Source of the DNA: a virus
Taxonomy: Duplodnaviria; Heunggongvirae; Uroviricota; Caudoviricetes
DNA: 64,000 nucleotides
Reading direction: 5' to 3' (one strand)
IMG/VR virus record: IMGVR_UViG_3300037067_005176
Coordinates: 61,081-125,080 of that record
Every line of letters begins with the position of its first letter. Within the stretch, counting starts at the first letter, position 1. This document shows, one piece after another, positions 1 to 64,000 of this stretch. Made by a program: the position numbers and the translations under genes. A model generated the notes under the pieces. The model was not told where the DNA came from. It saw only the letters and a list, made by a program, of their open reading frames with translations, and ran no database searches.

Positions 1-700
1 CTCCATTAAATTCTATAGCTCGTTTAGTTTTATGTAATGAAATATCCAACTCTTTTCTATTTAATACAGTTTTATCATTGTGAACCAAATCTGGGAAATA
101 TAACAGTAATTCGTTATATAATTCAGTTTCAATTTTTGATGATGTCCTGGCGCATAATCTACATCTATAGCCTGATGAATGTGATTTTGCGTTCTGAATA
201 AAATCTCCGTGGATAGGGCATGTAATAATTATAGCATTTGACGAATTTATATAAACTGTTTTATCATATTGATAAAAGTTATTATGAATTGTCTTGCATT
301 TTGTTATAAATTCATTTTGTGTCATTCTTGATGATTCAATTGAACACTTATTACACCCTTTACCAATTAAATGGTCGCCAGCTTTTTGAAAGAATACGCC
401 ATGAATAGGACATATAATTTCAACTTTATCCGAAAATGTTAAATATTTAGATTTTGAATAATCATATTTTAAATTATGCTTTATATTTGATCTTCTAATA
501 AATTCATCGTTAGTCAATTTTGAGCTGCTGCAACAATTTGAACAACCTCGTCCAAGTAAATGTTTTACCGGCGATTGGTAAAAATATGTATTACATTTAT
601 TACAATAGATTTTAACTTTAGTTAATCTATTTTTATATTCAACAGAATCATATGAATATGTTAGGCCATGTATTTTTAAAGATTTTTCTATAAATGACAT
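1..700 (-). CDS. Putative homing endonuclease (3 Cys/His Zn-binding repeats, DUF723-like, plus PD-(D/E)XK nuclease); runs off the window start and is absent from the ORF track
   Basis: Manual translation from ATG 700 (SD GGAG): MSFIEKSLKIHG...CPIHGVFFQKAGDHLIGKGCNKC...CPIHGDFIQNAKSHSSGYRCRLC...KELDISLHKTKRAIEFNG. Same architecture as 29941..30939. Confidence 0.8.
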   Translation of the reverse strand, partial: MSFIEKSLKIHGLTYSYDSVEYKNRLTKVKIYCNKCNTYFYQSPVKHLLGRGCSNCCSSSKLTNDEFIRRSNIKHNLKYDYSKSKYLTFSDKVEIICPIHGVFFQKAGDHLIGKGCNKCSIESSRMTQNEFITKCKTIHNNFYQYDKTVYINSSNAIIITCPIHGDFIQNAKSHSSGYRCRLCARTSSKIETELYNELLLYFPDLVHNDKTVLNRKELDISLHKTKRAIEFNG

Positions 701-730
701 AATATCTCCTGCATTTTAACTTTTGATTAA

Positions 731-799
731 AGAGGAACTGCCAGATTCCTCTGCATTATATTTATAAAACAGTAAGAGGAATCTTGGAGCAGATTCCTC
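731..799 (-). promoter_or_regulatory. Hairpin / late promoter (TATAAATA at 759-766) / hairpin cassette upstream of the HEG
   Basis: Stems GAGGAATCT/AGATTCCTC (776-799) and AGAGGAA/TTCCTCT (731-752) flank a T4 late-promoter consensus. Confidence 0.6.
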
Positions 800-829
800 G
801 AATGGCTGGTACCATTATGTCCTGTTAAA

Positions 830-2089
830 TTAAAGGAATGGAAAAATAAATTTATCAACATACTCTTTAGATTCTAAGTAACGGCCTTCAGTAACTAGCT
901 TTTTATATTGTTCATCGATTATCTTATTATAATTGTCTGGTTCACAATACTTATCAAACATTCTATCAATGTCATCAACAGTACAATCATCTTTAAGTTT
1001 TAAAGGATTGTTATCGTAAGGACTTGGTTTGCCATTTGTAAACACTGTACCGATCGCTGCTACTCCAGTTGCATATAATTCAATTGCTTTAATGTCAGAT
1101 TTTCCATGATTAAAATTATTTGGAACTAAAGGCATAATACCAAAATCTGGTCTCATGTTTATTACTGTGTTATGATAATTAAATGAATCAACCCAATTGA
1201 TTACTGTAATTTTGTTCTTAATTGGTTCAAAGAACCAAGGAAGCCCACCAAGACAAATAAAATCAATCCTATTTTCATTTACAGACTTGATAACCCAGTC
1301 CAACCATGCATTACCAAAATCGCCTGGCTTCTTTACAGGATTTCCTGGATAACCTTGTGGCTCCTGAGGAGAAACTGGACGAGGAGGAACAGGATTCATA
1401 TAATGAGTTGGTGAACCTGTATAAATTACACGAGGCTTAGCCAACTTTTGTTTAATTGGTGCACGGCGTCTATTTCCCCAGAAATAAGCAGGCACGGCAT
1501 TAGGAACAACTACAACATCCTTAATACCGAAATTTGTTTTAATATAATCTGCAAGGAACTGAGTAGATACGGTTACAGTATCCATAAGTTTCATTACTTC
1601 AATTGAACAATCTACAATTTCTTTCGTGATGCCGTGAGAACCGAAATTGTAAGAAGGAACGCCATCATCAATGCTACCACCTTGTTCTTCATTTCTACCC
1701 CACACAAAATCATCCATGTCCCAAACCATTTTATACTTGTACTGAGGTTGCAATTCCTTGTACTTCTTAATAATATCAAGATGCATTGGAGACATTTGAC
1801 GTTGGAAAAATATTGCACGAGTTCTTAAAAGAATATCATGCTGCCAAATAAAAATAGGACTTACCATAGTCATCAACTGACCAGTCTTTGCATAGACAGA
1901 ATTTACATAAGTCATTGGAAAAATTTGCCTGACGTGGCCACAGCCTGCAGCATCGCTAACATATCCCAACAATAAGTTCTTCTGTATTTGAACTACTTGT
2001 TGATTCTTCTTAGGAACCTCAATTGTTGATTTATCATCAATTGTTTGTCCATTTAATTGTTTTTCAAACTCTTCTAAATCACTAGCCAT
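830..2089 (-). CDS. Glycosyltransferase (GT-B/GT4-like, phage type)
   Basis: Motifs WDMDDF, TVSTQFLADY, VVPNA and DFGIMPL...FNHGKSDIKAIE. Start refined to ATG 2089 (SD GAGG). Confidence 0.7.
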   Translation of the reverse strand: MASDLEEFEKQLNGQTIDDKSTIEVPKKNQQVVQIQKNLLLGYVSDAAGCGHVRQIFPMTYVNSVYAKTGQLMTMVSPIFIWQHDILLRTRAIFFQRQMSPMHLDIIKKYKELQPQYKYKMVWDMDDFVWGRNEEQGGSIDDGVPSYNFGSHGITKEIVDCSIEVMKLMDTVTVSTQFLADYIKTNFGIKDVVVVPNAVPAYFWGNRRRAPIKQKLAKPRVIYTGSPTHYMNPVPPRPVSPQEPQGYPGNPVKKPGDFGNAWLDWVIKSVNENRIDFICLGGLPWFFEPIKNKITVINWVDSFNYHNTVINMRPDFGIMPLVPNNFNHGKSDIKAIELYATGVAAIGTVFTNGKPSPYDNNPLKLKDDCTVDDIDRMFDKYCEPDNYNKIIDEQYKKLVTEGRYLESKEYVDKFIFPFL

Positions 2090-2838
2090 TATTTGCCTCT
2101 TCAATTATACACCAACCGTTTATTTTTTGTTTTAAATATCTTCTAAAAACTTTTGCAGATCCTTCAAATCCCAGCTTATTTTTAGCGTATTCATATCCAT
2201 ATTTCAAAGTATCAAATTTAATATTATTTATATTACATTTTTACCGAATTTTGATTTAACCCACCTTTAGATTTCGAATGAAAGGCATTATTATGTTCTT
2301 TCGATAATTTATTTCCAAACATTGAATTTTTAAAACCGCATTGCGGATTCAAACGATGTGCATCACTCATCTTTTTTCTAGTTTCGGCACTTATGCCAAG
2401 TTTCCTACGTTCAACCCAAGCAAGCTTTATTTTTTCTTTTGATTCATTGGAGTGTTTCTTTCCAAAAAATGAATTAAATTTTCCTTTTCCTGAAGGATTA
2501 TTTTCACCTTTCATTTGATTTGATCTTTCAGTTTTTAAAATCTCATATTGCTTTGAACTTATTTTGAAATTTCTTTCTTGATAAGTTCTCTTTTGATAAA
2601 CCATTTTGTGATAGGCCATGAATAACGACTGGTTTTCTTTATTAACTTTCCAAAGCAACCAATGACATAAATAATGTTCGCGACCTGTAAGAAGAACTAA
2701 ATTATCTTTGATATTTGTCCCATTCATACATTTAGGAATAATGTGGTGATTTTCAAAATATCCATTAAGAAGCTTCTTGTTCAAGCCTCTTGATTTGGCT
2801 CTTTCAATTATATCATTATATATTCTTTGGTAATTCAT
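2082..2838 (-). pseudogene. HNH homing endonuclease with NUMOD3-like repeats, broken by an apparent +1 frameshift at 2238-2242
   Basis: HHIIPKC..G.N..DNLVLLT.REHYLCH motif. Removing one A restores SVKCNINNIKFDTLKYGYEY, matching SAVKCSIKDINFDTLDDAVEY in paralog 45230. Confidence 0.7.
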
Positions 2839-2932
2839 ATTTTATGCTTTAATTTTACAATAAATTTTGATTTATCAGCTTTCTATTTTATAATAATATG
2901 AGGTAATATATTTCAAATACGACTATAATTTA

Positions 2933-3988
2933 TCAATTTGCGCTCTTGCAATTATTATAAACTTCAACCAATAATGCATAAATTTTATCTTTATTATCTA
3001 TTGCTGAAATTGATTGAACATATTCCTTAAATAATTCTAAGATTGATTGTTGCTTAAATTCGATCTCGCCTTCAGTCTTTAAATTATTTTCAATTTTTAA
3101 ATTTGGAGCGAATGCTGGTTGAAGTTTCTCAATATCATTTAGATATTTTTGAACTGCATCCTCATCATACTTTTCATCATAAACTACATGAACATCAACA
3201 ACGTTTCCTTTGATATCTTTTTCTGTAAACGCATTAGGATAGTTTATTGCAACATATCTTAAAGATTCAGTGTTTGTAACAAACTCATAAGAAAGATCTT
3301 CTAAATTTAAAATACAAAATCCACGATCTTCATTTATATCGTGTCTTGTTAAATGAAACGGATTTCCAATGTATTGAATTACGGAATTTCCAAATGTCTT
3401 TTTACTTCTATGATGAAAGTGCCCTGAGAATGTTAAAGCATAATTCTCGAAAAGAACTTGGGCGGGTAATCCAATTGAACACGCGTCTGATCTTGGGTTT
3501 GACATTTTAAATCCAACAACTTCAAGATGACCCATACAAACATCACAATGAATATTTTTATTTGCAACACGAGTTCTAAAATCTAAATTATCAACTTGCC
3601 AAGGAACTAGAAGAATTTTCTTTTCTTCAATAGTTAATAATTCAACATCTTCATATACTGTAACATTTTCAAATAAGTTTAAAAACTTTAAAGAATTGAC
3701 ACTTACAGTTGTCTTATAAAAAATATCATGATTACCACAAATCACATGGATTTTAAATGGTCTTAAGTGTTCATCAAATAATTTAAAAACCTCATTATAC
3801 ACATAAACGTTCATGGCTTGTCTGTTATCAAACAAGTCGCCTAACATAAAAATCGTATCAATTCCATTTTCGATTAAGTAAGGGACAAATTGATTTTTAA
3901 AAAACGCAATCTGTGACTTTAAAAATATAGGAGAGCTCTTATGTACACCCCAATGAATGTCAGTAATTAAAGCCACCTTTTTACTCAT
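2933..3988 (-). CDS. gp47: Recombination endonuclease subunit (Mre11/SbcD-like)
   Basis: Metallophosphoesterase motifs DIHWG, GDLFD, GNHD, GHLE, SGHFH; linked to gp46. Confidence 0.93.
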   Translation of the reverse strand: MSKKVALITDIHWGVHKSSPIFLKSQIAFFKNQFVPYLIENGIDTIFMLGDLFDNRQAMNVYVYNEVFKLFDEHLRPFKIHVICGNHDIFYKTTVSVNSLKFLNLFENVTVYEDVELLTIEEKKILLVPWQVDNLDFRTRVANKNIHCDVCMGHLEVVGFKMSNPRSDACSIGLPAQVLFENYALTFSGHFHHRSKKTFGNSVIQYIGNPFHLTRHDINEDRGFCILNLEDLSYEFVTNTESLRYVAINYPNAFTEKDIKGNVVDVHVVYDEKYDEDAVQKYLNDIEKLQPAFAPNLKIENNLKTEGEIEFKQQSILELFKEYVQSISAIDNKDKIYALLVEVYNNCKSAN

Positions 3989-4175
3989 GCTAACCTCAAT
4001 AATTTATGTAATGCGTTTCTAGATATATTCAGCTTCTTCATCGCTTCAATGTGGCTACCAAATTTAATATTTTTAATAATACATATTTTAGATCTTGGGT
4101 GATTCCCTCCAGAAAAATCTGCGTGATTTAAAGATATTTTTTGTCGCCATTCATTATATGCGAATTTTTCATTTA
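3985..4175 (-). pseudogene. Relic C-terminal fragment of a homing endonuclease (NUMOD3/NUMOD1-like)
   Basis: Frame without a start codon: EWRQKISLNHADFSGGNHPRSKICIIKNIKFGSHIEAMKKLNISRNALHKLLRLA*. Confidence 0.6.
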
Positions 4176-4739
4176 CTATTCTAACCCATTATCATATTCC
4201 TGAACAGCATCTAAATTTTCAATATAATTTATAGATTGATACTTTTCATCATGTTTCTTTTTCTCATTAAGATAAGCAATAAATGCATTAAATGCCGCTT
4301 GTGTAAAATATGAAAAAGGATTTTTTCGTCTACAATCAAAACGGTCTGCGTATCTCAACATAACATATAAAGCATCTGAAATCATTTCATCACGATCTCG
4401 TGAAGGATACCTTATAAATTGCGGAGTTTTAATTCGTCCATTTGAAATTGCCCAAAATGTTTTACCAATTGATTGTTTTAAAAACTCAATTCGTTTTAGG
4501 CGATTTTCATTTTCTTCGGGTGTGAGAGCTTTAATTTTTTCAATCTTATCTTTCATGAACTGAGTTTTGTATTCATAAAAATCTAACCCGGCTGCATATT
4601 TTTCCGGAGTAAGTTTTCCGTTTTTATACTTAACTTTTAATTTAAGTAAATATTGTTCTAACCATTGTCCTTGATCATCATTGTTCATTTGATATTCATT
4701 AAGGGCTTCCCAAAAATCCGAATTCTTTACATAATGCAT
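4176..4739 (-). CDS. gp55: Late-transcription sigma factor
   Basis: HYVKNSDF, EMISDAL and NPFSYFTQAAFNAF match T4 gp55 NYVNNKEL / EMIADG / NPHAYITQACFNAF. Confidence 0.88.
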   Translation of the reverse strand: MHYVKNSDFWEALNEYQMNNDDQGQWLEQYLLKLKVKYKNGKLTPEKYAAGLDFYEYKTQFMKDKIEKIKALTPEENENRLKRIEFLKQSIGKTFWAISNGRIKTPQFIRYPSRDRDEMISDALYVMLRYADRFDCRRKNPFSYFTQAAFNAFIAYLNEKKKHDEKYQSINYIENLDAVQEYDNGLE

Positions 4740-4769
4740 TTATACCTCTTCAAAACTTATATTACAAAT

Positions 4770-6539
4770 TTATTCAATTTCTTCGTTAATGTCAATATTT
4801 TCATCAACAATTTTTGAAAAACTTCCTACTTTTTCAATCGCTATTTTATGATCCCACACCGCATCTTCTTGAAGTTTATGAGAGATTAAGTATATGCATA
4901 AATCGGTTGAACTAAATGTCATTGATTTTAATGAATGAATGATTTTTTCAAGACCATCAGTATCCATTCCTGAGTCTAATAATTCATCAATAAAGAAAAT
5001 GTTTGATTGCCAATTGGAAATTGTTCTTGCTGTATCGAAAAACGCAAACTGAATTGATAAATCAATTCTTTTCTTTTCACCTTCAGAAAAGGACATATAT
5101 GAAATTTCATTAAATATCCTTGATGAAATATTTTCTTCCATAAGTTCATTAAATTTAACAATCACAGGTAATTCGAATCTATCTAAATAGCAATTGATCC
5201 TTGAATTTAAAATAGGTATAAGCTTTTTGAAGAAATGCGACTTAATTCCATTGTCAGACAAAATGGTTAAAAGCACTTCATTATTTTTAATGATATTTGT
5301 TAACTCAGCATTTTCTTTAAACAACTTTCTATATTTTGCAACTTGAATATCCATTTCATTCTTTGTAGGTTCAATCTCAATCACTTGAACTTTATTTTGA
5401 ACAAGAACAAGCCTATTATTTAATTTCTTTAATTCATTTTGAAGAAGATCAAACTTATCCTCAGCTTTTTCTATTACAGATTCAATTTTAGATTTTCTTT
5501 CTTTATTAGTTTCAGCATGTTTAAGTTTTTTATCTTCTTCATGTTTTGATAATTCTAATAAATGAATTTCCTTTTCAAGTCCTTTCATTTCAGACTTTGC
5601 TTTTGTAGTATGTTCTTTTGCATGCTTTTCAGTTAAAACTATTCCACATACAGGACAATTTGTATTTCCTGAAAGAAGATCAAAGAAGTTTTTCTTTTCA
5701 GATAACTTATATTGAAGCACTGCAATTTTATCGGAAAAATCTTTTATTTTTCCACGAATTTCATAAATGTTTACAATCTCTAATTGAGATAAAGCAGTTT
5801 TACCAAAGTCAATGTTTTCGTTTGTTTTTAAAATAAGCTGATCATATTTTTCAATTTCATTTGTAATATCAATGATTTCATCGGATTTGTCTTTTTCAAA
5901 ATTTGAGACAGCATGTTGCAAATCACGATACCGTTTTTTGATTGATGAAATATTCGTTTCCATCATTGTGAGTTGTTTACTGTTAATTTGAGATTGTGTT
6001 TTGTGAATTGCTTGTTGCTTTTTGATTTCTTTTGACATAATGCCAAAAACATCTACATTAAATATGGATTCAATTACTTCACGTTTCTCATATTGTGACA
6101 TTGTTAAATAAGGTTTATTGTAATTGACGGAAAGGCATATAATTTGTCTGAAAAGATTATGATTGACACCAAGGATTTTATCAATTTCTTCTTGAATAAG
6201 TTTTTTTGATGAAAGTAAATCAAGTTCAGAACCATTTTTGAAGATTCTTAAGATGTCTGGTTTAAGACCTCTTTCAATTTTATATGAATTAATTCCAATT
6301 TCGAATTGTGATTCAGTCCAAAGATTTGCTTTATTTACTCTATTAATTAATTCAATATTTTTTACTTTGCGATAAGGAACTCCATATAGATTGTAAGAAA
6401 GAGCATCGATGATTGACGATTTTCCTTGACCATTTTTTCCGGAAATATTTGAGAGACCATTTTTAAAATTAATTCGAACTACTTTATTTCCAAATGAAAT
6501 AAGATTTTTAAACTTGATATAATCAAACTTTATAAACAT
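4770..6539 (-). CDS. gp46: Recombination endonuclease ATPase subunit (Rad50/SbcC-like)
   Basis: Walker A GKNGQGKS, Zn-hook CPVC, signature SFSEGEKKR, Walker B FIDE, coiled coils. Confidence 0.95.
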   Translation of the reverse strand: MFIKFDYIKFKNLISFGNKVVRINFKNGLSNISGKNGQGKSSIIDALSYNLYGVPYRKVKNIELINRVNKANLWTESQFEIGINSYKIERGLKPDILRIFKNGSELDLLSSKKLIQEEIDKILGVNHNLFRQIICLSVNYNKPYLTMSQYEKREVIESIFNVDVFGIMSKEIKKQQAIHKTQSQINSKQLTMMETNISSIKKRYRDLQHAVSNFEKDKSDEIIDITNEIEKYDQLILKTNENIDFGKTALSQLEIVNIYEIRGKIKDFSDKIAVLQYKLSEKKNFFDLLSGNTNCPVCGIVLTEKHAKEHTTKAKSEMKGLEKEIHLLELSKHEEDKKLKHAETNKERKSKIESVIEKAEDKFDLLQNELKKLNNRLVLVQNKVQVIEIEPTKNEMDIQVAKYRKLFKENAELTNIIKNNEVLLTILSDNGIKSHFFKKLIPILNSRINCYLDRFELPVIVKFNELMEENISSRIFNEISYMSFSEGEKKRIDLSIQFAFFDTARTISNWQSNIFFIDELLDSGMDTDGLEKIIHSLKSMTFSSTDLCIYLISHKLQEDAVWDHKIAIEKVGSFSKIVDENIDINEEIE

Positions 6540-6569
6540 TTATACCTCAATAAACCTATTTCAATATAA

Positions 6570-6577
6570 TATTTATA
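6570..6577 (-). promoter_or_regulatory. Late-promoter consensus upstream of gp46-gp55-gp47
   Basis: TATAAATA about 30 nt upstream of the gp46 ATG. The 8-mer is also common by chance in AT-rich DNA. Confidence 0.4.
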
Positions 6578-6585
6578 TAGAATGA

Positions 6586-7000
6586 ACAGACGAAGTCTGT
6601 GCCGAAGGCAATGTTTATAAAGTATAATTAGTTATTAGAAAATATATAATTGATTGAATCGAGCAAGCTCGATCTCGTGTCCCTATCGGTCCAACGAGAA
6701 TTTTGATTTTTATAGAATTTAAATTTGCACTATTTGACCTTGTAAAATGCTTGAAAAATATTTTAGATCTTACGATCAAGGCGGTCACTCTGTACCTATT
6801 CAAATATTATTCTAACACTTTCAAAAGCGGCGGTCAACGAAGGATTCTTCGTTATCATTCAGATGTTTCGTTTATGTGTAACATCATTTAAAACACGGAT
6901 CGCATATTATTCAGTTTAACTCCTCTGCTTTCCGACGTGAGAACTGTACACAACCACTACCAGATTTAAAATATGCAAATCCGGCGAAATATTTTGAAAA
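6586..7000. other. Hairpin-rich non-coding region (candidate structured ncRNA or replication origin)
   Basis: At least 7 stems, e.g. ACAGAC-GAA-GTCTGT 6586-6600, ATCGAG-CAAG-CTCGAT 6658-6673, AACGAAG-GATT-CTTCGTT 6836-6853. No convincing ORF. Confidence 0.5.
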
Positions 7001-7051
7001 TATATATTAATCATCTTTCACAAAACAATGGAAAACCTCTAAAATATTTTT

Positions 7052-7240
7052 TTAAAATCTTCCCTTTTGTTTCGCACTCTTCTTCGTTAAACGTAAAACA
7101 TATGCTTGTGCATCTTTATAATTATCAACGAAATCTATAACTTGAATAACATTACTTTTTCTGTATTCAAATTCTTTACGACCGATTGACTTATATGTAC
7201 CATCAACCATTTTACATATTATACACTGTTCAATTTTCAT
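7052..7240 (-). CDS. Hypothetical protein (62 aa)
   Basis: ATG 7240 with strong SD AAGGAG, downstream of TATAAATA. Confidence 0.65.
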   Translation of the reverse strand: MKIEQCIICKMVDGTYKSIGRKEFEYRKSNVIQVIDFVDNYKDAQAYVLRLTKKSAKQKGRF

Positions 7241-7260
7241 ATTAACTCCTTTCAATGTTA

Positions 7261-7274
7261 TATAAATATTTATA
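7261..7274. promoter_or_regulatory. Palindromic bidirectional late-promoter consensus TATAAATATTTATA
   Basis: Perfect 14-bp palindrome giving TATAAATA on both strands between divergent genes. Confidence 0.55.
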
Positions 7275-7314
7275 GAACAAGACCAATGTATATAACGAAT
7301 TGATGAGGTCAATA

Positions 7315-7731
7315 ATGAAGCCTGAAGATTTTGAAATACTTAAAAAAGTTTCTGAAAAGGAAATTCGTTTTGCTAACGATTTGGAATCAGCGATGAAAGT
7401 TTCTGCAAATATTCCGAACTTGTATATGCGCTATTTAGACATATACACTATTGAATTTAGAGACCTTAATAAACTTCGTGCAAAGATGGAAAAAAGATTC
7501 GGCGAGTTAATGGAAAAGTATAAAATTGATAGCGATGTAGCATGGAAAAACGAATCTGAAATCAAGTCGCAGATTAATAGAGATGATAATTATTATAATA
7601 TGAAAATTGAGTATGCTCAACAAGAATATATAGTTAAGTATCTTGAAGAGTTACTTGGGAACATTAACAGAATGGGATATAGCATTAATGCTTTTATATC
7701 TCTTAAGAAATTACTAATGGGTATTCCATGA
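7315..7731 (+). CDS. uvsY: Recombination mediator protein
   Basis: Helical ~140 aa protein directly upstream of uvsW; KSEIKSQINRD and C-terminal GYSINAFISLKK resemble UvsY. SD GAGG. Confidence 0.75.
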   Translation: MKPEDFEILKKVSEKEIRFANDLESAMKVSANIPNLYMRYLDIYTIEFRDLNKLRAKMEKRFGELMEKYKIDSDVAWKNESEIKSQINRDDNYYNMKIEYAQQEYIVKYLEELLGNINRMGYSINAFISLKKLLMGIP

Positions 7732-9212
7732 TTATATTACATTGGCATGACGAAACTAGTTTTTTAGTTGAGTGTGAAATTGGTACTCATCTTGAAATTA
7801 AGGAACATATCTCGTGCTATGCGGCAAATTATAAATTCCATCCGAAATTTAAAATGCGAATATGGAATGGAAAGATTTCTTTTTATGATATAAGAAGTCA
7901 TTTATATCCTATTGGTTTATTACCTCAAATATATGAATGCGCAAAGAAATTCAATTATCAAGTTAAGTTAAATTTTGATATGAGTAAATTATCAAACATT
8001 ATTCCAGATGTTAATATTGATGAATTTGCTGAAAAGATTTTTAAAGCAAATTTTGTTCTTAGAGATTATCAATTTAATGCAATCAAAGCTTCTTTAGAAA
8101 GTAAAAGAGGTGTTTGTCTTTCATGCACTTCATCCGGTAAGTCTGCTATGATTTATACAATTTTCAGATATCTTATTGAGAGACTCGATAAAAAGAAAAC
8201 TATGTTAATTGTTCCTAATACTTCATTGGTGGAACAAATGTTTTCGGATTTCATTGATTATGGTTGGCTTGATATTAATAAGTATGTAACAAAGTTATAT
8301 GCAGGAAGAAAACCAGATTTTTCAAAGCCAATTCTTATCACAACATGGCAATCAATTTACAAGCAGTCTGAAAGTTTCTTTAAAGATTTTGATGCAGTTT
8401 TAATAGACGAGTGCCATAATGCAAAATCTATAAGTATTTCATCAGTTATGAAAAAGTGTAAAAACGCCGATTATCGTTTAGGTTTCACAGGAACTATGCC
8501 AACAGAAAAATCCGATGAAATGAATATCAAATCTTCATTAGGCCCTTTGATTTTTGAATTGAAATCTAAGGAATTAATAGACCGTGGAGTGATATCAATG
8601 ATTTATATAGCAAACATTTTGTTAAAATATCCTAATGAAGTTGTTGCTGTTCAAAAGGGACGATCATATCCTGAAGAAGTTAGATTTATTGAGACTTATA
8701 CAAATAGAAATAAAGCTTTTGATTTTGTTTTTAATCATATAAAAGATAAACAAAATACACTTATTCTTTGTAATCATTTGGATCATTTAAGTCAAATTAA
8801 CACATATTTAACAATGAATCTTGATAAAAAGTATATAATTTATATTATAAGTGGAGAGATAAAAACTCAGGAACGCGAAGACATTAGAAGATTGATGGAA
8901 AAAGGAGAAAATTTAATTCTTTTAGCATCTTATGGAACTATGTCGGCTGGAGTGAATATTAAAAGAATTCATAATATAATTTTTGCAAGTTCATCAAAGT
9001 CAAAAATTAGAGTTCTTCAATCAATAGGTCGTGGTTTAAGAAAGCATGAGTCTAAAGATTGTGTAGTGCTTTGGGATTTAGTGGATTGTTTGGATTATAA
9101 AACTAGAAATTCAACGGAAAAGTTCAATTATTCAATGCAACATTGGCATGAAAGGCTTGAATATTATAAAGATCAAGGGTTTATATACCATAACAAAGAG
9201 TTGAAAATATAA
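7728..9212 (+). CDS. uvsW: SF2 DNA helicase
   Basis: LRDYQ, TSSGKS, DECH, GFTGT, QSIGRGLR motifs. Confidence 0.93.
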   Translation: MIILHWHDETSFLVECEIGTHLEIKEHISCYAANYKFHPKFKMRIWNGKISFYDIRSHLYPIGLLPQIYECAKKFNYQVKLNFDMSKLSNIIPDVNIDEFAEKIFKANFVLRDYQFNAIKASLESKRGVCLSCTSSGKSAMIYTIFRYLIERLDKKKTMLIVPNTSLVEQMFSDFIDYGWLDINKYVTKLYAGRKPDFSKPILITTWQSIYKQSESFFKDFDAVLIDECHNAKSISISSVMKKCKNADYRLGFTGTMPTEKSDEMNIKSSLGPLIFELKSKELIDRGVISMIYIANILLKYPNEVVAVQKGRSYPEEVRFIETYTNRNKAFDFVFNHIKDKQNTLILCNHLDHLSQINTYLTMNLDKKYIIYIISGEIKTQEREDIRRLMEKGENLILLASYGTMSAGVNIKRIHNIIFASSSKSKIRVLQSIGRGLRKHESKDCVVLWDLVDCLDYKTRNSTEKFNYSMQHWHERLEYYKDQGFIYHNKELKI

Positions 9213-9297
9213 ATATTGTTGGGACAGAGGAGTCGACACCTTTTTCTTTGACCTACATTCAAAGAATTACCAGCATTATTCCTATGTAGGAGGCAAT
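9208..9297 (+). promoter_or_regulatory. Late promoter plus structured leader occluding the HEG Shine-Dalgarno
   Basis: TATAAATA at 9208-9215. Stem TCTTTGA/TCAAAGA (9245-9265) has loop CCTACAT, complementary to ATGTAGG (9284-9290), which overlaps SD AGGAGG. Confidence 0.55.
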
Positions 9298-9945
9298 ATG
9301 AAAAGCGTTTTAAGGCAGTATCATTATCTTTATAAAATTACCAATCTTATCAATAATAAGATATACATTGGTATACATTCGACGAATAAATTGGATGATA
9401 GATATTTTGGCAGCGGGCATGTGTTAAAGCGCGCAGTAATAAAAAATGGTGAATTAAATTTTTCCATAAAAATTCTTGAATGGTTTGATTGGAGATGCGA
9501 AGCACTTAGTCGTGAAGCCGAAATAGTTAATGCAGAATTCGTTAAAAGGGATGATACATATAATGTATCATTTGGCGGTGCAGGTGGTATAGTTTCACAT
9601 TCGGATAAAACAATACAAAAAATAAGAGAAAATCGGAAAGGTAAAGGTATTGGTCGTGAAGTTTCAACTAATACAAGATTAAAACTATCTTTAGCAAATT
9701 CCGGTAGGATTCATTCATTAGGATCAAGAATTAACATGCGCAATTCTCATATTGGACACAAAGCTTCTAATGAATCTAGATTAAAAATATCACAGTCTCT
9801 TTATAAACAATGTGTTATTGACGGTGTGATGTATAAAAATATTGATGAAGCAATAGAAATATTGAATTTAAATATAAGCAAGAAAGTTGGATTGAATAGA
9901 ATACGATCAAAGTCTGAAGTGTATAGCAATTGGCGATATGCTTAA
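9298..9945 (+). CDS. GIY-YIG homing endonuclease (Seg-like) with NUMOD3 repeats
   Basis: YLYKITNLINNKIYIGIH, YFGSG, EALSREAEI, YNVSFGG, HS.KT..KI repeats. Confidence 0.9.
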   Translation: MKSVLRQYHYLYKITNLINNKIYIGIHSTNKLDDRYFGSGHVLKRAVIKNGELNFSIKILEWFDWRCEALSREAEIVNAEFVKRDDTYNVSFGGAGGIVSHSDKTIQKIRENRKGKGIGREVSTNTRLKLSLANSGRIHSLGSRINMRNSHIGHKASNESRLKISQSLYKQCVIDGVMYKNIDEAIEILNLNISKKVGLNRIRSKSEVYSNWRYA

Positions 9946-9997
9946 ATATTATGAAGACCAAGGGTTTAAATATCACACTAAGACAATAAATGTGTAG
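9941..9997 (+). repeat. Diverged duplicate of the uvsW 3' end
   Basis: LKYYEDQGFKYHTKTINV* versus LEYYKDQGFIYHNKELKI* (9156-9212); 10/18 residues identical. Confidence 0.8.
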
Positions 9998-10034
9998 ATA
10001 TAAATATCTAAAAAGGTTTTTTATGAGGTAATAA

Positions 10035-10457
10035 ATGGCTAATCAAGTTTACAATTCATTCAAGAGAGATTCAATGGTAGGTGCTTTTAATCTTTCAGCC
10101 GATACGTTAAAAGTTGTGTTAGTAACAAGCGCATATGTTCCAGATATTGATACACATTCAAAATATAGTGATATCACAGACGAGGTTGTAGGCGTTGGTT
10201 ATACAACATCAGGCTCTACGCTTGCTGGAGTTGTTGTATCTGCTGATTTAACTGGCGATAAAGCGGTGTTAGATGCAAACGATGTTACATGGGCATCTTC
10301 AACAATCACCGCTGCAGCGGCAGTTATTTTTAAACAAAATTCAACACCTGCGCTATCTCCCTTAATTGGATATATAGATTTCGGCGGTTCAAAGTCAAGC
10401 TCAAATGGTGATTTTGTAATTCAGTGGAATACATCAGGTATTTTAACATTATCTTAA
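10035..10457 (+). CDS. Virion structural protein (function unknown)
   Basis: Late promoter upstream. DTLKVVLV and YIDFGG.KSS.NGDF.IQW motifs resemble a family of small phage tail-associated proteins. Confidence 0.6.
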   Translation: MANQVYNSFKRDSMVGAFNLSADTLKVVLVTSAYVPDIDTHSKYSDITDEVVGVGYTTSGSTLAGVVVSADLTGDKAVLDANDVTWASSTITAAAAVIFKQNSTPALSPLIGYIDFGGSKSSSNGDFVIQWNTSGILTLS

Positions 10458-10466
10458 TTTAGAATT

Positions 10467-11795
10467 ATGGCTGATTCGGTATTTATTGGACGGGTGTCAT
10501 TCAGCCCAGGCTTTAGCGACGGTTTTGAAACTCAAAACCGTTTGTTATTATCTGCTGTTTACAACATAAACATACCTTTAGTGAGCGGTGGCGTAACCTC
10601 CTCAATAAATGTTTCCGCGTTACCTCAAAATCTTTCAGCAACATATTCTATTATTCCTACTTCAATTATCGAAGGTTCTGGTTTGCTTACTTCAGCAAAC
10701 ATTCTTTCGGCAATTTACAATCTCACGGATCCCCAAATAAAAGCATATGTAACAATTCCTGTAAGTATTATATCAGCATCATATCAATTAAATATTCCTC
10801 AAATATTAAATTCTTCAGTTATTATTCCAGAAATACTTTCTGCTACATACAATTCGGAAGGTGTTAATGTTAGAGGATCGTCAAATACTTTATCTGATAT
10901 CATTGATGTAAATTATCAATTATTAAGTCCAACACTTTCAATTGCAACTACAGCAACTGGAAGTTCTTTAAATGCAACTTATACAATTGAAGATATTAAT
11001 AACATTGTTGAAGTAAATTATACACTCTCTGCAAATGTCATTTCCGGAGCCTACAATCTCAATAATCCAGAAGTAATAATTGCTATCCCGGAATGGTTCA
11101 ATTGCCCTCAGGTTCCTTTTAATGATTACTGGAAAGATGATACTGAGTGTCGTGACAACGAACGAGATTTATATGATACTTTGATTACTGACACATATAA
11201 TAAATTCGCAAGTGTTTGGGTTTATTATCCAACAACATATAACATTACTTACGATAGAGTATTTAAGGAAGATCAGAACAAGTTTGTTATTAGAGCATTC
11301 TCTGCGATGGGTTTCATCGAGGATATTCCTCCTGAACATAAAACATGGCAACTTGAAGGTATTATAGGAATGGATATAGTTAGAGCATATTTCTCGATTG
11401 ATCATTTTACTGAGGCATCAACATTCTCCGGAATTACCTCAGGAATATATGAATCATATCAACCAACTGTCGGTGATATTTGTTACTTAACTCCAAACGA
11501 TGTATTTTATGAAGTTATCAACGTCAAGACAACAGTTGAACAATTTATGAATAGAGCTCATAATTATGAATTGGTTCTTAGAGTATTCAGAGACAATAAA
11601 ATGACTGTTAGTGCAAATAGTCCTACATTACCTTCAACTGATCCAATTTATACAGTTTGTACATCAGCTATATCTGCAACCGAACAATTTAGTGACTATC
11701 TTTCAATCAATACTAAAGTAGGCGAATTATTTAGCGCAATTGAATATGTTCCTAAACCAGGCGAACATTTATCTGATTCATTTGGCGGATGGTAA
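10467..11795 (+). CDS. gp14-like neck protein paralog with N-terminal repeat extension
   Basis: C-terminal ~235 aa resemble 23490..24212 (Y..TY...D.VF.ED, P.VGD, YEVINVK, terminal P.PGE...FGGW/F). N-terminus has ~8 (L/I)SAxYxLxxP-type repeats. Confidence 0.7.
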   Translation: MADSVFIGRVSFSPGFSDGFETQNRLLLSAVYNINIPLVSGGVTSSINVSALPQNLSATYSIIPTSIIEGSGLLTSANILSAIYNLTDPQIKAYVTIPVSIISASYQLNIPQILNSSVIIPEILSATYNSEGVNVRGSSNTLSDIIDVNYQLLSPTLSIATTATGSSLNATYTIEDINNIVEVNYTLSANVISGAYNLNNPEVIIAIPEWFNCPQVPFNDYWKDDTECRDNERDLYDTLITDTYNKFASVWVYYPTTYNITYDRVFKEDQNKFVIRAFSAMGFIEDIPPEHKTWQLEGIIGMDIVRAYFSIDHFTEASTFSGITSGIYESYQPTVGDICYLTPNDVFYEVINVKTTVEQFMNRAHNYELVLRVFRDNKMTVSANSPTLPSTDPIYTVCTSAISATEQFSDYLSINTKVGELFSAIEYVPKPGEHLSDSFGGW

Positions 11796-11822
11796 TAAAT
11801 AAAATAAAATACGAGGGATAAC

Positions 11823-12557
11823 ATGGCTGATATAAAGAAAACGTTAAGTAAATTATTAATCGATTATGCTGATAATAATATTGGTAATATCACTCCTCAG
11901 TTTTTAAGAAATGGATTTAAAACTACTATTGGTTCAATGGCAGTGTCCGCTGTTAATTCAAATTATGCATTAATCGAAGATGACATATTTGTAAATGCAA
12001 TTCCAACAACAGCCGATGTAAACATTTTAATTCCATCACCTTCAGATTTCACAGAAAAATATTTCATCATAAAAAATTCAGGAACTACATATAATGTTAT
12101 AGTGTCAGGATCGGTTGACAATTTATCTAATTATACACTAACACCAGGAAATACTTTAGGAATTGAAGCCGACGGTTCAACATGGTTATCTTATATAAAA
12201 CCGTTTGATACATCAAGTTACGTCCATAATTCAACACTATCAGGTTCCGGAACATCTGGATCACCACTAGGTGTAACAATTTCTTTAAGCGCTGGTATTC
12301 AAAACGTTAATGTAACATCCGCGTCCGAAGGAAATATTTTAGCATACACCAATGGATCATGGGTCGCAAGAGGCAATTTTTATAATTGGGATGATACAGC
12401 TCAAATTATTTATAATTATCAAGAACTTTGGAATGCTAAAGTTGGGTCTTATTCAACACCTCAATCTGCGTATTTAGTTTCGGCGGTCGCGGTTGTTTCC
12501 GCAATGCCAATACCGGCATCAAGAATTCCAAATGTTTTATATTTCTTATTGAGTTAA
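11823..12557 (+). CDS. Putative virion fibre/collar protein
   Basis: Ser/Thr/Gly-rich ORF in the late cluster; GSGTSGSPLGV and GNILAYTNGSW resemble fibre repeats. Confidence 0.45.
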   Translation: MADIKKTLSKLLIDYADNNIGNITPQFLRNGFKTTIGSMAVSAVNSNYALIEDDIFVNAIPTTADVNILIPSPSDFTEKYFIIKNSGTTYNVIVSGSVDNLSNYTLTPGNTLGIEADGSTWLSYIKPFDTSSYVHNSTLSGSGTSGSPLGVTISLSAGIQNVNVTSASEGNILAYTNGSWVARGNFYNWDDTAQIIYNYQELWNAKVGSYSTPQSAYLVSAVAVVSAMPIPASRIPNVLYFLLS

Positions 12558-12559
12558 AC

Positions 12560-13144
12560 ATGGCAACCGATACAATTTTACTTGGTGGTTTTACAAACTG
12601 TAGTGCAATTGCATACGGATATCAAGACATTTCTCAGGTTTGGTTTGGCAATTCGTTAGTTTGGTCTGCGACTTCAGGTTCTCCTCCACCAACATCGGCT
12701 TGGATAAATATCAATAATGGAACTGTAGGTGTTGCATATACTCCAGTTTCAAATGTTTATTTAGTATCAGCAACAATGGTTTTGGATACTTCTCAAGGCT
12801 TTAATTATCTTAATGGTGTTTGGCGCTTGTCAGGTAATGTTGGTATAAAAACGGAAGCATATGAAAATGCTGGTTTAGCTCCTGTAAATATTGGTACACT
12901 AAATGGCAAAACCGCATGGCGTCATTCCTATGTATTTGCTGGAACTACTGTATTGTCTGCAGGAGTTACATATCTTATACATTTGGGATATAACTTTGCA
13001 GACGAAGTTCAATATTTAAATGGCGACGCAATTCCATATCACGGTTTAAATTGGGGTTGGGCCGTAAGTCAATCTCAAACACAGACTTTAACTTCAGTTC
13101 CAACAAGTGGAATGTATATAAACGTTGCGACTCAGGCGGTATAA
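12560..13144 (+). CDS. Hypothetical virion-associated protein
   Basis: Intact ORF closely packed in the operon; beta-rich composition. Confidence 0.5.
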   Translation: MATDTILLGGFTNCSAIAYGYQDISQVWFGNSLVWSATSGSPPPTSAWININNGTVGVAYTPVSNVYLVSATMVLDTSQGFNYLNGVWRLSGNVGIKTEAYENAGLAPVNIGTLNGKTAWRHSYVFAGTTVLSAGVTYLIHLGYNFADEVQYLNGDAIPYHGLNWGWAVSQSQTQTLTSVPTSGMYINVATQAV

Positions 13145-13145
13145 T

Positions 13146-13760
13146 ATGATTTATGTAATTGATAAAGATTTAAGCATTGTGAAATTAACAGGTTACGACC
13201 TTGAAAAAGTTAAAGCAGCTATTCAGGAACTAGGATTAACAAACTACGAAATTTTAACGGAGATTAATACTATGAACTATGTAAGCAGAATTTATAAAGT
13301 TGACAATATTGTCATTTATAACAATCCATCATTTTGGAAGACAAATGCACAAAATATTATAAACGATTATAGTAATCATATAGTAGTCGACTTTTTGGAA
13401 AAACCTGTTGGATTGGATCAATTCAAAAATGAATATTATAATAATGCTACAAGAATTGAAATCACAAAAGAAGGCATCGCAGCCCAAATTCAATATAATA
13501 GAATTATTGGCGGGGAGTTTATTGATATTTTTAGGGAGGAATGTATTGTATATGATGCACAGGCTTTGGGTATGAATGAAGCTGCAATAATGACTAAAGT
13601 GAAAGATATGGTTGATCTTTTAATTGCTGGGGCATTTCATAGTGCAGTAGATTTTTTGAATTACTTAAAAACAAATCCAGACGAATTTCTTACCATTGAA
13701 AGAATATCAAAATATATCGTAATGTTAGAATCAGCAGACTCGATTACATATAATAAATAA
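13146..13760 (+). CDS. Hypothetical protein
   Basis: ATG 13146 immediately after the previous stop; typical codon usage. Confidence 0.6.
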   Translation: MIYVIDKDLSIVKLTGYDLEKVKAAIQELGLTNYEILTEINTMNYVSRIYKVDNIVIYNNPSFWKTNAQNIINDYSNHIVVDFLEKPVGLDQFKNEYYNNATRIEITKEGIAAQIQYNRIIGGEFIDIFREECIVYDAQALGMNEAAIMTKVKDMVDLLIAGAFHSAVDFLNYLKTNPDEFLTIERISKYIVMLESADSITYNK

Positions 13761-13764
13761 TAGT

Positions 13765-14172
13765 ATGGCAAATAAAAACGACACTGATTCAATTTTAGCT
13801 TACGTCTTGATGAAGTCAATTTTGACTAATCCTCAAGCTACATTAGCGTATTCTTTAGGATTAATTGATAATAAAGGACATGTTATAAAAGAACCTGAAA
13901 CGCATGATGAAAAGGAATCATTAACAGTTTTAGATAAATTAGGTTTTAAGTTGCGTCGCATGTTAGGTGCAAGAATTTCAGAATTATCTTCTTTTGCTTA
14001 CATTAAATCAATTCCCGAAAAATATCAATATCAAATGTCTTCAAACAACGTTGAGAAAAAAGCGATGATTAAACGAGTAACTGCTGGCATTGAAAATCTT
14101 ACAGAATCTCAAAAGATGACATTTGATGAAATTGTTAAAATTTATTTAAATGAATCATTGAAGGAGAAGTAA
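13765..14172 (+). CDS. Conserved T4-like hypothetical protein
   Basis: AY.LG.ID.KG.VIK...T..EK...T...KL.F.L.R.L pattern seen in T4-like head clusters. Confidence 0.6.
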   Translation: MANKNDTDSILAYVLMKSILTNPQATLAYSLGLIDNKGHVIKEPETHDEKESLTVLDKLGFKLRRMLGARISELSSFAYIKSIPEKYQYQMSSNNVEKKAMIKRVTAGIENLTESQKMTFDEIVKIYLNESLKEK

Positions 14173-14173
14173 T

Positions 14174-14491
14174 ATGCCAAATAACGTTGTAAGATCATTT
14201 GCTAAAAAATCTGGAAAAACTGTTGATGAAGTTGAAGTTCTTTGGAAGAATGCTGAAGATATTGCTTCTAAAAATTCAGATATTGATGGCGAAGCAAAGT
14301 ACGCATATATCGTTGGTATTTTGAAAAAAATGTTAAGCATTGATGAAGATTTTGGAATTAGTGTAAGTGGTCCCGCTGCTTTAGATCAAGGTGTTCCTGA
14401 ATCTGGAAATTCTGGCGTTTTTGCAAATAAGATTGACAAAATACAGAAGCGTAAATATTCTTTTAGAGATTATATAAAAGACAGGAAATAA
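14174..14491 (+). CDS. Small conserved phage protein
   Basis: FAKKSGK....VE.LW..A...YAYIVGILKKML pattern. Confidence 0.55.
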   Translation: MPNNVVRSFAKKSGKTVDEVEVLWKNAEDIASKNSDIDGEAKYAYIVGILKKMLSIDEDFGISVSGPAALDQGVPESGNSGVFANKIDKIQKRKYSFRDYIKDRK

Positions 14492-14998
14492 ATGGCTGAT
14501 TCATATGCATCAATCAAAAAGTACTTTGAATTTATGAAGTCCGTTTCAGAACGTTCCAATAAATTCTTAATAGGCAATTTCTATGCATATGAATATCATT
14601 TTGATAAAACTGATAAAGATTTTGATGAATTGAAGTTTTATGATAAGTATCCTTTGATTTATTTAATAAGCAAAGGTCCTACAGACAATACTTTTTATGG
14701 CCTTAATCTTCATCAGATCCCAGTTCGTTCTCGTTTAATTTGGTTAACGAGATTTGATAAAATTGCTGAAATACTTCAAGAAGATCAAAGAGCAATCTAC
14801 AGATACGAATTTATAAAATCATTTTTCATAAAAGCTGTATTCGGCGTACGAATGTATAGAGCCGATAGAATAGTAAAATTGAGAAGGGTTGATTCAACAA
14901 AGATGTATGATCTTTCAAGATTTTACTCTAAAACTTATTATGGTACAACGATCGATGCTATTGAAGTTCGTTATGCAAACTATAATCCTTATAAATAG
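14492..14998 (+). CDS. gp2: DNA end protector protein
   Basis: GNFYAYEY...FYDKYPLI...FYGLNLHQIP resembles the gp2 YDxFPL...GLNLHY motif. Confidence 0.75.
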   Translation: MADSYASIKKYFEFMKSVSERSNKFLIGNFYAYEYHFDKTDKDFDELKFYDKYPLIYLISKGPTDNTFYGLNLHQIPVRSRLIWLTRFDKIAEILQEDQRAIYRYEFIKSFFIKAVFGVRMYRADRIVKLRRVDSTKMYDLSRFYSKTYYGTTIDAIEVRYANYNPYK

Positions 14999-15003
14999 AT
15001 TTT

Positions 15004-15030
15004 ATGCAAATAAATTTTTTAAACCCTTAA
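15004..15030 (+). repeat. Relic duplicate of the gp20 5' end (mini-ORF MQINFLNP*)
   Basis: 17-bp perfect direct repeat ATAAATTTTTTAAACCC at 15010-15026 and 15105-15121. Confidence 0.75.
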
Positions 15031-15095
15031 TGATATGTTAATAAATATTTCAAAGATAAAAATAATAATGATTTTATGATATGTGAGAAGACAAA

Positions 15096-16667
15096 ATGAG
15101 CATGATAAATTTTTTAAACCCATTTTCCAAATATTTTCTTGCTCCAGAGCAGGAGACTGCAAGAGCAACCGAACATGAATTTACACAAAATTCTCAAGGT
15201 GTTGCAGATGATATTGATGCATTCAACCAATATATGTATCAGTACGGTTATAACTCTGGCGAGAACGGCGCAGAGTTTAATCAAACAGGAATAATCTTTG
15301 ACCAAATTTTTAATGATAAGTATCAAAGAATTCAGAAATATCGTTCAATGACATGGTATCCTCCTTGCAATAAAGCTTTAAATATTGTATGCGATGAATG
15401 CGTTGTTGAAAATTCTGTTGGTAAGATTGCATCGTTTGGATTAGAAGAAACTTTTGCTGCATCATTAAAACCAGTTGAGATGAAACAGTTGGAATTAGAA
15501 TTCCAATATATAATGAACACTGTCTTTAAAGCAAAAGACCAAATGTTTGATTTATTCAAGAAGTGGCTTGTAGATGGCGAGTTGTTTTTAGAAATCGTTG
15601 TATCAACTGACGGTAAGAATGTCATTGGCGTTAAAGCACTTCCTCCTTTTTATACTTTCCCAGTTTACAACGAAGGTGTACTTACAGGATTTTTTGAAAC
15701 TGTACCAAATGTTATAAGCGGAAATACTGATGTCCGTCAATTCCCAGCATCGCAAATTGCATATTCATCTTTCGGAGTTTTTGGAAGAAATAAGCAGGAT
15801 GTTCGTGGATATTTAGAAGCATCAATTCGTTCTTATAATCAATTAAAAAGTATTGAAGATGCACTTGTTGTTTATCGTTTAACTCGTGCTCCAGAAAAAA
15901 GAATGTGGAACATTGAAACTGGTCGTATGACACCTGCTAAAGCTGAAGAGTATGTTCGTAAATTAATGAACAAATATAAGAAGCGTCTTTCTTATGATCC
16001 TGAGACTGGTGCAATCAATTCATCAAAAAATATTCAAGCATTAACTGAAGACTTTTGGTTTCCTAAGTCAGAAGGTCAAGGCTCAACTGTTGATACATTG
16101 CAAGGTGGAACAACATTCATTGGACAACTTGAAGATGTTCAGATGTTCCAAAATCAATTATATGATGCGATGTTAATTCCTAAATCAAGATGGAATTCTG
16201 ATTCAGGCGCAACATATACTGCAGGAACAGATATTGCTCGTGAAGAATATAATTTTGCAAAGTTCACAAAGAGACTACAAAAAAGATTTAGAAAAGTTAT
16301 TATGGATGTGTTCATCCAACAGTTGCGTGTTAGAGGATATGATAAAAAATATTTAGATCGTTCTTCATATGATATTCAAATGTGCACTAATAACTTCTTT
16401 GAAGAATATAAGACGTTCCAATTAAATGAACAACGCGCAACAGTATTAAATAACTTTGCACAATATATGCCAAGTAGAGAAAATGTAAATGGTCCTGTTA
16501 AACCAATATTCTCAAAGTCTTTTGTGATGGAACATATGATGTTAATTAATGATGAAGATCGTCTTAAGAATCAATTAACACTTGATAAAGAGATGGCCGA
16601 AATTAAAGATGATTTGACAAAGAACCCTCCACCTGATGATGGAATGGGTGGTGAACAAGGCTTTTAG
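15096..16667 (+). CDS. gp20: Portal vertex protein
   Basis: IEDALVVYRLTRAPEKR, ETGRM...KAEEY, EDFWFP, REEYNFAKF..RLQKRF. Confidence 0.97.
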   Translation: MSMINFLNPFSKYFLAPEQETARATEHEFTQNSQGVADDIDAFNQYMYQYGYNSGENGAEFNQTGIIFDQIFNDKYQRIQKYRSMTWYPPCNKALNIVCDECVVENSVGKIASFGLEETFAASLKPVEMKQLELEFQYIMNTVFKAKDQMFDLFKKWLVDGELFLEIVVSTDGKNVIGVKALPPFYTFPVYNEGVLTGFFETVPNVISGNTDVRQFPASQIAYSSFGVFGRNKQDVRGYLEASIRSYNQLKSIEDALVVYRLTRAPEKRMWNIETGRMTPAKAEEYVRKLMNKYKKRLSYDPETGAINSSKNIQALTEDFWFPKSEGQGSTVDTLQGGTTFIGQLEDVQMFQNQLYDAMLIPKSRWNSDSGATYTAGTDIAREEYNFAKFTKRLQKRFRKVIMDVFIQQLRVRGYDKKYLDRSSYDIQMCTNNFFEEYKTFQLNEQRATVLNNFAQYMPSRENVNGPVKPIFSKSFVMEHMMLINDEDRLKNQLTLDKEMAEIKDDLTKNPPPDDGMGGEQGF

Positions 16668-16701
16668 TATAAATAATTAAAATTTTGTTTTAGGAGTGCA
16701 T

Positions 16702-17154
16702 ATGAATATTAAAAAGAAAGTAAAAGATAAGGATTCAGCTGTTGTAATTGCAACGGAGTCTAAGAAAGTAAAGAGAGGCGGTTCCGTAACTGGTAACGCA
16801 ATTACTGAAGAAGACGAGGAAGATGAAGAAACTAAAGATGAAGAGTCTGAGGATGATGAATTGAACTTGGACGACGATGAAGTACCTGAAGATGACGAGT
16901 CTGAAGAAGTACCTGAAGAAGACGAAGAAACTGAAGATGACGAGTCAGAAGAAGATGACAAGAAAGTTATTAAAATGAAAATTAAAACTGCTGCTATTAA
17001 AGAAAGCACTGATCATATCATTGGTATTATTTCAACTGGAAAGTTACATCTTCTTGAAGATGATATTATGGGCGTTGTTAGTTCAAAAATCCGTGAAAAG
17101 ATTGAAGAACGCAAATCTCAGATAAAAGCTAAAATTGCATTTGGCGAGGGATAA
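16702..17154 (+). CDS. gp67: Acidic prohead core protein (gp67-like)
   Basis: Directly after the portal gene; Asp/Glu-rich tract; C-terminal SKIREKIEERKSQI. Confidence 0.55.
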   Translation: MNIKKKVKDKDSAVVIATESKKVKRGGSVTGNAITEEDEEDEETKDEESEDDELNLDDDEVPEDDESEEVPEEDEETEDDESEEDDKKVIKMKIKTAAIKESTDHIIGIISTGKLHLLEDDIMGVVSSKIREKIEERKSQIKAKIAFGEG

Positions 17155-17160
17155 AACAAA

Positions 17161-17193
17161 ATAGGCGATAAATTCGCCTATTTTTATAAATAT
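17161..17193 (+). terminator. Intrinsic terminator followed by late promoter
   Basis: ATAGGCGA/TCGCCTAT stem plus T-run, then TATAAATA. Confidence 0.65.
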
Positions 17194-17235
17194 AAGATAT
17201 ACACAACCAATGCAATTGAGGAATTATGAAATCGA

Positions 17236-17589
17236 ATGTTTAAGCATTTGTATATGAAAGATGACAATAATAAACATAAAGCACACACCATAAATCTTAT
17301 TACTAAAGCTGGTTATAATATTAGAGATTATATAGTAAAACTGGTTGATTGTATATCGGACGACGATGCATTAAGAATTGAAATGCAATTTATTGAAGAA
17401 TTAAAAACTATAGGATTAACAAACAAGACTTTAGGTGGTGAAGGAATACTTGGATTTAAACATTCCGATGAAACTAAATTAAAATTATCAAAAATGTTTA
17501 GTGCAGAGAATAATCCAGCATTTGGCCGTACGTTTAGGTTTTCGTCAGAAAGTAAAAATAAATATTTTGTAGAACAGGAGATTAAATGA
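17236..17589 (+). pseudogene. N-terminally truncated GIY-YIG homing endonuclease
   Basis: In-frame *NRMFKHL (catalytic Arg region), A..IE...I, LTNKTLGGEG and HSDETKLKLS NUMOD3. The GIY/YIG motifs are missing. Confidence 0.7.
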
Positions 17590-18221
17590 AACTTATCAGA
17601 GAGCATATAGAATTTGATGACATTCAGTTCTTGACTGAATCATCAGGTGATCAAAAATGGTGGAAAATTAAAGGATCATTTTTGACTGCAGAAAAGAAAA
17701 ACAGGAATGGACGTGTTTATTCTAAGCAATTGATTGAACGCGAAGTTAGCGCATACAATAAAGAATTTGTTTCAACAAAATCCGCGTATGGAGAATTGGA
17801 TCACCCCCCAACTCCACAATTAAATCTTGATAGAGTTTCGCATATTTGTGAATCTTTAGATTTAGATGGAAACAATGGAATTGGATGCGCAAGGCTTCTT
17901 GATACACCAATGGGAATGATTGCTCAAAAGATTCTTGCTGGTGGAGGACGCCTTGGCGTCTCAACACGGGGGATTGGAACTTTAAAAGGCGAAAACGTAA
18001 ATGATGATTACAAACTTTTAGCTATTGATATAGTTGCGAACCCATCGGCCCCTGATGCATATGTGAACGGTATTTTCGAATCAAAGGAATGGATTCTTCA
18101 AGGTAACACAATTTATGAAAAGAATTATGAAGAGTTTGAAGAACAACTTCGAAAAAATGCATCTCATGAAAATGTAGTGAAAGCATTAAACGATTTTGTT
18201 CAGTTTATTAAGAGAGGTTAA
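17586..18221 (+). CDS. gp21: Prohead protease
   Basis: NRNGRVY, GELDHP, LDRVSH, LDTPMG, LGVSTRGIG, DIVANPSAPDAYV. Confidence 0.96.
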   Translation: MKLIREHIEFDDIQFLTESSGDQKWWKIKGSFLTAEKKNRNGRVYSKQLIEREVSAYNKEFVSTKSAYGELDHPPTPQLNLDRVSHICESLDLDGNNGIGCARLLDTPMGMIAQKILAGGGRLGVSTRGIGTLKGENVNDDYKLLAIDIVANPSAPDAYVNGIFESKEWILQGNTIYEKNYEEFEEQLRKNASHENVVKALNDFVQFIKRG

Positions 18222-18222
18222 T

Positions 18223-18645
18223 ATGGACGAAAGCTTCAGAACGTTTTTGCAATCTTCAAAGAATGTAAAACATGAACCTAAAAAAACTTTTACAGTAAAA
18301 CCTGTAGTCGAAAATAAAGTTGTAATTTCTTCTGATCCTAGAGTCGGTATCCTCAAGGAAAAAGTTGAATATTTTTGTAAGAAATATGGAGATATTGGCG
18401 CAGATGCTTTAGACGATTTTTTCAAAGAAAGCGTTGAAAAGTTTTCTGGGTTTAAGTCTTCTATAAAATCAGTTGGAATTTCAGAACGAACAGTTGTTGA
18501 ATCCGCAAAACCAATGAATGATATAGAAAGAGCAAATGCAATTCTTATTGGAGAAATCAAAGGAGTACCTGCAACTCAACAAAGTAATAAACAAAAGATG
18601 AATCCGAATGATATAATGGCAAGAGCTGCATCAATAATGGGTTAA
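18223..18645 (+). CDS. Hypothetical head-cluster protein
   Basis: SD GAGG, ATG 18223; lies between gp21 and gp22. Confidence 0.6.
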   Translation: MDESFRTFLQSSKNVKHEPKKTFTVKPVVENKVVISSDPRVGILKEKVEYFCKKYGDIGADALDDFFKESVEKFSGFKSSIKSVGISERTVVESAKPMNDIERANAILIGEIKGVPATQQSNKQKMNPNDIMARAASIMG

Positions 18646-18665
18646 ATTAAATAGTAATTAATATA

Positions 18666-18690
18666 AAGGAGGGTAAAACCTCCTTTTTTA
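18666..18690 (+). terminator. Intrinsic terminator
   Basis: AAAGGAGG-gtaaaa-CCTCCTTT plus T-run. Confidence 0.7.
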
Positions 18691-18733
18691 GCACATATTT
18701 TAAAAAATATAACTATTCACATTTGTAAATAAT

Positions 18734-18765
18734 AGTAATTACACAAGTAATTACACAAGTAATTA
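18734..18765. repeat. 12-bp tandem repeat (AGTAATTACACA x2.7)
   Basis: Direct reading of the sequence upstream of gp22. Confidence 0.85.
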
Positions 18766-18784
18766 AGCTAAATGGAGGATTAAT

Positions 18785-19597
18785 ATGATGAAAGAAATTA
18801 TTGAAAAGCTTAAGGGAGTCCTTTCAGAGACCGACCTTACTGCTTTCCAGGAATCAGTAAATAAAGTGATTTCTGAGAAGGTTGCATTGAAGGCTGAAGA
18901 GAAGACAGCTGAGCTTGAGAAAATGGCAGATGAGTATTGTGAAAAGCAAATTACCGAACAGGTTGCTGCTAAGACACAGGCTCTTTCTGAAAAGTATGAA
19001 GAGGATTTGGAATCCCTTGAGTCAAACATTGTAGAAAAGTTGGATCAATATCTTGAGCTTGAAATTAGCGAAAAGATTTCTGATGAACTTTTGGAAAAGG
19101 TTGCGCTAAATGAAACCTACGAACCAATCGTTAAAGGTATTATGGAATTGTTTGAATCCAAGTACGCTGCACTTGATTCCGAAGGAAGTAAAATGGTTAA
19201 GGGTTTGACTTTTAAGGTTGAATCACTTGAAGATAAGCTTTCTACAAAGATCAATGAAAATATCGAACTTAATGCTCTTTGTGAAAAGGCTGCAATCAAA
19301 ACTATTCTTTCCGAGAAGACGATTGATTTGACTCCTACACAACGTCAAAAGACAGTGATGTTCTTTGAAGGTAAAGATTTTGATAGTATTCAGAAGAATA
19401 TTGATTCATATGTTGAAATGATCTCAGAAGAATTGTCAATCCCTGGCTCTTCATCAATGATCTCTGAGGCGGATGATGCAATTTCAGATTCGGATGAAAC
19501 ACAAGATTTAATATCTGAATCATTCAAGCCTGAAGAGAAACAATTGAGCTCTATTGAGAAATTCTTGATGAGAGGCTCACAATATATGTACGAATAA
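18785..19597 (+). CDS. gp22: Prohead core scaffold protein
   Basis: Acidic coiled coil, EKLDQYLE, LTPTQRQK, ISE repeats; located just before gp23. Confidence 0.85.
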   Translation: MMKEIIEKLKGVLSETDLTAFQESVNKVISEKVALKAEEKTAELEKMADEYCEKQITEQVAAKTQALSEKYEEDLESLESNIVEKLDQYLELEISEKISDELLEKVALNETYEPIVKGIMELFESKYAALDSEGSKMVKGLTFKVESLEDKLSTKINENIELNALCEKAAIKTILSEKTIDLTPTQRQKTVMFFEGKDFDSIQKNIDSYVEMISEELSIPGSSSMISEADDAISDSDETQDLISESFKPEEKQLSSIEKFLMRGSQYMYE

Positions 19598-19665
19598 GCG
19601 ATAGCTTAAAAAAAATCACAAATAGTTAAAATAAATACTATAAAGTAAAATTTTTGGAGGATAAA

Positions 19666-20889
19666 ATGGATATTAACGCAATGAGTTCAAATTACATCAG
19701 AGAGTGGTCAGAAATCGAAGGACCTCTTTCTATTAAAGGAATTGAAGACAAATATGTTCGCGAGAACATGGCTCTTCTTTTAAATAATCAAAAGTCACAA
19801 GATCTTGGCAAGGCTCTTTTTGCTGAATCATTTGATATTGGTGTTGGTGCTCCTGCAGCATTGGATACTGGTTTCCCTGATTCTGGTAATTATGGTTCCT
19901 TCGCGCCAATCGCGCTTGCACTTGTACGTCGTGTGTTCCCGCACCTTTTCGCCAACACACTTGTTGGTGTTCAGGCTATGACTGGACCTGTTGGTCTTGC
20001 ATATGCACTTCGTTTCGTATATGATGATTCCCTTAATGAAGCCGCATGGGACGTTGTTCCTGAATATTCTGGATATACTGGTTCAACTGTTGGTACTTCA
20101 AGTTCTGCAGTTGATACTGGAACTGGCGTTTCAACATCTGCTGGTGAAACATGGAAGCTTCAAGGATCTCCTGCAATGCCTGAACTTCAGTTGAAGTTGG
20201 ATCGTACTGCTATTATTGCATTAACTCGTAAGCTTGCTGCATCTTTCAGTCTTGAAGCTGCACAGGATATTAAAGCTATGCACGGTCTCGATATTGAACG
20301 TGAAATGCTTAATGTTCTTCAATATGAAATGGCTGCCGAAATGGATCGTGAAACAATTCAAAAATGCCGTGATGCTGCTCCTGCTCGTGTAACGTGGGAC
20401 GTTGGTTCTTCAGCCGCTGATGGCCGTTGGTCTCAAGAGAAGTTCACAAACATAACAACTCAGATTATTAAGGCTTCTAACGACCTTGCTACTGCTAACC
20501 GTCGTGGTGCTGGTAATATTGTGGTTGTATCTGGCCGTCTTGCTACAGCTCTTCAGGCTTCTGGACCAATCTTTACTCGCAATCAGTCAAACGTAAATGC
20601 AACTCAGGTTGTTCCTGAAATCGGTACAATCAATGGAAATATCAAGGTATTCCGTGATCAGTATGCGACTGAAGATGAAGCTCTTGTTGCATATAAAGGC
20701 CCTGGAGTTACCGATGCTGGTGTTATTTTCTGTCCATATATTACCGGTCTTAAAAACCGTGCTATTGCGCATGATGATTTTGCACCAAGAATTGGAGTAA
20801 TGTCAAGATATGCTTTCACTAATAATTTGCTTGGTTCTCAGAATTACTATCGTAGAATCTTGTTCTCTAATCTTAATACATTGGTTTAA
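19666..20889 (+). CDS. gp23: Major capsid protein
   Basis: LVRRVFP.L, VGVQAMTGPVG, TRKLAASFSLEAAQDIKAMHGLD.E.E, FCPY, PRIGVMSRY. Confidence 0.97.
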   Translation: MDINAMSSNYIREWSEIEGPLSIKGIEDKYVRENMALLLNNQKSQDLGKALFAESFDIGVGAPAALDTGFPDSGNYGSFAPIALALVRRVFPHLFANTLVGVQAMTGPVGLAYALRFVYDDSLNEAAWDVVPEYSGYTGSTVGTSSSAVDTGTGVSTSAGETWKLQGSPAMPELQLKLDRTAIIALTRKLAASFSLEAAQDIKAMHGLDIEREMLNVLQYEMAAEMDRETIQKCRDAAPARVTWDVGSSAADGRWSQEKFTNITTQIIKASNDLATANRRGAGNIVVVSGRLATALQASGPIFTRNQSNVNATQVVPEIGTINGNIKVFRDQYATEDEALVAYKGPGVTDAGVIFCPYITGLKNRAIAHDDFAPRIGVMSRYAFTNNLLGSQNYYRRILFSNLNTLV

Positions 20890-20897
20890 TTAATTTA

Positions 20898-20934
20898 AAA
20901 TGCAGTTGACAAAATCAACTGCATTTTTTATAAT
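20898..20934 (+). promoter_or_regulatory. gp23 terminator hairpin containing a perfect sigma70 promoter
   Basis: Stem AAATGCAGTTGA/TCAACTGCATTT. TTGACA at 20906-20911, 17-nt spacer, TATAAT at 20929-20934. Confidence 0.8.
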
Positions 20935-20978
20935 TTAAAGTTTGAATATATCAATATAACTATTTTTGGAGCGAAATT

Positions 20979-22655
20979 ATGAAATGTAAAATCTGTGGGC
21001 TTGAAGTTAAGTCAATAGGCGCTCATTTAAAAACTGTACATACTGATGTGGAATATGTTAAATATTATAATGAACATATTAGATCAAATATATCCGAAGG
21101 CTTTTGTTTAACATGCGGAAGAGAAACGTCCTTTTTGGGATTGACAAAAGGATTTAGAAAATATTGTTGCAATTCATGCGCTCAATTGGATCCAAATGTT
21201 CAAAGTAAAATAAAGAAAACTTATAAAGAACGCACCGGTTATGAACATAACTCAATGAATCCAGAATCTAAGCAACGTATGATTGAAACAAATAAGACGA
21301 ACCATGGAGGTATTTTATTTTTTCAAAAACTGGATGTGATTGAAGAAATGAAAGAGAAAAAACTTTCTAAATTTGGCTCGTATAATAATATTGAAAAAAT
21401 AAAGAAAACAAATCTTGAGCGTTATGGAGTTGAAAATCCATATCAACGACCGGATGTTATAAATAAAAACATATTAAGTAAAATTGGAAAGTATGGATCA
21501 TCAAATAATATTGAAAAAATAAAGAAAACAAATCTTGAGCGTTATGGAGTTCAATCAGCACTTAGTTTAAAAAGAATACATGATGATTTAAAAATTTTAA
21601 TTTTTAATAACAAGTTTAAAAAGTATAAAACCATTTTAAACAATAATAATTCTTTGCTGATTTCGTTGTATGATAATACAGCAATATGCAAATGTAAAAA
21701 GTGTAATAAGGAATATGAAATACAGTTGCAACTTATCCGTAAGCGTTCATCTGCTTCTAGACAAATATGTATTAACTGTAATCCATTGATTCCAATAATA
21801 GATTCATCAAAATCCGAAATTGAAATATTCGATTATATAAAAAGTTTTTGTTCAAACGTTGAACGATCAAATAGAATTATATTAAATGGTAAAGAATTAG
21901 ACATTTATATACCATCAAAGAAAATTGCAATAGAATTCAATGGACTTTATTGGCATTCGGATGAATATAAAGATTATGATTATCATTTAAAGAAAACTGA
22001 AGAGTGCGAAAAATTTGGTATTCACTTGATACATATTTATGAAGACGATTGGTTATATAAACATGGTATTGTTAAATCAAGATTGAAGTCGATTTTAGGC
22101 TTTTCGAAACGAAAAATATTTGCTAGAAAATGTATTATCAAAGAACTTGAAAATGAGGAAACAAAAAACTTTCTTGAGGATAATCATCTTCAAGGTGGCG
22201 GGCCAAATTCCAAATATCGTTATGGTCTATTCTTTGATAATGAACTTGTTGCTTGTATGACATTCGGCGCAAGTCGATTTGAAAAGAATAAAATGGAGCT
22301 ACATAGATTCGCTAATAAATTAGATTCTAATGTCATTGGCGGTGCTTCTAAACTCTTTAAACATTTCTTAAATACAATCAAACATATTGAAGTAGTTTCA
22401 TACGCAGATCGTTCGTGGACGATGAATAACGGTAAATCGGTTTATGAACAGCTTGGATTTGAATTGCTCAATAAAACTCGTCCAAATTATTATTATATTA
22501 ATAACGATTACAGAGTTAATAGATTTAAATATAGAAAGTCTGAGTTAGTCAAAGAAGGCTTTGACTCGAGTAAATCTGAATCTGAAATAATGGAAGCAAG
22601 AGGATATAATAAAATATATGATAGCGGCAATTTGAAATTTATTTATAAAACCTAA
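20979..22655 (+). CDS. Hef-like homing endonuclease (Zn fingers, TNLERYG repeats, PD-(D/E)XK/Vsr-like core, GNAT-like C-terminus)
   Basis: CKICG, ELDIYIPSKKIAIEFNGLYWHS, ARKCIIKE, SYADRSW, IYDSGN; 48-bp internal repeat at 21384/21504. Confidence 0.8.
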   Translation: MKCKICGLEVKSIGAHLKTVHTDVEYVKYYNEHIRSNISEGFCLTCGRETSFLGLTKGFRKYCCNSCAQLDPNVQSKIKKTYKERTGYEHNSMNPESKQRMIETNKTNHGGILFFQKLDVIEEMKEKKLSKFGSYNNIEKIKKTNLERYGVENPYQRPDVINKNILSKIGKYGSSNNIEKIKKTNLERYGVQSALSLKRIHDDLKILIFNNKFKKYKTILNNNNSLLISLYDNTAICKCKKCNKEYEIQLQLIRKRSSASRQICINCNPLIPIIDSSKSEIEIFDYIKSFCSNVERSNRIILNGKELDIYIPSKKIAIEFNGLYWHSDEYKDYDYHLKKTEECEKFGIHLIHIYEDDWLYKHGIVKSRLKSILGFSKRKIFARKCIIKELENEETKNFLEDNHLQGGGPNSKYRYGLFFDNELVACMTFGASRFEKNKMELHRFANKLDSNVIGGASKLFKHFLNTIKHIEVVSYADRSWTMNNGKSVYEQLGFELLNKTRPNYYYINNDYRVNRFKYRKSELVKEGFDSSKSESEIMEARGYNKIYDSGNLKFIYKT

Positions 22656-22672
22656 TAAAATTGCTTAAAATA

Positions 22673-22730
22673 TTGAGCCGATTAGTTAAACGCTAATCGG
22701 CTCATTTGTGCTTATTATAAATATTGAAAA
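22673..22730 (+). terminator. Terminator plus late promoter for gp13
   Basis: TGAGCCGATTAG/CTAATCGGCTCA stem; TATAAATA at 22716-22723. Confidence 0.75.
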
Positions 22731-22743
22731 TATGAGGTACTAA

Positions 22744-23487
22744 ATGGCATGTGATATTACAAATCTTCTTGGAATGCGAGACTACATCAAGCGTCAACTT
22801 GGTGCTCCAGTTATTTGCGTTGAAATCGCGAATGAACAATTGGATGATATTATTTGTGACGGTATAAAAGATATGCATCGATATTTAATCGGTGAAGCAT
22901 CGTATAAAACTTACATGTCTTTTACGCTTACAGCAGGTGTAAGCGCATATTCAATTTCAGCCGACTTAGAAGCTGTTGTAGATTTTGATACGATTCAAGG
23001 TTTCAATGGAGTTAATCAGCTTTTTACAGTTGAACATAACATTCTTTATAATGATCTTGTTGGTGGAAAATTATTAGGCACTGGTCCTGATGCATCAACT
23101 GGAGGAGTTCTTGGAAATTGGAATACACAGATGATGTATCTTGAGGAAATCAGAAATGAATTCTCCGTTACATATTCAGTTCAATATAGTCCATTAAGTA
23201 AGCAGATGATTGTGGTACCTACACCTAAAGAAAACCTTACAGGTTTGTTAGAAGTTTTCAAACGTGAAGATTCAACTTTAATTTATAATCACATTCTTTT
23301 TAGACGTTTAGTTGTTGCAAGAGCTAAGAAACTTTGGGGATTGCATTTGAAAAAGTATTCATTAACACTTCCAGGTGGAGGTACAATTAATGGATCTGAA
23401 ATTTATTCTGATGGTGTTGCCGAAGAAGAAAAGGCATTTGAGGCAGTACAAAAAGAAGCTGCACCAGCGATGTTCTTTGTAGGATAA
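22744..23487 (+). CDS. gp13: Neck protein
   Basis: DYIKRQLGAPVI.VE...QL, WG..LKKY...LPGGGTING.EIY, C-terminal MFFVG. Confidence 0.92.
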   Translation: MACDITNLLGMRDYIKRQLGAPVICVEIANEQLDDIICDGIKDMHRYLIGEASYKTYMSFTLTAGVSAYSISADLEAVVDFDTIQGFNGVNQLFTVEHNILYNDLVGGKLLGTGPDASTGGVLGNWNTQMMYLEEIRNEFSVTYSVQYSPLSKQMIVVPTPKENLTGLLEVFKREDSTLIYNHILFRRLVVARAKKLWGLHLKKYSLTLPGGGTINGSEIYSDGVAEEEKAFEAVQKEAAPAMFFVG

Positions 23488-23489
23488 TT

Positions 23490-24212
23490 ATGGCAGGATT
23501 ATATGATGTTGTAAAAGTTAACTGGGGCGACAACCGTTGGTTTGATTTCAAGAACAATTTTTGTTATGGCCAAGAAAAGATTTTGTATAGTCATCTTGAG
23601 ACAGAAGCATTTGATAATGCTGGTGTCAAGCATATGTATTACATTATGGATTATAATACAAAACGCGATGTTATGTTTGGTGAAGACATGGACCGCTACT
23701 GCACTCGTAAATTCGCAATTATGGTTTATTATCAAACTCTTCCTCAATTGATTCCTCAGTTTGGTCTCCCAGGTATTTCTAATCCTGAAATCAATACAAT
23801 GTATGTTTCTATATCGCATTTCAATCAAGCATCTACACTATCATATATTGATAATGCTTTATATTTACCTGAGCGCTTTCCATCATATAAACCAAAGGTT
23901 GGAGATTATGTAAAGTCAATTTATAACAATCAATATTATGAAGTTATAAACGTTAAAGAGACTGAGGAAGGTACTCAGTTTCATCAACAAAAAACAACAT
24001 ACACCTTAAATGTAAGAGTTTGGAAAAATGAAAACTTTGATGTTCAACCAACATCAGGAGTTCCTACATCATCATTGTTTGATATATCTGCGGTAATGCA
24101 TCAGCCGGACTTTTTGGCTGTGAATGATCAAATAGATATAGAGGATCAAGAAATTAAATATCAACCACAACCTGGTGAGAAAGATCCTACCTCCCCTTTT
24201 GGAGGTTTTTAA
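23490..24212 (+). CDS. gp14: Neck protein
   Basis: Follows gp13; D.MFGED, FGLPG, PKVGD, YEVINV. Confidence 0.8.
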   Translation: MAGLYDVVKVNWGDNRWFDFKNNFCYGQEKILYSHLETEAFDNAGVKHMYYIMDYNTKRDVMFGEDMDRYCTRKFAIMVYYQTLPQLIPQFGLPGISNPEINTMYVSISHFNQASTLSYIDNALYLPERFPSYKPKVGDYVKSIYNNQYYEVINVKETEEGTQFHQQKTTYTLNVRVWKNENFDVQPTSGVPTSSLFDISAVMHQPDFLAVNDQIDIEDQEIKYQPQPGEKDPTSPFGGF

Positions 24213-25075
24213 TGGCATATTCATATTATTACCCAGCAACTATACGAGCTGTTGTAACTTCCGTTCTTGCGTTTTTTAACGATATCCATGTTCATCGTTT
24301 AGATGATCATGGAGTTCTTGTAAAAGATCTTACAATACCTATAAAGTTTGGACCAGTTGATAAGAGTTTTCAGTTTAGAGCTGAGAAAGAATTCGGCGCA
24401 ACGTATTATATTTCTTTGCCTAACATTACATTTGCATTAACAAACATTCAATATGATTCCGATCGTGCAATGGGTGTAAATGAAATTCGTACTTTTTATG
24501 ATGATAAGATTGGTTTAGATAATTTAAATGATTTTTGGACTGATGTTCAACCAACGCCTTATGACCTTACATTCTCAATGCAAATTCTTACAGAGTCAAT
24601 GGATGATTGGTGTCAGATTATGGAAAATATATTACCTTATTTTAAACCTGCGGTTTATTTAAGAGTAAAAGAATTTTCATTCCTTGATATTGAACGAGAT
24701 CTTCAGATGACTCTTTCAAATGTTGCAACAGATTTCCTTATGGAACAAGGTGAAGAGGATAAACGATATGTAAATGGATCTTTAGATTTTACAGTTAAAT
24801 GTGTTCTTTATACACCTGTTAAAAATGCTAAAATCATTAAACAAATTCAGTCACGCTACTTGGCTTATGATGGAGATAATTATTTTCAGACATCACAATA
24901 TAATACAAGTGCTGCAATTGATTCAAGCGCCGCTTCTGTGACAAGCGCATATAATAATTATGGTGAAATACCTATTTCACAAGTTACTTCAGCAGGACAA
25001 ACAACTTCAGCAACTTGGTATCAAGATATGAAAAATTATTTTACAGGTGTAAGCGCATTTAACCCAGGAGACTAA
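24212..25075 (+). CDS. gp15: Tail sheath stabiliser / tail terminator
   Basis: FFNDI.V, IPIKFGP, QPTPYDL.F, QIMENILPYF.P. Confidence 0.9.
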   Translation: MAYSYYYPATIRAVVTSVLAFFNDIHVHRLDDHGVLVKDLTIPIKFGPVDKSFQFRAEKEFGATYYISLPNITFALTNIQYDSDRAMGVNEIRTFYDDKIGLDNLNDFWTDVQPTPYDLTFSMQILTESMDDWCQIMENILPYFKPAVYLRVKEFSFLDIERDLQMTLSNVATDFLMEQGEEDKRYVNGSLDFTVKCVLYTPVKNAKIIKQIQSRYLAYDGDNYFQTSQYNTSAAIDSSAASVTSAYNNYGEIPISQVTSAGQTTSATWYQDMKNYFTGVSAFNPGD

Positions 25076-25079
25076 GTTT

Positions 25080-25595
25080 ATGGAAAATGGATTTGAAGGA
25101 TTGAATAAAAAACTAAATGCAGATTTTGATGGAACATTAGATGATGTTGAAAATGCATTAGATTCGTTTAATAACAAAAAGACTGTAATGGTTGAAAAGT
25201 CAAAAAATGGTACTTATACTCTTGAGGATGAAGAATACCTAAGGTTCGAACTTAAAACTCTTATACAGGGCTCTAGAGTCATCATGGACAAGCTTGAAAA
25301 GGATATAAAGATTGGTTCTCAACCAAGAGTATATGAAGTGTACTCAGCACTTCTAAAGACAACAATTGACGGTCTTAAAGAATTGAGAGAATTAAATAAA
25401 ACTGTTACAGATCTTGAAATAGAGAGTGATAAACCAAAAGTTTCAGCTGGAGATGGTAAAACAATAAATAATACTACAAATAATGTTATTTTAACCGGTA
25501 AGGATTTATTAACTATGATAAGATCGGCTAAAGAAGAAAATCAGTTGAATACTATTGAGGCTCGTTTTGAATTGGGAGACCATAATAATCTTTAA
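25080..25595 (+). CDS. gp16: Terminase small subunit
   Basis: PRVYEVYSALLKT, NNTTNNVILTGKDLL; located after gp15. Confidence 0.8.
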   Translation: MENGFEGLNKKLNADFDGTLDDVENALDSFNNKKTVMVEKSKNGTYTLEDEEYLRFELKTLIQGSRVIMDKLEKDIKIGSQPRVYEVYSALLKTTIDGLKELRELNKTVTDLEIESDKPKVSAGDGKTINNTTNNVILTGKDLLTMIRSAKEENQLNTIEARFELGDHNNL

Positions 25596-25603
25596 GGAGT
25601 TTG

Positions 25604-25915
25604 ATGTCATTTTTATCATTTTATAACCTTCAACGAAAAGATAGGATATTTGAAAGAACTTTTAATAAGTTTTATAAAAGTGGCTATTTCGGAAACATTG
25701 AAATATCAATAATTAAAGAAGATCAACGACAATGGTTTAATACTTTAATAACTCTTATTAAAGAAAAAAATGGTGATGAATTATTTGCTGTTATGGAATC
25801 GTTTGAGTCCAAGTTTAGTAGAGAATGCTTTGATAAAATTGTTGGCACTAAAATAAAATATAAAGACAAAAATATTGTTAAATCGGAAATTAAAAAATTT
25901 ATTATTGGAGAGTGA
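25604..25915 (+). CDS. Hypothetical protein
   Basis: SD GGAG; overlaps the start of the next gene. Confidence 0.55.
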   Translation: MSFLSFYNLQRKDRIFERTFNKFYKSGYFGNIEISIIKEDQRQWFNTLITLIKEKNGDELFAVMESFESKFSRECFDKIVGTKIKYKDKNIVKSEIKKFIIGE

Positions 25916-25917
25916 AC

Positions 25918-28446
25918 ATGAATAGTGCTTTATCATATTTGCAAAATACTTTTATCACTGAAAAGAAAATGAGTGCCACTGAACGAAAGATTGGCGAAGC
26001 AAAATTGCGTATTTCCAATGCTAAAGAAAGTATTAAATCACGTGAACAAGAAATAAAGGATTTTGGAAAAGAATCATCACGCGGTCAAAAAGCCCAAGCA
26101 TCAATAAAACATTGGGAAGATTTGATTAAACGAAATGAAGACATTATGAAACAGCTTGCAGGTAATAAGGATTTGTATAATGATCATAATCCTGAAGAAC
26201 TAGAAAAGCGTGTAAAAGATGATAAGGCCCATAAAGCTCATAAAGAAAATTTCTCAAAAATGGGTGATGAAGATTTCAAAGCCCACTTGGACAATTATAA
26301 ACAAAAGCTTGAAGGCATGAGTGATGAAGATCGTGTAAACATGAAAAACGATCCAGAACATAAAGCATTGGTTGGAGAAGTAAAGAAAAGAAATTTAGAA
26401 AAGATTCAGTTGAAGAAAGCTAAAAAAGAAATTAAACAGAATGTTCCTCAATCGGTTGATACAGATCATCCCGATGTTGAAAGACCTACAGAAAATCCAG
26501 ACCACCCAACTATTCCAACTCCACCAGCATCAATGACAAATGATGAAGACGATGTATTAAGCAAAGTTGATACTGAAAAGTTTACTTCAGAAAAGGAGTG
26601 GAACGAACACATGAAGGCTTTGGAAAAAGCTCATGGAAAAAATAAAGACAATTTCTTTGCGATGAATGATGCTGATAAAGGCAAAAAGAAAAATGTTTCA
26701 TATGAAGACTTTAAAAAAGCTGAAAAGGAATATGATAAATCTGCTGATGTATTGAAGGATGCATCTTTAAAGAAATCTATGTGGATTGCAAGTGGAAAGA
26801 ATAAGAAACAGGATGATCCAAAAACCGAAGCCAAAAAAGAAGTTCCAAAAGAACAACCTAAGGAAGTTCCTACAAAAGAAACACCAAAGGTTGAACCAAC
26901 AAAGGAAACTCCAAAAGAAACTCCGGTTGAAGAACCTACTGAAAAGAAATCGAAATATGCTAAGGTTGATAATGATAAAGATTGGGACGCTGTTATTAAA
27001 AATGTAACATCATCAAGAGATACAGCTCAAGAAGCACAGAAGCAAGCAGTTGATAATCCAGACCTTTCGGACGATGAAAGAAAGGCAATTAACGATAATG
27101 CAAAAAAGACTCAGGCTGCATTTGATGACGCAATTGAACATCATACTTTGTATAAATCCAAAAAGAAGTCCGAAAAACCTTCAGACGTTTCAACTGATAA
27201 GAAGACAGAACCAACAAAAGAAACTCCAAGTAAGGAAGAACCGAAAGATGACAAAACAAAGTATACTGGTTCTGATAAGTCACATCCTTTAAACTTCAAA
27301 TCAATTGATGATTTTAAAACGCATCACAGAGAAAAGGCATTGGAAGATGATCATCCTTCTGAATACAACGATGCGGTTAAAGCTGTTGAACCTATCAACA
27401 ATGAAATTGGTGAATTGAACGATGAAATGGCTTTGAATAAAAAGGAATTAGCTGATCCTAAAACTCCAAAGAATTCAAAACAGAAAATCGTTGAGAGAAA
27501 TAAAGAAATTCAGCAAAACATAAAAGAATTGAATAATTCAAAGAAGCCTCATGAGAAGGCAATTAACAAGCATGAAGAAGGTCTTAGTAAAGATTTTTAT
27601 GATCATCATAAGAAAAAGAAAAATCTTACAGATCAGCTTGATAATATTTCTAGCGAATATAAGAAGGCTACAGCGGCTGGTGAACATGATCATGCCAAAA
27701 AATTGGGAGTTGATTTTGAAGAAGTTCATTCTCAATTAAAGAAACATTTAAGCGGCGAAAAACTTAAAGATGATTCCGAATCACCTGATGATACAACACC
27801 AGTTAAACCTGATTCAACGGATGATGAAGGCGATGATATTGATTCAAGCAGCGAAGTAAATGGATCATTCTTTGATAAGGCTAGAAAGTCTGCAGAAGGT
27901 GAAGTTGATTATGACAAGAAAGGTCCAATCAAGCAGGCTCGTGAAGCTGGAAATCGTTTAGTAAATAATCTTTTGGATCGTTTAGGACGAGGTATTACAA
28001 TTGATGGCGATAAACTGAATGATCTTGTAAAAGACAGTCGTGTTACAAAATATGCTTTGGAAAAAGTTGATAAAATGAATGCTAAAAAGAGAGAAATGTT
28101 TTTAGCAAGTATCAAGAAGCCTTACGAAGATCATATCAAACATTTGGAAGACGAGATTGAAAAATTGCAAACCCGTATTGAGGATTTACGTCCTAAGGCT
28201 GAAAATGATACAGTCGTTGCAAAACAGATTAGAGAATTGGAAAAGACTATCAGAAGTTATGAACGTCAGTTGAGAGACGCTGAAGATATTCATAAGGAAA
28301 TTATTGATAAAGCAAATGAAAAGAATGAATCATTTTCATACTTGTTAGATAAGACAAGTGATATTAAAATTGTTACGGAATCTGAAGAAGTTGTTTATAA
28401 GAAAGTTGATCCTTCGGAGTATTTAAAAAATATATTAAGAGGATAG
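25918..28446 (+). CDS. Large Lys/Glu/Asp-rich low-complexity protein, candidate internal head protein
   Basis: PKE/PTKE repeats and helical-hairpin modules; N-terminus ends ...TFITE, like a gp21 cleavage site. Confidence 0.6.
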   Translation: MNSALSYLQNTFITEKKMSATERKIGEAKLRISNAKESIKSREQEIKDFGKESSRGQKAQASIKHWEDLIKRNEDIMKQLAGNKDLYNDHNPEELEKRVKDDKAHKAHKENFSKMGDEDFKAHLDNYKQKLEGMSDEDRVNMKNDPEHKALVGEVKKRNLEKIQLKKAKKEIKQNVPQSVDTDHPDVERPTENPDHPTIPTPPASMTNDEDDVLSKVDTEKFTSEKEWNEHMKALEKAHGKNKDNFFAMNDADKGKKKNVSYEDFKKAEKEYDKSADVLKDASLKKSMWIASGKNKKQDDPKTEAKKEVPKEQPKEVPTKETPKVEPTKETPKETPVEEPTEKKSKYAKVDNDKDWDAVIKNVTSSRDTAQEAQKQAVDNPDLSDDERKAINDNAKKTQAAFDDAIEHHTLYKSKKKSEKPSDVSTDKKTEPTKETPSKEEPKDDKTKYTGSDKSHPLNFKSIDDFKTHHREKALEDDHPSEYNDAVKAVEPINNEIGELNDEMALNKKELADPKTPKNSKQKIVERNKEIQQNIKELNNSKKPHEKAINKHEEGLSKDFYDHHKKKKNLTDQLDNISSEYKKATAAGEHDHAKKLGVDFEEVHSQLKKHLSGEKLKDDSESPDDTTPVKPDSTDDEGDDIDSSSEVNGSFFDKARKSAEGEVDYDKKGPIKQAREAGNRLVNNLLDRLGRGITIDGDKLNDLVKDSRVTKYALEKVDKMNAKKREMFLASIKKPYEDHIKHLEDEIEKLQTRIEDLRPKAENDTVVAKQIRELEKTIRSYERQLRDAEDIHKEIIDKANEKNESFSYLLDKTSDIKIVTESEEVVYKKVDPSEYLKNILRG

Positions 28447-28448
28447 TT

Positions 28449-29315
28449 ATGAAAAATCAAAAAAGAGTATTAACAATTTCAATAGACGGAGGCGGTATCT
28501 TAGGTATCGGCCCTCTTTATTATATGACAAAGATTGAACAGTTTTATGGCAAGAAAATTTCAGATCTTGCTGTAGGATTTGCTGGTACATCAACTGGCGC
28601 AATCATTGCAAGCCTTTTGGCTGAAGGATATTCTGCTCATGAGATTTATGATCTTTATAAGTCTCAAGCAAAGAATATATTTGATTCATATCCTTGGTAT
28701 AAGAGATTGCAACCTTCATGCCCAAAATACAATAATGAAAAGTATATCAAGATTTTAAAGGATAAACTTAAAGGAAACATGGGCGATTTCAAGAAGCCTG
28801 TTTTCTTTCCTGCATGTTGCACAAATGCTCTTTCAATGGAAAAAGTTTTTGGCCGTGATGATGTAAGTGTTCCAAAATGGTTAGCTGTTCAAGCATCGTC
28901 TGCAGCTCCAACATATTTCAGTCCTGCAGGTACACAAAAAAATTATATTGACGGAGGTTTATTTTTCAATAATCCTGCCGCTGTTTTACAAGCTGGTATG
29001 ATGAACACTGAATTTAAAGATAAGATTAAAATACTTTCATTTGGAACTGGTATGAGCACACCAAACACAGCAACAGGTGATAGATCTTTGTTGGGTTGGG
29101 GTAAATATTTAATAGAAGATTGGCTTGTTAAGTCAGGAGAAAGCTCAACATATGTTGCAAAGAAAAATCTTGGAGATGAAAACGTTAAAAGACTTTTGCC
29201 AATAACTGGCAAATCATTTAATTTGGATAGCATTGATAAGATGGATCAAATTGAAGATGTTTGGGAACAATATTTTAACGATACGTGGAACGACGTTAAG
29301 GAGTTTTTGAAATGA
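28449..29315 (+). CDS. Patatin-like phospholipase
   Basis: DGGGILG oxyanion loop, GTSTG nucleophile elbow, SSAAPTYF, catalytic IDGG, LSFGTG. Confidence 0.92.
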   Translation: MKNQKRVLTISIDGGGILGIGPLYYMTKIEQFYGKKISDLAVGFAGTSTGAIIASLLAEGYSAHEIYDLYKSQAKNIFDSYPWYKRLQPSCPKYNNEKYIKILKDKLKGNMGDFKKPVFFPACCTNALSMEKVFGRDDVSVPKWLAVQASSAAPTYFSPAGTQKNYIDGGLFFNNPAAVLQAGMMNTEFKDKIKILSFGTGMSTPNTATGDRSLLGWGKYLIEDWLVKSGESSTYVAKKNLGDENVKRLLPITGKSFNLDSIDKMDQIEDVWEQYFNDTWNDVKEFLK

Positions 29316-29490
29316 GTAATTACATTTCGGAAGCAATCTGTTTATGTATGATGATAATTATGTTACTGAAGTAAGGTTGCTGTAGATGGTAAGAAATATG
29401 CTTAAAAGAAAGCTGCCGAGGAAGATCTTAAAAAGAAAGATCTGAAAGGAAAATAAATTGAAGATAAAATGGAACATTCGCATGAAGTAA
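29312..29490 (+). pseudogene. Decayed paralog of the N-terminus of 38180..38749
   Basis: Fragments MSNYISE / FMYDDNYVTE / VDGKKYA*KKAAEEDLKKK.LKGK*IEDKM versus YMYNDTYVTESKFTLNGKEYPSKKVAEADLRKKGFSGSKLNDM. Confidence 0.7.
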
Positions 29491-29511
29491 TTAGGAAATA
29501 GGAGATATATA

Positions 29512-29895
29512 ATGAATTTTAAAGATTATATAAAAGAATCAACACAATTTATAAACGAAAATTCTGAAGCCGTTGAATTAAGAAAACATTTGCATGATCA
29601 ACAGATGAAATACGCAGCTGCTCAAAAACGAAAAGACAAAAGAGCAATGGATTTTTGGAATAAAGCAATCAAAAATACTGAAGAAGAATTGAAGTATTAC
29701 GATAATGAAAATTTTAGTTCAATAGAATCTTCCAATGAAAAAGAAAATCCAAAAATTTCAGAATATGAAAGAAAAATAGATCAATTGGAAACTAAACTTG
29801 GAAAACTGATTAATTCTGGGGGAAAACCCGCTGAAATTGCGAAGATTAGACGCGTGATAAATAATTATGAAGATTTGCTACACTCTTTGAGTTAA
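29512..29895 (+). CDS. Small helical protein with capsid-targeting-like N-terminus
   Basis: Begins MNFKDYIKE; SD GGAG. Confidence 0.6.
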   Translation: MNFKDYIKESTQFINENSEAVELRKHLHDQQMKYAAAQKRKDKRAMDFWNKAIKNTEEELKYYDNENFSSIESSNEKENPKISEYERKIDQLETKLGKLINSGGKPAEIAKIRRVINNYEDLLHSLS

Positions 29896-29908
29896 AAATA
29901 ATAAATAT

Positions 29909-29938
29909 AGAGGAACGACAACAATCGTTCCTCTTTTA
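29909..29938 (+). terminator. Hairpin plus T-run between a late-like promoter and the HEG
   Basis: AGAGGAACGA-caacaa-TCGTTCCTCT followed by TTT. Confidence 0.65.
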
Positions 29939-29940
29939 CT

Positions 29941-30939
29941 ATGAGGTTTATGTTGCGTGGAATTAAATTGAATATTGATGATGTTATTGAACGTTTTAAA
30001 TTTATTCATAATAATGAATACGGTTATTGTAATATCACATCATATAAAAATAAAACTGAAAAGCTTGAAATCGTTTGTAAACAGCATGGTTCATTTTTTC
30101 AATCTGCGCATTCTCATTGGAACGGAAGCGGTTGCCCCAAATGTTCAAATTCAAAAATATCAAAATCTAAAGAATATACACAAGAAGAAGCATTGAATAA
30201 ATTTAGGTCTGTTCATCAAGACATATATGATTATTCGGCGGTTACTTACAATGGGTGCGGTAATCATATATATGTAATTTGTAAAAAACATGGAACATTT
30301 AAAGTAAGACCTTGCGATCATTGGAATGGACGTGGTTGTCCTAAATGTGGAAGATTAAAAGCGGCCGAATCAACGAAACTTAGTTTTGATGAAGTCATTG
30401 AAAAGTTTAAACTTAAGCATGGTAATTTATATGATTATTCAAACGTTGTGTATAAAGATTGTGCAACAAAAGTTCAAATAAAATGTAATAAACATAATAT
30501 AATGTTTTCACAAATGCCTTATAATCATTGGAATGGACAAGGATGTCCATTGTGCGGTCAAGAAGCACAGTCATCACATTCAAAATCAATTTGGGAAACT
30601 GAACTTTCAAAAGAATTAAAACGACATATTGATATAAAGACAAACAATCGTACTTTATTAAAAGGACTTGGCCCTAATGGCGGTGATTTGGAATTGGACA
30701 TGGTTTTTAATAATAAAGCCATAGAATGTAATGGCACATATTGGCATTGTGATAATCGAATTTATAAAGAAGACTTTGTCGGTCCTTACGGAAAATTAGC
30801 TAAAGATATTTGGAAATATGATAATGAAAAAATTGAAAAGGCAAAAGCTGTCGGTATTGATGTGCTGACTGTTTGGGAAAACGATTATAAAAACTATAAA
30901 GTTGATGTGATTGAAAAATGTTTAGAATTTTTGAGGTAA
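29941..30939 (+). CDS. Putative homing endonuclease (3 Zn-binding DUF723-like repeats plus PD-(D/E)XK)
   Basis: Three C..HG/HN.F...H.NG.GCP.C repeats; LELDMVF...AIECNGTYWHCD. The start may be 29950. Confidence 0.8.
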   Translation: MRFMLRGIKLNIDDVIERFKFIHNNEYGYCNITSYKNKTEKLEIVCKQHGSFFQSAHSHWNGSGCPKCSNSKISKSKEYTQEEALNKFRSVHQDIYDYSAVTYNGCGNHIYVICKKHGTFKVRPCDHWNGRGCPKCGRLKAAESTKLSFDEVIEKFKLKHGNLYDYSNVVYKDCATKVQIKCNKHNIMFSQMPYNHWNGQGCPLCGQEAQSSHSKSIWETELSKELKRHIDIKTNNRTLLKGLGPNGGDLELDMVFNNKAIECNGTYWHCDNRIYKEDFVGPYGKLAKDIWKYDNEKIEKAKAVGIDVLTVWENDYKNYKVDVIEKCLEFLR

Positions 30940-30942
30940 ATC

Positions 30943-31599
30943 ATGTACGATAAGAATCCTCGCCTCCGTTGTGAAGGTGAATCAATAGAATATACAAAAG
31001 AAATGATTCAGGAATACGTTCGTTGTAAAGAAGATATTATTTATTTCGCGGAAAAATATTTTAAAATTATTTCATTTAAAGGAGAACATAGTATTGAGTT
31101 GCGTGATTATCAAAAGCGAATGTTAAAAGCAATGGTTGGAGGTGATGACGATCCAAGACCTCACTGTGCTGTAAACGCTAGTCGACAAATTGGAAAAACA
31201 ACGATTTCTACAATTTTTATAACGCATTTTTTAATATTTAATGAATTAAAAAATGTTGCAATTCTTGCTAATAGAGAAAAAACTGCGATTGAAATTATTA
31301 ATAAGGTAAAGTCCGCGTATGTTGGTCTTCCTCTTTGGTTACAACAAGGAATTTCGGATAGATACGGGGGTTGGACTAAAACTTCAATTGGATTAGAAAA
31401 TGGATGCAAATGCGTTGCATCATCAACAGCCGCGGCAGCAATTCGTGGTATGACTATTAGCTGCGTAGTTGGTGATACGGTAATAACTGTTAAAGATAAA
31501 GAAACGGGTAAGATTAAAGATATAACAATGGAAGAGTTGGCCGATGAACTAAGTGATTATGATAATGATTACGGAAACTTTAATATAATTTTGAAATAA
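30943..31599 (+). CDS. gp17: Terminase large subunit, N-terminal half plus N-intein
   Basis: LRDYQ, Walker A SRQIGKT, ILAN, LP.WLQ, AAIRG; then intein block A CVVGDT and a stop. Confidence 0.93.
   Translation: MYDKNPRLRCEGESIEYTKEMIQEYVRCKEDIIYFAEKYFKIISFKGEHSIELRDYQKRMLKAMVGGDDDPRPHCAVNASRQIGKTTISTIFITHFLIFNELKNVAILANREKTAIEIINKVKSAYVGLPLWLQQGISDRYGGWTKTSIGLENGCKCVASSTAAAAIRGMTISCVVGDTVITVKDKETGKIKDITMEELADELSDYDNDYGNFNIILK
31462..31596 (+). mobile_element. Split intein N-fragment (45 aa)
   Basis: CVVGDTVITVKDKETGKIKDITMEELADEL resembles the short IntN of TerL-type atypically split inteins. Confidence 0.88.
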
Positions 31600-31678
31600 A
31601 ATGCCCAGGAATCACTGAAGATATGATAGGAAAAACATGGAAAGAATTAGGTTGGGGTTTTGAGGTGAAATATGAGTA
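31584..31678 (+). pseudogene. Probable C-terminal relic of a free-standing HEG between the intein halves
   Basis: An open frame spans the gap: YNFEIKCPGITEDMIGKTWKELGWGFEVKYE*. Confidence 0.45.
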
Positions 31679-32028
31679 AAGATTCAAAATATATAGAAAT
31701 TTTTGTTAATAATAAATATGAAGTTTTGACGAATGAAGGTTTTGAAGATTTTTCGGGTATCGGTATATCTAAAAATACAAATTATATTAAAATTGTGTTT
31801 GATAACGAGGCTGAAATAACTGTAACATCCGAACATTGTTTGTTTGATTTAAATAAAAATCCAAAATCAGCAAAAGATATAAAACCGTACGATTTTATTT
31901 GGTGTATAGGTGGTTTTATTTCAGTAAAGAGCGTTGAAAAATTAGATGAAGATTTATACGCATATGATTTAATTAATGTTAAAAATGAAAAACACTCTTA
32001 TATAACTAATAATGTAACATCACAAAAT
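31672..32028 (+). mobile_element. Split intein C-fragment (119 aa), no endonuclease domain
   Basis: Ends YITNNVTSQN, followed by Cys+1 at 32029. Confidence 0.9.
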
Positions 32029-33177
32029 TGTTTGTTCCTTGACGAATTTGCTTTCGTTCCACAAGAGATAGCGAATGATTTTTTTGCTTCTGTGTATCCA
32101 ACTATCACGCGAGATCCAAATGCGAAAATTATCATTGTGTCAACTCCAAATGGTCTTAACCATTTCTATGACATCTATAAAGGTGCAGTATCAAATGAAA
32201 ACAACTTTAGACCTATTAAAGTAAATTGGTGGGAAGTTGAAGGTCAGGATGACGAATGGAAAAAGAAGATCATCCGAGATTTAGGTTTAGTGCGTTTTCA
32301 ACAAGAATATGGGGCTAAATTCCTTGGTTCATCATCCACACTTATAGAAGCAGAATGCCTTGAACGCATTAAGACCAAAAATGCTATAGATACTAAATAT
32401 GGTGGATTAATGCAATTGTTCGAGCATCCACAAGTTGGTAAGCATCATTACATTTTAGGTATTGACTCAGCTGGTGGAACTGGTGCTGACTATTCAGTTA
32501 TTCAAGTATTTAAAATTGTTTCGCATACAGAAATTTATCAAGTTGCAACATATGCTAATAATATGATTTCTCCTCATAACTTTGCTGAGATATGTATTGG
32601 TATTTCTGATTATTATCTTCAAGCTGGCATGATGGTTGAAAATAATGAAATGGGTGGTCAAGTTGCTGATAAGATTTGGTATGACTTTGAATGTGATAGA
32701 GTATTCAATACCGATCCTAAAGGAATTGGAACAAGATCAACAAGAAAATCTAAACTTATTGCAAACATGTTAACCAAGAGATATATTGAAGAAGGTTGGT
32801 TGAAACTTAATAATGCTGAAACTGTTAGACAGTTTGGCATGTATGAAGAAGTTACTCCAAACGTTTTCAGAGGTCCAAGAACTGACCATGATGACCAAGT
32901 TACATCAATCATTTGGGGATTGTATTATTTGCAGACTCCATTCTTTGAAGGTGATCTTACATCTGTTCGTCGTTCAATTAGCGAAGTATATAAAATCATT
33001 CCTGATGAAGAAGCTGATAGAGCAATGCTTAAAAAGAAATCTTTATCAAGAGGTCCAAGTTCATTTGCAGACGATGATGGATATTCGTCTAAGGATGAAG
33101 ATGACGAGGGAATTAGACCTCCTGTTATGGATGATGACGATGACTCGTTTGAATGGCCAAATAGTTTAGACGATTAA
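31672..33177 (+). CDS. gp17: C-intein plus terminase large subunit C-terminal half
   Basis: Own SD GAGG. Intein blocks B (TSEH), F (YDLINV) and G (SQN/C), then Walker B LFLDEFAF, STPNG.NHFY, GIDSAGG.G.DYS, HDDQV. Confidence 0.93.
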   Translation: MSKDSKYIEIFVNNKYEVLTNEGFEDFSGIGISKNTNYIKIVFDNEAEITVTSEHCLFDLNKNPKSAKDIKPYDFIWCIGGFISVKSVEKLDEDLYAYDLINVKNEKHSYITNNVTSQNCLFLDEFAFVPQEIANDFFASVYPTITRDPNAKIIIVSTPNGLNHFYDIYKGAVSNENNFRPIKVNWWEVEGQDDEWKKKIIRDLGLVRFQQEYGAKFLGSSSTLIEAECLERIKTKNAIDTKYGGLMQLFEHPQVGKHHYILGIDSAGGTGADYSVIQVFKIVSHTEIYQVATYANNMISPHNFAEICIGISDYYLQAGMMVENNEMGGQVADKIWYDFECDRVFNTDPKGIGTRSTRKSKLIANMLTKRYIEEGWLKLNNAETVRQFGMYEEVTPNVFRGPRTDHDDQVTSIIWGLYYLQTPFFEGDLTSVRRSISEVYKIIPDEEADRAMLKKKSLSRGPSSFADDDGYSSKDEDDEGIRPPVMDDDDDSFEWPNSLDD

Positions 33178-33185
33178 TATAATTG

Positions 33186-33225
33186 AAGAGGAATTCAAAA
33201 GATTCCTCTTTCTTTATTATAAATA
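33186..33225 (+). terminator. Terminator plus late promoter for gp18
   Basis: AAGAGGAAT/ATTCCTCTT stem; TATAAATA at 33218-33225. Confidence 0.7.
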
Positions 33226-33293
33226 ATTATGTTAATTAATTCGTGACGTGAGTGAAATAAGTTTATTAAATGTTTATTAAATAAGAGGTAAAA

Positions 33294-35087
33294 ATGTCAC
33301 AAGCATATAGCACACCTGGTGTGTACAGATTAGAAAAAGACCTTTCAAATGTTGTTCGTCCACTTGGTACAAGTACTGGAGCAATGGTTGGAAAGGCAAA
33401 CGTTGGACCTGTTAATCAAAGAATTTTGGTTAATACCGACAAGCAATTCGTAACAACTTTTGGAATTCCAGTATCTTCGGATAATTTTGCTCATTACGGT
33501 GCAATTCAATTCCTTAGCGAATCTCAAAATCTTTGGATGGTTCGTTGCTCCTATGGCGATGAAAAGTATTCAAACGTATTAATCCCAACAGTCTCAGCAA
33601 CAACAACTTCAGCAACTTCCGCTGTAAGTATTTCGGCAATGCCAACTTCGACAGCTTTGGCTGATGCTGATTATTCCGATGGTTATACATTAAGAACACA
33701 GGATACTGATCCTGGTATTGGCGATATTGAAGAAGCTGCTAATGCGACTAATTATATCACCTTTGCATCAATTGGTCCAGGATCTTATGGAAATGATTTA
33801 GGCATTGCTGTTATCGTCCCTTCTATGTCCGCAATATCCGGAACTAACGGATTTAATTGGAAATACAAGTATGATGATACTGCAGATATTGAAACAACAA
33901 ACGCGATTTGGAAAAAAGTATATCGCGTGAATGTTTATACGAAGAATTCTTCTCAGGACGCGGCAACTGCTTGGGGAACCGGTTCTTCAGCCATTACAGC
34001 AAATACTCCAGTAGAATCATTCTTTGTATCAAATGATCCTACTCTTAAGGATGCAAATGGTAAGAGCCTTTATGCTCCATTTGTAATTAATGGAGTTTCT
34101 GCATACATTTATATGAAGAAAACTGGTCTCGCAAACATTATGCCAAGCGATGCATCAAATACTGTTGGTGTTTCTCAATTGACAAGTGGCGTAAATGGTA
34201 CTTCTGCAGGATCTTCTCAGAAGACTGCTGCTTTAGATCTTTATGCCGATCGTACAAAAGTTGGTGTAAATATTATCATCGTTCCTGATGAAATTGACAC
34301 AACTGTTGGCACTGATGTAACATATGTTCAGAAAGCTGGAAATATTGCTGTGGCTCGTCAAGATTGTATTGCAGCTGTTCAATGTTCCTCAAAAGCAAAC
34401 AAGACTCGTGATCAGATTAACGCGGCTCTTGCGGCATTCAGTTATAACAATCCTTCATATGTTGCTCCTTATGTTGGATTTGATAAGATTTATGATCAAT
34501 ATACCGATTCCGAAGTATATGTTCCAAAATCTGTAGCCGGCGCAACGTTGATGGCTCGTACTGACCGTGTCGCGAACACCTGGGATGCACCAGCAGGCGT
34601 TAACCGTGGTATTATTGGATATTCAATTGGACAAAATACAAAGCTTACAGAAGATGATATTGGGTCAATATATGATAACAATGGAAATACTTCTAAGTTC
34701 GTTACTGGTTACGGACATGTAATGTGGGGTCAAAAGACTGCACAGAAGAAGGCATCAGCATTGGATCGTATAAATGTTCGTAGATTGCTTCTTTACATTG
34801 AAAATACAATTGAGCCAAGTTTGCTTCCTTTCCTGTTTGAATTGAACAATGATAGAACGCGTTCTCGCGTATTCGCTATTATTGATCAGTTCCTTTCTAC
34901 AGTACAAGCGGGTGGTGGTTTGACACAGTATAAAGTTGTATGCGACTCTTCTAACAATACTTCACAGGTGATAGATAATAATCAACTAAATGTTGATATA
35001 TATGTCCAGCCTTCTAAAACGATTGAATTCATTCAACTACAAACCATCATCACGCGTTCTGGTGTTGATTTTAACGAAGTTGTTTAA
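33294..35087 (+). CDS. gp18: Tail sheath protein
   Basis: TPGVY..EKD, GPVNQ, WDAPAG.NRG, WGQKT, DRINVRRL, FELND..TR, IEFI. Confidence 0.97.
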   Translation: MSQAYSTPGVYRLEKDLSNVVRPLGTSTGAMVGKANVGPVNQRILVNTDKQFVTTFGIPVSSDNFAHYGAIQFLSESQNLWMVRCSYGDEKYSNVLIPTVSATTTSATSAVSISAMPTSTALADADYSDGYTLRTQDTDPGIGDIEEAANATNYITFASIGPGSYGNDLGIAVIVPSMSAISGTNGFNWKYKYDDTADIETTNAIWKKVYRVNVYTKNSSQDAATAWGTGSSAITANTPVESFFVSNDPTLKDANGKSLYAPFVINGVSAYIYMKKTGLANIMPSDASNTVGVSQLTSGVNGTSAGSSQKTAALDLYADRTKVGVNIIIVPDEIDTTVGTDVTYVQKAGNIAVARQDCIAAVQCSSKANKTRDQINAALAAFSYNNPSYVAPYVGFDKIYDQYTDSEVYVPKSVAGATLMARTDRVANTWDAPAGVNRGIIGYSIGQNTKLTEDDIGSIYDNNGNTSKFVTGYGHVMWGQKTAQKKASALDRINVRRLLLYIENTIEPSLLPFLFELNNDRTRSRVFAIIDQFLSTVQAGGGLTQYKVVCDSSNNTSQVIDNNQLNVDIYVQPSKTIEFIQLQTIITRSGVDFNEVV

Positions 35088-35102
35088 AATATTTTATTTT
35101 TT

Positions 35103-35130
35103 AAAATCCGATGAAATATTCGGATTTTTT
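35103..35130 (+). terminator. Terminator after gp18
   Basis: AAAATCCGA/TCGGATTTT stem plus T-run. Confidence 0.65.
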
Positions 35131-35180
35131 ATTACATTTACATATAATATATTTTAACCAACAAATATAATGGAGTTAAT

Positions 35181-36728
35181 ATGAAAAGACTTTCGTTTGA
35201 TGAATTTAAAAATAGATCTATTGAGGTTCATGGATTCAAATATGATTATTCTAAAGTTGATTATATCAATTCTCAAACCAAAGTTGAAATTGTGTGTCCA
35301 TTGCATGGTTCTTTTTTTCAAAAACCTAATAATCATTTTTCAAAAGGGTGTTGTAAATGTAAAGGGGATAAAATAAAGAATACTAAACTTAAGAAATATG
35401 GCGCTGAGAATTATAATAATTTTGAAAAAATAAAAAAAACAAATTTAGAAAAATATGGGTTTGAAACCCCATTGAAAAATAAAGATGTTCAATTAAAATC
35501 TAAAGCGACTTTAATTGAACGATACGGCGTAAACAATATATTTAAAAATGAATATATAAAGTCTAAAGTGAAGAATACCAATATTGAACGTTATGGTGTT
35601 GATAATGTAAGCAAGTCAGATAAAATAAAATTTATTTTATCTGAAAAAGCTAAAGCTCGTGATAAAAATGTATATATGAAATTCAATGATTCAAGAAAGA
35701 AAAAAACTGTTGACGATTTGAAATTAAAGATTGGTAAAAATTACGAAATTTTATTATATAATAATTATTATGATGTGAAGATACGAAATACAATAACCAA
35801 TGAAATTTCGTCAGAATCTGTTTATACGATATTGAGACGCTTAAAGTTTAGTTTAAGTTTAACAGCGACTAGTAATTCAAACTTGCAAATAGAATTATCA
35901 AACTTTTTAAAATCTTTTAATGTGGATTTTGAATCAAACGATAGAAAAATAATACAACCGTTGGAATTGGATATTTATGTGCCATCAAAGAAACTAGCTA
36001 TAGAATTTAATGGGCTTTATTGGCATTCTGAGCAACATAAGAAATGCGATTATCATTTAAAGAAGACTGAAGAATGTGAATCTAAAGGTATACATTTACT
36101 TCATATTTATGAAGACGATTGGCTTTACAAACAAGATATTGTGAAGAGCCGTTTAAAATCTATTCTTGGACTTAACGAGCAAAGAATCTTCGCAAGAAAA
36201 TGCATTATCAAAGAACTTGATAATAAAACATCTAGCGAATTTTTAAATCAAAATCATCTTCAAGGTGGCGGTCCAAATTCTAAATATCGTTACGGTCTAT
36301 TCTTTGAAAATGAACTTGTTGCGGTAATGACTTTTGGTTATAATAGATTCGAAAAGAATAAAATGGAATTGCATAGATTTGCAAACAAATTGGATTCTAA
36401 TGTCATTGGCGGAGCTTCTAAACTCTTTAAACATTTTCTACGACAGAATATATGTACTGAAATTATATCATATGCAGATCGTTCGTGGACGATGAATAAT
36501 AATAAATCGGTTTATGAACAACTAGGATTTAAATTAATAAATAAAACAGTTTCAGGCTATTCATATATCATAAATAATAAAAGATTTGACAGATTTAAGT
36601 TTAGAAAATCGGAATTAATTAAAGATGGATTTGATTCAAATAAATCTGAAGTTGAAATAATGAATGAACGAGGGTATTACAGAATATTCAATAGTGGAAA
36701 TTTAAAATTTTTGTATAAGTCAATTTAA
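35181..36728 (+). CDS. Hef-like homing endonuclease, paralog of 20979..22655
   Basis: One DUF723-like repeat, TN(L/I)E(K/R)YG repeats, ELDIYVPSKKLAIEFNGLYWHS; near-identical C-terminal DNA blocks. Confidence 0.8.
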   Translation: MKRLSFDEFKNRSIEVHGFKYDYSKVDYINSQTKVEIVCPLHGSFFQKPNNHFSKGCCKCKGDKIKNTKLKKYGAENYNNFEKIKKTNLEKYGFETPLKNKDVQLKSKATLIERYGVNNIFKNEYIKSKVKNTNIERYGVDNVSKSDKIKFILSEKAKARDKNVYMKFNDSRKKKTVDDLKLKIGKNYEILLYNNYYDVKIRNTITNEISSESVYTILRRLKFSLSLTATSNSNLQIELSNFLKSFNVDFESNDRKIIQPLELDIYVPSKKLAIEFNGLYWHSEQHKKCDYHLKKTEECESKGIHLLHIYEDDWLYKQDIVKSRLKSILGLNEQRIFARKCIIKELDNKTSSEFLNQNHLQGGGPNSKYRYGLFFENELVAVMTFGYNRFEKNKMELHRFANKLDSNVIGGASKLFKHFLRQNICTEIISYADRSWTMNNNKSVYEQLGFKLINKTVSGYSYIINNKRFDRFKFRKSELIKDGFDSNKSEVEIMNERGYYRIFNSGNLKFLYKSI

Positions 36729-36742
36729 GGTTAAATAATTCT

Positions 36743-36791
36743 TAAGAGGTGATGAATCGTTAGACCCATCACCTCTTACTTTTTATAAATA
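36743..36791 (+). terminator. Terminator plus late promoter
   Basis: TAAGAGGTGATG/CATCACCTCTTA 12-bp stem; TATAAATA at 36784-36791. Confidence 0.75.
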
Positions 36792-36811
36792 GATAAAAGG
36801 ACTATGAAAAT

Positions 36812-36952
36812 ATGATTTTAACAAAAGGAGAAATTTTTAAGAAATATAATATTGGGCATACCGTATTTCAAAGAATTTCTAAAGATTTTAAACACCCACC
36901 ACGTTGTTGGTGGAATTCAGCTAAACGAATTGAAGGTTTAGTAGGAGGATAA
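36812..36952 (+). CDS. 46-aa ORF (small protein or HEG relic)
   Basis: MILTKGEIFKKYNIGHTVFQRISKDFKHPPRCWWNSAKRIEGLVGG; its end overlaps the gp19 SD. Confidence 0.35.
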   Translation: MILTKGEIFKKYNIGHTVFQRISKDFKHPPRCWWNSAKRIEGLVGG

Positions 36953-36956
36953 AATT

Positions 36957-37502
36957 ATTGCAAATTTCCATATAGACGGAAGGATGAAAAACCTTCCAGA
37001 TATTCAAAAGAACTATATGTTCGAAGTATGGATTCCTAGCGAAGGATTCAATTCATTTTCTCAAGAAGGACTTATCATTCGTGCAAAGACTGCGGTTATT
37101 CCAGGCCGCGATTTTGAACAAATTGAAACATTCTTCATGGGTACAAAACAACTATTTCCGGGAAAAGCAACCTTCTCCAATGCTCTTCAGATTACATTTG
37201 ACGAGTTTGAAGATCAAATGATTACAAAAGCTCTTTATGAGTGGCAACAAAAGATTTTTGATTATAATCCAAATTCTGGAACTGCAGGTCAACAACAAGT
37301 TCTTGCGAAGACAGATTATACAAAGTCTATCATTGTTAAGATGTATCGTTCAAATGGCGAATCTCTGGGCAAACAAATTAAATTTTACAACTGCTGGCCT
37401 AAGACTATTGATGACGCGCAACTTGATATGCAATCTTCAGACAAGGTTCAGCGTTCAGTAACATTTGCTTATGATTATCATCTTCCTGAAGACGCAGGTT
37501 AA
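36957..37502 (+). CDS. gp19: Tail tube protein (possible ATT start at 36957; first ATG at 36984)
   Basis: QKNYMFEV, RAKTAVIPG, FMG....PG..TF, EWQQ, FYNCWP..I, SVTFAYDY. Confidence 0.9.
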   Translation: MANFHIDGRMKNLPDIQKNYMFEVWIPSEGFNSFSQEGLIIRAKTAVIPGRDFEQIETFFMGTKQLFPGKATFSNALQITFDEFEDQMITKALYEWQQKIFDYNPNSGTAGQQQVLAKTDYTKSIIVKMYRSNGESLGKQIKFYNCWPKTIDDAQLDMQSSDKVQRSVTFAYDYHLPEDAG

Positions 37503-37527
37503 TTTTTAAACAAATGAAATTATATTA

Positions 37528-37566
37528 AGTATGTTGGAAACAGCGTACTTTTTGTTTTATAAATAT
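37528..37566 (+). terminator. Terminator (GAAA tetraloop) plus late promoter
   Basis: AAGTATGTTG-GAAA-CAGCGTACTT plus T-run; TATAAATA follows. Confidence 0.65.
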
Positions 37567-37581
37567 TGTAGAGGTTGAATA

Positions 37582-38166
37582 ATGGCAAATTACGCAAGTG
37601 GATTGATGAATAAGTTTTTGGCGGGTAAAACCATTCAGCGCCCATATAATTACTATGTGTCAATTGAGAACATGTCGCCTTATAAAGATAACAAAAAAAC
37701 TGTATTTAGAGGAAATTTAGAAATTCTTCAGATTTTTGAAACATCGACAAATTTCCCAATTGATCATTGGCATGCGAAATCGGTTACTATGCCATTAATG
37801 CAAACAAAGTTTGAGATGTATAATGTTGGTTCATTAGTTCAAAGACATCCAATGTTTGATTTTGAGTCTCCTATATTAAAAATTGATTTTATGGAAGATT
37901 CAAAACACACAATTCAGAAATTTTTAACATGGATGTCTAAAAGACGTATGAATGGTGATGGCGAATATTATCCTATTTCACAAAGCGCTTGTATTGATAT
38001 CGTCGTTATTGTCACTGACGATAATGGAAATGATGTTTCGCAATATAGATTTAAAAAATGTTCATTGGCAAACGCAACAGAATTAAATTATACATATGAT
38101 TCAAGTGAACCAATAAATATATCAGTAGATTTTTCATTCAATATGGTTGAACAAATATATTATTAA
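37582..38166 (+). CDS. Tail-tube-family protein (gp54-like tube initiator)
   Basis: Parallels gp19: RPYNY.V, KSVTMP, F.ED, Y.F..C, VDFSF. Confidence 0.6.
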   Translation: MANYASGLMNKFLAGKTIQRPYNYYVSIENMSPYKDNKKTVFRGNLEILQIFETSTNFPIDHWHAKSVTMPLMQTKFEMYNVGSLVQRHPMFDFESPILKIDFMEDSKHTIQKFLTWMSKRRMNGDGEYYPISQSACIDIVVIVTDDNGNDVSQYRFKKCSLANATELNYTYDSSEPINISVDFSFNMVEQIYY

Positions 38167-38179
38167 CAGTGAGGTAAAA

Positions 38180-38749
38180 ATGAATTTTAGGGAATATTTA
38201 AATGAATCGTCAAAGTATATGTATAATGATACGTATGTTACAGAATCAAAATTTACATTAAATGGTAAAGAATATCCTTCAAAGAAAGTCGCTGAGGCCG
38301 ATTTACGAAAAAAAGGATTTAGTGGATCTAAACTAAATGATATGTTGAATAAAGGTAAGATGGGCGGAAAATCTGTAAACATTGTCAAAAATAATGTCGA
38401 TAAAAAAGACGTACAAAAAAATGAAAACGATAAATACAAAAATGATAAATATAATATTGATTTGATGAACGATTCTGAGGACGCTCATTATGATCGTGAT
38501 GTAAGGCATGAGGACGATGAAGCTGATGACGAAGATAATTTTTTAAAGGATCGACTTCAAGATAAACATAAATATAGTTGGACTGATCATGAAGAAGATC
38601 ATGAAAATGCAAAAGAATATTATGATGAAAACCGCGCAATTCCTAAAAAGTTAAAAGATAAATTAAAAGAACATATTAGAAAGCACCATGCCGTTGAAGC
38701 CGAATATAAAACGTATACGGATAAATGGGATAAAAGAAAGAAAAAATGA
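38180..38749 (+). CDS. Acidic/His-rich protein with capsid-targeting-like N-terminus
   Basis: Begins MNFREYLNE; SD GAGG. Confidence 0.65.
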   Translation: MNFREYLNESSKYMYNDTYVTESKFTLNGKEYPSKKVAEADLRKKGFSGSKLNDMLNKGKMGGKSVNIVKNNVDKKDVQKNENDKYKNDKYNIDLMNDSEDAHYDRDVRHEDDEADDEDNFLKDRLQDKHKYSWTDHEEDHENAKEYYDENRAIPKKLKDKLKEHIRKHHAVEAEYKTYTDKWDKRKKK

Positions 38750-38964
38750 ATAAGAGATTGTTTGAGATTGGTGATGCTTTTTGGAAAGAAACACGGAAAG
38801 AAATTGATGAAGTTGGAACTAAAGTTGACAAAATGATGAACGATCGTAAGAAAGAACTGGGACTTAAATGGCACGAAAATTTACCAACAAATGACCCAGT
38901 ATGGAATGCAGTGAATCTATTATTCAATAAACTAGATAAATTAAAACAAAGCGTGAGGTTGTAA
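38746..38964 (+). CDS. Hypothetical protein
   Basis: ATGA overlap with the upstream stop. Confidence 0.55.
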   Translation: MNKRLFEIGDAFWKETRKEIDEVGTKVDKMMNDRKKELGLKWHENLPTNDPVWNAVNLLFNKLDKLKQSVRL

Positions 38965-38965
38965 T

Positions 38966-39172
38966 ATGGAAGAAATTGAAAATACAATTGAATTGATGTT
39001 TAATGATCTTAATAATTTAAAAGATGACGTATTAAAAAATTCAAATGACATATTTAAAGCTGATGATGCACAAATTTTAGAAACTACTTTATATAAAGCA
39101 CGCGAATTTACAAAGAAGTTTTTACTTGAAATTAAAATAAAAAAGTCTTTTAATGAGTTGAGGTTGAAATGA
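38966..39172 (+). CDS. Hypothetical protein
   Basis: SD GAGG; tightly packed. Confidence 0.55.
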   Translation: MEEIENTIELMFNDLNNLKDDVLKNSNDIFKADDAQILETTLYKAREFTKKFLLEIKIKKSFNELRLK

Positions 39173-39987
39173 AAAGTGAAAAAGTGAATAAGAATGTTCC
39201 TCAAGTTGAAGTAGCTGACCCAATAAAATCAATTATTGCAGGGTCAAAGAATGAAAATGTTTGGCCAATTGAAGATTTGCCATCCAAGTATCGTCTTTAT
39301 CCAGAAGGAACACAGTTGTTCGGTCGTCCGTTGAAAGTTATGGAAATTAAGATGCTTTCAACTCTTAATGCAGATAATTTGAACTTTGTTATTAATGATG
39401 TTCTTCGTCGTTGCATTACAGGATTTCCAATTGAGAATTTGACAGTTGCGGATAAGCTTTATTTGATTTTCTGGTTGAGAGCAAATACTTATAAAGATTC
39501 GGGTTATACAATTGATTTCGTTTGTCCTGAAAAGGGATGTAAAACAAAAGGAAAGTATGAATTTGAATTAAGTACTTTGAAAGTCAATTATATCAGCGAT
39601 AAGTTTGATGAAAATAAGGAACATACTTTGCCTTCAGGAAAAACTGTAAAGATTCATGCTATGCGAGTTTCAGATGAACTTCGTGTTGCAAATTTTATAA
39701 AACAGAACGCAAACTCCGCTCAGAATTTTGATACTGATCTTTTGCATGTTGCCGCTGTTATTTCTGAAATAAACGGAAGTAAAGTCGGAATTATTGAAGC
39801 ATATGATTTTGTTGCATCAGGTACAACAGATCCAAGAGATTATGCATTTATTATTTCATATATGAATCATTTTGATTTTGGCGTTGATCCTGAAACTCCA
39901 GTTAAGTGTGCGAAATGCGGAGGTATGACGGAAGTATCCGTCTCCTTTCGACCAGATTTCTTTGTTCCCAAGTATTCCTTTGAATGA
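39169..39987 (+). CDS. gp26: Baseplate hub subunit
   Basis: RPLKVME.K.L, D..YL...LR, two CxxC-type motifs (CPEKGC, CAKC), C-terminal DFF. Confidence 0.75.
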   Translation: MKSEKVNKNVPQVEVADPIKSIIAGSKNENVWPIEDLPSKYRLYPEGTQLFGRPLKVMEIKMLSTLNADNLNFVINDVLRRCITGFPIENLTVADKLYLIFWLRANTYKDSGYTIDFVCPEKGCKTKGKYEFELSTLKVNYISDKFDENKEHTLPSGKTVKIHAMRVSDELRVANFIKQNANSAQNFDTDLLHVAAVISEINGSKVGIIEAYDFVASGTTDPRDYAFIISYMNHFDFGVDPETPVKCAKCGGMTEVSVSFRPDFFVPKYSFE

Positions 39988-40135
39988 ATTGATTAAAATG
40001 CAATTCTCTCTTTGTAAGTATGGACATTTGCAACCTGTTGATGATATGTCATTTATGGATTTTCAATTGTTTTATGATGCAATGATAGAGTATTCAAAAG
40101 AAGAAGCCGACGCGAATTCCAAAAAGGTGCAGTGA
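39980..40135 (+). CDS. gp51: Baseplate hub assembly catalyst (gp51-like); missed by the ORF track
   Basis: LNELIKMQFSLCKYGHLQPVDDMSFMDFQLFYDAMIEY...; position immediately after gp26. Confidence 0.55.
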   Translation: MNELIKMQFSLCKYGHLQPVDDMSFMDFQLFYDAMIEYSKEEADANSKKVQ

Positions 40136-40156
40136 TGCACCTTTTCTTATTATAAA
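40122..40156 (+). terminator. Terminator plus late promoter
   Basis: AAAAGGTGCA/TGCACCTTTT stem; TATAAATA follows. Confidence 0.7.
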
Positions 40157-40164
40157 TACGGTAT

Positions 40165-41958
40165 ATGGCAGGTGAAAACAGTACGACATTAAAGATCAAT
40201 ATGGCTGTGGATTATCTTGAAAAGATAAACGCAAAACAGGACGATCAACAAACAAAGTCTTTGAGTCAAAAGATGGCTGAATCGTTATCTTCAGTTGAAG
40301 ATAATACAAAGAACACTAATGATATTCTTTTAAAGAAAGATATGCAAAATCAACGTTCTCAAAAGGAAACGACTTCTTTGTTCAGATCAATCTTGATGAA
40401 ATTCCTTCCTTCAAAGGATATGAATCGAACCGACGACAATGATGATAAAAACTTTAGAAATAAATTACTTAAAGATATTTTAAATATCGGTGACAAACTT
40501 AAAGGTCTTAAGGATAAAGGTTTGTTTGGTTGGCTTTTTGGTTTACTAGGTGGTTTACTTAAAGGATTGTTTAACGGATTAAAGAAGGTTTTGTTCTCTT
40601 TAGTTTCAACGCTGTTCAGAAATTTAATTTGGCCTTTGCTTAAAACTATTACAAAACCTGTTGGAAAAGCTCTTGGCGCTGCAGGTAGATTTTTAAGAAA
40701 GACAGGAAGACGCGCAGGACGACGTACCGCGGTTACTGTAGGCCGTGCTGTTAAATCATTCAAGAGTGGTGGATTCAAATTCGTTGATAACGCTTTAGAA
40801 TTTCTTGCAAAAAGAAGTACTAAATTGGCAAAGCTTGTTGGTGGAACTGCAAAAGGTTTAGCAAAAGTTGCAGGACCTATTGGTATTGCTGTAACTGCAT
40901 TGGATGCAGGAGTTACTGCAGTTCATTCAATTGCAAATGCTGGCAAAATACTTGGTAAATCAGAAGCTGACATGGGTGTTTATGACCGTTTCAGAGTTGG
41001 AATGGCCGGCATCGCAAGTTCATTAACATTTGGTTTAGTTTCAACTGAAAAGATAATTGAAACTCAAGATAAAATCCATGCGATGATGTGGAAAGGATTT
41101 AGAACTTTTCAAAGCGGATTCAATAAAGTATTAGGCGCATTAACATTAGGTTTAGTAAAGCCTGAGCAATTTGAATCAATCGAAAATGGTGTCATTCAAT
41201 TTGGACGAACTATATTTCACTTCTTTGATAATATGATTGAAGATGCTTTGGAATTTTTTACAGGTGGAACATTTTGGTCCGATTGGAGAACAGGCTGGGA
41301 TTACTTGAAAAATAATTTCGGTGATGCGGTGTATGGAGTTTTTGAATCTTTAGGAACAACGATAACCGCTGGAGCTGCAAGCTTATTTGCAGCGATTACA
41401 AATAATCCTGTTGGAAATTGGATTAAGAAACAAGCCGATGATATTATTCTTGGCACAAAATATATGTACGATACCGTGATTGTAAATAATCCTATCGTGA
41501 AATTCTTTGATGATTTTGCATCTTCAATCGTTAGCAGTGTTAAAGGATTCTTTAGTTCAATTGTAAATGGTTTAAAAGACACTCGTATTGGAAAATATCT
41601 TGGTAGCGTTTGGAAAGAATCAAAGACTCAGGATGAAAACGATTTAAAGAATGAAAGCGGTAAACCAATTGTTGCTGATCCTAATAAACCAAGGGTTGCA
41701 GCAACAAATGAACAGCTTTATAAAGAGTATGAAAAGGCTCAAATTGAAAAGAGAAATCAGATTCAGTCAAATGTTTCAAATTCTTTTAAAGCAGCAAAAG
41801 AAGGCCCATATAAAAATCTTAAAGGCGCTGATCAACAGTTAGCAATCCTTATGCAATTCCTTCTTGAACAATTTGCTCCTTATAGTGCTAAGCTTAATGC
41901 TGAAGCTGAAAAAGACGGCGATGTTGCAAATGTTGCATTAGTAAATCCAATGAAGTAA
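40165..41958 (+). CDS. Baseplate hub / tape-measure protein (gp29-like)
   Basis: Amphipathic Gly/Leu/Lys-rich helices (GLFGWLFGLLGGLLKGLF, KVAGPIG); located after gp26/51. Confidence 0.65.
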   Translation: MAGENSTTLKINMAVDYLEKINAKQDDQQTKSLSQKMAESLSSVEDNTKNTNDILLKKDMQNQRSQKETTSLFRSILMKFLPSKDMNRTDDNDDKNFRNKLLKDILNIGDKLKGLKDKGLFGWLFGLLGGLLKGLFNGLKKVLFSLVSTLFRNLIWPLLKTITKPVGKALGAAGRFLRKTGRRAGRRTAVTVGRAVKSFKSGGFKFVDNALEFLAKRSTKLAKLVGGTAKGLAKVAGPIGIAVTALDAGVTAVHSIANAGKILGKSEADMGVYDRFRVGMAGIASSLTFGLVSTEKIIETQDKIHAMMWKGFRTFQSGFNKVLGALTLGLVKPEQFESIENGVIQFGRTIFHFFDNMIEDALEFFTGGTFWSDWRTGWDYLKNNFGDAVYGVFESLGTTITAGAASLFAAITNNPVGNWIKKQADDIILGTKYMYDTVIVNNPIVKFFDDFASSIVSSVKGFFSSIVNGLKDTRIGKYLGSVWKESKTQDENDLKNESGKPIVADPNKPRVAATNEQLYKEYEKAQIEKRNQIQSNVSNSFKAAKEGPYKNLKGADQQLAILMQFLLEQFAPYSAKLNAEAEKDGDVANVALVNPMK

Positions 41959-41968
41959 GAGGATAAAG

Positions 41969-42805
41969 ATGGGATTATTTTTATACAATGATATTACATA
42001 TAAGAAACAAGCAAATTATAATACCATTTCGATTTATGTTGGTAACAATAAAATGCGGAATCCGGAAAACGGCGAAACTCTTGAAGATACTGGTGGAATA
42101 ATAAAAGCTGTTATGCAAGATCAGTTTAAATTTGGTATGAAAGCCGATTGGAAACAAATTCTACATGCCGGTGGATTCTCAGATACTATTGAAACTGCGA
42201 TGCTTGTAACAGGTAATAGAGTATTTAACGCTGGAGGAATTACAAAGCAATATTATATAGGTTCTGAACATATACCAGTATCAGTTAAGTTTAGAATTTA
42301 TGACGACGCTTTTCAAGTTTCGCAAGGTTTAACATCTCGTCCATTAACGGCAGTTAATGTTTTATCTAGATTATGCTTACCAACCGAAGGAGCCGACATT
42401 TCAACATGGCTTGATCATTTAGGAAAAACTGCGGTTGAAGTATTTAAAGATTCCAAAGATTTGGTAACCGATTTTGTTAATGGCGAAGGTGTTATACAAA
42501 CGTTAAATAATTTTTTTGCGGCATTCACTGGTAATGTTGGTAATGAAGTATGTTTCGTTACTTTTGGCCCTTGGATGTCTGGATTCTTTGTTGTTAAATC
42601 TGTAGATTTTACATACTCAAAAGAAGTAAGTGTTGATGGCGGTCCTTATTATGTTGATTTTGATGTTCAGTTTGAATCGTTAATGGTTCCAACAAAGGGT
42701 TCAGTTTCATTAGACCCAGAAGTGAGCCAAGGAAAACGAACAACATTTGCATTGGGTACAAATAAGCTTTCAAGAATTGAATTTACAGACCAACAGGAGA
42801 GCTAA
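41969..42805 (+). CDS. Baseplate-tail tube cap (gp48-like)
   Basis: Position before gp53; VVKSVDFTYS...P.YVDFDVQFE tube-like fold. Confidence 0.5.
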   Translation: MGLFLYNDITYKKQANYNTISIYVGNNKMRNPENGETLEDTGGIIKAVMQDQFKFGMKADWKQILHAGGFSDTIETAMLVTGNRVFNAGGITKQYYIGSEHIPVSVKFRIYDDAFQVSQGLTSRPLTAVNVLSRLCLPTEGADISTWLDHLGKTAVEVFKDSKDLVTDFVNGEGVIQTLNNFFAAFTGNVGNEVCFVTFGPWMSGFFVVKSVDFTYSKEVSVDGGPYYVDFDVQFESLMVPTKGSVSLDPEVSQGKRTTFALGTNKLSRIEFTDQQES

Positions 42806-43152
42806 TGGCAGCAATTGATAAATTCAGCAGATCAAGATATTTCTCAACTAACATCGTTGATTCTATCAATGAGTGTGACTTGCCGTTTTCAGGTTTTCAT
42901 AACTATGAGTTCAAAGACCCGTTTACCTTTTATACATTAAAAGATACTGATATTCAACGTCCAGACTTGATCAGTTATAAATTATTCAGCAAGCCAAATT
43001 ATTGGTGGATTTTAATGAAGCTTAATAATATTGAAGATATTTGGAACGATCTTGAAGTTGGTTTAGTTCTTTCAGTTCCATCGGAACAAGATATTCAAAA
43101 TATTACAACATTTATGCAACAAGAAAAGAAAAAGTATGTGAGAACTAATTAA
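42805..43152 (+). CDS. gp53: Baseplate wedge protein (LysM-like)
   Basis: RPDLISYKLF....YWWILM..NNI. Confidence 0.8.
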   Translation: MAAIDKFSRSRYFSTNIVDSINECDLPFSGFHNYEFKDPFTFYTLKDTDIQRPDLISYKLFSKPNYWWILMKLNNIEDIWNDLEVGLVLSVPSEQDIQNITTFMQQEKKKYVRTN

Positions 43153-44405
43153 TGGCTGACTCAACTGAATTAAAGAAAGGCGAAAGCAATATTGGCGGTT
43201 TAGATAATCGCTTTTATTGTCGTGTTTTTATTAAAGATGTTGAGATTACTCCAGATCAAATTATGCTTCTTGCAATTCGTTCTTGGATTTTTGAAAAAGC
43301 TCCAAGATTGGAACTTCAATTCAGAGACGGCGGAAAATTTGTTAGCTTATTTCCTCTTGAAGACTTTGATGAAATTCGCGTCGTTATTGCAAATGAAAAG
43401 AAGGATGTGAATTTCGTTGATGCTAAATTTCGTTTACACGACTATTTTATAAATCAAGAAGGCGGAAATAGAAAAACTTATTTGTATGGTTTGACAGCAT
43501 TACTTGAATCAAAAACATTTTACTTTGAATCGAAGAACAGATCTTTTAAAAATCAAAAATCATCAGATGTTGCAAGTATGATAGCAACTGATTCAGGTTT
43601 TACTCCAGATATAAGAAAAGTATCAAATGACAAAATGACTTGGTATCAAATTAATGCAACAGATTCAGAGATGATTGATCACATTCTTCAAAGATCTTAT
43701 GTTCAAGATAATGATACTGCATTTGCTTATGCGGATGTAAGATCTAAATTCGTTTTTACTTCTTTAAAAAATGAATTAGAAAAGAAGCCTAAAATTAAAG
43801 CTATATATTTTTCGGATGATGTAAATCCAACAACTAAAAAGAATCCTGATGACAAAACTTTGAAGATTAAGAACTTTGCTCTTAAGTCTTTGAATGGTTC
43901 TTTTAATAAAATGATGGCATATAATTCAACAGTTTCATTTTATGATCAAGAAGATTCTGTTACTGTTGAAGTTGCCGACGATACGCATATGCTTACAACA
44001 AATTCTTTGAAGTTTAAAGATAATATTCAGTATAATACCGACACATATGTTTTAGGAATGAAAACTAAAAATATGCATGACGAATATTTCAAAGCAGAAC
44101 TTTTGAATGTGTATGAACGATATAATAATTTTCAAGTTTTCACTGAAATATCATTTGATATGAAGAATCAACCTGATGCATTTTTACAAGATGATGAAGC
44201 ATTGAATTTATTTGATGTTATTGACGTTGAATATGTTTCAAATATGACTGAAAAGAATAAAGTATATTCCGGGAAGTATGTTGTTGCAAACATTACACAT
44301 CAAGTAAATGCGACAGGAGTCTATGTGATGACTTTGATGTTGTTTAGAAATGGACAAAATTTTGAAGGATCTCTTTTGGATGATACAAAGATTAATGTAT
44401 CATAA
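43152..44405 (+). CDS. Baseplate hub protein (gp27-like)
   Basis: Between gp53 and gp5; C-terminal SGKYVVANITH is typical of hub proteins. Confidence 0.65.
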   Translation: MADSTELKKGESNIGGLDNRFYCRVFIKDVEITPDQIMLLAIRSWIFEKAPRLELQFRDGGKFVSLFPLEDFDEIRVVIANEKKDVNFVDAKFRLHDYFINQEGGNRKTYLYGLTALLESKTFYFESKNRSFKNQKSSDVASMIATDSGFTPDIRKVSNDKMTWYQINATDSEMIDHILQRSYVQDNDTAFAYADVRSKFVFTSLKNELEKKPKIKAIYFSDDVNPTTKKNPDDKTLKIKNFALKSLNGSFNKMMAYNSTVSFYDQEDSVTVEVADDTHMLTTNSLKFKDNIQYNTDTYVLGMKTKNMHDEYFKAELLNVYERYNNFQVFTEISFDMKNQPDAFLQDDEALNLFDVIDVEYVSNMTEKNKVYSGKYVVANITHQVNATGVYVMTLMLFRNGQNFEGSLLDDTKINVS

Positions 44406-44433
44406 ATAAATATTGAAAAATTGAAAGAGGTTA

Positions 44434-45186
44434 ATGATGAACGAGGTATCAATCAACGATAAAATAATGAAAGACTTATCTCTCGGTTTTAATGAGATCT
44501 TAAAGAATTTTATTTCAACAAAAGCTGGCGCAAAAGAGATTCGTTTCTTTACAGGCAAAGTCGTAAATAACAACGACCCAGATAAAGAGGGAAAATGTCA
44601 AATTAGAGTATATGGTATTTTCCCAAGTGAAATTCCTGATGACGATCTTCCTTGGTCAACTCCAGATTTTAGTTTCATTGGAGGACTTAAAGGTTCTTTT
44701 GTTGTTCCGCCTATTGATGCAATCGTTAGAGTATATTTTGATAATGCCGACATCTATGCTCCTTTTTATACGACTAAGGCTTTCAATAAAAATCAATTAG
44801 ACTTTAATAGCGACATAAATGACGATTATCCTGATACGATGGTGTTCTTTGAAACGGACCAAGGTGAATACTTTAAGATCAATAGAAAAACAAGATTAAC
44901 AACTTATCGTCATTCAAGTGGATCAATTGTTACAATAAATGAAGCAGGAAGTATTAGCATTTCAACTGAAGCCGCTGATACTGGAGATCTAACGATTGAC
45001 ATTAATGGAAATGTAAATCTTAATGTTGTTGGAAATGTTAATGTTATTGCGGAAGGAACTGTTAAAGTTGATGGCTCGCATGTTGAGTTAGGCAGCAATC
45101 TGGCTAAGACTTTGGTGAACAACTTACCTCAGTGCCTAGTTACCGGCGCCCCGCATTTCGTGGGAAATACAAATGTAAAATGCTAA
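44434..45186 (+). CDS. gp5: Baseplate central spike (OB-fold plus beta-helix, no lysozyme domain)
   Basis: GKVVNNNDPDKEGKCQIRV.G, LPW, VPP....V.V.F; I.G..N..V.GN.N repeats. Confidence 0.85.
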   Translation: MMNEVSINDKIMKDLSLGFNEILKNFISTKAGAKEIRFFTGKVVNNNDPDKEGKCQIRVYGIFPSEIPDDDLPWSTPDFSFIGGLKGSFVVPPIDAIVRVYFDNADIYAPFYTTKAFNKNQLDFNSDINDDYPDTMVFFETDQGEYFKINRKTRLTTYRHSSGSIVTINEAGSISISTEAADTGDLTIDINGNVNLNVVGNVNVIAEGTVKVDGSHVELGSNLAKTLVNNLPQCLVTGAPHFVGNTNVKC

Positions 45187-45192
45187 TATTTA

Positions 45193-45228
45193 AGGAGCTC
45201 CAAATATAAATAAACCAAAGGAGCTCCT
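45193..45228 (+). promoter_or_regulatory. SD-sequestering hairpin with a late promoter in its loop
   Basis: AGGAGCTCC (45193-45201) pairs with GGAGCTCCT (45220-45228); TATAAATA at 45205-45212. Confidence 0.75.
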
Positions 45229-45229
45229 A

Positions 45230-46006
45230 ATGAATTATCAAAAAATTTATAACGAAATAATTGAAAGAGCCAAATCAAGAGGTTTAAACAAAAGGCTTCT
45301 TGATGGTTATTTTGAAAAGCATCATATAATCCCTAAATGTCTTGATGGAACAAATGATATAACAAATTTAGTTCTTCTTACTGCACGAGAACATTTTATA
45401 TGTCACCAGTTACTTTGGAAAACTAATAAAGAAAATAAAAAACTATTTCTTTCATATTGGGTTTTGTCGCATTGTAAAAAAGATAACGTGCTTTTAAATA
45501 AAATTTGTTCTATGACATCTAAACAATTTGAGGCTTGCAGAATAACAAACGCGAAAATTTTATCGGAAAGATTAAAAGGACAACAAAAGTCTTTAGAATT
45601 AATACAAAAAATACGAGTTACACAATCTGGTAAAAAATATTCAAATGAAACAAATGAAAAGAAAGGGTTAAAAGGAGGAAAAAATCCTTCGGCTGTAAAA
45701 TGCTCAATAAAAGATATTAATTTTGATACTTTAGATGACGCGGTTGAATATGCAATAATAAATTTTGGATTAACATCAACACAAGCGCACGCCAAATTTA
45801 CAAACCCTTATGAAGTTGATTTTATCAAGCATAAGGATATCATCGCCCCAAATTCACAAAAGGTTTCGATTGATGGTATTATTTTTGATTCAAAAACAAA
45901 AGCTTATTATTATGCAAAAAATAAATATGATGTAGGAAACTTAAAGATGATGAATAGAATAAATTCAGATGAATATCCTGATTGGTTTTTGATTGAGGAA
46001 AAATAA
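45230..46006 (+). CDS. HNH homing endonuclease
   Basis: EKHHIIPKCLDGTNDITNLVLLTAREHFICH; paralog of the 2838 gene. Confidence 0.88.
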   Translation: MNYQKIYNEIIERAKSRGLNKRLLDGYFEKHHIIPKCLDGTNDITNLVLLTAREHFICHQLLWKTNKENKKLFLSYWVLSHCKKDNVLLNKICSMTSKQFEACRITNAKILSERLKGQQKSLELIQKIRVTQSGKKYSNETNEKKGLKGGKNPSAVKCSIKDINFDTLDDAVEYAIINFGLTSTQAHAKFTNPYEVDFIKHKDIIAPNSQKVSIDGIIFDSKTKAYYYAKNKYDVGNLKMMNRINSDEYPDWFLIEEK

Positions 46007-47515
46007 ATGTCGTTACCTCTTATGAAAAGTATAACTGATGAATTTGAATCTGTTAAATGGACACAATATCCATCGGTATATATGGGTTTGGGTTTTAATT
46101 CTTCTGATATATTTTTTCTATGTTTAGAAGCAGGCATTTATAAATGGATGCAAAAGAAATGCGATGTTTGGAAAGACATCCCATGTCCAACTGTTGGAAT
46201 TGTTACAAATGTTCCGCCTGTGCCATTTGCTGGTACTCTTAAAACAAAAATAACGATCGCTCCTTTAGCAGGAATGGATGTTGTTATAAACTCACCTTGG
46301 CCTGATAACATAGTAATTCCTGGTCCTTTGCGTCTTTGTACATTTTTACATCAAGCATTTCATCCAAATTATCCTTTACCTTCTGCGATTGATACCGATC
46401 CTGTGATTTATTCACAGGCATTCTTTGAAGCTGTTTGTATGTGGATGAATTCACTTTGGTTAATTCAAATTGACGATCCTTCTAATTCTGTATTAACTAA
46501 TGCACAAGGAGTTGGGGTTATACTTTTTCCCGGCGTAAAAGTTATGGCTGATTTATTTGCAAAAGTATGCAAACTTTATAAGCCAACGAATTATTACATT
46601 TACTTTGCAATATTTGCATTCTTTCTTTGGATGGGTGCTCAAGGAAATCTTACGTTACCTATTCCAACAATCGGAACAGCACCTGCAGGTCCTTATGTTG
46701 GCTTAACATGTCCTTTACCATTTCCAATAGCTGATGCGCCTTCTCTTCCAGGAATGCCAGGAATGCCAGGAATCGGAGGAATCGCTTTACCTAAGTTTGA
46801 AATTCCTCCAATGCCATCATTCACTATTCCAGAATATCCAGGACTTCCAGGTCTTCCTGACATCAGCTTTGCTATACCTGAAATAAATCTTGACTTTGTT
46901 CTTCCTATTTTAGGATTGCCTGATTGGAAAGGTTTAGTTGAGTTTCTATTTAATCTTAAAGGATTTCCTTTTTCTCTAGGTGAAATAAAGTTTTGGTCAA
47001 TTGGAGATTGGAATTTTAGAATTACATTGCCGGACTTTGGTCCATTCTCCTTGGATGACATTCTGGTGGGTTTTGATCTTACTTTACCAGAGTTTTGTAA
47101 TTTGACCAATCTATTTAGTTTGCCTTCATTTACAATGCCGGAAATGACATTGTTACTTTGGTCACCAACTGTTTTATTATGTTCAAATGGGCTTGATGGT
47201 TCTATGAAGATAATAGATGCTAATTCAAACGCTGATCATAAAGAAGCATATACAACAAGCACTATGAGAGGAGTAGCTATTTCAGGAACATATATTCCTG
47301 TTACATCAGCGACATTTGAAAGTAGTATAAATAATTCGCGAGATGATGCATTCGCTGAAGCTGATGCTTATGCAAGTGTTGTTTCGAATTTTGCTACAGG
47401 AGATATAGAAGGACCAACGAGCGGAACGTCGTTAAGTACTTCATATACTTTAAGGAAGCCAAAAGTATTTGCATTCAAACAAGATAATTCAGTTCCATTT
47501 GTTGAGAGGTTCTAA
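46007..47515 (+). CDS. Hypothetical baseplate-region protein with Pro-rich segment
   Basis: Long ORF containing PGMPGMPG/LP repeats. Confidence 0.6.
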   Translation: MSLPLMKSITDEFESVKWTQYPSVYMGLGFNSSDIFFLCLEAGIYKWMQKKCDVWKDIPCPTVGIVTNVPPVPFAGTLKTKITIAPLAGMDVVINSPWPDNIVIPGPLRLCTFLHQAFHPNYPLPSAIDTDPVIYSQAFFEAVCMWMNSLWLIQIDDPSNSVLTNAQGVGVILFPGVKVMADLFAKVCKLYKPTNYYIYFAIFAFFLWMGAQGNLTLPIPTIGTAPAGPYVGLTCPLPFPIADAPSLPGMPGMPGIGGIALPKFEIPPMPSFTIPEYPGLPGLPDISFAIPEINLDFVLPILGLPDWKGLVEFLFNLKGFPFSLGEIKFWSIGDWNFRITLPDFGPFSLDDILVGFDLTLPEFCNLTNLFSLPSFTMPEMTLLLWSPTVLLCSNGLDGSMKIIDANSNADHKEAYTTSTMRGVAISGTYIPVTSATFESSINNSRDDAFAEADAYASVVSNFATGDIEGPTSGTSLSTSYTLRKPKVFAFKQDNSVPFVERF

Positions 47516-48351
47516 TGCCAATTGGTTTATCAGGAGATCCGGAATCACTATTTTGCTCGATGTTGCAATCGCAATATCAGTTAATAGTCTCAACACTTGA
47601 AGCAGCTATTATGTTTCCTCTTCAGGCATTGCAATTGGTTAAGAGTTCAATTCAGATGCTGCAGTATGTTGTGTTTGTTGCGGTTGACATTGTGTTGACC
47701 AAAATAGAGAATTGGATTTCAGAAATGTTTGACTTGGAAAATGTTGGATTGGAAAACGCAAGAAGAAACTTCTGTAAGATTGCATATTCTTGTAAGATAT
47801 TAACTGATTATTTGTTTGGAGCAAGCTCTCCTTTAAAGGCAATGGGTTTTACTGATGCTGAATTGGCAAATATGAAAAACAATTATACAAAGTTTGAAGA
47901 AATCGTTTGTAACAAAAGTTTTAAGGGATTATTGGATCAGTTCAAAACTGCTATCCTTGGAGATGTTTCAAGATTGCTTGATGAAGCTGAAGATAAAATT
48001 GCAAATGGTTTTTTAAAGCTTGATAAAATAACAGCAAAGTATAATGATCTTCTTGAAGAATACCATGTGTTTGATTATTTGGATAAGTTAAATGATTTTG
48101 CTGAATGCGCCTTTGCCGCTTGTAACTTTATTGCAACTAGTGATAACAAACAAAGCGATGTTGCAGATAAAATGAAACTCACAAATTCCGGAGGAACATG
48201 GATAATTGATCCAAATTTCTTTGCAAAGATAAACGCTCAAAAAGAAGAGTTTCAAGTAAGAATTGATAAGTTGAGAGAACAGTCAACATCTTGTGCGAAT
48301 AAAGAACCAAATCCTAATGACGGTGTTAGACCTGATGACATTGCCAAATAA
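47515..48351 (+). CDS. Hypothetical helical protein
   Basis: Intact ORF, translationally coupled to the previous gene. Confidence 0.6.
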   Translation: MPIGLSGDPESLFCSMLQSQYQLIVSTLEAAIMFPLQALQLVKSSIQMLQYVVFVAVDIVLTKIENWISEMFDLENVGLENARRNFCKIAYSCKILTDYLFGASSPLKAMGFTDAELANMKNNYTKFEEIVCNKSFKGLLDQFKTAILGDVSRLLDEAEDKIANGFLKLDKITAKYNDLLEEYHVFDYLDKLNDFAECAFAACNFIATSDNKQSDVADKMKLTNSGGTWIIDPNFFAKINAQKEEFQVRIDKLREQSTSCANKEPNPNDGVRPDDIAK

Positions 48352-48369
48352 ATAATAACGAGGTAATAA

Positions 48370-48759
48370 ATGTCTGAATTTGGAACGCAATATACGCAAA
48401 GTTATGCATATGATTTAGCAAAGGATGTTGTATCAACTGGCGAAGTCTATGATGTTGATGCAATTGATCAGTGCGTAGAAAATATCATTGCAACAATGTT
48501 TGGCGAACGTTTGTTTTTTCCTGAATTCGGAAGCGGATTATCTTTTGCGTTGTTTGAAAATGTTGATGAAAGAACCGGTGAATTACTTCTTGATAACATT
48601 ATAGAAAATATTACAACTTGGGAAAAACGAATTACTATTGATACACAAAATTGTAAGCTTAAGATTGATGGAAATAATAATGCTTTAACTTTGATAGTTC
48701 CATATTACATCAACAAAAATAAAATCAAGAATACATTTGAGAGACGAATCAGATTCTAA
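48370..48759 (+). CDS. gp25: Baseplate wedge protein
   Basis: AIDQCVENII.T..GER.F.PEFGS.L...LFE, I..WEKR. Confidence 0.92.
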   Translation: MSEFGTQYTQSYAYDLAKDVVSTGEVYDVDAIDQCVENIIATMFGERLFFPEFGSGLSFALFENVDERTGELLLDNIIENITTWEKRITIDTQNCKLKIDGNNNALTLIVPYYINKNKIKNTFERRIRF

Positions 48760-49104
48760 GGAGTACACCTTCGATGAAGGTTTGGTTCAGGTAAACATAT
48801 TTCACAAGCCGTAAAAAAGTACAGCAAAGAAAATTTCAAGAAAGCAATTTTAAAATGGTTCGATTGGTGTTGTGAAGCTTTACAAAGAGAATCGCAAATA
48901 GCTAAATCAAACATAAAAGCTAGAAATTGGATTAGAAACTTGGACTCGAAGTTAACACCGAGTGCAAAACCATGTATTATAAATAATAAAAAGTTTGAAT
49001 GTGTTAAGGATGTATACAAGGAATTGAATATGAATATTAGTCTTTGTGTGTTTAGGGTAAAGGTATGAAATGGTTATAACGGTTGGTATTATTTAGAGGT
49101 ATAA
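48760..49104 (+). pseudogene. Degraded GIY-YIG (Seg-like) endonuclease, paralog of 9298..9945
   Basis: GVH..*RFGSGKHISQAVKKYSKENF..ILKWFDWCCEALQRESQI versus GIH..YFGSGHVLKRAVIKNGELNF..ILEWFDWRCEALSREAEI; two in-frame TGA stops and internal deletions. Confidence 0.8.
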
Positions 49105-51405
49105 ATGACACAGTTTTCATATTCTAACATGACGTTTAGTGAGATTGTTTCTCAAGTACGAGACCGTCTTAAAAATGATCCAAGATTCGTTAACTTCAGT
49201 GAAGCTGCAATCGCTCAAACGCTTGTTGAAATTTTCGCTGGTGTTGGTGACATGGCGAATTATTACATTGAACGACGTGCGGAAGAAAACTTTTTAGAAA
49301 CCGCAAGATTAAAGAGTTCAGTTATCTCATTAACAAAAGGAATAGGTTATGTGCCTATTAGACCAATTCCTTCCATAGCAAATTTGAAAATTATTTTAAA
49401 AGGACCTCTTCCTTCAGGATTGGTCGCAGGAATGAAGATTGCATTTGGAAGAAAAGAAGTTAATCTTCGTTTTAATGGTTATAATTTCCTTTTAGCAAAA
49501 ACATATGAGTACACAATAACACAAGACGATATCAACACTGGTGTTGGTAATAAAGATTTTAGAAAAGTTATTGAATATAGTGTTAATGATATTAATTCCG
49601 TTGAGATTAATGCATCAGGAAACATCCCAATTGAAGATGCAACACCTATAAGTGTTATTCAGGCGGAATATAAAATATTTGAATTAAAAGGCGATGCAGT
49701 TGAAGCAAAGCCAGGACAGAAGTTTCAGAAATACACAATTGATGATAAAGAGTTCAGTAACTATTATGGTTCTGAAGATATTAGTTATGATTTTGACACT
49801 GATTCTTATCAACTTGAAGTTGGTTATACACAAGTTGGTTTAGGCGCGAATCAAAATGAAGCATTTCAGACTGAAAACTTGTATGAAATTTCAAGACGCT
49901 CAATTCTTACACAAACAACGACTCTTAATGAAGCAAAAACTTCAGGAGTACCAAATGTATGTTTGATTGAAAGCAATCCTAATCAAACTGAAATGATTAG
50001 TTTCAGTGATGGAAATATTGCGACTATCGGTTTAAAAGACTCAAGTCAAAATTTATATGTTCAATATGTTGCAACAAAAGGTGCAGAAGCAAATAAGATC
50101 GGCGTTTTGGATCAAAAGCTTTCAACCAATAATGTTTTTATGGCAGGTGGATCAATTGATGTTACTGCCAATATTGAGTTTAAACTTAATAGCAACATCA
50201 CAGGCGGCTCAGATTTTGAAAGTATTGAATCAATGAAACAAAATGCTCCAGGTATTTTTGCTGCGTTGGATCGTCTTACAACAACACAAGATTATATTTC
50301 ATTCTTAAGAAGTCTTACATCTCCTATTGATGTAAGAAATGCTTTGGCATGGGGTGAACAAGAAGAATGCGAAATTAGTGGTCGTTCAGCAATTAAGGAG
50401 CTTTTCAATATCGTTCTTTATACTGCTATTGGAACCTTATATAACATTTCAGATACGGCCGCAGTTGAATCATCTGTTAGAAAAATTGATGATATTGTAA
50501 AACCTGAATCATTACATACTAGTGGTGTTCTTTGGGCGGGCGGTTCACAATATTTTAAATTGAATAATGATCCTCTTCAAGCAGTTGGCGATCAAGACGA
50601 TTTAGCATCGTATGATCCTATAACTATTGTAAATACAAAGCTTAACAGAAAAGGACAAATCACAACTCGTTCATATAGCCTTCCACCTGTAATTCAGTAC
50701 TTCAATCTTGGAGGAAAAGTTTATGTAAACAAGTTACAGTCAATTGAATCTGTAAAGAGAAAGGTGAATAACGCTTTATATAAGTATTTTGATGAAAATG
50801 CTGACTTAAATGTACCAATTTATAAGTCTAATATAGTTGATGTTATTGAAGGATTCTCTGAAGTTGTTTACGCTGACGTTGGATTCTCAGCAATGGATCT
50901 TGGAAATAATGCACCATATATTGAAAATGGTAATAGCGAAACAGGTGGTTACAGATATACTTCAGGAATTAGTGATGAATCAACACGAGTTGCTGTATGC
51001 AATGCAATGGATGAGCAAACTCGTAATTGGCTTATGTCATTTGAAATTGTTGAAACAACGGAAACAATAAACATAAGCGGTTTTTATCCAACAACTAATT
51101 ATACCAATATTCTTCAACGCCGCCCTGGAGGAATGGGTACTTCTGCATTATCTGAAGCTAACTTCTGGAATCAATTGGCCCCTGAGATTTACGACACAGC
51201 ATATATTTATCCAAATGCAAGATCGTGGGTTGAATCAGAATATTTTATAGATTACTTGATTGCTCTTAACTGTACTATAAAACCATTCCTTGTGATAAAC
51301 CTTATAGATAACAACGGAAATATAGTCAACTATTCGTTGAAGCAAGAAATTGCAGCAATAAATATATCTGATCCAACATACGGTTTAATTTATACCTATA
51401 GGTAA
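49105..51405 (+). CDS. gp6: Baseplate wedge protein
   Basis: F.EIV, L.EIFA, ENFLETARL.SSV......GY.P, GG.D.ESIES.K.NAP..FA..DR..T..DY. Confidence 0.9.
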   Translation: MTQFSYSNMTFSEIVSQVRDRLKNDPRFVNFSEAAIAQTLVEIFAGVGDMANYYIERRAEENFLETARLKSSVISLTKGIGYVPIRPIPSIANLKIILKGPLPSGLVAGMKIAFGRKEVNLRFNGYNFLLAKTYEYTITQDDINTGVGNKDFRKVIEYSVNDINSVEINASGNIPIEDATPISVIQAEYKIFELKGDAVEAKPGQKFQKYTIDDKEFSNYYGSEDISYDFDTDSYQLEVGYTQVGLGANQNEAFQTENLYEISRRSILTQTTTLNEAKTSGVPNVCLIESNPNQTEMISFSDGNIATIGLKDSSQNLYVQYVATKGAEANKIGVLDQKLSTNNVFMAGGSIDVTANIEFKLNSNITGGSDFESIESMKQNAPGIFAALDRLTTTQDYISFLRSLTSPIDVRNALAWGEQEECEISGRSAIKELFNIVLYTAIGTLYNISDTAAVESSVRKIDDIVKPESLHTSGVLWAGGSQYFKLNNDPLQAVGDQDDLASYDPITIVNTKLNRKGQITTRSYSLPPVIQYFNLGGKVYVNKLQSIESVKRKVNNALYKYFDENADLNVPIYKSNIVDVIEGFSEVVYADVGFSAMDLGNNAPYIENGNSETGGYRYTSGISDESTRVAVCNAMDEQTRNWLMSFEIVETTETINISGFYPTTNYTNILQRRPGGMGTSALSEANFWNQLAPEIYDTAYIYPNARSWVESEYFIDYLIALNCTIKPFLVINLIDNNGNIVNYSLKQEIAAINISDPTYGLIYTYR

Positions 51406-51408
51406 AAA

Positions 51409-54400
51409 ATGGCATTAAATGATAAAGTGAATTTGCAAGTTAAAGCTGCAGCATTTGCAGGTAATTATATTCAGTATGCTTTCAAATTTGCTTCTTATGA
51501 AAATAAAGTAATCAATTTAAGTAACTATAGAATAATATGTTATTTCAATACTTTTAGGGCCGAAAGCATTTTTATTCAAGACCGTATTCTTGCGGGATAT
51601 TCAACAGGAACAACTTCAGGTTCTTTGTCAAACGCAGCAGGAACAGTAAATATGGAATTTTTTACTGAAGCTAATCCTCCAAGAATTTATCCTATTGATA
51701 AGCGTTACGATAAAGAAGTTATTTTACCACTTGCAGGAACGGCTGCGTGTTTATCTGCTGGATCATATTTTGATAATATAATGTTTCAGATTAGATTCAG
51801 CTCAGGCCAAAGTTTTATATCTGAAAACATTGGTTCGGCTGATTATGAAATTGGTATTGGTGCATTCTCAAAAAGTTATACAACTGAATCATCCACCTCC
51901 TATGTTGATAATCCTACTTTTATTTTGGAGTATAACGATCCAACTTATGGTTGGATAAAAGTCCAAGAATACGTAAGTGCTCTTTTAGCAGATGCGAATA
52001 CTGGCTTGTATCCTTATGATGCAATATTTGAACAACAAAAAGCAATCGGAAATGTAAATAGACAATTTGGTTGGGACACTAATTATGATCATGATGGAAT
52101 TCTTGCAACATATGACGGTTATGTGTTTGAACAGCAACCAAATACTTCGTATACTTCAGGAACAACTTATACATTAAATGGTTCGGCTGCAGGAAGCCCT
52201 GATACAAAAATTGCATTATTTAAATTCTCAACTACATCATTAGTTGATAAGATAGTTTCCGCTGCTGAATTTTATACATACTTTTCGGAATCTACTCAAA
52301 ACGTGTTGCTTGATTGTAGAACAAATAATGTTGATTATACTTCAGGCTCAACATGGAATTCAATTGGTGAATGGTCTGGAACATCGGGTGTTCTTCAATC
52401 TCAATTAAATATTAACGATTCATATCAGTTGAGAAATTCTTATCTCGCATTTAATTTGGATAAAAATCTTGTTCAAAATTGGCAAGCATCATCAGCAAAT
52501 AATTTAGGTATCAATTTAAGATATAATAACCCAACAAATAAAACTGGTTATAATTCTCCAACGATAGTAGCTCTTGAAAATGTAACATATGATTATCTTC
52601 CAATAATGTTTGTGTACAGTGGACCTATTTCTGCTGCAGGTTCGCGTTACATTCGTTGGGAAGGAGATGAAAGCGATCTTTGGTCAGTTCCTGGAAATTG
52701 GGAAGGCGGTATTGTTCCAACTGCTTCAGATTATGCGATCTTTGACGAAGCATTTTCAACAAGTGCTTGTATATTAGATTCCAATCATTCTGTACGAAAT
52801 ATATTAAGTACAAGCGCACAATATACTGGGTCTATTAATTTAAGTTCAAGCACACTTTCAATTTATTCATTATCAGCGATAAATCTAAGCACTTCTGAAT
52901 TTAGTAATATTCAAGCAACATCTTCAACTATTAATATTCAAGCAAACACAACATGTAATTTTGAAAATAGATCATTAGGAACTGTTGTATTTTATAATAA
53001 TGTTTTAATAAATGGATCATTTAGCGCTAATTCAATAAACTTAAATAATAACATAACGATTGATGATTTTGATAATATTCAAAGCTATATAACTATCAAT
53101 AAAAATGGCAGTCTTTATCTTGGGTCAGGATCAACTATTACGGGTAATTTAGGTTTACAATTTTATGAAAACGCAACAGTTAATAAATCAGGAACTATAA
53201 GTTGTTTAGGCGTATCATATTATGGAAGTTCACAGATACAATCAAGAATATATGATTGTCCTGTTAATCTTATTCTTATGGGTTCATTAAATGAACCCCA
53301 TGACATAAGCGCATCCGCAACATTTACATCAGGAAGCTTAATATGTAATGATGTATTTTCAATATATGATTCGGTTAGTTGCGATTCTTATATGACATTA
53401 GATATGTCAGCAAATGATCCTTCATTTCAATTTAACAATGGCATAAACTTTTATAATACTGAATACGATCGCCCAGGTATGAGCATAATATTTCCGTCTA
53501 AAGAGATTGAAATAGTTAATAATATTTCTTTAAGCCCAATATTAAGCGGAACAACGAATGCAAATAATTGCACTTTTAATATGATTAACTCAAATGTCGT
53601 AAGATTGGAAAGCGATGAAACTATTCCTTATACCGTAAGTCTTCCGAAATTGTTTAAAACTGACAATTCATTAATGCAATTTTATGCAGGAACTACAACA
53701 AGCGGATTCGCTTTTCAAGATATCGTTATAAGCGGAAATGGACAAGTTTCATTTAACGGTGATGTAATAAAAGTTATTGATTCTATTTACATTGATGGTA
53801 ATGCTTCAACTGTTTACGGTTTGGATGGCTCATTACTTTCAGCCAACAATATTAACTTTATAGGAAAGAACGCATCGTTGATAAATCTTACATCAAATAA
53901 TAGCTGGTCAGCATATGTGACTTCACAGTTGAATGCTGATTATGTACTTTTGGGAAATTCGATTGCGACATCATCAACAGGTTATGCGATAAGATCAACT
54001 GATCTTGGTGGAAACGTGAACTGGTATTTTGATACGATTCCACCTATCATAACTGAAACATCTGCAACTCCTGGTCATTTTGCCCAAAGCCAAATAACTG
54101 CATCGTTTTCTGTGTATGACGAAAGCGGATTTGATTCTTCAACAATCGCTGTGACAAACGGATTTGGTACTTTAACAAATCTTACTACAATAAGTCCAAA
54201 TTCAGCAACTTTTGATGTAGTCATCAGCGGTACTCAACGTTGTGGAACAATTGAATTATCCGCAAGAGATTTCAGTGGAAATATAACTGAATTTATTTCG
54301 TTACCATTTTCATATGATTATACAGCTCCTAACATCGCGATATTAAGTTATTCTCCACCAACAGGTGTAAGTAATTCGTTTATTAATATTGTTGTTAGCG

Positions 54401-55179
54401 CGAACGATAATTGTATATTAAGTGGTGCTCACCAAATTTTCAGCGCAACATTTAACGGTCAATCTACATTAATTCAAAATCTGAACATCATTGATGAAAG
54501 TAATGCAACTGCAACGATTAGATTATCATCCTCTTCACCAATAACTAATGGTGATTTGTATATAAGTGCAACGGACGCATCATCTAATACTAACACATTA
54601 TATTCAAGTGCATTTTCCATTGCAACAATTGCTTCACAGATTAGTTTCGTTTCAGATCCATATTTTAAAATTGGTTCAACACATATAAATGTTTCAGCAA
54701 TATTTGAAGACGCGATTGGAATGTCTCAAGTAATCCCTTATACAATGCTTTACAACGGTTCGAATTTACCTTTCGGTACAATATATGTAAATTCAAATAA
54801 AACCGTTCTAAGCGCTGTTATACCATCTAACTTGGGAGCTGGCTATATAACTGTAGCAGGTTACAACACTGCGGGTGTTTATTCATCAGCAAGTGACTTA
54901 GGATATGATTTCATTCCTGTTATCATATTTGGTGACCCAGTTCCTTCGAATATTTCAAAGACAACAATTACAGTTCCAATTTCAGCTGTTGGTACTTTTA
55001 TGAATGATGTTGATTATTACTATGTAAGAATCAATAATGTTAGAATGCCAATAACAGCACCTACATCAGGATTGTTAAACATCTTTGGTCATGATTTCGA
55101 GTACTTAAGCTTCTCCGCAACAGTTTCATCAGTTTCAGATTTGTATGGCGACTTAATATTATCAGCAGGTTACAATTAA
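51409..55179 (+). CDS. Giant virion adhesin-like protein (CBM3-like, DNRLRE-like, beta-helix and Ig-like repeats)
   Basis: Motif resemblance by eye (see findings); located directly after gp6. Confidence 0.6.
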   Translation: MALNDKVNLQVKAAAFAGNYIQYAFKFASYENKVINLSNYRIICYFNTFRAESIFIQDRILAGYSTGTTSGSLSNAAGTVNMEFFTEANPPRIYPIDKRYDKEVILPLAGTAACLSAGSYFDNIMFQIRFSSGQSFISENIGSADYEIGIGAFSKSYTTESSTSYVDNPTFILEYNDPTYGWIKVQEYVSALLADANTGLYPYDAIFEQQKAIGNVNRQFGWDTNYDHDGILATYDGYVFEQQPNTSYTSGTTYTLNGSAAGSPDTKIALFKFSTTSLVDKIVSAAEFYTYFSESTQNVLLDCRTNNVDYTSGSTWNSIGEWSGTSGVLQSQLNINDSYQLRNSYLAFNLDKNLVQNWQASSANNLGINLRYNNPTNKTGYNSPTIVALENVTYDYLPIMFVYSGPISAAGSRYIRWEGDESDLWSVPGNWEGGIVPTASDYAIFDEAFSTSACILDSNHSVRNILSTSAQYTGSINLSSSTLSIYSLSAINLSTSEFSNIQATSSTINIQANTTCNFENRSLGTVVFYNNVLINGSFSANSINLNNNITIDDFDNIQSYITINKNGSLYLGSGSTITGNLGLQFYENATVNKSGTISCLGVSYYGSSQIQSRIYDCPVNLILMGSLNEPHDISASATFTSGSLICNDVFSIYDSVSCDSYMTLDMSANDPSFQFNNGINFYNTEYDRPGMSIIFPSKEIEIVNNISLSPILSGTTNANNCTFNMINSNVVRLESDETIPYTVSLPKLFKTDNSLMQFYAGTTTSGFAFQDIVISGNGQVSFNGDVIKVIDSIYIDGNASTVYGLDGSLLSANNINFIGKNASLINLTSNNSWSAYVTSQLNADYVLLGNSIATSSTGYAIRSTDLGGNVNWYFDTIPPIITETSATPGHFAQSQITASFSVYDESGFDSSTIAVTNGFGTLTNLTTISPNSATFDVVISGTQRCGTIELSARDFSGNITEFISLPFSYDYTAPNIAILSYSPPTGVSNSFINIVVSANDNCILSGAHQIFSATFNGQSTLIQNLNIIDESNATATIRLSSSSPITNGDLYISATDASSNTNTLYSSAFSIATIASQISFVSDPYFKIGSTHINVSAIFEDAIGMSQVIPYTMLYNGSNLPFGTIYVNSNKTVLSAVIPSNLGAGYITVAGYNTAGVYSSASDLGYDFIPVIIFGDPVPSNISKTTITVPISAVGTFMNDVDYYYVRINNVRMPITAPTSGLLNIFGHDFEYLSFSATVSSVSDLYGDLILSAGYN

Positions 55180-55233
55180 GCTATATAGTATGTTACCTTA
55201 TAAATATTGAAAAGTATTTATGAGGTGATATAA

Positions 55234-58200
55234 ATGGCAAATTGGATTGGTACAATAAACGACAAATGGTCCGAACCACTTAACTGGGACACGAGTGCCG
55301 TTCCTACTTCATCAGATTATGTTTCTTTTTATAGTACGCCAAATTCCGTGGTTGATGTTGATGTCGATATACATGTATATTATTTAAACTTGGATGCAAA
55401 TTTAATATCGTTTAAGATGAACGATAAAACAATTAGATGTAATTATCTTTATAATGATACTTCAGCTGTTAATGCAATTGATTGTGGTACATCAACAGTT
55501 ATACTTGGATCTTCTGCATACGCTGCAGACACATACACATACGCAAATTTGGGAAAAGTAACACTTTATAAAATGATTACATATAATAAGTGCACGATCT
55601 TGCCGTTTTATTATAATTCATTTTTTAATACTTCAGGATGTACAAAAATACTTCATAGCTTGGTATGTCATAATATAATAACTATGGCACCAAATTGGCC
55701 AGATTTAATATCCATTTTAGATTGTCCTTTAATTGATTTAAGCGACTGTACTATAATGGAAGCAGGGCAAGATACTTATTGGAAAGTTTTTAAGTTTGGC
55801 ACTACAATAATCGGTAGAGAAGACGGTTATTTTAGAGACAAAACCGCATTTATGATAAATGCGTCTGCGGATAATCAAGTTATTCAACTTCCATCATCAA
55901 ATGGATATTATTCAAATGCTGCATTAATTCTTTCGCCAAAAGATTTTTATACTCAACAGTTATATTCCAACGTTACCTTCGTTGCCCCAGCTAGTGCAAA
56001 TTATGGTTTGTGTGGTTCAAAATACTTATATGAAGAGTATGATAGAGAAATTCTAACCGGAGGAATATATGCGTTGTCATCAACGATAGATTTTTCAGCA
56101 AATAATTCAGTTGTAAGAACTGATACATTAAACTTAACAGGATGTAATTTAAAGCTTAACGAAACTGCGGATTTATATGTTGATCGCGTGCTTAATTTTT
56201 CAGCAACAACGATTTCATATAATCCTGCGCATAAGATTGTATTTGATCCTCAATATAGAAAAGCATTTGGTTCTGAAGATAAAACATTTAGCGTTACTAT
56301 TATTGCAGATTCAAGTATTACATTACCAGATATTTATGTAAAAAGATCAAGCTTGCTAGGAAACTTTAAAGGCAGTTCATTATTTTATGAAGGAACTCCA
56401 AATAATATTTTAGGTTATAATCAAACTGAATGCGCATTGAATGGTACAATGAACCTTTCTGGAAATATGATCTTGAACGATTTCAATGGATATGTTAATG
56501 GATCGGTGTCAGCCAACACATTTATATTATCAGGTTGTGATTACTATCAATCACAAGTTTTAAGAAATTTTAATTTGAAACAAACATCCGGTTCGTTAAT
56601 CACAAATTGTTATGTAAATGACTTTACAATAAATTCAAGCGGCGCTGATGTTTCAGGAATTAATATTTATAGAGATCCTTATTATGGAAAGCCAACTAAA
56701 CTTGTACCTATTGATGAGATTGCATATGTTCATAATATTTGGACTAATTCAGGCGGCGATAATCTTTGGACTAATGCTGCAAATTGGTCATTAGGACATG
56801 TTCAAGAAAATCATATTGCTACATTTGATAAAAATGTAACATCAGCATTATGCATTGTTAATATGGATGTAGGCTCTATTTATGGAATTAGTGCTAAACC
56901 ATATTCATCGAATTATTACGGAAATTATTGGAATTACACAGGCACATTGAGATTTGCAGAAAACTCAAAAATGCGAATTTCAAGATTAGCAGATTTTTCA
57001 GGATTTCCTTATTTGGAAGTAGTTAATCAGGATGCTGCAGATTTACATTTTGTGAATAGCATGACAGATACGACAAGCAATAAAGTATTTTTTGGATTCA
57101 ACCCTTCTATATTTGCCGGAATGAAAGCTGAATTACCAAATATCAGCGTTTACAAAAAGTCTCAAGTTATTCGAAACAGCGGAAATGATGGAAGATTCTG
57201 TAAGTATTTAAACATCTATGAAAAAGTTTCGGGATATTCATCATACTTGAATTTGTTTAGTGTCGGAACAGGCTCAAACACTTCATTTGGGTCTTGTATA
57301 TTATATTCTCAAAACGCATTATTATTTGGAAACATTAACTTGTTAAATTCAACTATTCAGACTTTCGGAACTGTTGAAAAACCAATAATTGGAGAGGTTA
57401 TGTTTACCGCAAACAATATTGGCGCAGTTGAAATTCCAAATTTAAATTATCCGCTTGGCGTAGGCATTGGCATTTCCGCAACAAGTACAACTGATACAAC
57501 ATTTACATTTGCACAAGGTTTAATACCTAATGTTTCTGAAGTTAACCTTTCTTCTTCTGCCGCAGCCGCAATCATTGATTTAAGAGATCATACTAAATTT
57601 GGACGTATAAGTTTTGGTGGAACGGGAAATTCATTACCATATAATAGAGTGCTTTTACCTGATTCAGATTTTGAAGTTGCTAGCACTCCTTCATCATTGG
57701 TGAAAGTCGTTGCTGGCTCAAACTCAAGAGCTATATTGACTAACGAGCATTTACCAATTGAAAATAGAATACCAGAAGTTTATACTCCTTATTCATATGA
57801 CGGTATATTTTTTGATGTTGATATAATAGTAAGTGGCGCAGACAAAACTGTAAACATAACATCAAAAAGTTATGTAAAAGGTTTTTCAGCAATAGGATGT
57901 ATGATTGGTAATCCTTGGAATGTGTATCTTAATAATGGTTCAAGTATTTTTGATCCTGGTATAATAGCGAAAAATAATATCTTGATTAGTGGATGTAAAA
58001 CACGTGGTTCAAGACCAATTGATGGAAACTTGCATTTATCATCAGGATATTTATCATATTTTGAACCAAGTGCTTTTATTCTTTCAGCAAATAAGATTGA
58101 ACTTGTTGAAACAGATTTTATATCTCATGGTTTTAACTTCTCAGCTTATTCAAATGTAACACCTTCAGCGGTGAATATGAATATGCGTGGAGGAACTGCA

Positions 58201-58467
58201 TTAATAACAAGTGGTGACGCACGATTTGCAACAAGTTTAGGAAACAACATAAATTGGAAATTCATTGACCAAAAGCTTTATTCAGTTGAACCTCAAAAAG
58301 GAACATCTTGGTATAACGTGGTGCTTTTAAGCGGAAGTGATTTAGATTCGGCAAATATATATTTCGATGGAGAGTTGATCACAGATTTCGATTCATTAAC
58401 ACCGACTTCAGCAATATGCACTGTGCCAAGTAGATCAGCCGGAAATTACAATTTTATTTTAGGATAA
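55234..58467 (+). CDS. Large beta-helical virion protein with C-terminal IPT/TIG-like domain
   Basis: Two W...W....NW motifs; terminal SVEP..G....V.L.GS.L...I.F.G...S.T.....VP..AG. Confidence 0.55.
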   Translation: MANWIGTINDKWSEPLNWDTSAVPTSSDYVSFYSTPNSVVDVDVDIHVYYLNLDANLISFKMNDKTIRCNYLYNDTSAVNAIDCGTSTVILGSSAYAADTYTYANLGKVTLYKMITYNKCTILPFYYNSFFNTSGCTKILHSLVCHNIITMAPNWPDLISILDCPLIDLSDCTIMEAGQDTYWKVFKFGTTIIGREDGYFRDKTAFMINASADNQVIQLPSSNGYYSNAALILSPKDFYTQQLYSNVTFVAPASANYGLCGSKYLYEEYDREILTGGIYALSSTIDFSANNSVVRTDTLNLTGCNLKLNETADLYVDRVLNFSATTISYNPAHKIVFDPQYRKAFGSEDKTFSVTIIADSSITLPDIYVKRSSLLGNFKGSSLFYEGTPNNILGYNQTECALNGTMNLSGNMILNDFNGYVNGSVSANTFILSGCDYYQSQVLRNFNLKQTSGSLITNCYVNDFTINSSGADVSGINIYRDPYYGKPTKLVPIDEIAYVHNIWTNSGGDNLWTNAANWSLGHVQENHIATFDKNVTSALCIVNMDVGSIYGISAKPYSSNYYGNYWNYTGTLRFAENSKMRISRLADFSGFPYLEVVNQDAADLHFVNSMTDTTSNKVFFGFNPSIFAGMKAELPNISVYKKSQVIRNSGNDGRFCKYLNIYEKVSGYSSYLNLFSVGTGSNTSFGSCILYSQNALLFGNINLLNSTIQTFGTVEKPIIGEVMFTANNIGAVEIPNLNYPLGVGIGISATSTTDTTFTFAQGLIPNVSEVNLSSSAAAAIIDLRDHTKFGRISFGGTGNSLPYNRVLLPDSDFEVASTPSSLVKVVAGSNSRAILTNEHLPIENRIPEVYTPYSYDGIFFDVDIIVSGADKTVNITSKSYVKGFSAIGCMIGNPWNVYLNNGSSIFDPGIIAKNNILISGCKTRGSRPIDGNLHLSSGYLSYFEPSAFILSANKIELVETDFISHGFNFSAYSNVTPSAVNMNMRGGTALITSGDARFATSLGNNINWKFIDQKLYSVEPQKGTSWYNVVLLSGSDLDSANIYFDGELITDFDSLTPTSAICTVPSRSAGNYNFILG

Positions 58468-58468
58468 T

Positions 58469-59893
58469 ATGGCAACAAATTATACATACTTAAATGAAAT
58501 ATCAGCGAGCGATGGTTTTTATGCGTTAGATAATACTCCTCCAGCGATTTCAGTTCTTTATAATAACCCTGCTAATAAAGTAGCAAGGGATTTTATAAAT
58601 GTCGCTATTAACATTTATGATCTTGGAGGAATTGATCTTTCAGGAGTAAACGTAAATGGATTCGTTACGCCTATTTCAGCATTTACTCAAGTAGGAAATA
58701 ACTTTACATTTAATTTTAATGTAAGTGCAACAGGATCAGTAACAATAAGTGCAACTGATAAAGCTGGAAATAGTAATGCATATGTTTCAACTGGGTATAC
58801 TATTTCAGCTGTTCCAACTGATACAGTACCTCCAATAATTACTTTTTTCAATCAAACTCCTTCAGACAAGAATCTTTCAAGTAGCAGTATAGGATCATTA
58901 AGAGTTCGTGTAACTGATAATTATTCAATCACATCAAACCCAAGTAATTTTATACTTACAGACGATTCAATAGGAACAATAGATTACAATTCTGTATCAG
59001 CGATAAATTCAAGAACTGTTGAGTTTAACGTCATAAATATTGTTGAATCTGGTTATGTTGTTCTTTCAGCAATTGATGATGCAAGAAACGCGACGATTGC
59101 TTCAGACGGTATGTGGGTTTCGGTTTGTAATGAAGGTAAGAAAATAAACATAACAAACTTTCTTCCATCACATTTGAGAGAATCTGAAGTTTATGATTTG
59201 ATGAAATTTTTTGAAGACTTCTTGAACTCTATGTATTACAATAAGAGAACTGGTTGTAATATTTCTATACTTGAAAAGATCAATAAGCTTAAGGATTTGA
59301 AAGACATAAATGAACTTGATGCTGATTATTTTCAATACTTTGCAAATCATTTTGGCTATGAAGTTAATATTGATAGAGAATCTATTGGTATGTTTTCAAC
59401 TTCAAATAGTGATGAAGAAATTGATGATTATGTTAGATTATCACTTAAGACTCTTCCAAATTTCAATCGTTTAAAATCTTCTGAGGATGCAATAAGTATT
59501 ATGTTATTCTCATTTGGAGTAATAGCTGATATTTTATATCTTTGGACTAACGATTATAATGTAAATTGGAAAAGCGAATCACGATACAACAATGTAAATG
59601 TTAAAAATGAAATTCCAAACACTCCTGACCCTTATTATCCAACTCCGCACTTTAGAGTTGCTGTTAATTATACTCAAACTCCTCCAGCTTGGATTGAAAA
59701 CTTTGATAAGATAGTTGAGATAGTAAATAACATAAGACCTATTAATACAGTGTTTAAGGATTTTAGCGGTTATTTTGAGCCTGTAATTCAGAGTCCAAAT
59801 GATCCACTTGCCCTTGGTTGGATTGGAACTGTAAACGTAGTTGGAAAAGTTGTTGTTCCTTGGGTTGGACCACCTGCATCCTATGGAATATAA
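58469..59893 (+). CDS. Baseplate wedge protein (gp7-like) with N-terminal Ig-like repeats
   Basis: DNTPP/DTVPP repeats; FLP.HL, D.DY..Y.A..FGY, R.KSSEDAI, YPTPHF, IRPINTV. Confidence 0.6.
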   Translation: MATNYTYLNEISASDGFYALDNTPPAISVLYNNPANKVARDFINVAINIYDLGGIDLSGVNVNGFVTPISAFTQVGNNFTFNFNVSATGSVTISATDKAGNSNAYVSTGYTISAVPTDTVPPIITFFNQTPSDKNLSSSSIGSLRVRVTDNYSITSNPSNFILTDDSIGTIDYNSVSAINSRTVEFNVINIVESGYVVLSAIDDARNATIASDGMWVSVCNEGKKINITNFLPSHLRESEVYDLMKFFEDFLNSMYYNKRTGCNISILEKINKLKDLKDINELDADYFQYFANHFGYEVNIDRESIGMFSTSNSDEEIDDYVRLSLKTLPNFNRLKSSEDAISIMLFSFGVIADILYLWTNDYNVNWKSESRYNNVNVKNEIPNTPDPYYPTPHFRVAVNYTQTPPAWIENFDKIVEIVNNIRPINTVFKDFSGYFEPVIQSPNDPLALGWIGTVNVVGKVVVPWVGPPASYGI

Positions 59894-59926
59894 ATAATTG
59901 AAAAATAAAATAGCGAGGCGATGTAA

Positions 59927-62770
59927 ATGAATTCTAATGCATATATAGTTTTGACAGAACAAGGATTGTCAGCAATTGCTACAAACCCTTGGCCGCAGAT
60001 CGCTATAAAGTACTTTCTTCCAATGTATGATGAAAGTGTTGATATACTTATTCACAGCGATGCTGGTCCAACATCCGCATCATCATTATCTGCAGTAGCT
60101 ACGTCTGCTGATACTCAAGCAACTTTAAGAGGAGAAAGAATTTACAATGTTCCTTCTACTTCTGGTGTGTATTCATTAACATCAAAAAATGTTGCAACTT
60201 CTGCAGCTACTTCAATCTTTAACGGTGATGCAGTAATATACTCTTCAACAGTTAATAAAACAAATTCAAGAACTTTGTTTAATGGCTCTGCTTTATCAAC
60301 TGTAGTATCTGGTAACGTTGAACCTGTGTATGATATCGGAAGTCAGAATCTTCAGTTTGACGGCGGTTCAGCTGTTGCATTGCCAGGAATGACTTGGTCA
60401 ATTGATGGTTCTCATATCTTTAGAAATAATTTGTTTGATAGTGTTTCATTCAATCCTAATCAGGTTAACAACGGAGCTTATGATGTTGTTAATGGTCTTT
60501 TCAAGTTTGAACTTAAGAATGATGTTGGCTCATATAGATTTAACAAAATTGCATTCTTTATTCAACCAATGAATGAAAATGGATCTGTGAATGATTATTA
60601 TGATCCTATCTTGTTTGGCCAAGTAATATTTGATAAATCTCAAATCGTTGAAGTTGGTGGAACAGGCTCACAGACTTTTGAAGTTGCAATTCAATTGGCA
60701 TTTGCGATAAGAAACGGTACTTCAGTTGTAACGAATAACGATTATTGGTCAATGGTTCCACTTTCTGCATCTAATAGAGCACAGAACGGTTTGTTCTTTG
60801 CAGGTGATATTGCATTAGGTACAAGCGCGATTCCAAATTCATGGCAACCAAGAGCTAAAGTACATATTACAGACAATTCAAAAACTCCACATATGAGACT
60901 TTCATATAGTGACGCTACATCAGGCCTTGATGTTAAAGTTACTGATATTGGTACTAGTGGTATGGTTTCATTCGTTCCAACAAGTGGATATGCAAAAGGA
61001 TTTGGATTTGCTTTTGGTGAAGGAGCTTATGCATCTGCAGATCCATTATATAATTATGGAAAAACTTATGTTGCATTTGCTTTTGGAACAAGCGCAGTAG
61101 CGATAAGATCAGAAGCGATTGCGATTGGTTTTCAATCATCAGCAGTTTCAAATAGTTGCGTATCAATAGGTTCATATAATTTTACTGATAGAAATGACTC
61201 AATGTCATATCCTGGTTTTGCTTTTGGTCGTTCAAATAATGCTAAAGGAAATACTTACTCAATTGCGATGGCTGTTGGCGATAATAATATAGTACGCGGT
61301 GGTCATGCTTTCGGTACTAGAAATTCTACATCAGGTGCCTATGGTGATGTTTTTGCAATCGGTAATAACTTATATGTTGGTAACTTTTTAAATAACGGTA
61401 TAACAGATGCATATGCATTTGGAGCACAATCATCAGCTGTTCATCAACACGCATATAGCATTGGTTTACAAAACTGTGTCGCATCTCCTTATAGCTTTGC
61501 ATTAGGTATGATTAATGTATTAAGCGGAAGCAACCCATACAATGGATCAATAGGTTACAATAACATCATTAATGGTAATTCTAAGAACTGGGTGTTTGGT
61601 GCTGATACAATTGTATCTTCCGCAAAAAATTCAGTTTCAATCGGTAACGGAAATGATTTAAGAGTTAAAGGAGATGATTTAAGAATTAAAGGAACATCTT
61701 TAGTTTTTGGCAACTTTAATGACGGTACGTATGGTGGTCTCTTAGTTGGAACAAGCAACGCCGGTCCAGGTTATGTATTTGGAGATTGGTCATATGCATA
61801 TCATAATTCAGTTGCTTTAGGAACTAGTGCAAGAGCCGCATCGTATGATTCAATTTCAATTGGAACTGGCGCAACTGCCCCACATACATTAGGTGTATCA
61901 CCTTTACCAGATGAATCTGTTAGTACTCGAAACATTGCTATTGGTCCTGATTCTTATATAGCAAACACTGCTTCATATTGTATTTCAATTGGATCTGAAG
62001 CACAATCGGTGACTGTATCTGGTTATGCGACAAGCGTCGGTAATGAATCAAGATCAACATTTAGATCAACTTCATTAGGTGCATGGACAAAAGCTTATGG
62101 TATTGAAAGCGTTGCAATTGGTTATAACGCAAACACATACGGTTTAGATGCCACAAATCCAGTACTTGAGCACGGTGTTGATAATTTTGGAATAAAAGGT
62201 CTTATAGCTGTTGGTTCAAATGCATTAGCGTGGGGAGAAAATTACGGTATTGCAGTTGGGTATTATTCTGTTGCGAAATCTACACGAGATGCATCATCTA
62301 ATTTGTATCCAGCATTATCTGTTGGTTCTGAATCTGAAACTATTGTTTCTGTAGGAATTGGAGCATCAACAACCTATGGAGCAAAACCATATCCAATGTC
62401 TACATTTGGTGCAAATTTAACAAATCAATATGCCGGATTTATGGCAGGAGTTCATGCAAAATCTGATGTTGAATTGTCTGGTTTGTTAGGTCCAACAGCC
62501 GACTGGAATTTTAGACCTTGTGTCGTATTTGGTTCAGGTCCAACAGCCGGTGATCCAAGAAACGGTTTAATGGTCGGTTATATTTCAACCCCAACAAGCG
62601 GTGTACAAACTGCGGTTGTTTTAGATATTGACAATATGCCTAGTTTTACAAATTGGACTCGCGAACAAATTGATGAAAATGTTGATATCAATGCATTACC
62701 ACGAGGAACACTTATTAAACAGTTCAGTAGTTCATATGGTCTTTCAAGCCTGTTTATGTGGGAAGGGTAA
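59927..62770 (+). CDS. Tail fibre with YadA/Hep-Hag-like repeats
   Basis: N-terminal LTEQG.SAIA fibre-attachment-like region; many A.A(I/F)G..(S/N) repeats. Confidence 0.7.
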   Translation: MNSNAYIVLTEQGLSAIATNPWPQIAIKYFLPMYDESVDILIHSDAGPTSASSLSAVATSADTQATLRGERIYNVPSTSGVYSLTSKNVATSAATSIFNGDAVIYSSTVNKTNSRTLFNGSALSTVVSGNVEPVYDIGSQNLQFDGGSAVALPGMTWSIDGSHIFRNNLFDSVSFNPNQVNNGAYDVVNGLFKFELKNDVGSYRFNKIAFFIQPMNENGSVNDYYDPILFGQVIFDKSQIVEVGGTGSQTFEVAIQLAFAIRNGTSVVTNNDYWSMVPLSASNRAQNGLFFAGDIALGTSAIPNSWQPRAKVHITDNSKTPHMRLSYSDATSGLDVKVTDIGTSGMVSFVPTSGYAKGFGFAFGEGAYASADPLYNYGKTYVAFAFGTSAVAIRSEAIAIGFQSSAVSNSCVSIGSYNFTDRNDSMSYPGFAFGRSNNAKGNTYSIAMAVGDNNIVRGGHAFGTRNSTSGAYGDVFAIGNNLYVGNFLNNGITDAYAFGAQSSAVHQHAYSIGLQNCVASPYSFALGMINVLSGSNPYNGSIGYNNIINGNSKNWVFGADTIVSSAKNSVSIGNGNDLRVKGDDLRIKGTSLVFGNFNDGTYGGLLVGTSNAGPGYVFGDWSYAYHNSVALGTSARAASYDSISIGTGATAPHTLGVSPLPDESVSTRNIAIGPDSYIANTASYCISIGSEAQSVTVSGYATSVGNESRSTFRSTSLGAWTKAYGIESVAIGYNANTYGLDATNPVLEHGVDNFGIKGLIAVGSNALAWGENYGIAVGYYSVAKSTRDASSNLYPALSVGSESETIVSVGIGASTTYGAKPYPMSTFGANLTNQYAGFMAGVHAKSDVELSGLLGPTADWNFRPCVVFGSGPTAGDPRNGLMVGYISTPTSGVQTAVVLDIDNMPSFTNWTREQIDENVDINALPRGTLIKQFSSSYGLSSLFMWEG

Positions 62771-62816
62771 AGGTATTATAAATATTGAAAATTGAAAAAT
62801 TGAATTGGAGGTTTAT

Positions 62817-63359
62817 ATGTCAAAGATCAAAATGTCCCGTCTTCAAATTGAAAAAGCTGCTTATGATATTGATGTGTTTAGCAGAAGAACAAATAATAAT
62901 AAATATTTTTCGTTCTTCGTTATTCGTAATATTCATCACTTAACGCCAGAAATACAATCCATTAACACGATTCGTCAAAGTATGATGGCTGGCGATCGTA
63001 TTCAGGAATATGATAAAAAGCGAGTTGAATTGGCTGAGTCTTTATGCACCGTTGATGAAAACGGAAAACCTAAACTTGTTAGAGAAGTTGATACATTCAA
63101 CAATGCACAGCATGTTTATGATTTTACTGAAGAAAATCGAAAGGCATTTACTGAAAAGTTCAAAGAACTTTCAATTGAATATGCTGATGATTTAACTGAA
63201 TTTGAGGCAAGTGTAAATGAATTTTCGTTCTTGATGAATGAAGAGATTGAAATTGATGTAACCAAGATTTCATTCAAATATATCCCAGACGATGTAAGCA
63301 TAACAAATATCCTAAAATTCGTTGATGAATCAAACGAAGAGATTGAAAAGCTTCTTTAA
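62817..63359 (+). CDS. Hypothetical acidic helical protein (DUF1617-like, fibre-associated)
   Basis: SD GGAGG and late promoter; YDKKR.EL...DENGKP...EEIEID..KI pattern. Confidence 0.5.
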   Translation: MSKIKMSRLQIEKAAYDIDVFSRRTNNNKYFSFFVIRNIHHLTPEIQSINTIRQSMMAGDRIQEYDKKRVELAESLCTVDENGKPKLVREVDTFNNAQHVYDFTEENRKAFTEKFKELSIEYADDLTEFEASVNEFSFLMNEEIEIDVTKISFKYIPDDVSITNILKFVDESNEEIEKLL

Positions 63360-63374
63360 GGTTGGGAGTTTATT

Positions 63375-64000
63375 ATGAGTATTGATGATCAGTTCAGCGA
63401 TGCCGCTGAAAAGAATTTTATTGCGCGTGATGCCGTAAAACAGTTTGAAGAAATTGCCTCAAGAGATATAAAAGAATGGAAAGAGTTTTCCAATTTAACG
63501 ATTGAGAATTGTAAAAAACTTACAGTAACAACTACGATTAAAGATCGCTTGGAATTTTTTAAAAATACTTTACCAAACTGGCTGAAATTTCCATTTAAAA
63601 AAATTATAATTGTAGACTGGAATTCTACTGAAGATATTAAGTCATTTGTTCAAAGTTTTAAAGATGAACGAATTGTATTCGCCCGTGTTGAAAATGAACC
63701 AGAATATCGTCATTCAGCTGCACGCAATTTTAAAATGAGTTTAGTTGAAAATGATGATGATATTGTTTTATCAATTGATTGTGATGTGATGTTGACATGT
63801 AAATTTTTAAATAACTTATTCCTTAAAAAGAATGTTATTTATACTGTGAATCCAAAGTTTGCAGTTAATGGTACAGCAGGCACATCAATATTTACTAAAG
63901 GTATGTATTTTTGTGCAGGTGGAACAAATGAACATATGAACTTTGGTTGGGGAAGAGAAGATATTGATATGTATGATAGAGTTTCTCAAATGTACAAATG
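63375..64000 (+). CDS. GT-A glycosyltransferase (GT2/GT7-like), truncated by the window end
   Basis: Manual translation: IIIVDWNS, ARN, DxD (DCD), GG.NE....GWGREDID..DR. Confidence 0.8.
   Translation, partial: MSIDDQFSDAAEKNFIARDAVKQFEEIASRDIKEWKEFSNLTIENCKKLTVTTTIKDRLEFFKNTLPNWLKFPFKKIIIVDWNSTEDIKSFVQSFKDERIVFARVENEPEYRHSAARNFKMSLVENDDDIVLSIDCDVMLTCKFLNNLFLKKNVIYTVNPKFAVNGTAGTSIFTKGMYFCAGGTNEHMNFGWGREDIDMYDRVSQMYK

Follow-up and report, generated by a model that had tools for sequence, protein, structure and literature searches.

In the window, i.e. the analysed 64,000-nt stretch of the record of an uncultured T4-like phage, the gene for the large terminase subunit (terL) is represented by two open reading frames that share the same frame but are separated by a short gap (Table 1). 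ORF1 (30943–31599, 218 aa, with the stop codon at 31597–31599) encodes the N-terminal part of TerL and continues into an intein N-fragment (IntN), which opens with C174 in the sequence CVVGDT and extends for 45 aa up to the stop. ORF2 (31672–33177, 501 aa) begins with an intein C-fragment (IntC, residues 1–119, ending in TSQN), which is followed directly by C120-LFLDEFAF and the remaining part of TerL. The initial annotation described a terL broken into two ORFs, and its coordinates proved exact. Five in-frame stops (TAA, TGA, TAG, TAG and TGA) lie within the 72-nt gap, hence the split cannot be explained by a single sequencing error.

Table 1. Features of the split terL locus, in window coordinates.
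Feature	Position	Strand	Remarks
Free-standing homing-endonuclease-like gene	29941..30939	+	phrog_559 HNH endonuclease, E 1e-42; phrog_3339 homing endonuclease
TerL N-extein, 173 aa	30943..31461	+	N-terminal ATPase part, Walker A (SRQIGKT), end ...AIRGMTIS
Intein N-fragment (IntN), 45 aa, C174-K218, plus stop codon	31462..31599	+	
Inter-ORF gap, 72 nt	31600-31671	+	3' relic of a GIY-YIG homing-endonuclease gene, in a different frame
Shine-Dalgarno GAGGTG of ORF2	31662..31667	+	4 nt 5' of the ATG at 31672; read from sequence
Intein C-fragment (IntC), 119 aa, ends N119	31672..32028	+	blocks B, F, G
TerL C-extein, 382 aa, plus stop	32029..33177	+	C+1, CLFLDE, remaining ATPase domain, RNaseH-like nuclease domain
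Terminator-like hairpin (33185-33211), then T4-type late promoter box TATAAATA (33218-33225)	33185..33225	+	

Pattern scans revealed neither a T4-type late promoter box nor a terminator-like hairpin between ORF1 and ORF2, which suggests that the two are most likely co-transcribed. The predicted hairpin and late promoter box on the 3' side of ORF2 appear to close the terL unit ahead of the tail sheath gene, which lies downstream of both elements. The homing-endonuclease-like gene on the 5' side, whose stop is located 4 nt before the terL ATG, is part of the genomic context and lies outside the intein; in a syntenic relative (locus L008, see below) no gene of such size is present at the corresponding position.

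The sequences that flank the intein fragments (the exteins) are two parts of a single terminase. The Pfam Terminase_6N domain is interrupted by the split, its profile positions 3–109 being found in ORF1 and 100–211 in ORF2, and ORF2 matches Pfam Terminase_6C as well. The N-extein was identified as a terminase large subunit (phrog_5989, E 7e-49) and aligns to residues 91–248 of T4 gp17 (E 4e-28), and the C-extein aligns to residues 252–574 (E 5e-30), with LFLDE placed on IYIDE; T4 positions 249–251 are filled by the last two residues of the N-extein and the +1 Cys. These alignments locate the intein between A250 and M251 of T4 gp17, the latter being the residue at which the Walker B strand begins. 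The exteins match T4 segments 91–250 and 251–574 colinearly, with nothing lost, and ligation with excision of the intein would give a colinear TerL of 555 aa. The element restored at the junction had been called the "coupling motif" in the initial annotation; the alignment with gp17 identifies it as the Walker B motif plus the catalytic Glu (251-MIYIDE-256 in T4, C-LFLD-E at the TerL junction). The expected tryptic junction peptide also has to be corrected, as it starts at G (GMTISC...) and not at M: the predicted junction peptide of the ligated TerL is GMTISCLFLDEFAFVPQEIANDFFASVYPTITR.

The intein is broken between block A/N2 and block B, leaving IntN with block A only and IntC with the TxxH motif and blocks F and G. 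IntN comprises a core of about 30–33 aa (from block A, CVVGDT, to ...MEELADEL) and a tail of 12–15 aa (...YGNFNIILK), while IntC exhibits block B (T52-S-E-H55), block F (YAYDLINV) and block G (ITNNVTSQN). Among the residues expected of a class 1 intein, the position-1 nucleophile (C174 of ORF1), the block B Thr-x-x-His (T52 to H55 of ORF2) and the C-terminal Asn/Gln followed by a Cys/Ser/Thr +1 nucleophile (N119, then C120) are all present; the penultimate His is absent, with Q118 in its place. The penultimate His of block G, which aids cyclisation of the Asn, is usual in inteins, not universal. Among 47 relatives with an intein at the same position (site B, before Walker B), the QN ending occurs in the window only, the rest exhibiting HN, HQ, KN, SN and other endings, and in many of the split relatives at this site the His is replaced by K, S or other residues.

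An alignment of nine same-site TerL N-halves (the window and 8 others, all sharing the junction ...IS/CV...) revealed that C1 and V2 are invariant, while the length of IntN varies from 31 to 51 aa; a tail resembling that of the window (N-x-F-x-I/L-I...) is present in three of them (P0152, P0156 and P0210). The corresponding set of 25 same-site IntC sequences, whose members are only 31–42% identical to the window IntC, shows no variation at T20, G23, H55 and C+1 and a conservation of at least 90% at T52, Y98 and N113; each of the 25 ends in N or Q. The N-terminus of ORF2 (MSKDSKYI) resembles that of its closest relatives (MSKDANYI in P0028 and MSLDAKYI in P0009), which indicates that the translation start is genuine and conserved.

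Database searches placed IntC among known inteins by its similarity to the "consensus engineered intein CatC" (PDB 6DSL, chain B; E 6.7e-8 over residues 6–120) and by a weak match to Pfam Intein_splicing. IntN alone gave only chance-level matches in the PDB, as a query too short to be decisive. The exhaustive HMMER search with IntC revealed 530 relatives at E<=1e-3, each of them the representative of one 50%-identity cluster. In the best 149 of these 530, IntC is located at the start of the protein, as in a split gene, in 93 cases and internally in 55; the two-piece TerL with a split intein is therefore common, not rare. The same best 149 of 530 relatives fall into at least five groups of TerL insertion sites, namely the P-loop, the position before Walker B (as in the window), a position inside Walker B (/CDE), the position that follows the Glu of Walker B (T4 E256/C257) and the position before a conserved FLGSS.TLI motif; the before-Walker-B site accounts for 30 split and 16 internal inteins within this set. 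The N-halves ending in a short IntN show an equal diversity of sites, and at least nine of them have the ...IS/C site of the window; the IntN from another site (D) yielded only chance-level matches in the PDB. Relatives with a contiguous intein-containing terL exist as well (e.g. P0024, P0027 and P0002). The search of viral contigs for related loci with IntC alone gave no confirmed relative, the search with ORF1 retrieved six distant loci only, and no near-identical DNA was found in the phage collection. The CatC match, the conservation among same-site relatives, the colinearity of the exteins and the structural model described below bear out the view of the initial annotation that this is an intein of the AceL-TerL/GOS-TerL type, with a short IntN and a long IntC.

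The gap between the halves, read in another frame, encodes KCPG-ITEDMIGKTWKELGWGFEVK. The segment ITEDMIGKTWKELGWGFEVK matches, in 17 of 20 residues, the C-terminal 20 residues of a 290-aa GIY-YIG ORF from locus L006 (tblastn E 5e-11, in a search space of 360 nt), and the DNA alignment of the window with L006 runs from this segment into the start of IntC. L006, which holds the closest relative of the window IntC (P0028), comprises the N-half (with an IntN of 30 aa), the 290-aa GIY-YIG gene, the C-half and the sheath gene, in this order. Locus L008 has the gene order of the window, including the patatin gene upstream, followed by the N-half, a GIY-YIG gene, the C-half and the sheath gene; its endonuclease ends in the same tail as the segment in the gap, and it possesses an additional contiguous intein in the P-loop. 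In a third locus, L011, which represents a second lineage, the endonuclease gene is missing and the gap measures 38 nt. Between these loci the exteins are 52–65% alike, versus only 34–38% for the inteins. An intact homing-endonuclease gene between the halves, which is part of the definition of a fractured gene, is thus present in L006 and L008 and absent from the window. The 17/20 match to the L006 endonuclease C-terminus and the DNA alignment identify the gap as the remnant of a deleted GIY-YIG homing-endonuclease gene, of which the last ~20 codons have been kept. An 18-codon mini-ORF within the gap (MIGKTW...) was considered as a gene in its own right and rejected, as it has no ribosome-binding site; we read it as relic sequence. 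We also rejected the possibility that the IntN tail was derived from the endonuclease gene (YGNFN vs YGKFN, E 0.34), because L008, in which the endonuclease gene is intact, has a similar tail.

The record is a metagenome contig, the only run with the gap is probably its source sample, and contiguous relatives are known, all of which would be compatible with an assembly or sequencing artefact that conceals a contiguous, intein-containing terL. We regard such an artefact as extremely improbable. It would have to account for five in-frame stops in 72 nt, for the homology of the gap to a real endonuclease 3' end found at the same place in other loci, and for an ORF2 start that agrees with the starts of its relatives. 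Moreover, a second assembler produced an identical sequence: a 5.9-kb Logan contig, separately assembled from a groundwater metagenome run, covers 30700–33400 with zero differences and zero gaps, at a depth of ~9 and with no variants across the terL split. The groundwater run is probably the source sample, and the agreement of the Logan contig speaks for reproducibility, not for independence. A continuous frame across 31597–31672 was not seen; here too the Logan contig is identical and carries the gap with its five stops, in agreement with the split reported initially. A landfill run (X2) contains identical pieces of the C-extein only, with no sequence spanning the gap, and no RNA run is listed among the sequencing runs that hold the locus.

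The association of the fragments was analysed with a two-chain model, in which IntN with 12 extein residues and IntC with 14 extein residues were each input as an alignment. The model attained an ipSAE of 0.76 in three runs (best of 3 controls: 0.00), a mark reached by 58 of 80 solved complexes and by 2 of 110 mismatched pairs, with a partner pLDDT of at least 64 and a contact agreement of at least 67%. The modelled interface involves IntC residues 117–120, block B and the IntN junction (-3 to +4), and brings the N- and C-junctions together. The contacts to IntC are made by IntN residues 1–33, and the last 12–15 residues of IntN, i.e. the tail, are left unplaced; the idea that the tail zips onto the N-terminal extension of IntC as a β-hairpin was abandoned for this reason. 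The model supports the assembly of IntN and IntC into a single HINT fold in which the two splice junctions lie next to each other. Since a like complex has been solved (Cat, 6DSL), the pass may reflect resemblance to that structure and speaks for family likeness rather than for activity.

Given the features of the intein and of the exteins, we consider it quite likely that the TerL halves are joined by trans-splicing after translation. According to this scheme, one transcript would give rise to an N-polypeptide (the N-extein with the 45-aa IntN) and a C-polypeptide (the 119-aa IntC with the C-extein). IntN would most likely dock onto a partly folded IntC and complete the HINT domain, whereupon class 1 splicing could proceed through an acyl shift at C174, the attack of C+1, the cyclisation of N119 and an S-to-N shift, joining ...RGMTIS to CLFLDE... 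in a single 555-aa TerL. We infer from the sequence that packaging would depend on this reaction. As to the origin of the locus, an ancestral fractured gene with a free-standing GIY-YIG gene between its halves has lost this gene by deletion, with ~20 codons left, and the relic codons now serve as the spacer and the ribosome-binding region of ORF2. Some caution with respect to splicing is called for by the penultimate Gln, found instead of the usual His, and by the 12–15-aa IntN tail that found no place in the model.

The substitution of the penultimate His by Gln could slow or block cyclisation of the Asn, and the HINT halves might then merely dimerise and rebuild the ATPase non-covalently, with no ligation. 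The model, which supports association only, would be satisfied by such an assembly, and there is a precedent in the HEG-split NrdA of phage Aeh1, whose fragments are reported to assemble without splicing (PMC3045599). Nonetheless, we find this arrangement unlikely for TerL. C1, T52, H55, N119 and C+1 are all kept across relatives that are only 31–42% identical, and the conservation of the full catalytic set in such diverged sequences is hard to explain by selection for binding alone. Furthermore, an unspliced HINT domain of 164 aa would adjoin the Walker B strand in the core of the ATPase, and the characterised AceL-TerL and GOS-TerL inteins do splice (PMC11766414). Alternatively, the two ORFs might be out of use, with terL degenerating as a pseudogene in a defective phage or with an intact copy located elsewhere. 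The 189-kb IMG/VR record is estimated to be only ~69% complete, which leaves room for a second copy, and decay is evident in the endonuclease gene between the halves. Still, neither ORF is truncated and all the TerL motifs are present, ORF2 has a good ribosome-binding site and an N-terminus like that of its relatives, and the same two-piece layout occurs in many distinct phages, including cultured ones (Salmonella phage SEA1); ORF1 and ORF2 are also the sole TerL matches within the 189 kb. We therefore judge disuse of the ORFs very unlikely and retain trans-splicing as the preferred explanation.

The TerL intein is not the only one of its kind in this phage. A gp41-like helicase encoded in the same record, outside the window, is split by a VidaL-like intein (E 1.6e-8), and the split inteins of this helicase and of UvsX are located ~6–11 kb upstream of the start of the window; the IntC of UvsX gave no match in the PDB. 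It is conceivable, if rather speculative, that the phage runs these three atypically split inteins (TerL, gp41-like helicase and UvsX), located at or beside nucleotide-binding motifs, as a mutually orthogonal, co-evolved set. If all three splice in one cell, the TerL member, with its pre-Walker B site, Gln-Asn ending and extended tail, would be a useful new allele for multi-site protein labelling. The claim that IntN and IntC constitute a "new orthogonal" pair found no support, as block A of IntN is much alike throughout the family and the IntN fragments of GOS and AceL are interchangeable, according to a review (PMC11766414). Inteins that are split atypically, with a short IntN, are prized for protein semisynthesis and labelling, each active new pair being of some practical value, and the window intein extends their repertoire by an ending that lacks the His and by an insertion ahead of Walker B. 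Particular to the window are the relic of the endonuclease gene, the ending in QN, an IntN tail of greater length that three relatives share and, probably, an insertion site different from that of Cat. The locus is a late-stage fractured gene, in which the splitting endonuclease has been lost, the dependence on trans-splicing has presumably been retained, and the last codons of the endonuclease persist in the spacer that bears the ribosome-binding site.

The arrangement as such is well known from publications dating back to 2009 and from cultured phages, and the window locus, which is its simplest form with two pieces, leaves the understanding of these systems unchanged, the scrap of a nuclease gene between the halves being the sole new detail. 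Dassa et al. (2009) described "fractured genes", in which the two halves of a host gene carry the parts of a split intein and flank a free-standing homing-endonuclease gene; one of their loci is a gp17-like terminase, and they reported that the 122-aa C-part of a GOS terminase intein has all the N-terminal motifs but N1 (PMC2677866). The window shares its overall origin with these genes, and L006 and L008 have their exact layout, with the GIY-YIG gene in place; the window differs in representing the state after the loss, with a 72-nt gap, as does L011 in having no endonuclease gene.

The closest characterised systems are AceL-TerL, GOS-TerL and Cat, the latter being a consensus of the former two (PMC11766414). 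The host protein is the same, TerL of T4-like phages, and so is the break point; IntN comprises 25, 37 and 30 aa, respectively, versus 45 aa in the window (core ~30), and IntC 104–115 aa versus 119 aa (IntN/IntC of 37/115 aa in GOS-TerL and 25/104 aa in AceL-TerL; PMC11766414). The Cys1/Cys+1 nucleophiles of AceL-TerL and Cat, as tabulated in the same review, are also those of the window. The window intein, however, is only ~30–40% identical to these inteins, ends in Q-N and not in H-N, and has an additional IntN tail. In the CatC crystal construct the junction is followed by C-E, as in the relatives whose C-extein opens with CEFLGSS, whereas in the window it is followed by C-LFLDE, before Walker B; the insertion site of the window intein is thus probably other than that of Cat, by comparison with an engineered construct. 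VidaL (PDB 6VGV), likewise from a phage and atypically split with a very short IntN, resides in a different host gene and is more distant in sequence.

Among cultured phages, TerL C-halves that start with a homologous long IntC are found in Salmonella phage SEA1 (Gelderlandvirus), Shigella phage JK32 and Campylobacter Fletchervirus (e.g. CP30A); the split of TerL in these phages is unremarked in their annotation. The gene upstream of the C-half in CP30A does not encode part of a terminase; the terL of a related Campylobacter phage has been described as having "an intein and an intron" (PMC3322345). In SEA1 the N-half carries a 40-aa IntN at its end, and a TnsA-like nuclease gene is located between the TerL halves; the split occurs six residues later than in the window, after the Walker B Glu (IYIDE/C, T4 E256/C257).

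The phage carries three atypically split inteins, located in TerL, in the gp41-like replicative helicase and in the UvsX recombinase (coordinates in the table; slashes in motifs mark predicted extein/intein junctions). The homing-endonuclease-like protein encoded next to terL contains repeated zinc-ribbon units of the form HWNG.GCP.C, and no gene of such size occupies the equivalent position in the syntenic relative L008.

Genomic features. L023 is the DNA of the same viral record upstream of the window; G000:C1 gives record coordinates.
Feature	Location	Strand	Remarks
Homing-endonuclease-like gene, 332 aa	window 29941-30939		adjoins terL on upstream side; phrog_559, E 1e-42
Split gp41-like replicative helicase	L023 1710-3637 (G000:C1:51709-53636)	minus	~7.4 kb before window start
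Split UvsX recombinase	L023 3669-6681 (G000:C1:53668-56680)	minus
DNA polymerase (gp43-like), two ORFs	L023 6974-9870	minus
TerL N-half of syntenic relative	L008 4001-5134
CP30A TerL, annotated 'DNA packaging protein'	L001, NC_018861.1 74590-75918

The L008 TerL N-half exhibits an additional, contiguous mini-intein in the P-loop (RQIGK/C...SHN/TT), besides a split intein before Walker B, whose terminal residue is Gln (CRQ/C) and not Asn. Some metagenomic TerL pieces retrieved by protein searches (P0021, P0040 and P0075) possess an extein of only 6 residues between two inteins, namely the Walker B strand C-L-x-x-D-E, preceded by an IntC and followed by the start of the next intein. The gene product from Campylobacter phage CP30A corresponds to the C-half of TerL only, with a long IntC at its start; the adjacent gene on the upstream side encodes a head-tail adaptor, and therefore the N-half must be located elsewhere in the CP30A genome.

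Upstream of the window, UvsX is broken at the P-loop. Its N-piece (99 aa) ends in ...ALGK/C plus a 27-aa IntN and is followed by two endonuclease-like ORFs and then by the C-half, which starts with an IntC of ~160 aa (end INHN/S) that matched none of the PDB sequences. An ORF between the UvsX pieces (L023 5031-5726) resembles a paralogue of the homing-endonuclease-like gene adjoining terL. The polymerase pieces comprise 135 aa, ending just past the YIDIEV exonuclease motif, and 798 aa. The helicase is also broken at the P-loop: its N-half terminates in ...LFLAG/CVTKDTKVRIRYKK, with an IntN of just 14 aa, and is separated by 53 nt from the C-half, whose N-terminal IntC (~133 aa, end SHN/TNVGKT) shows similarity to the VidaL intein (6VGV in the PDB, E 1.6e-8).
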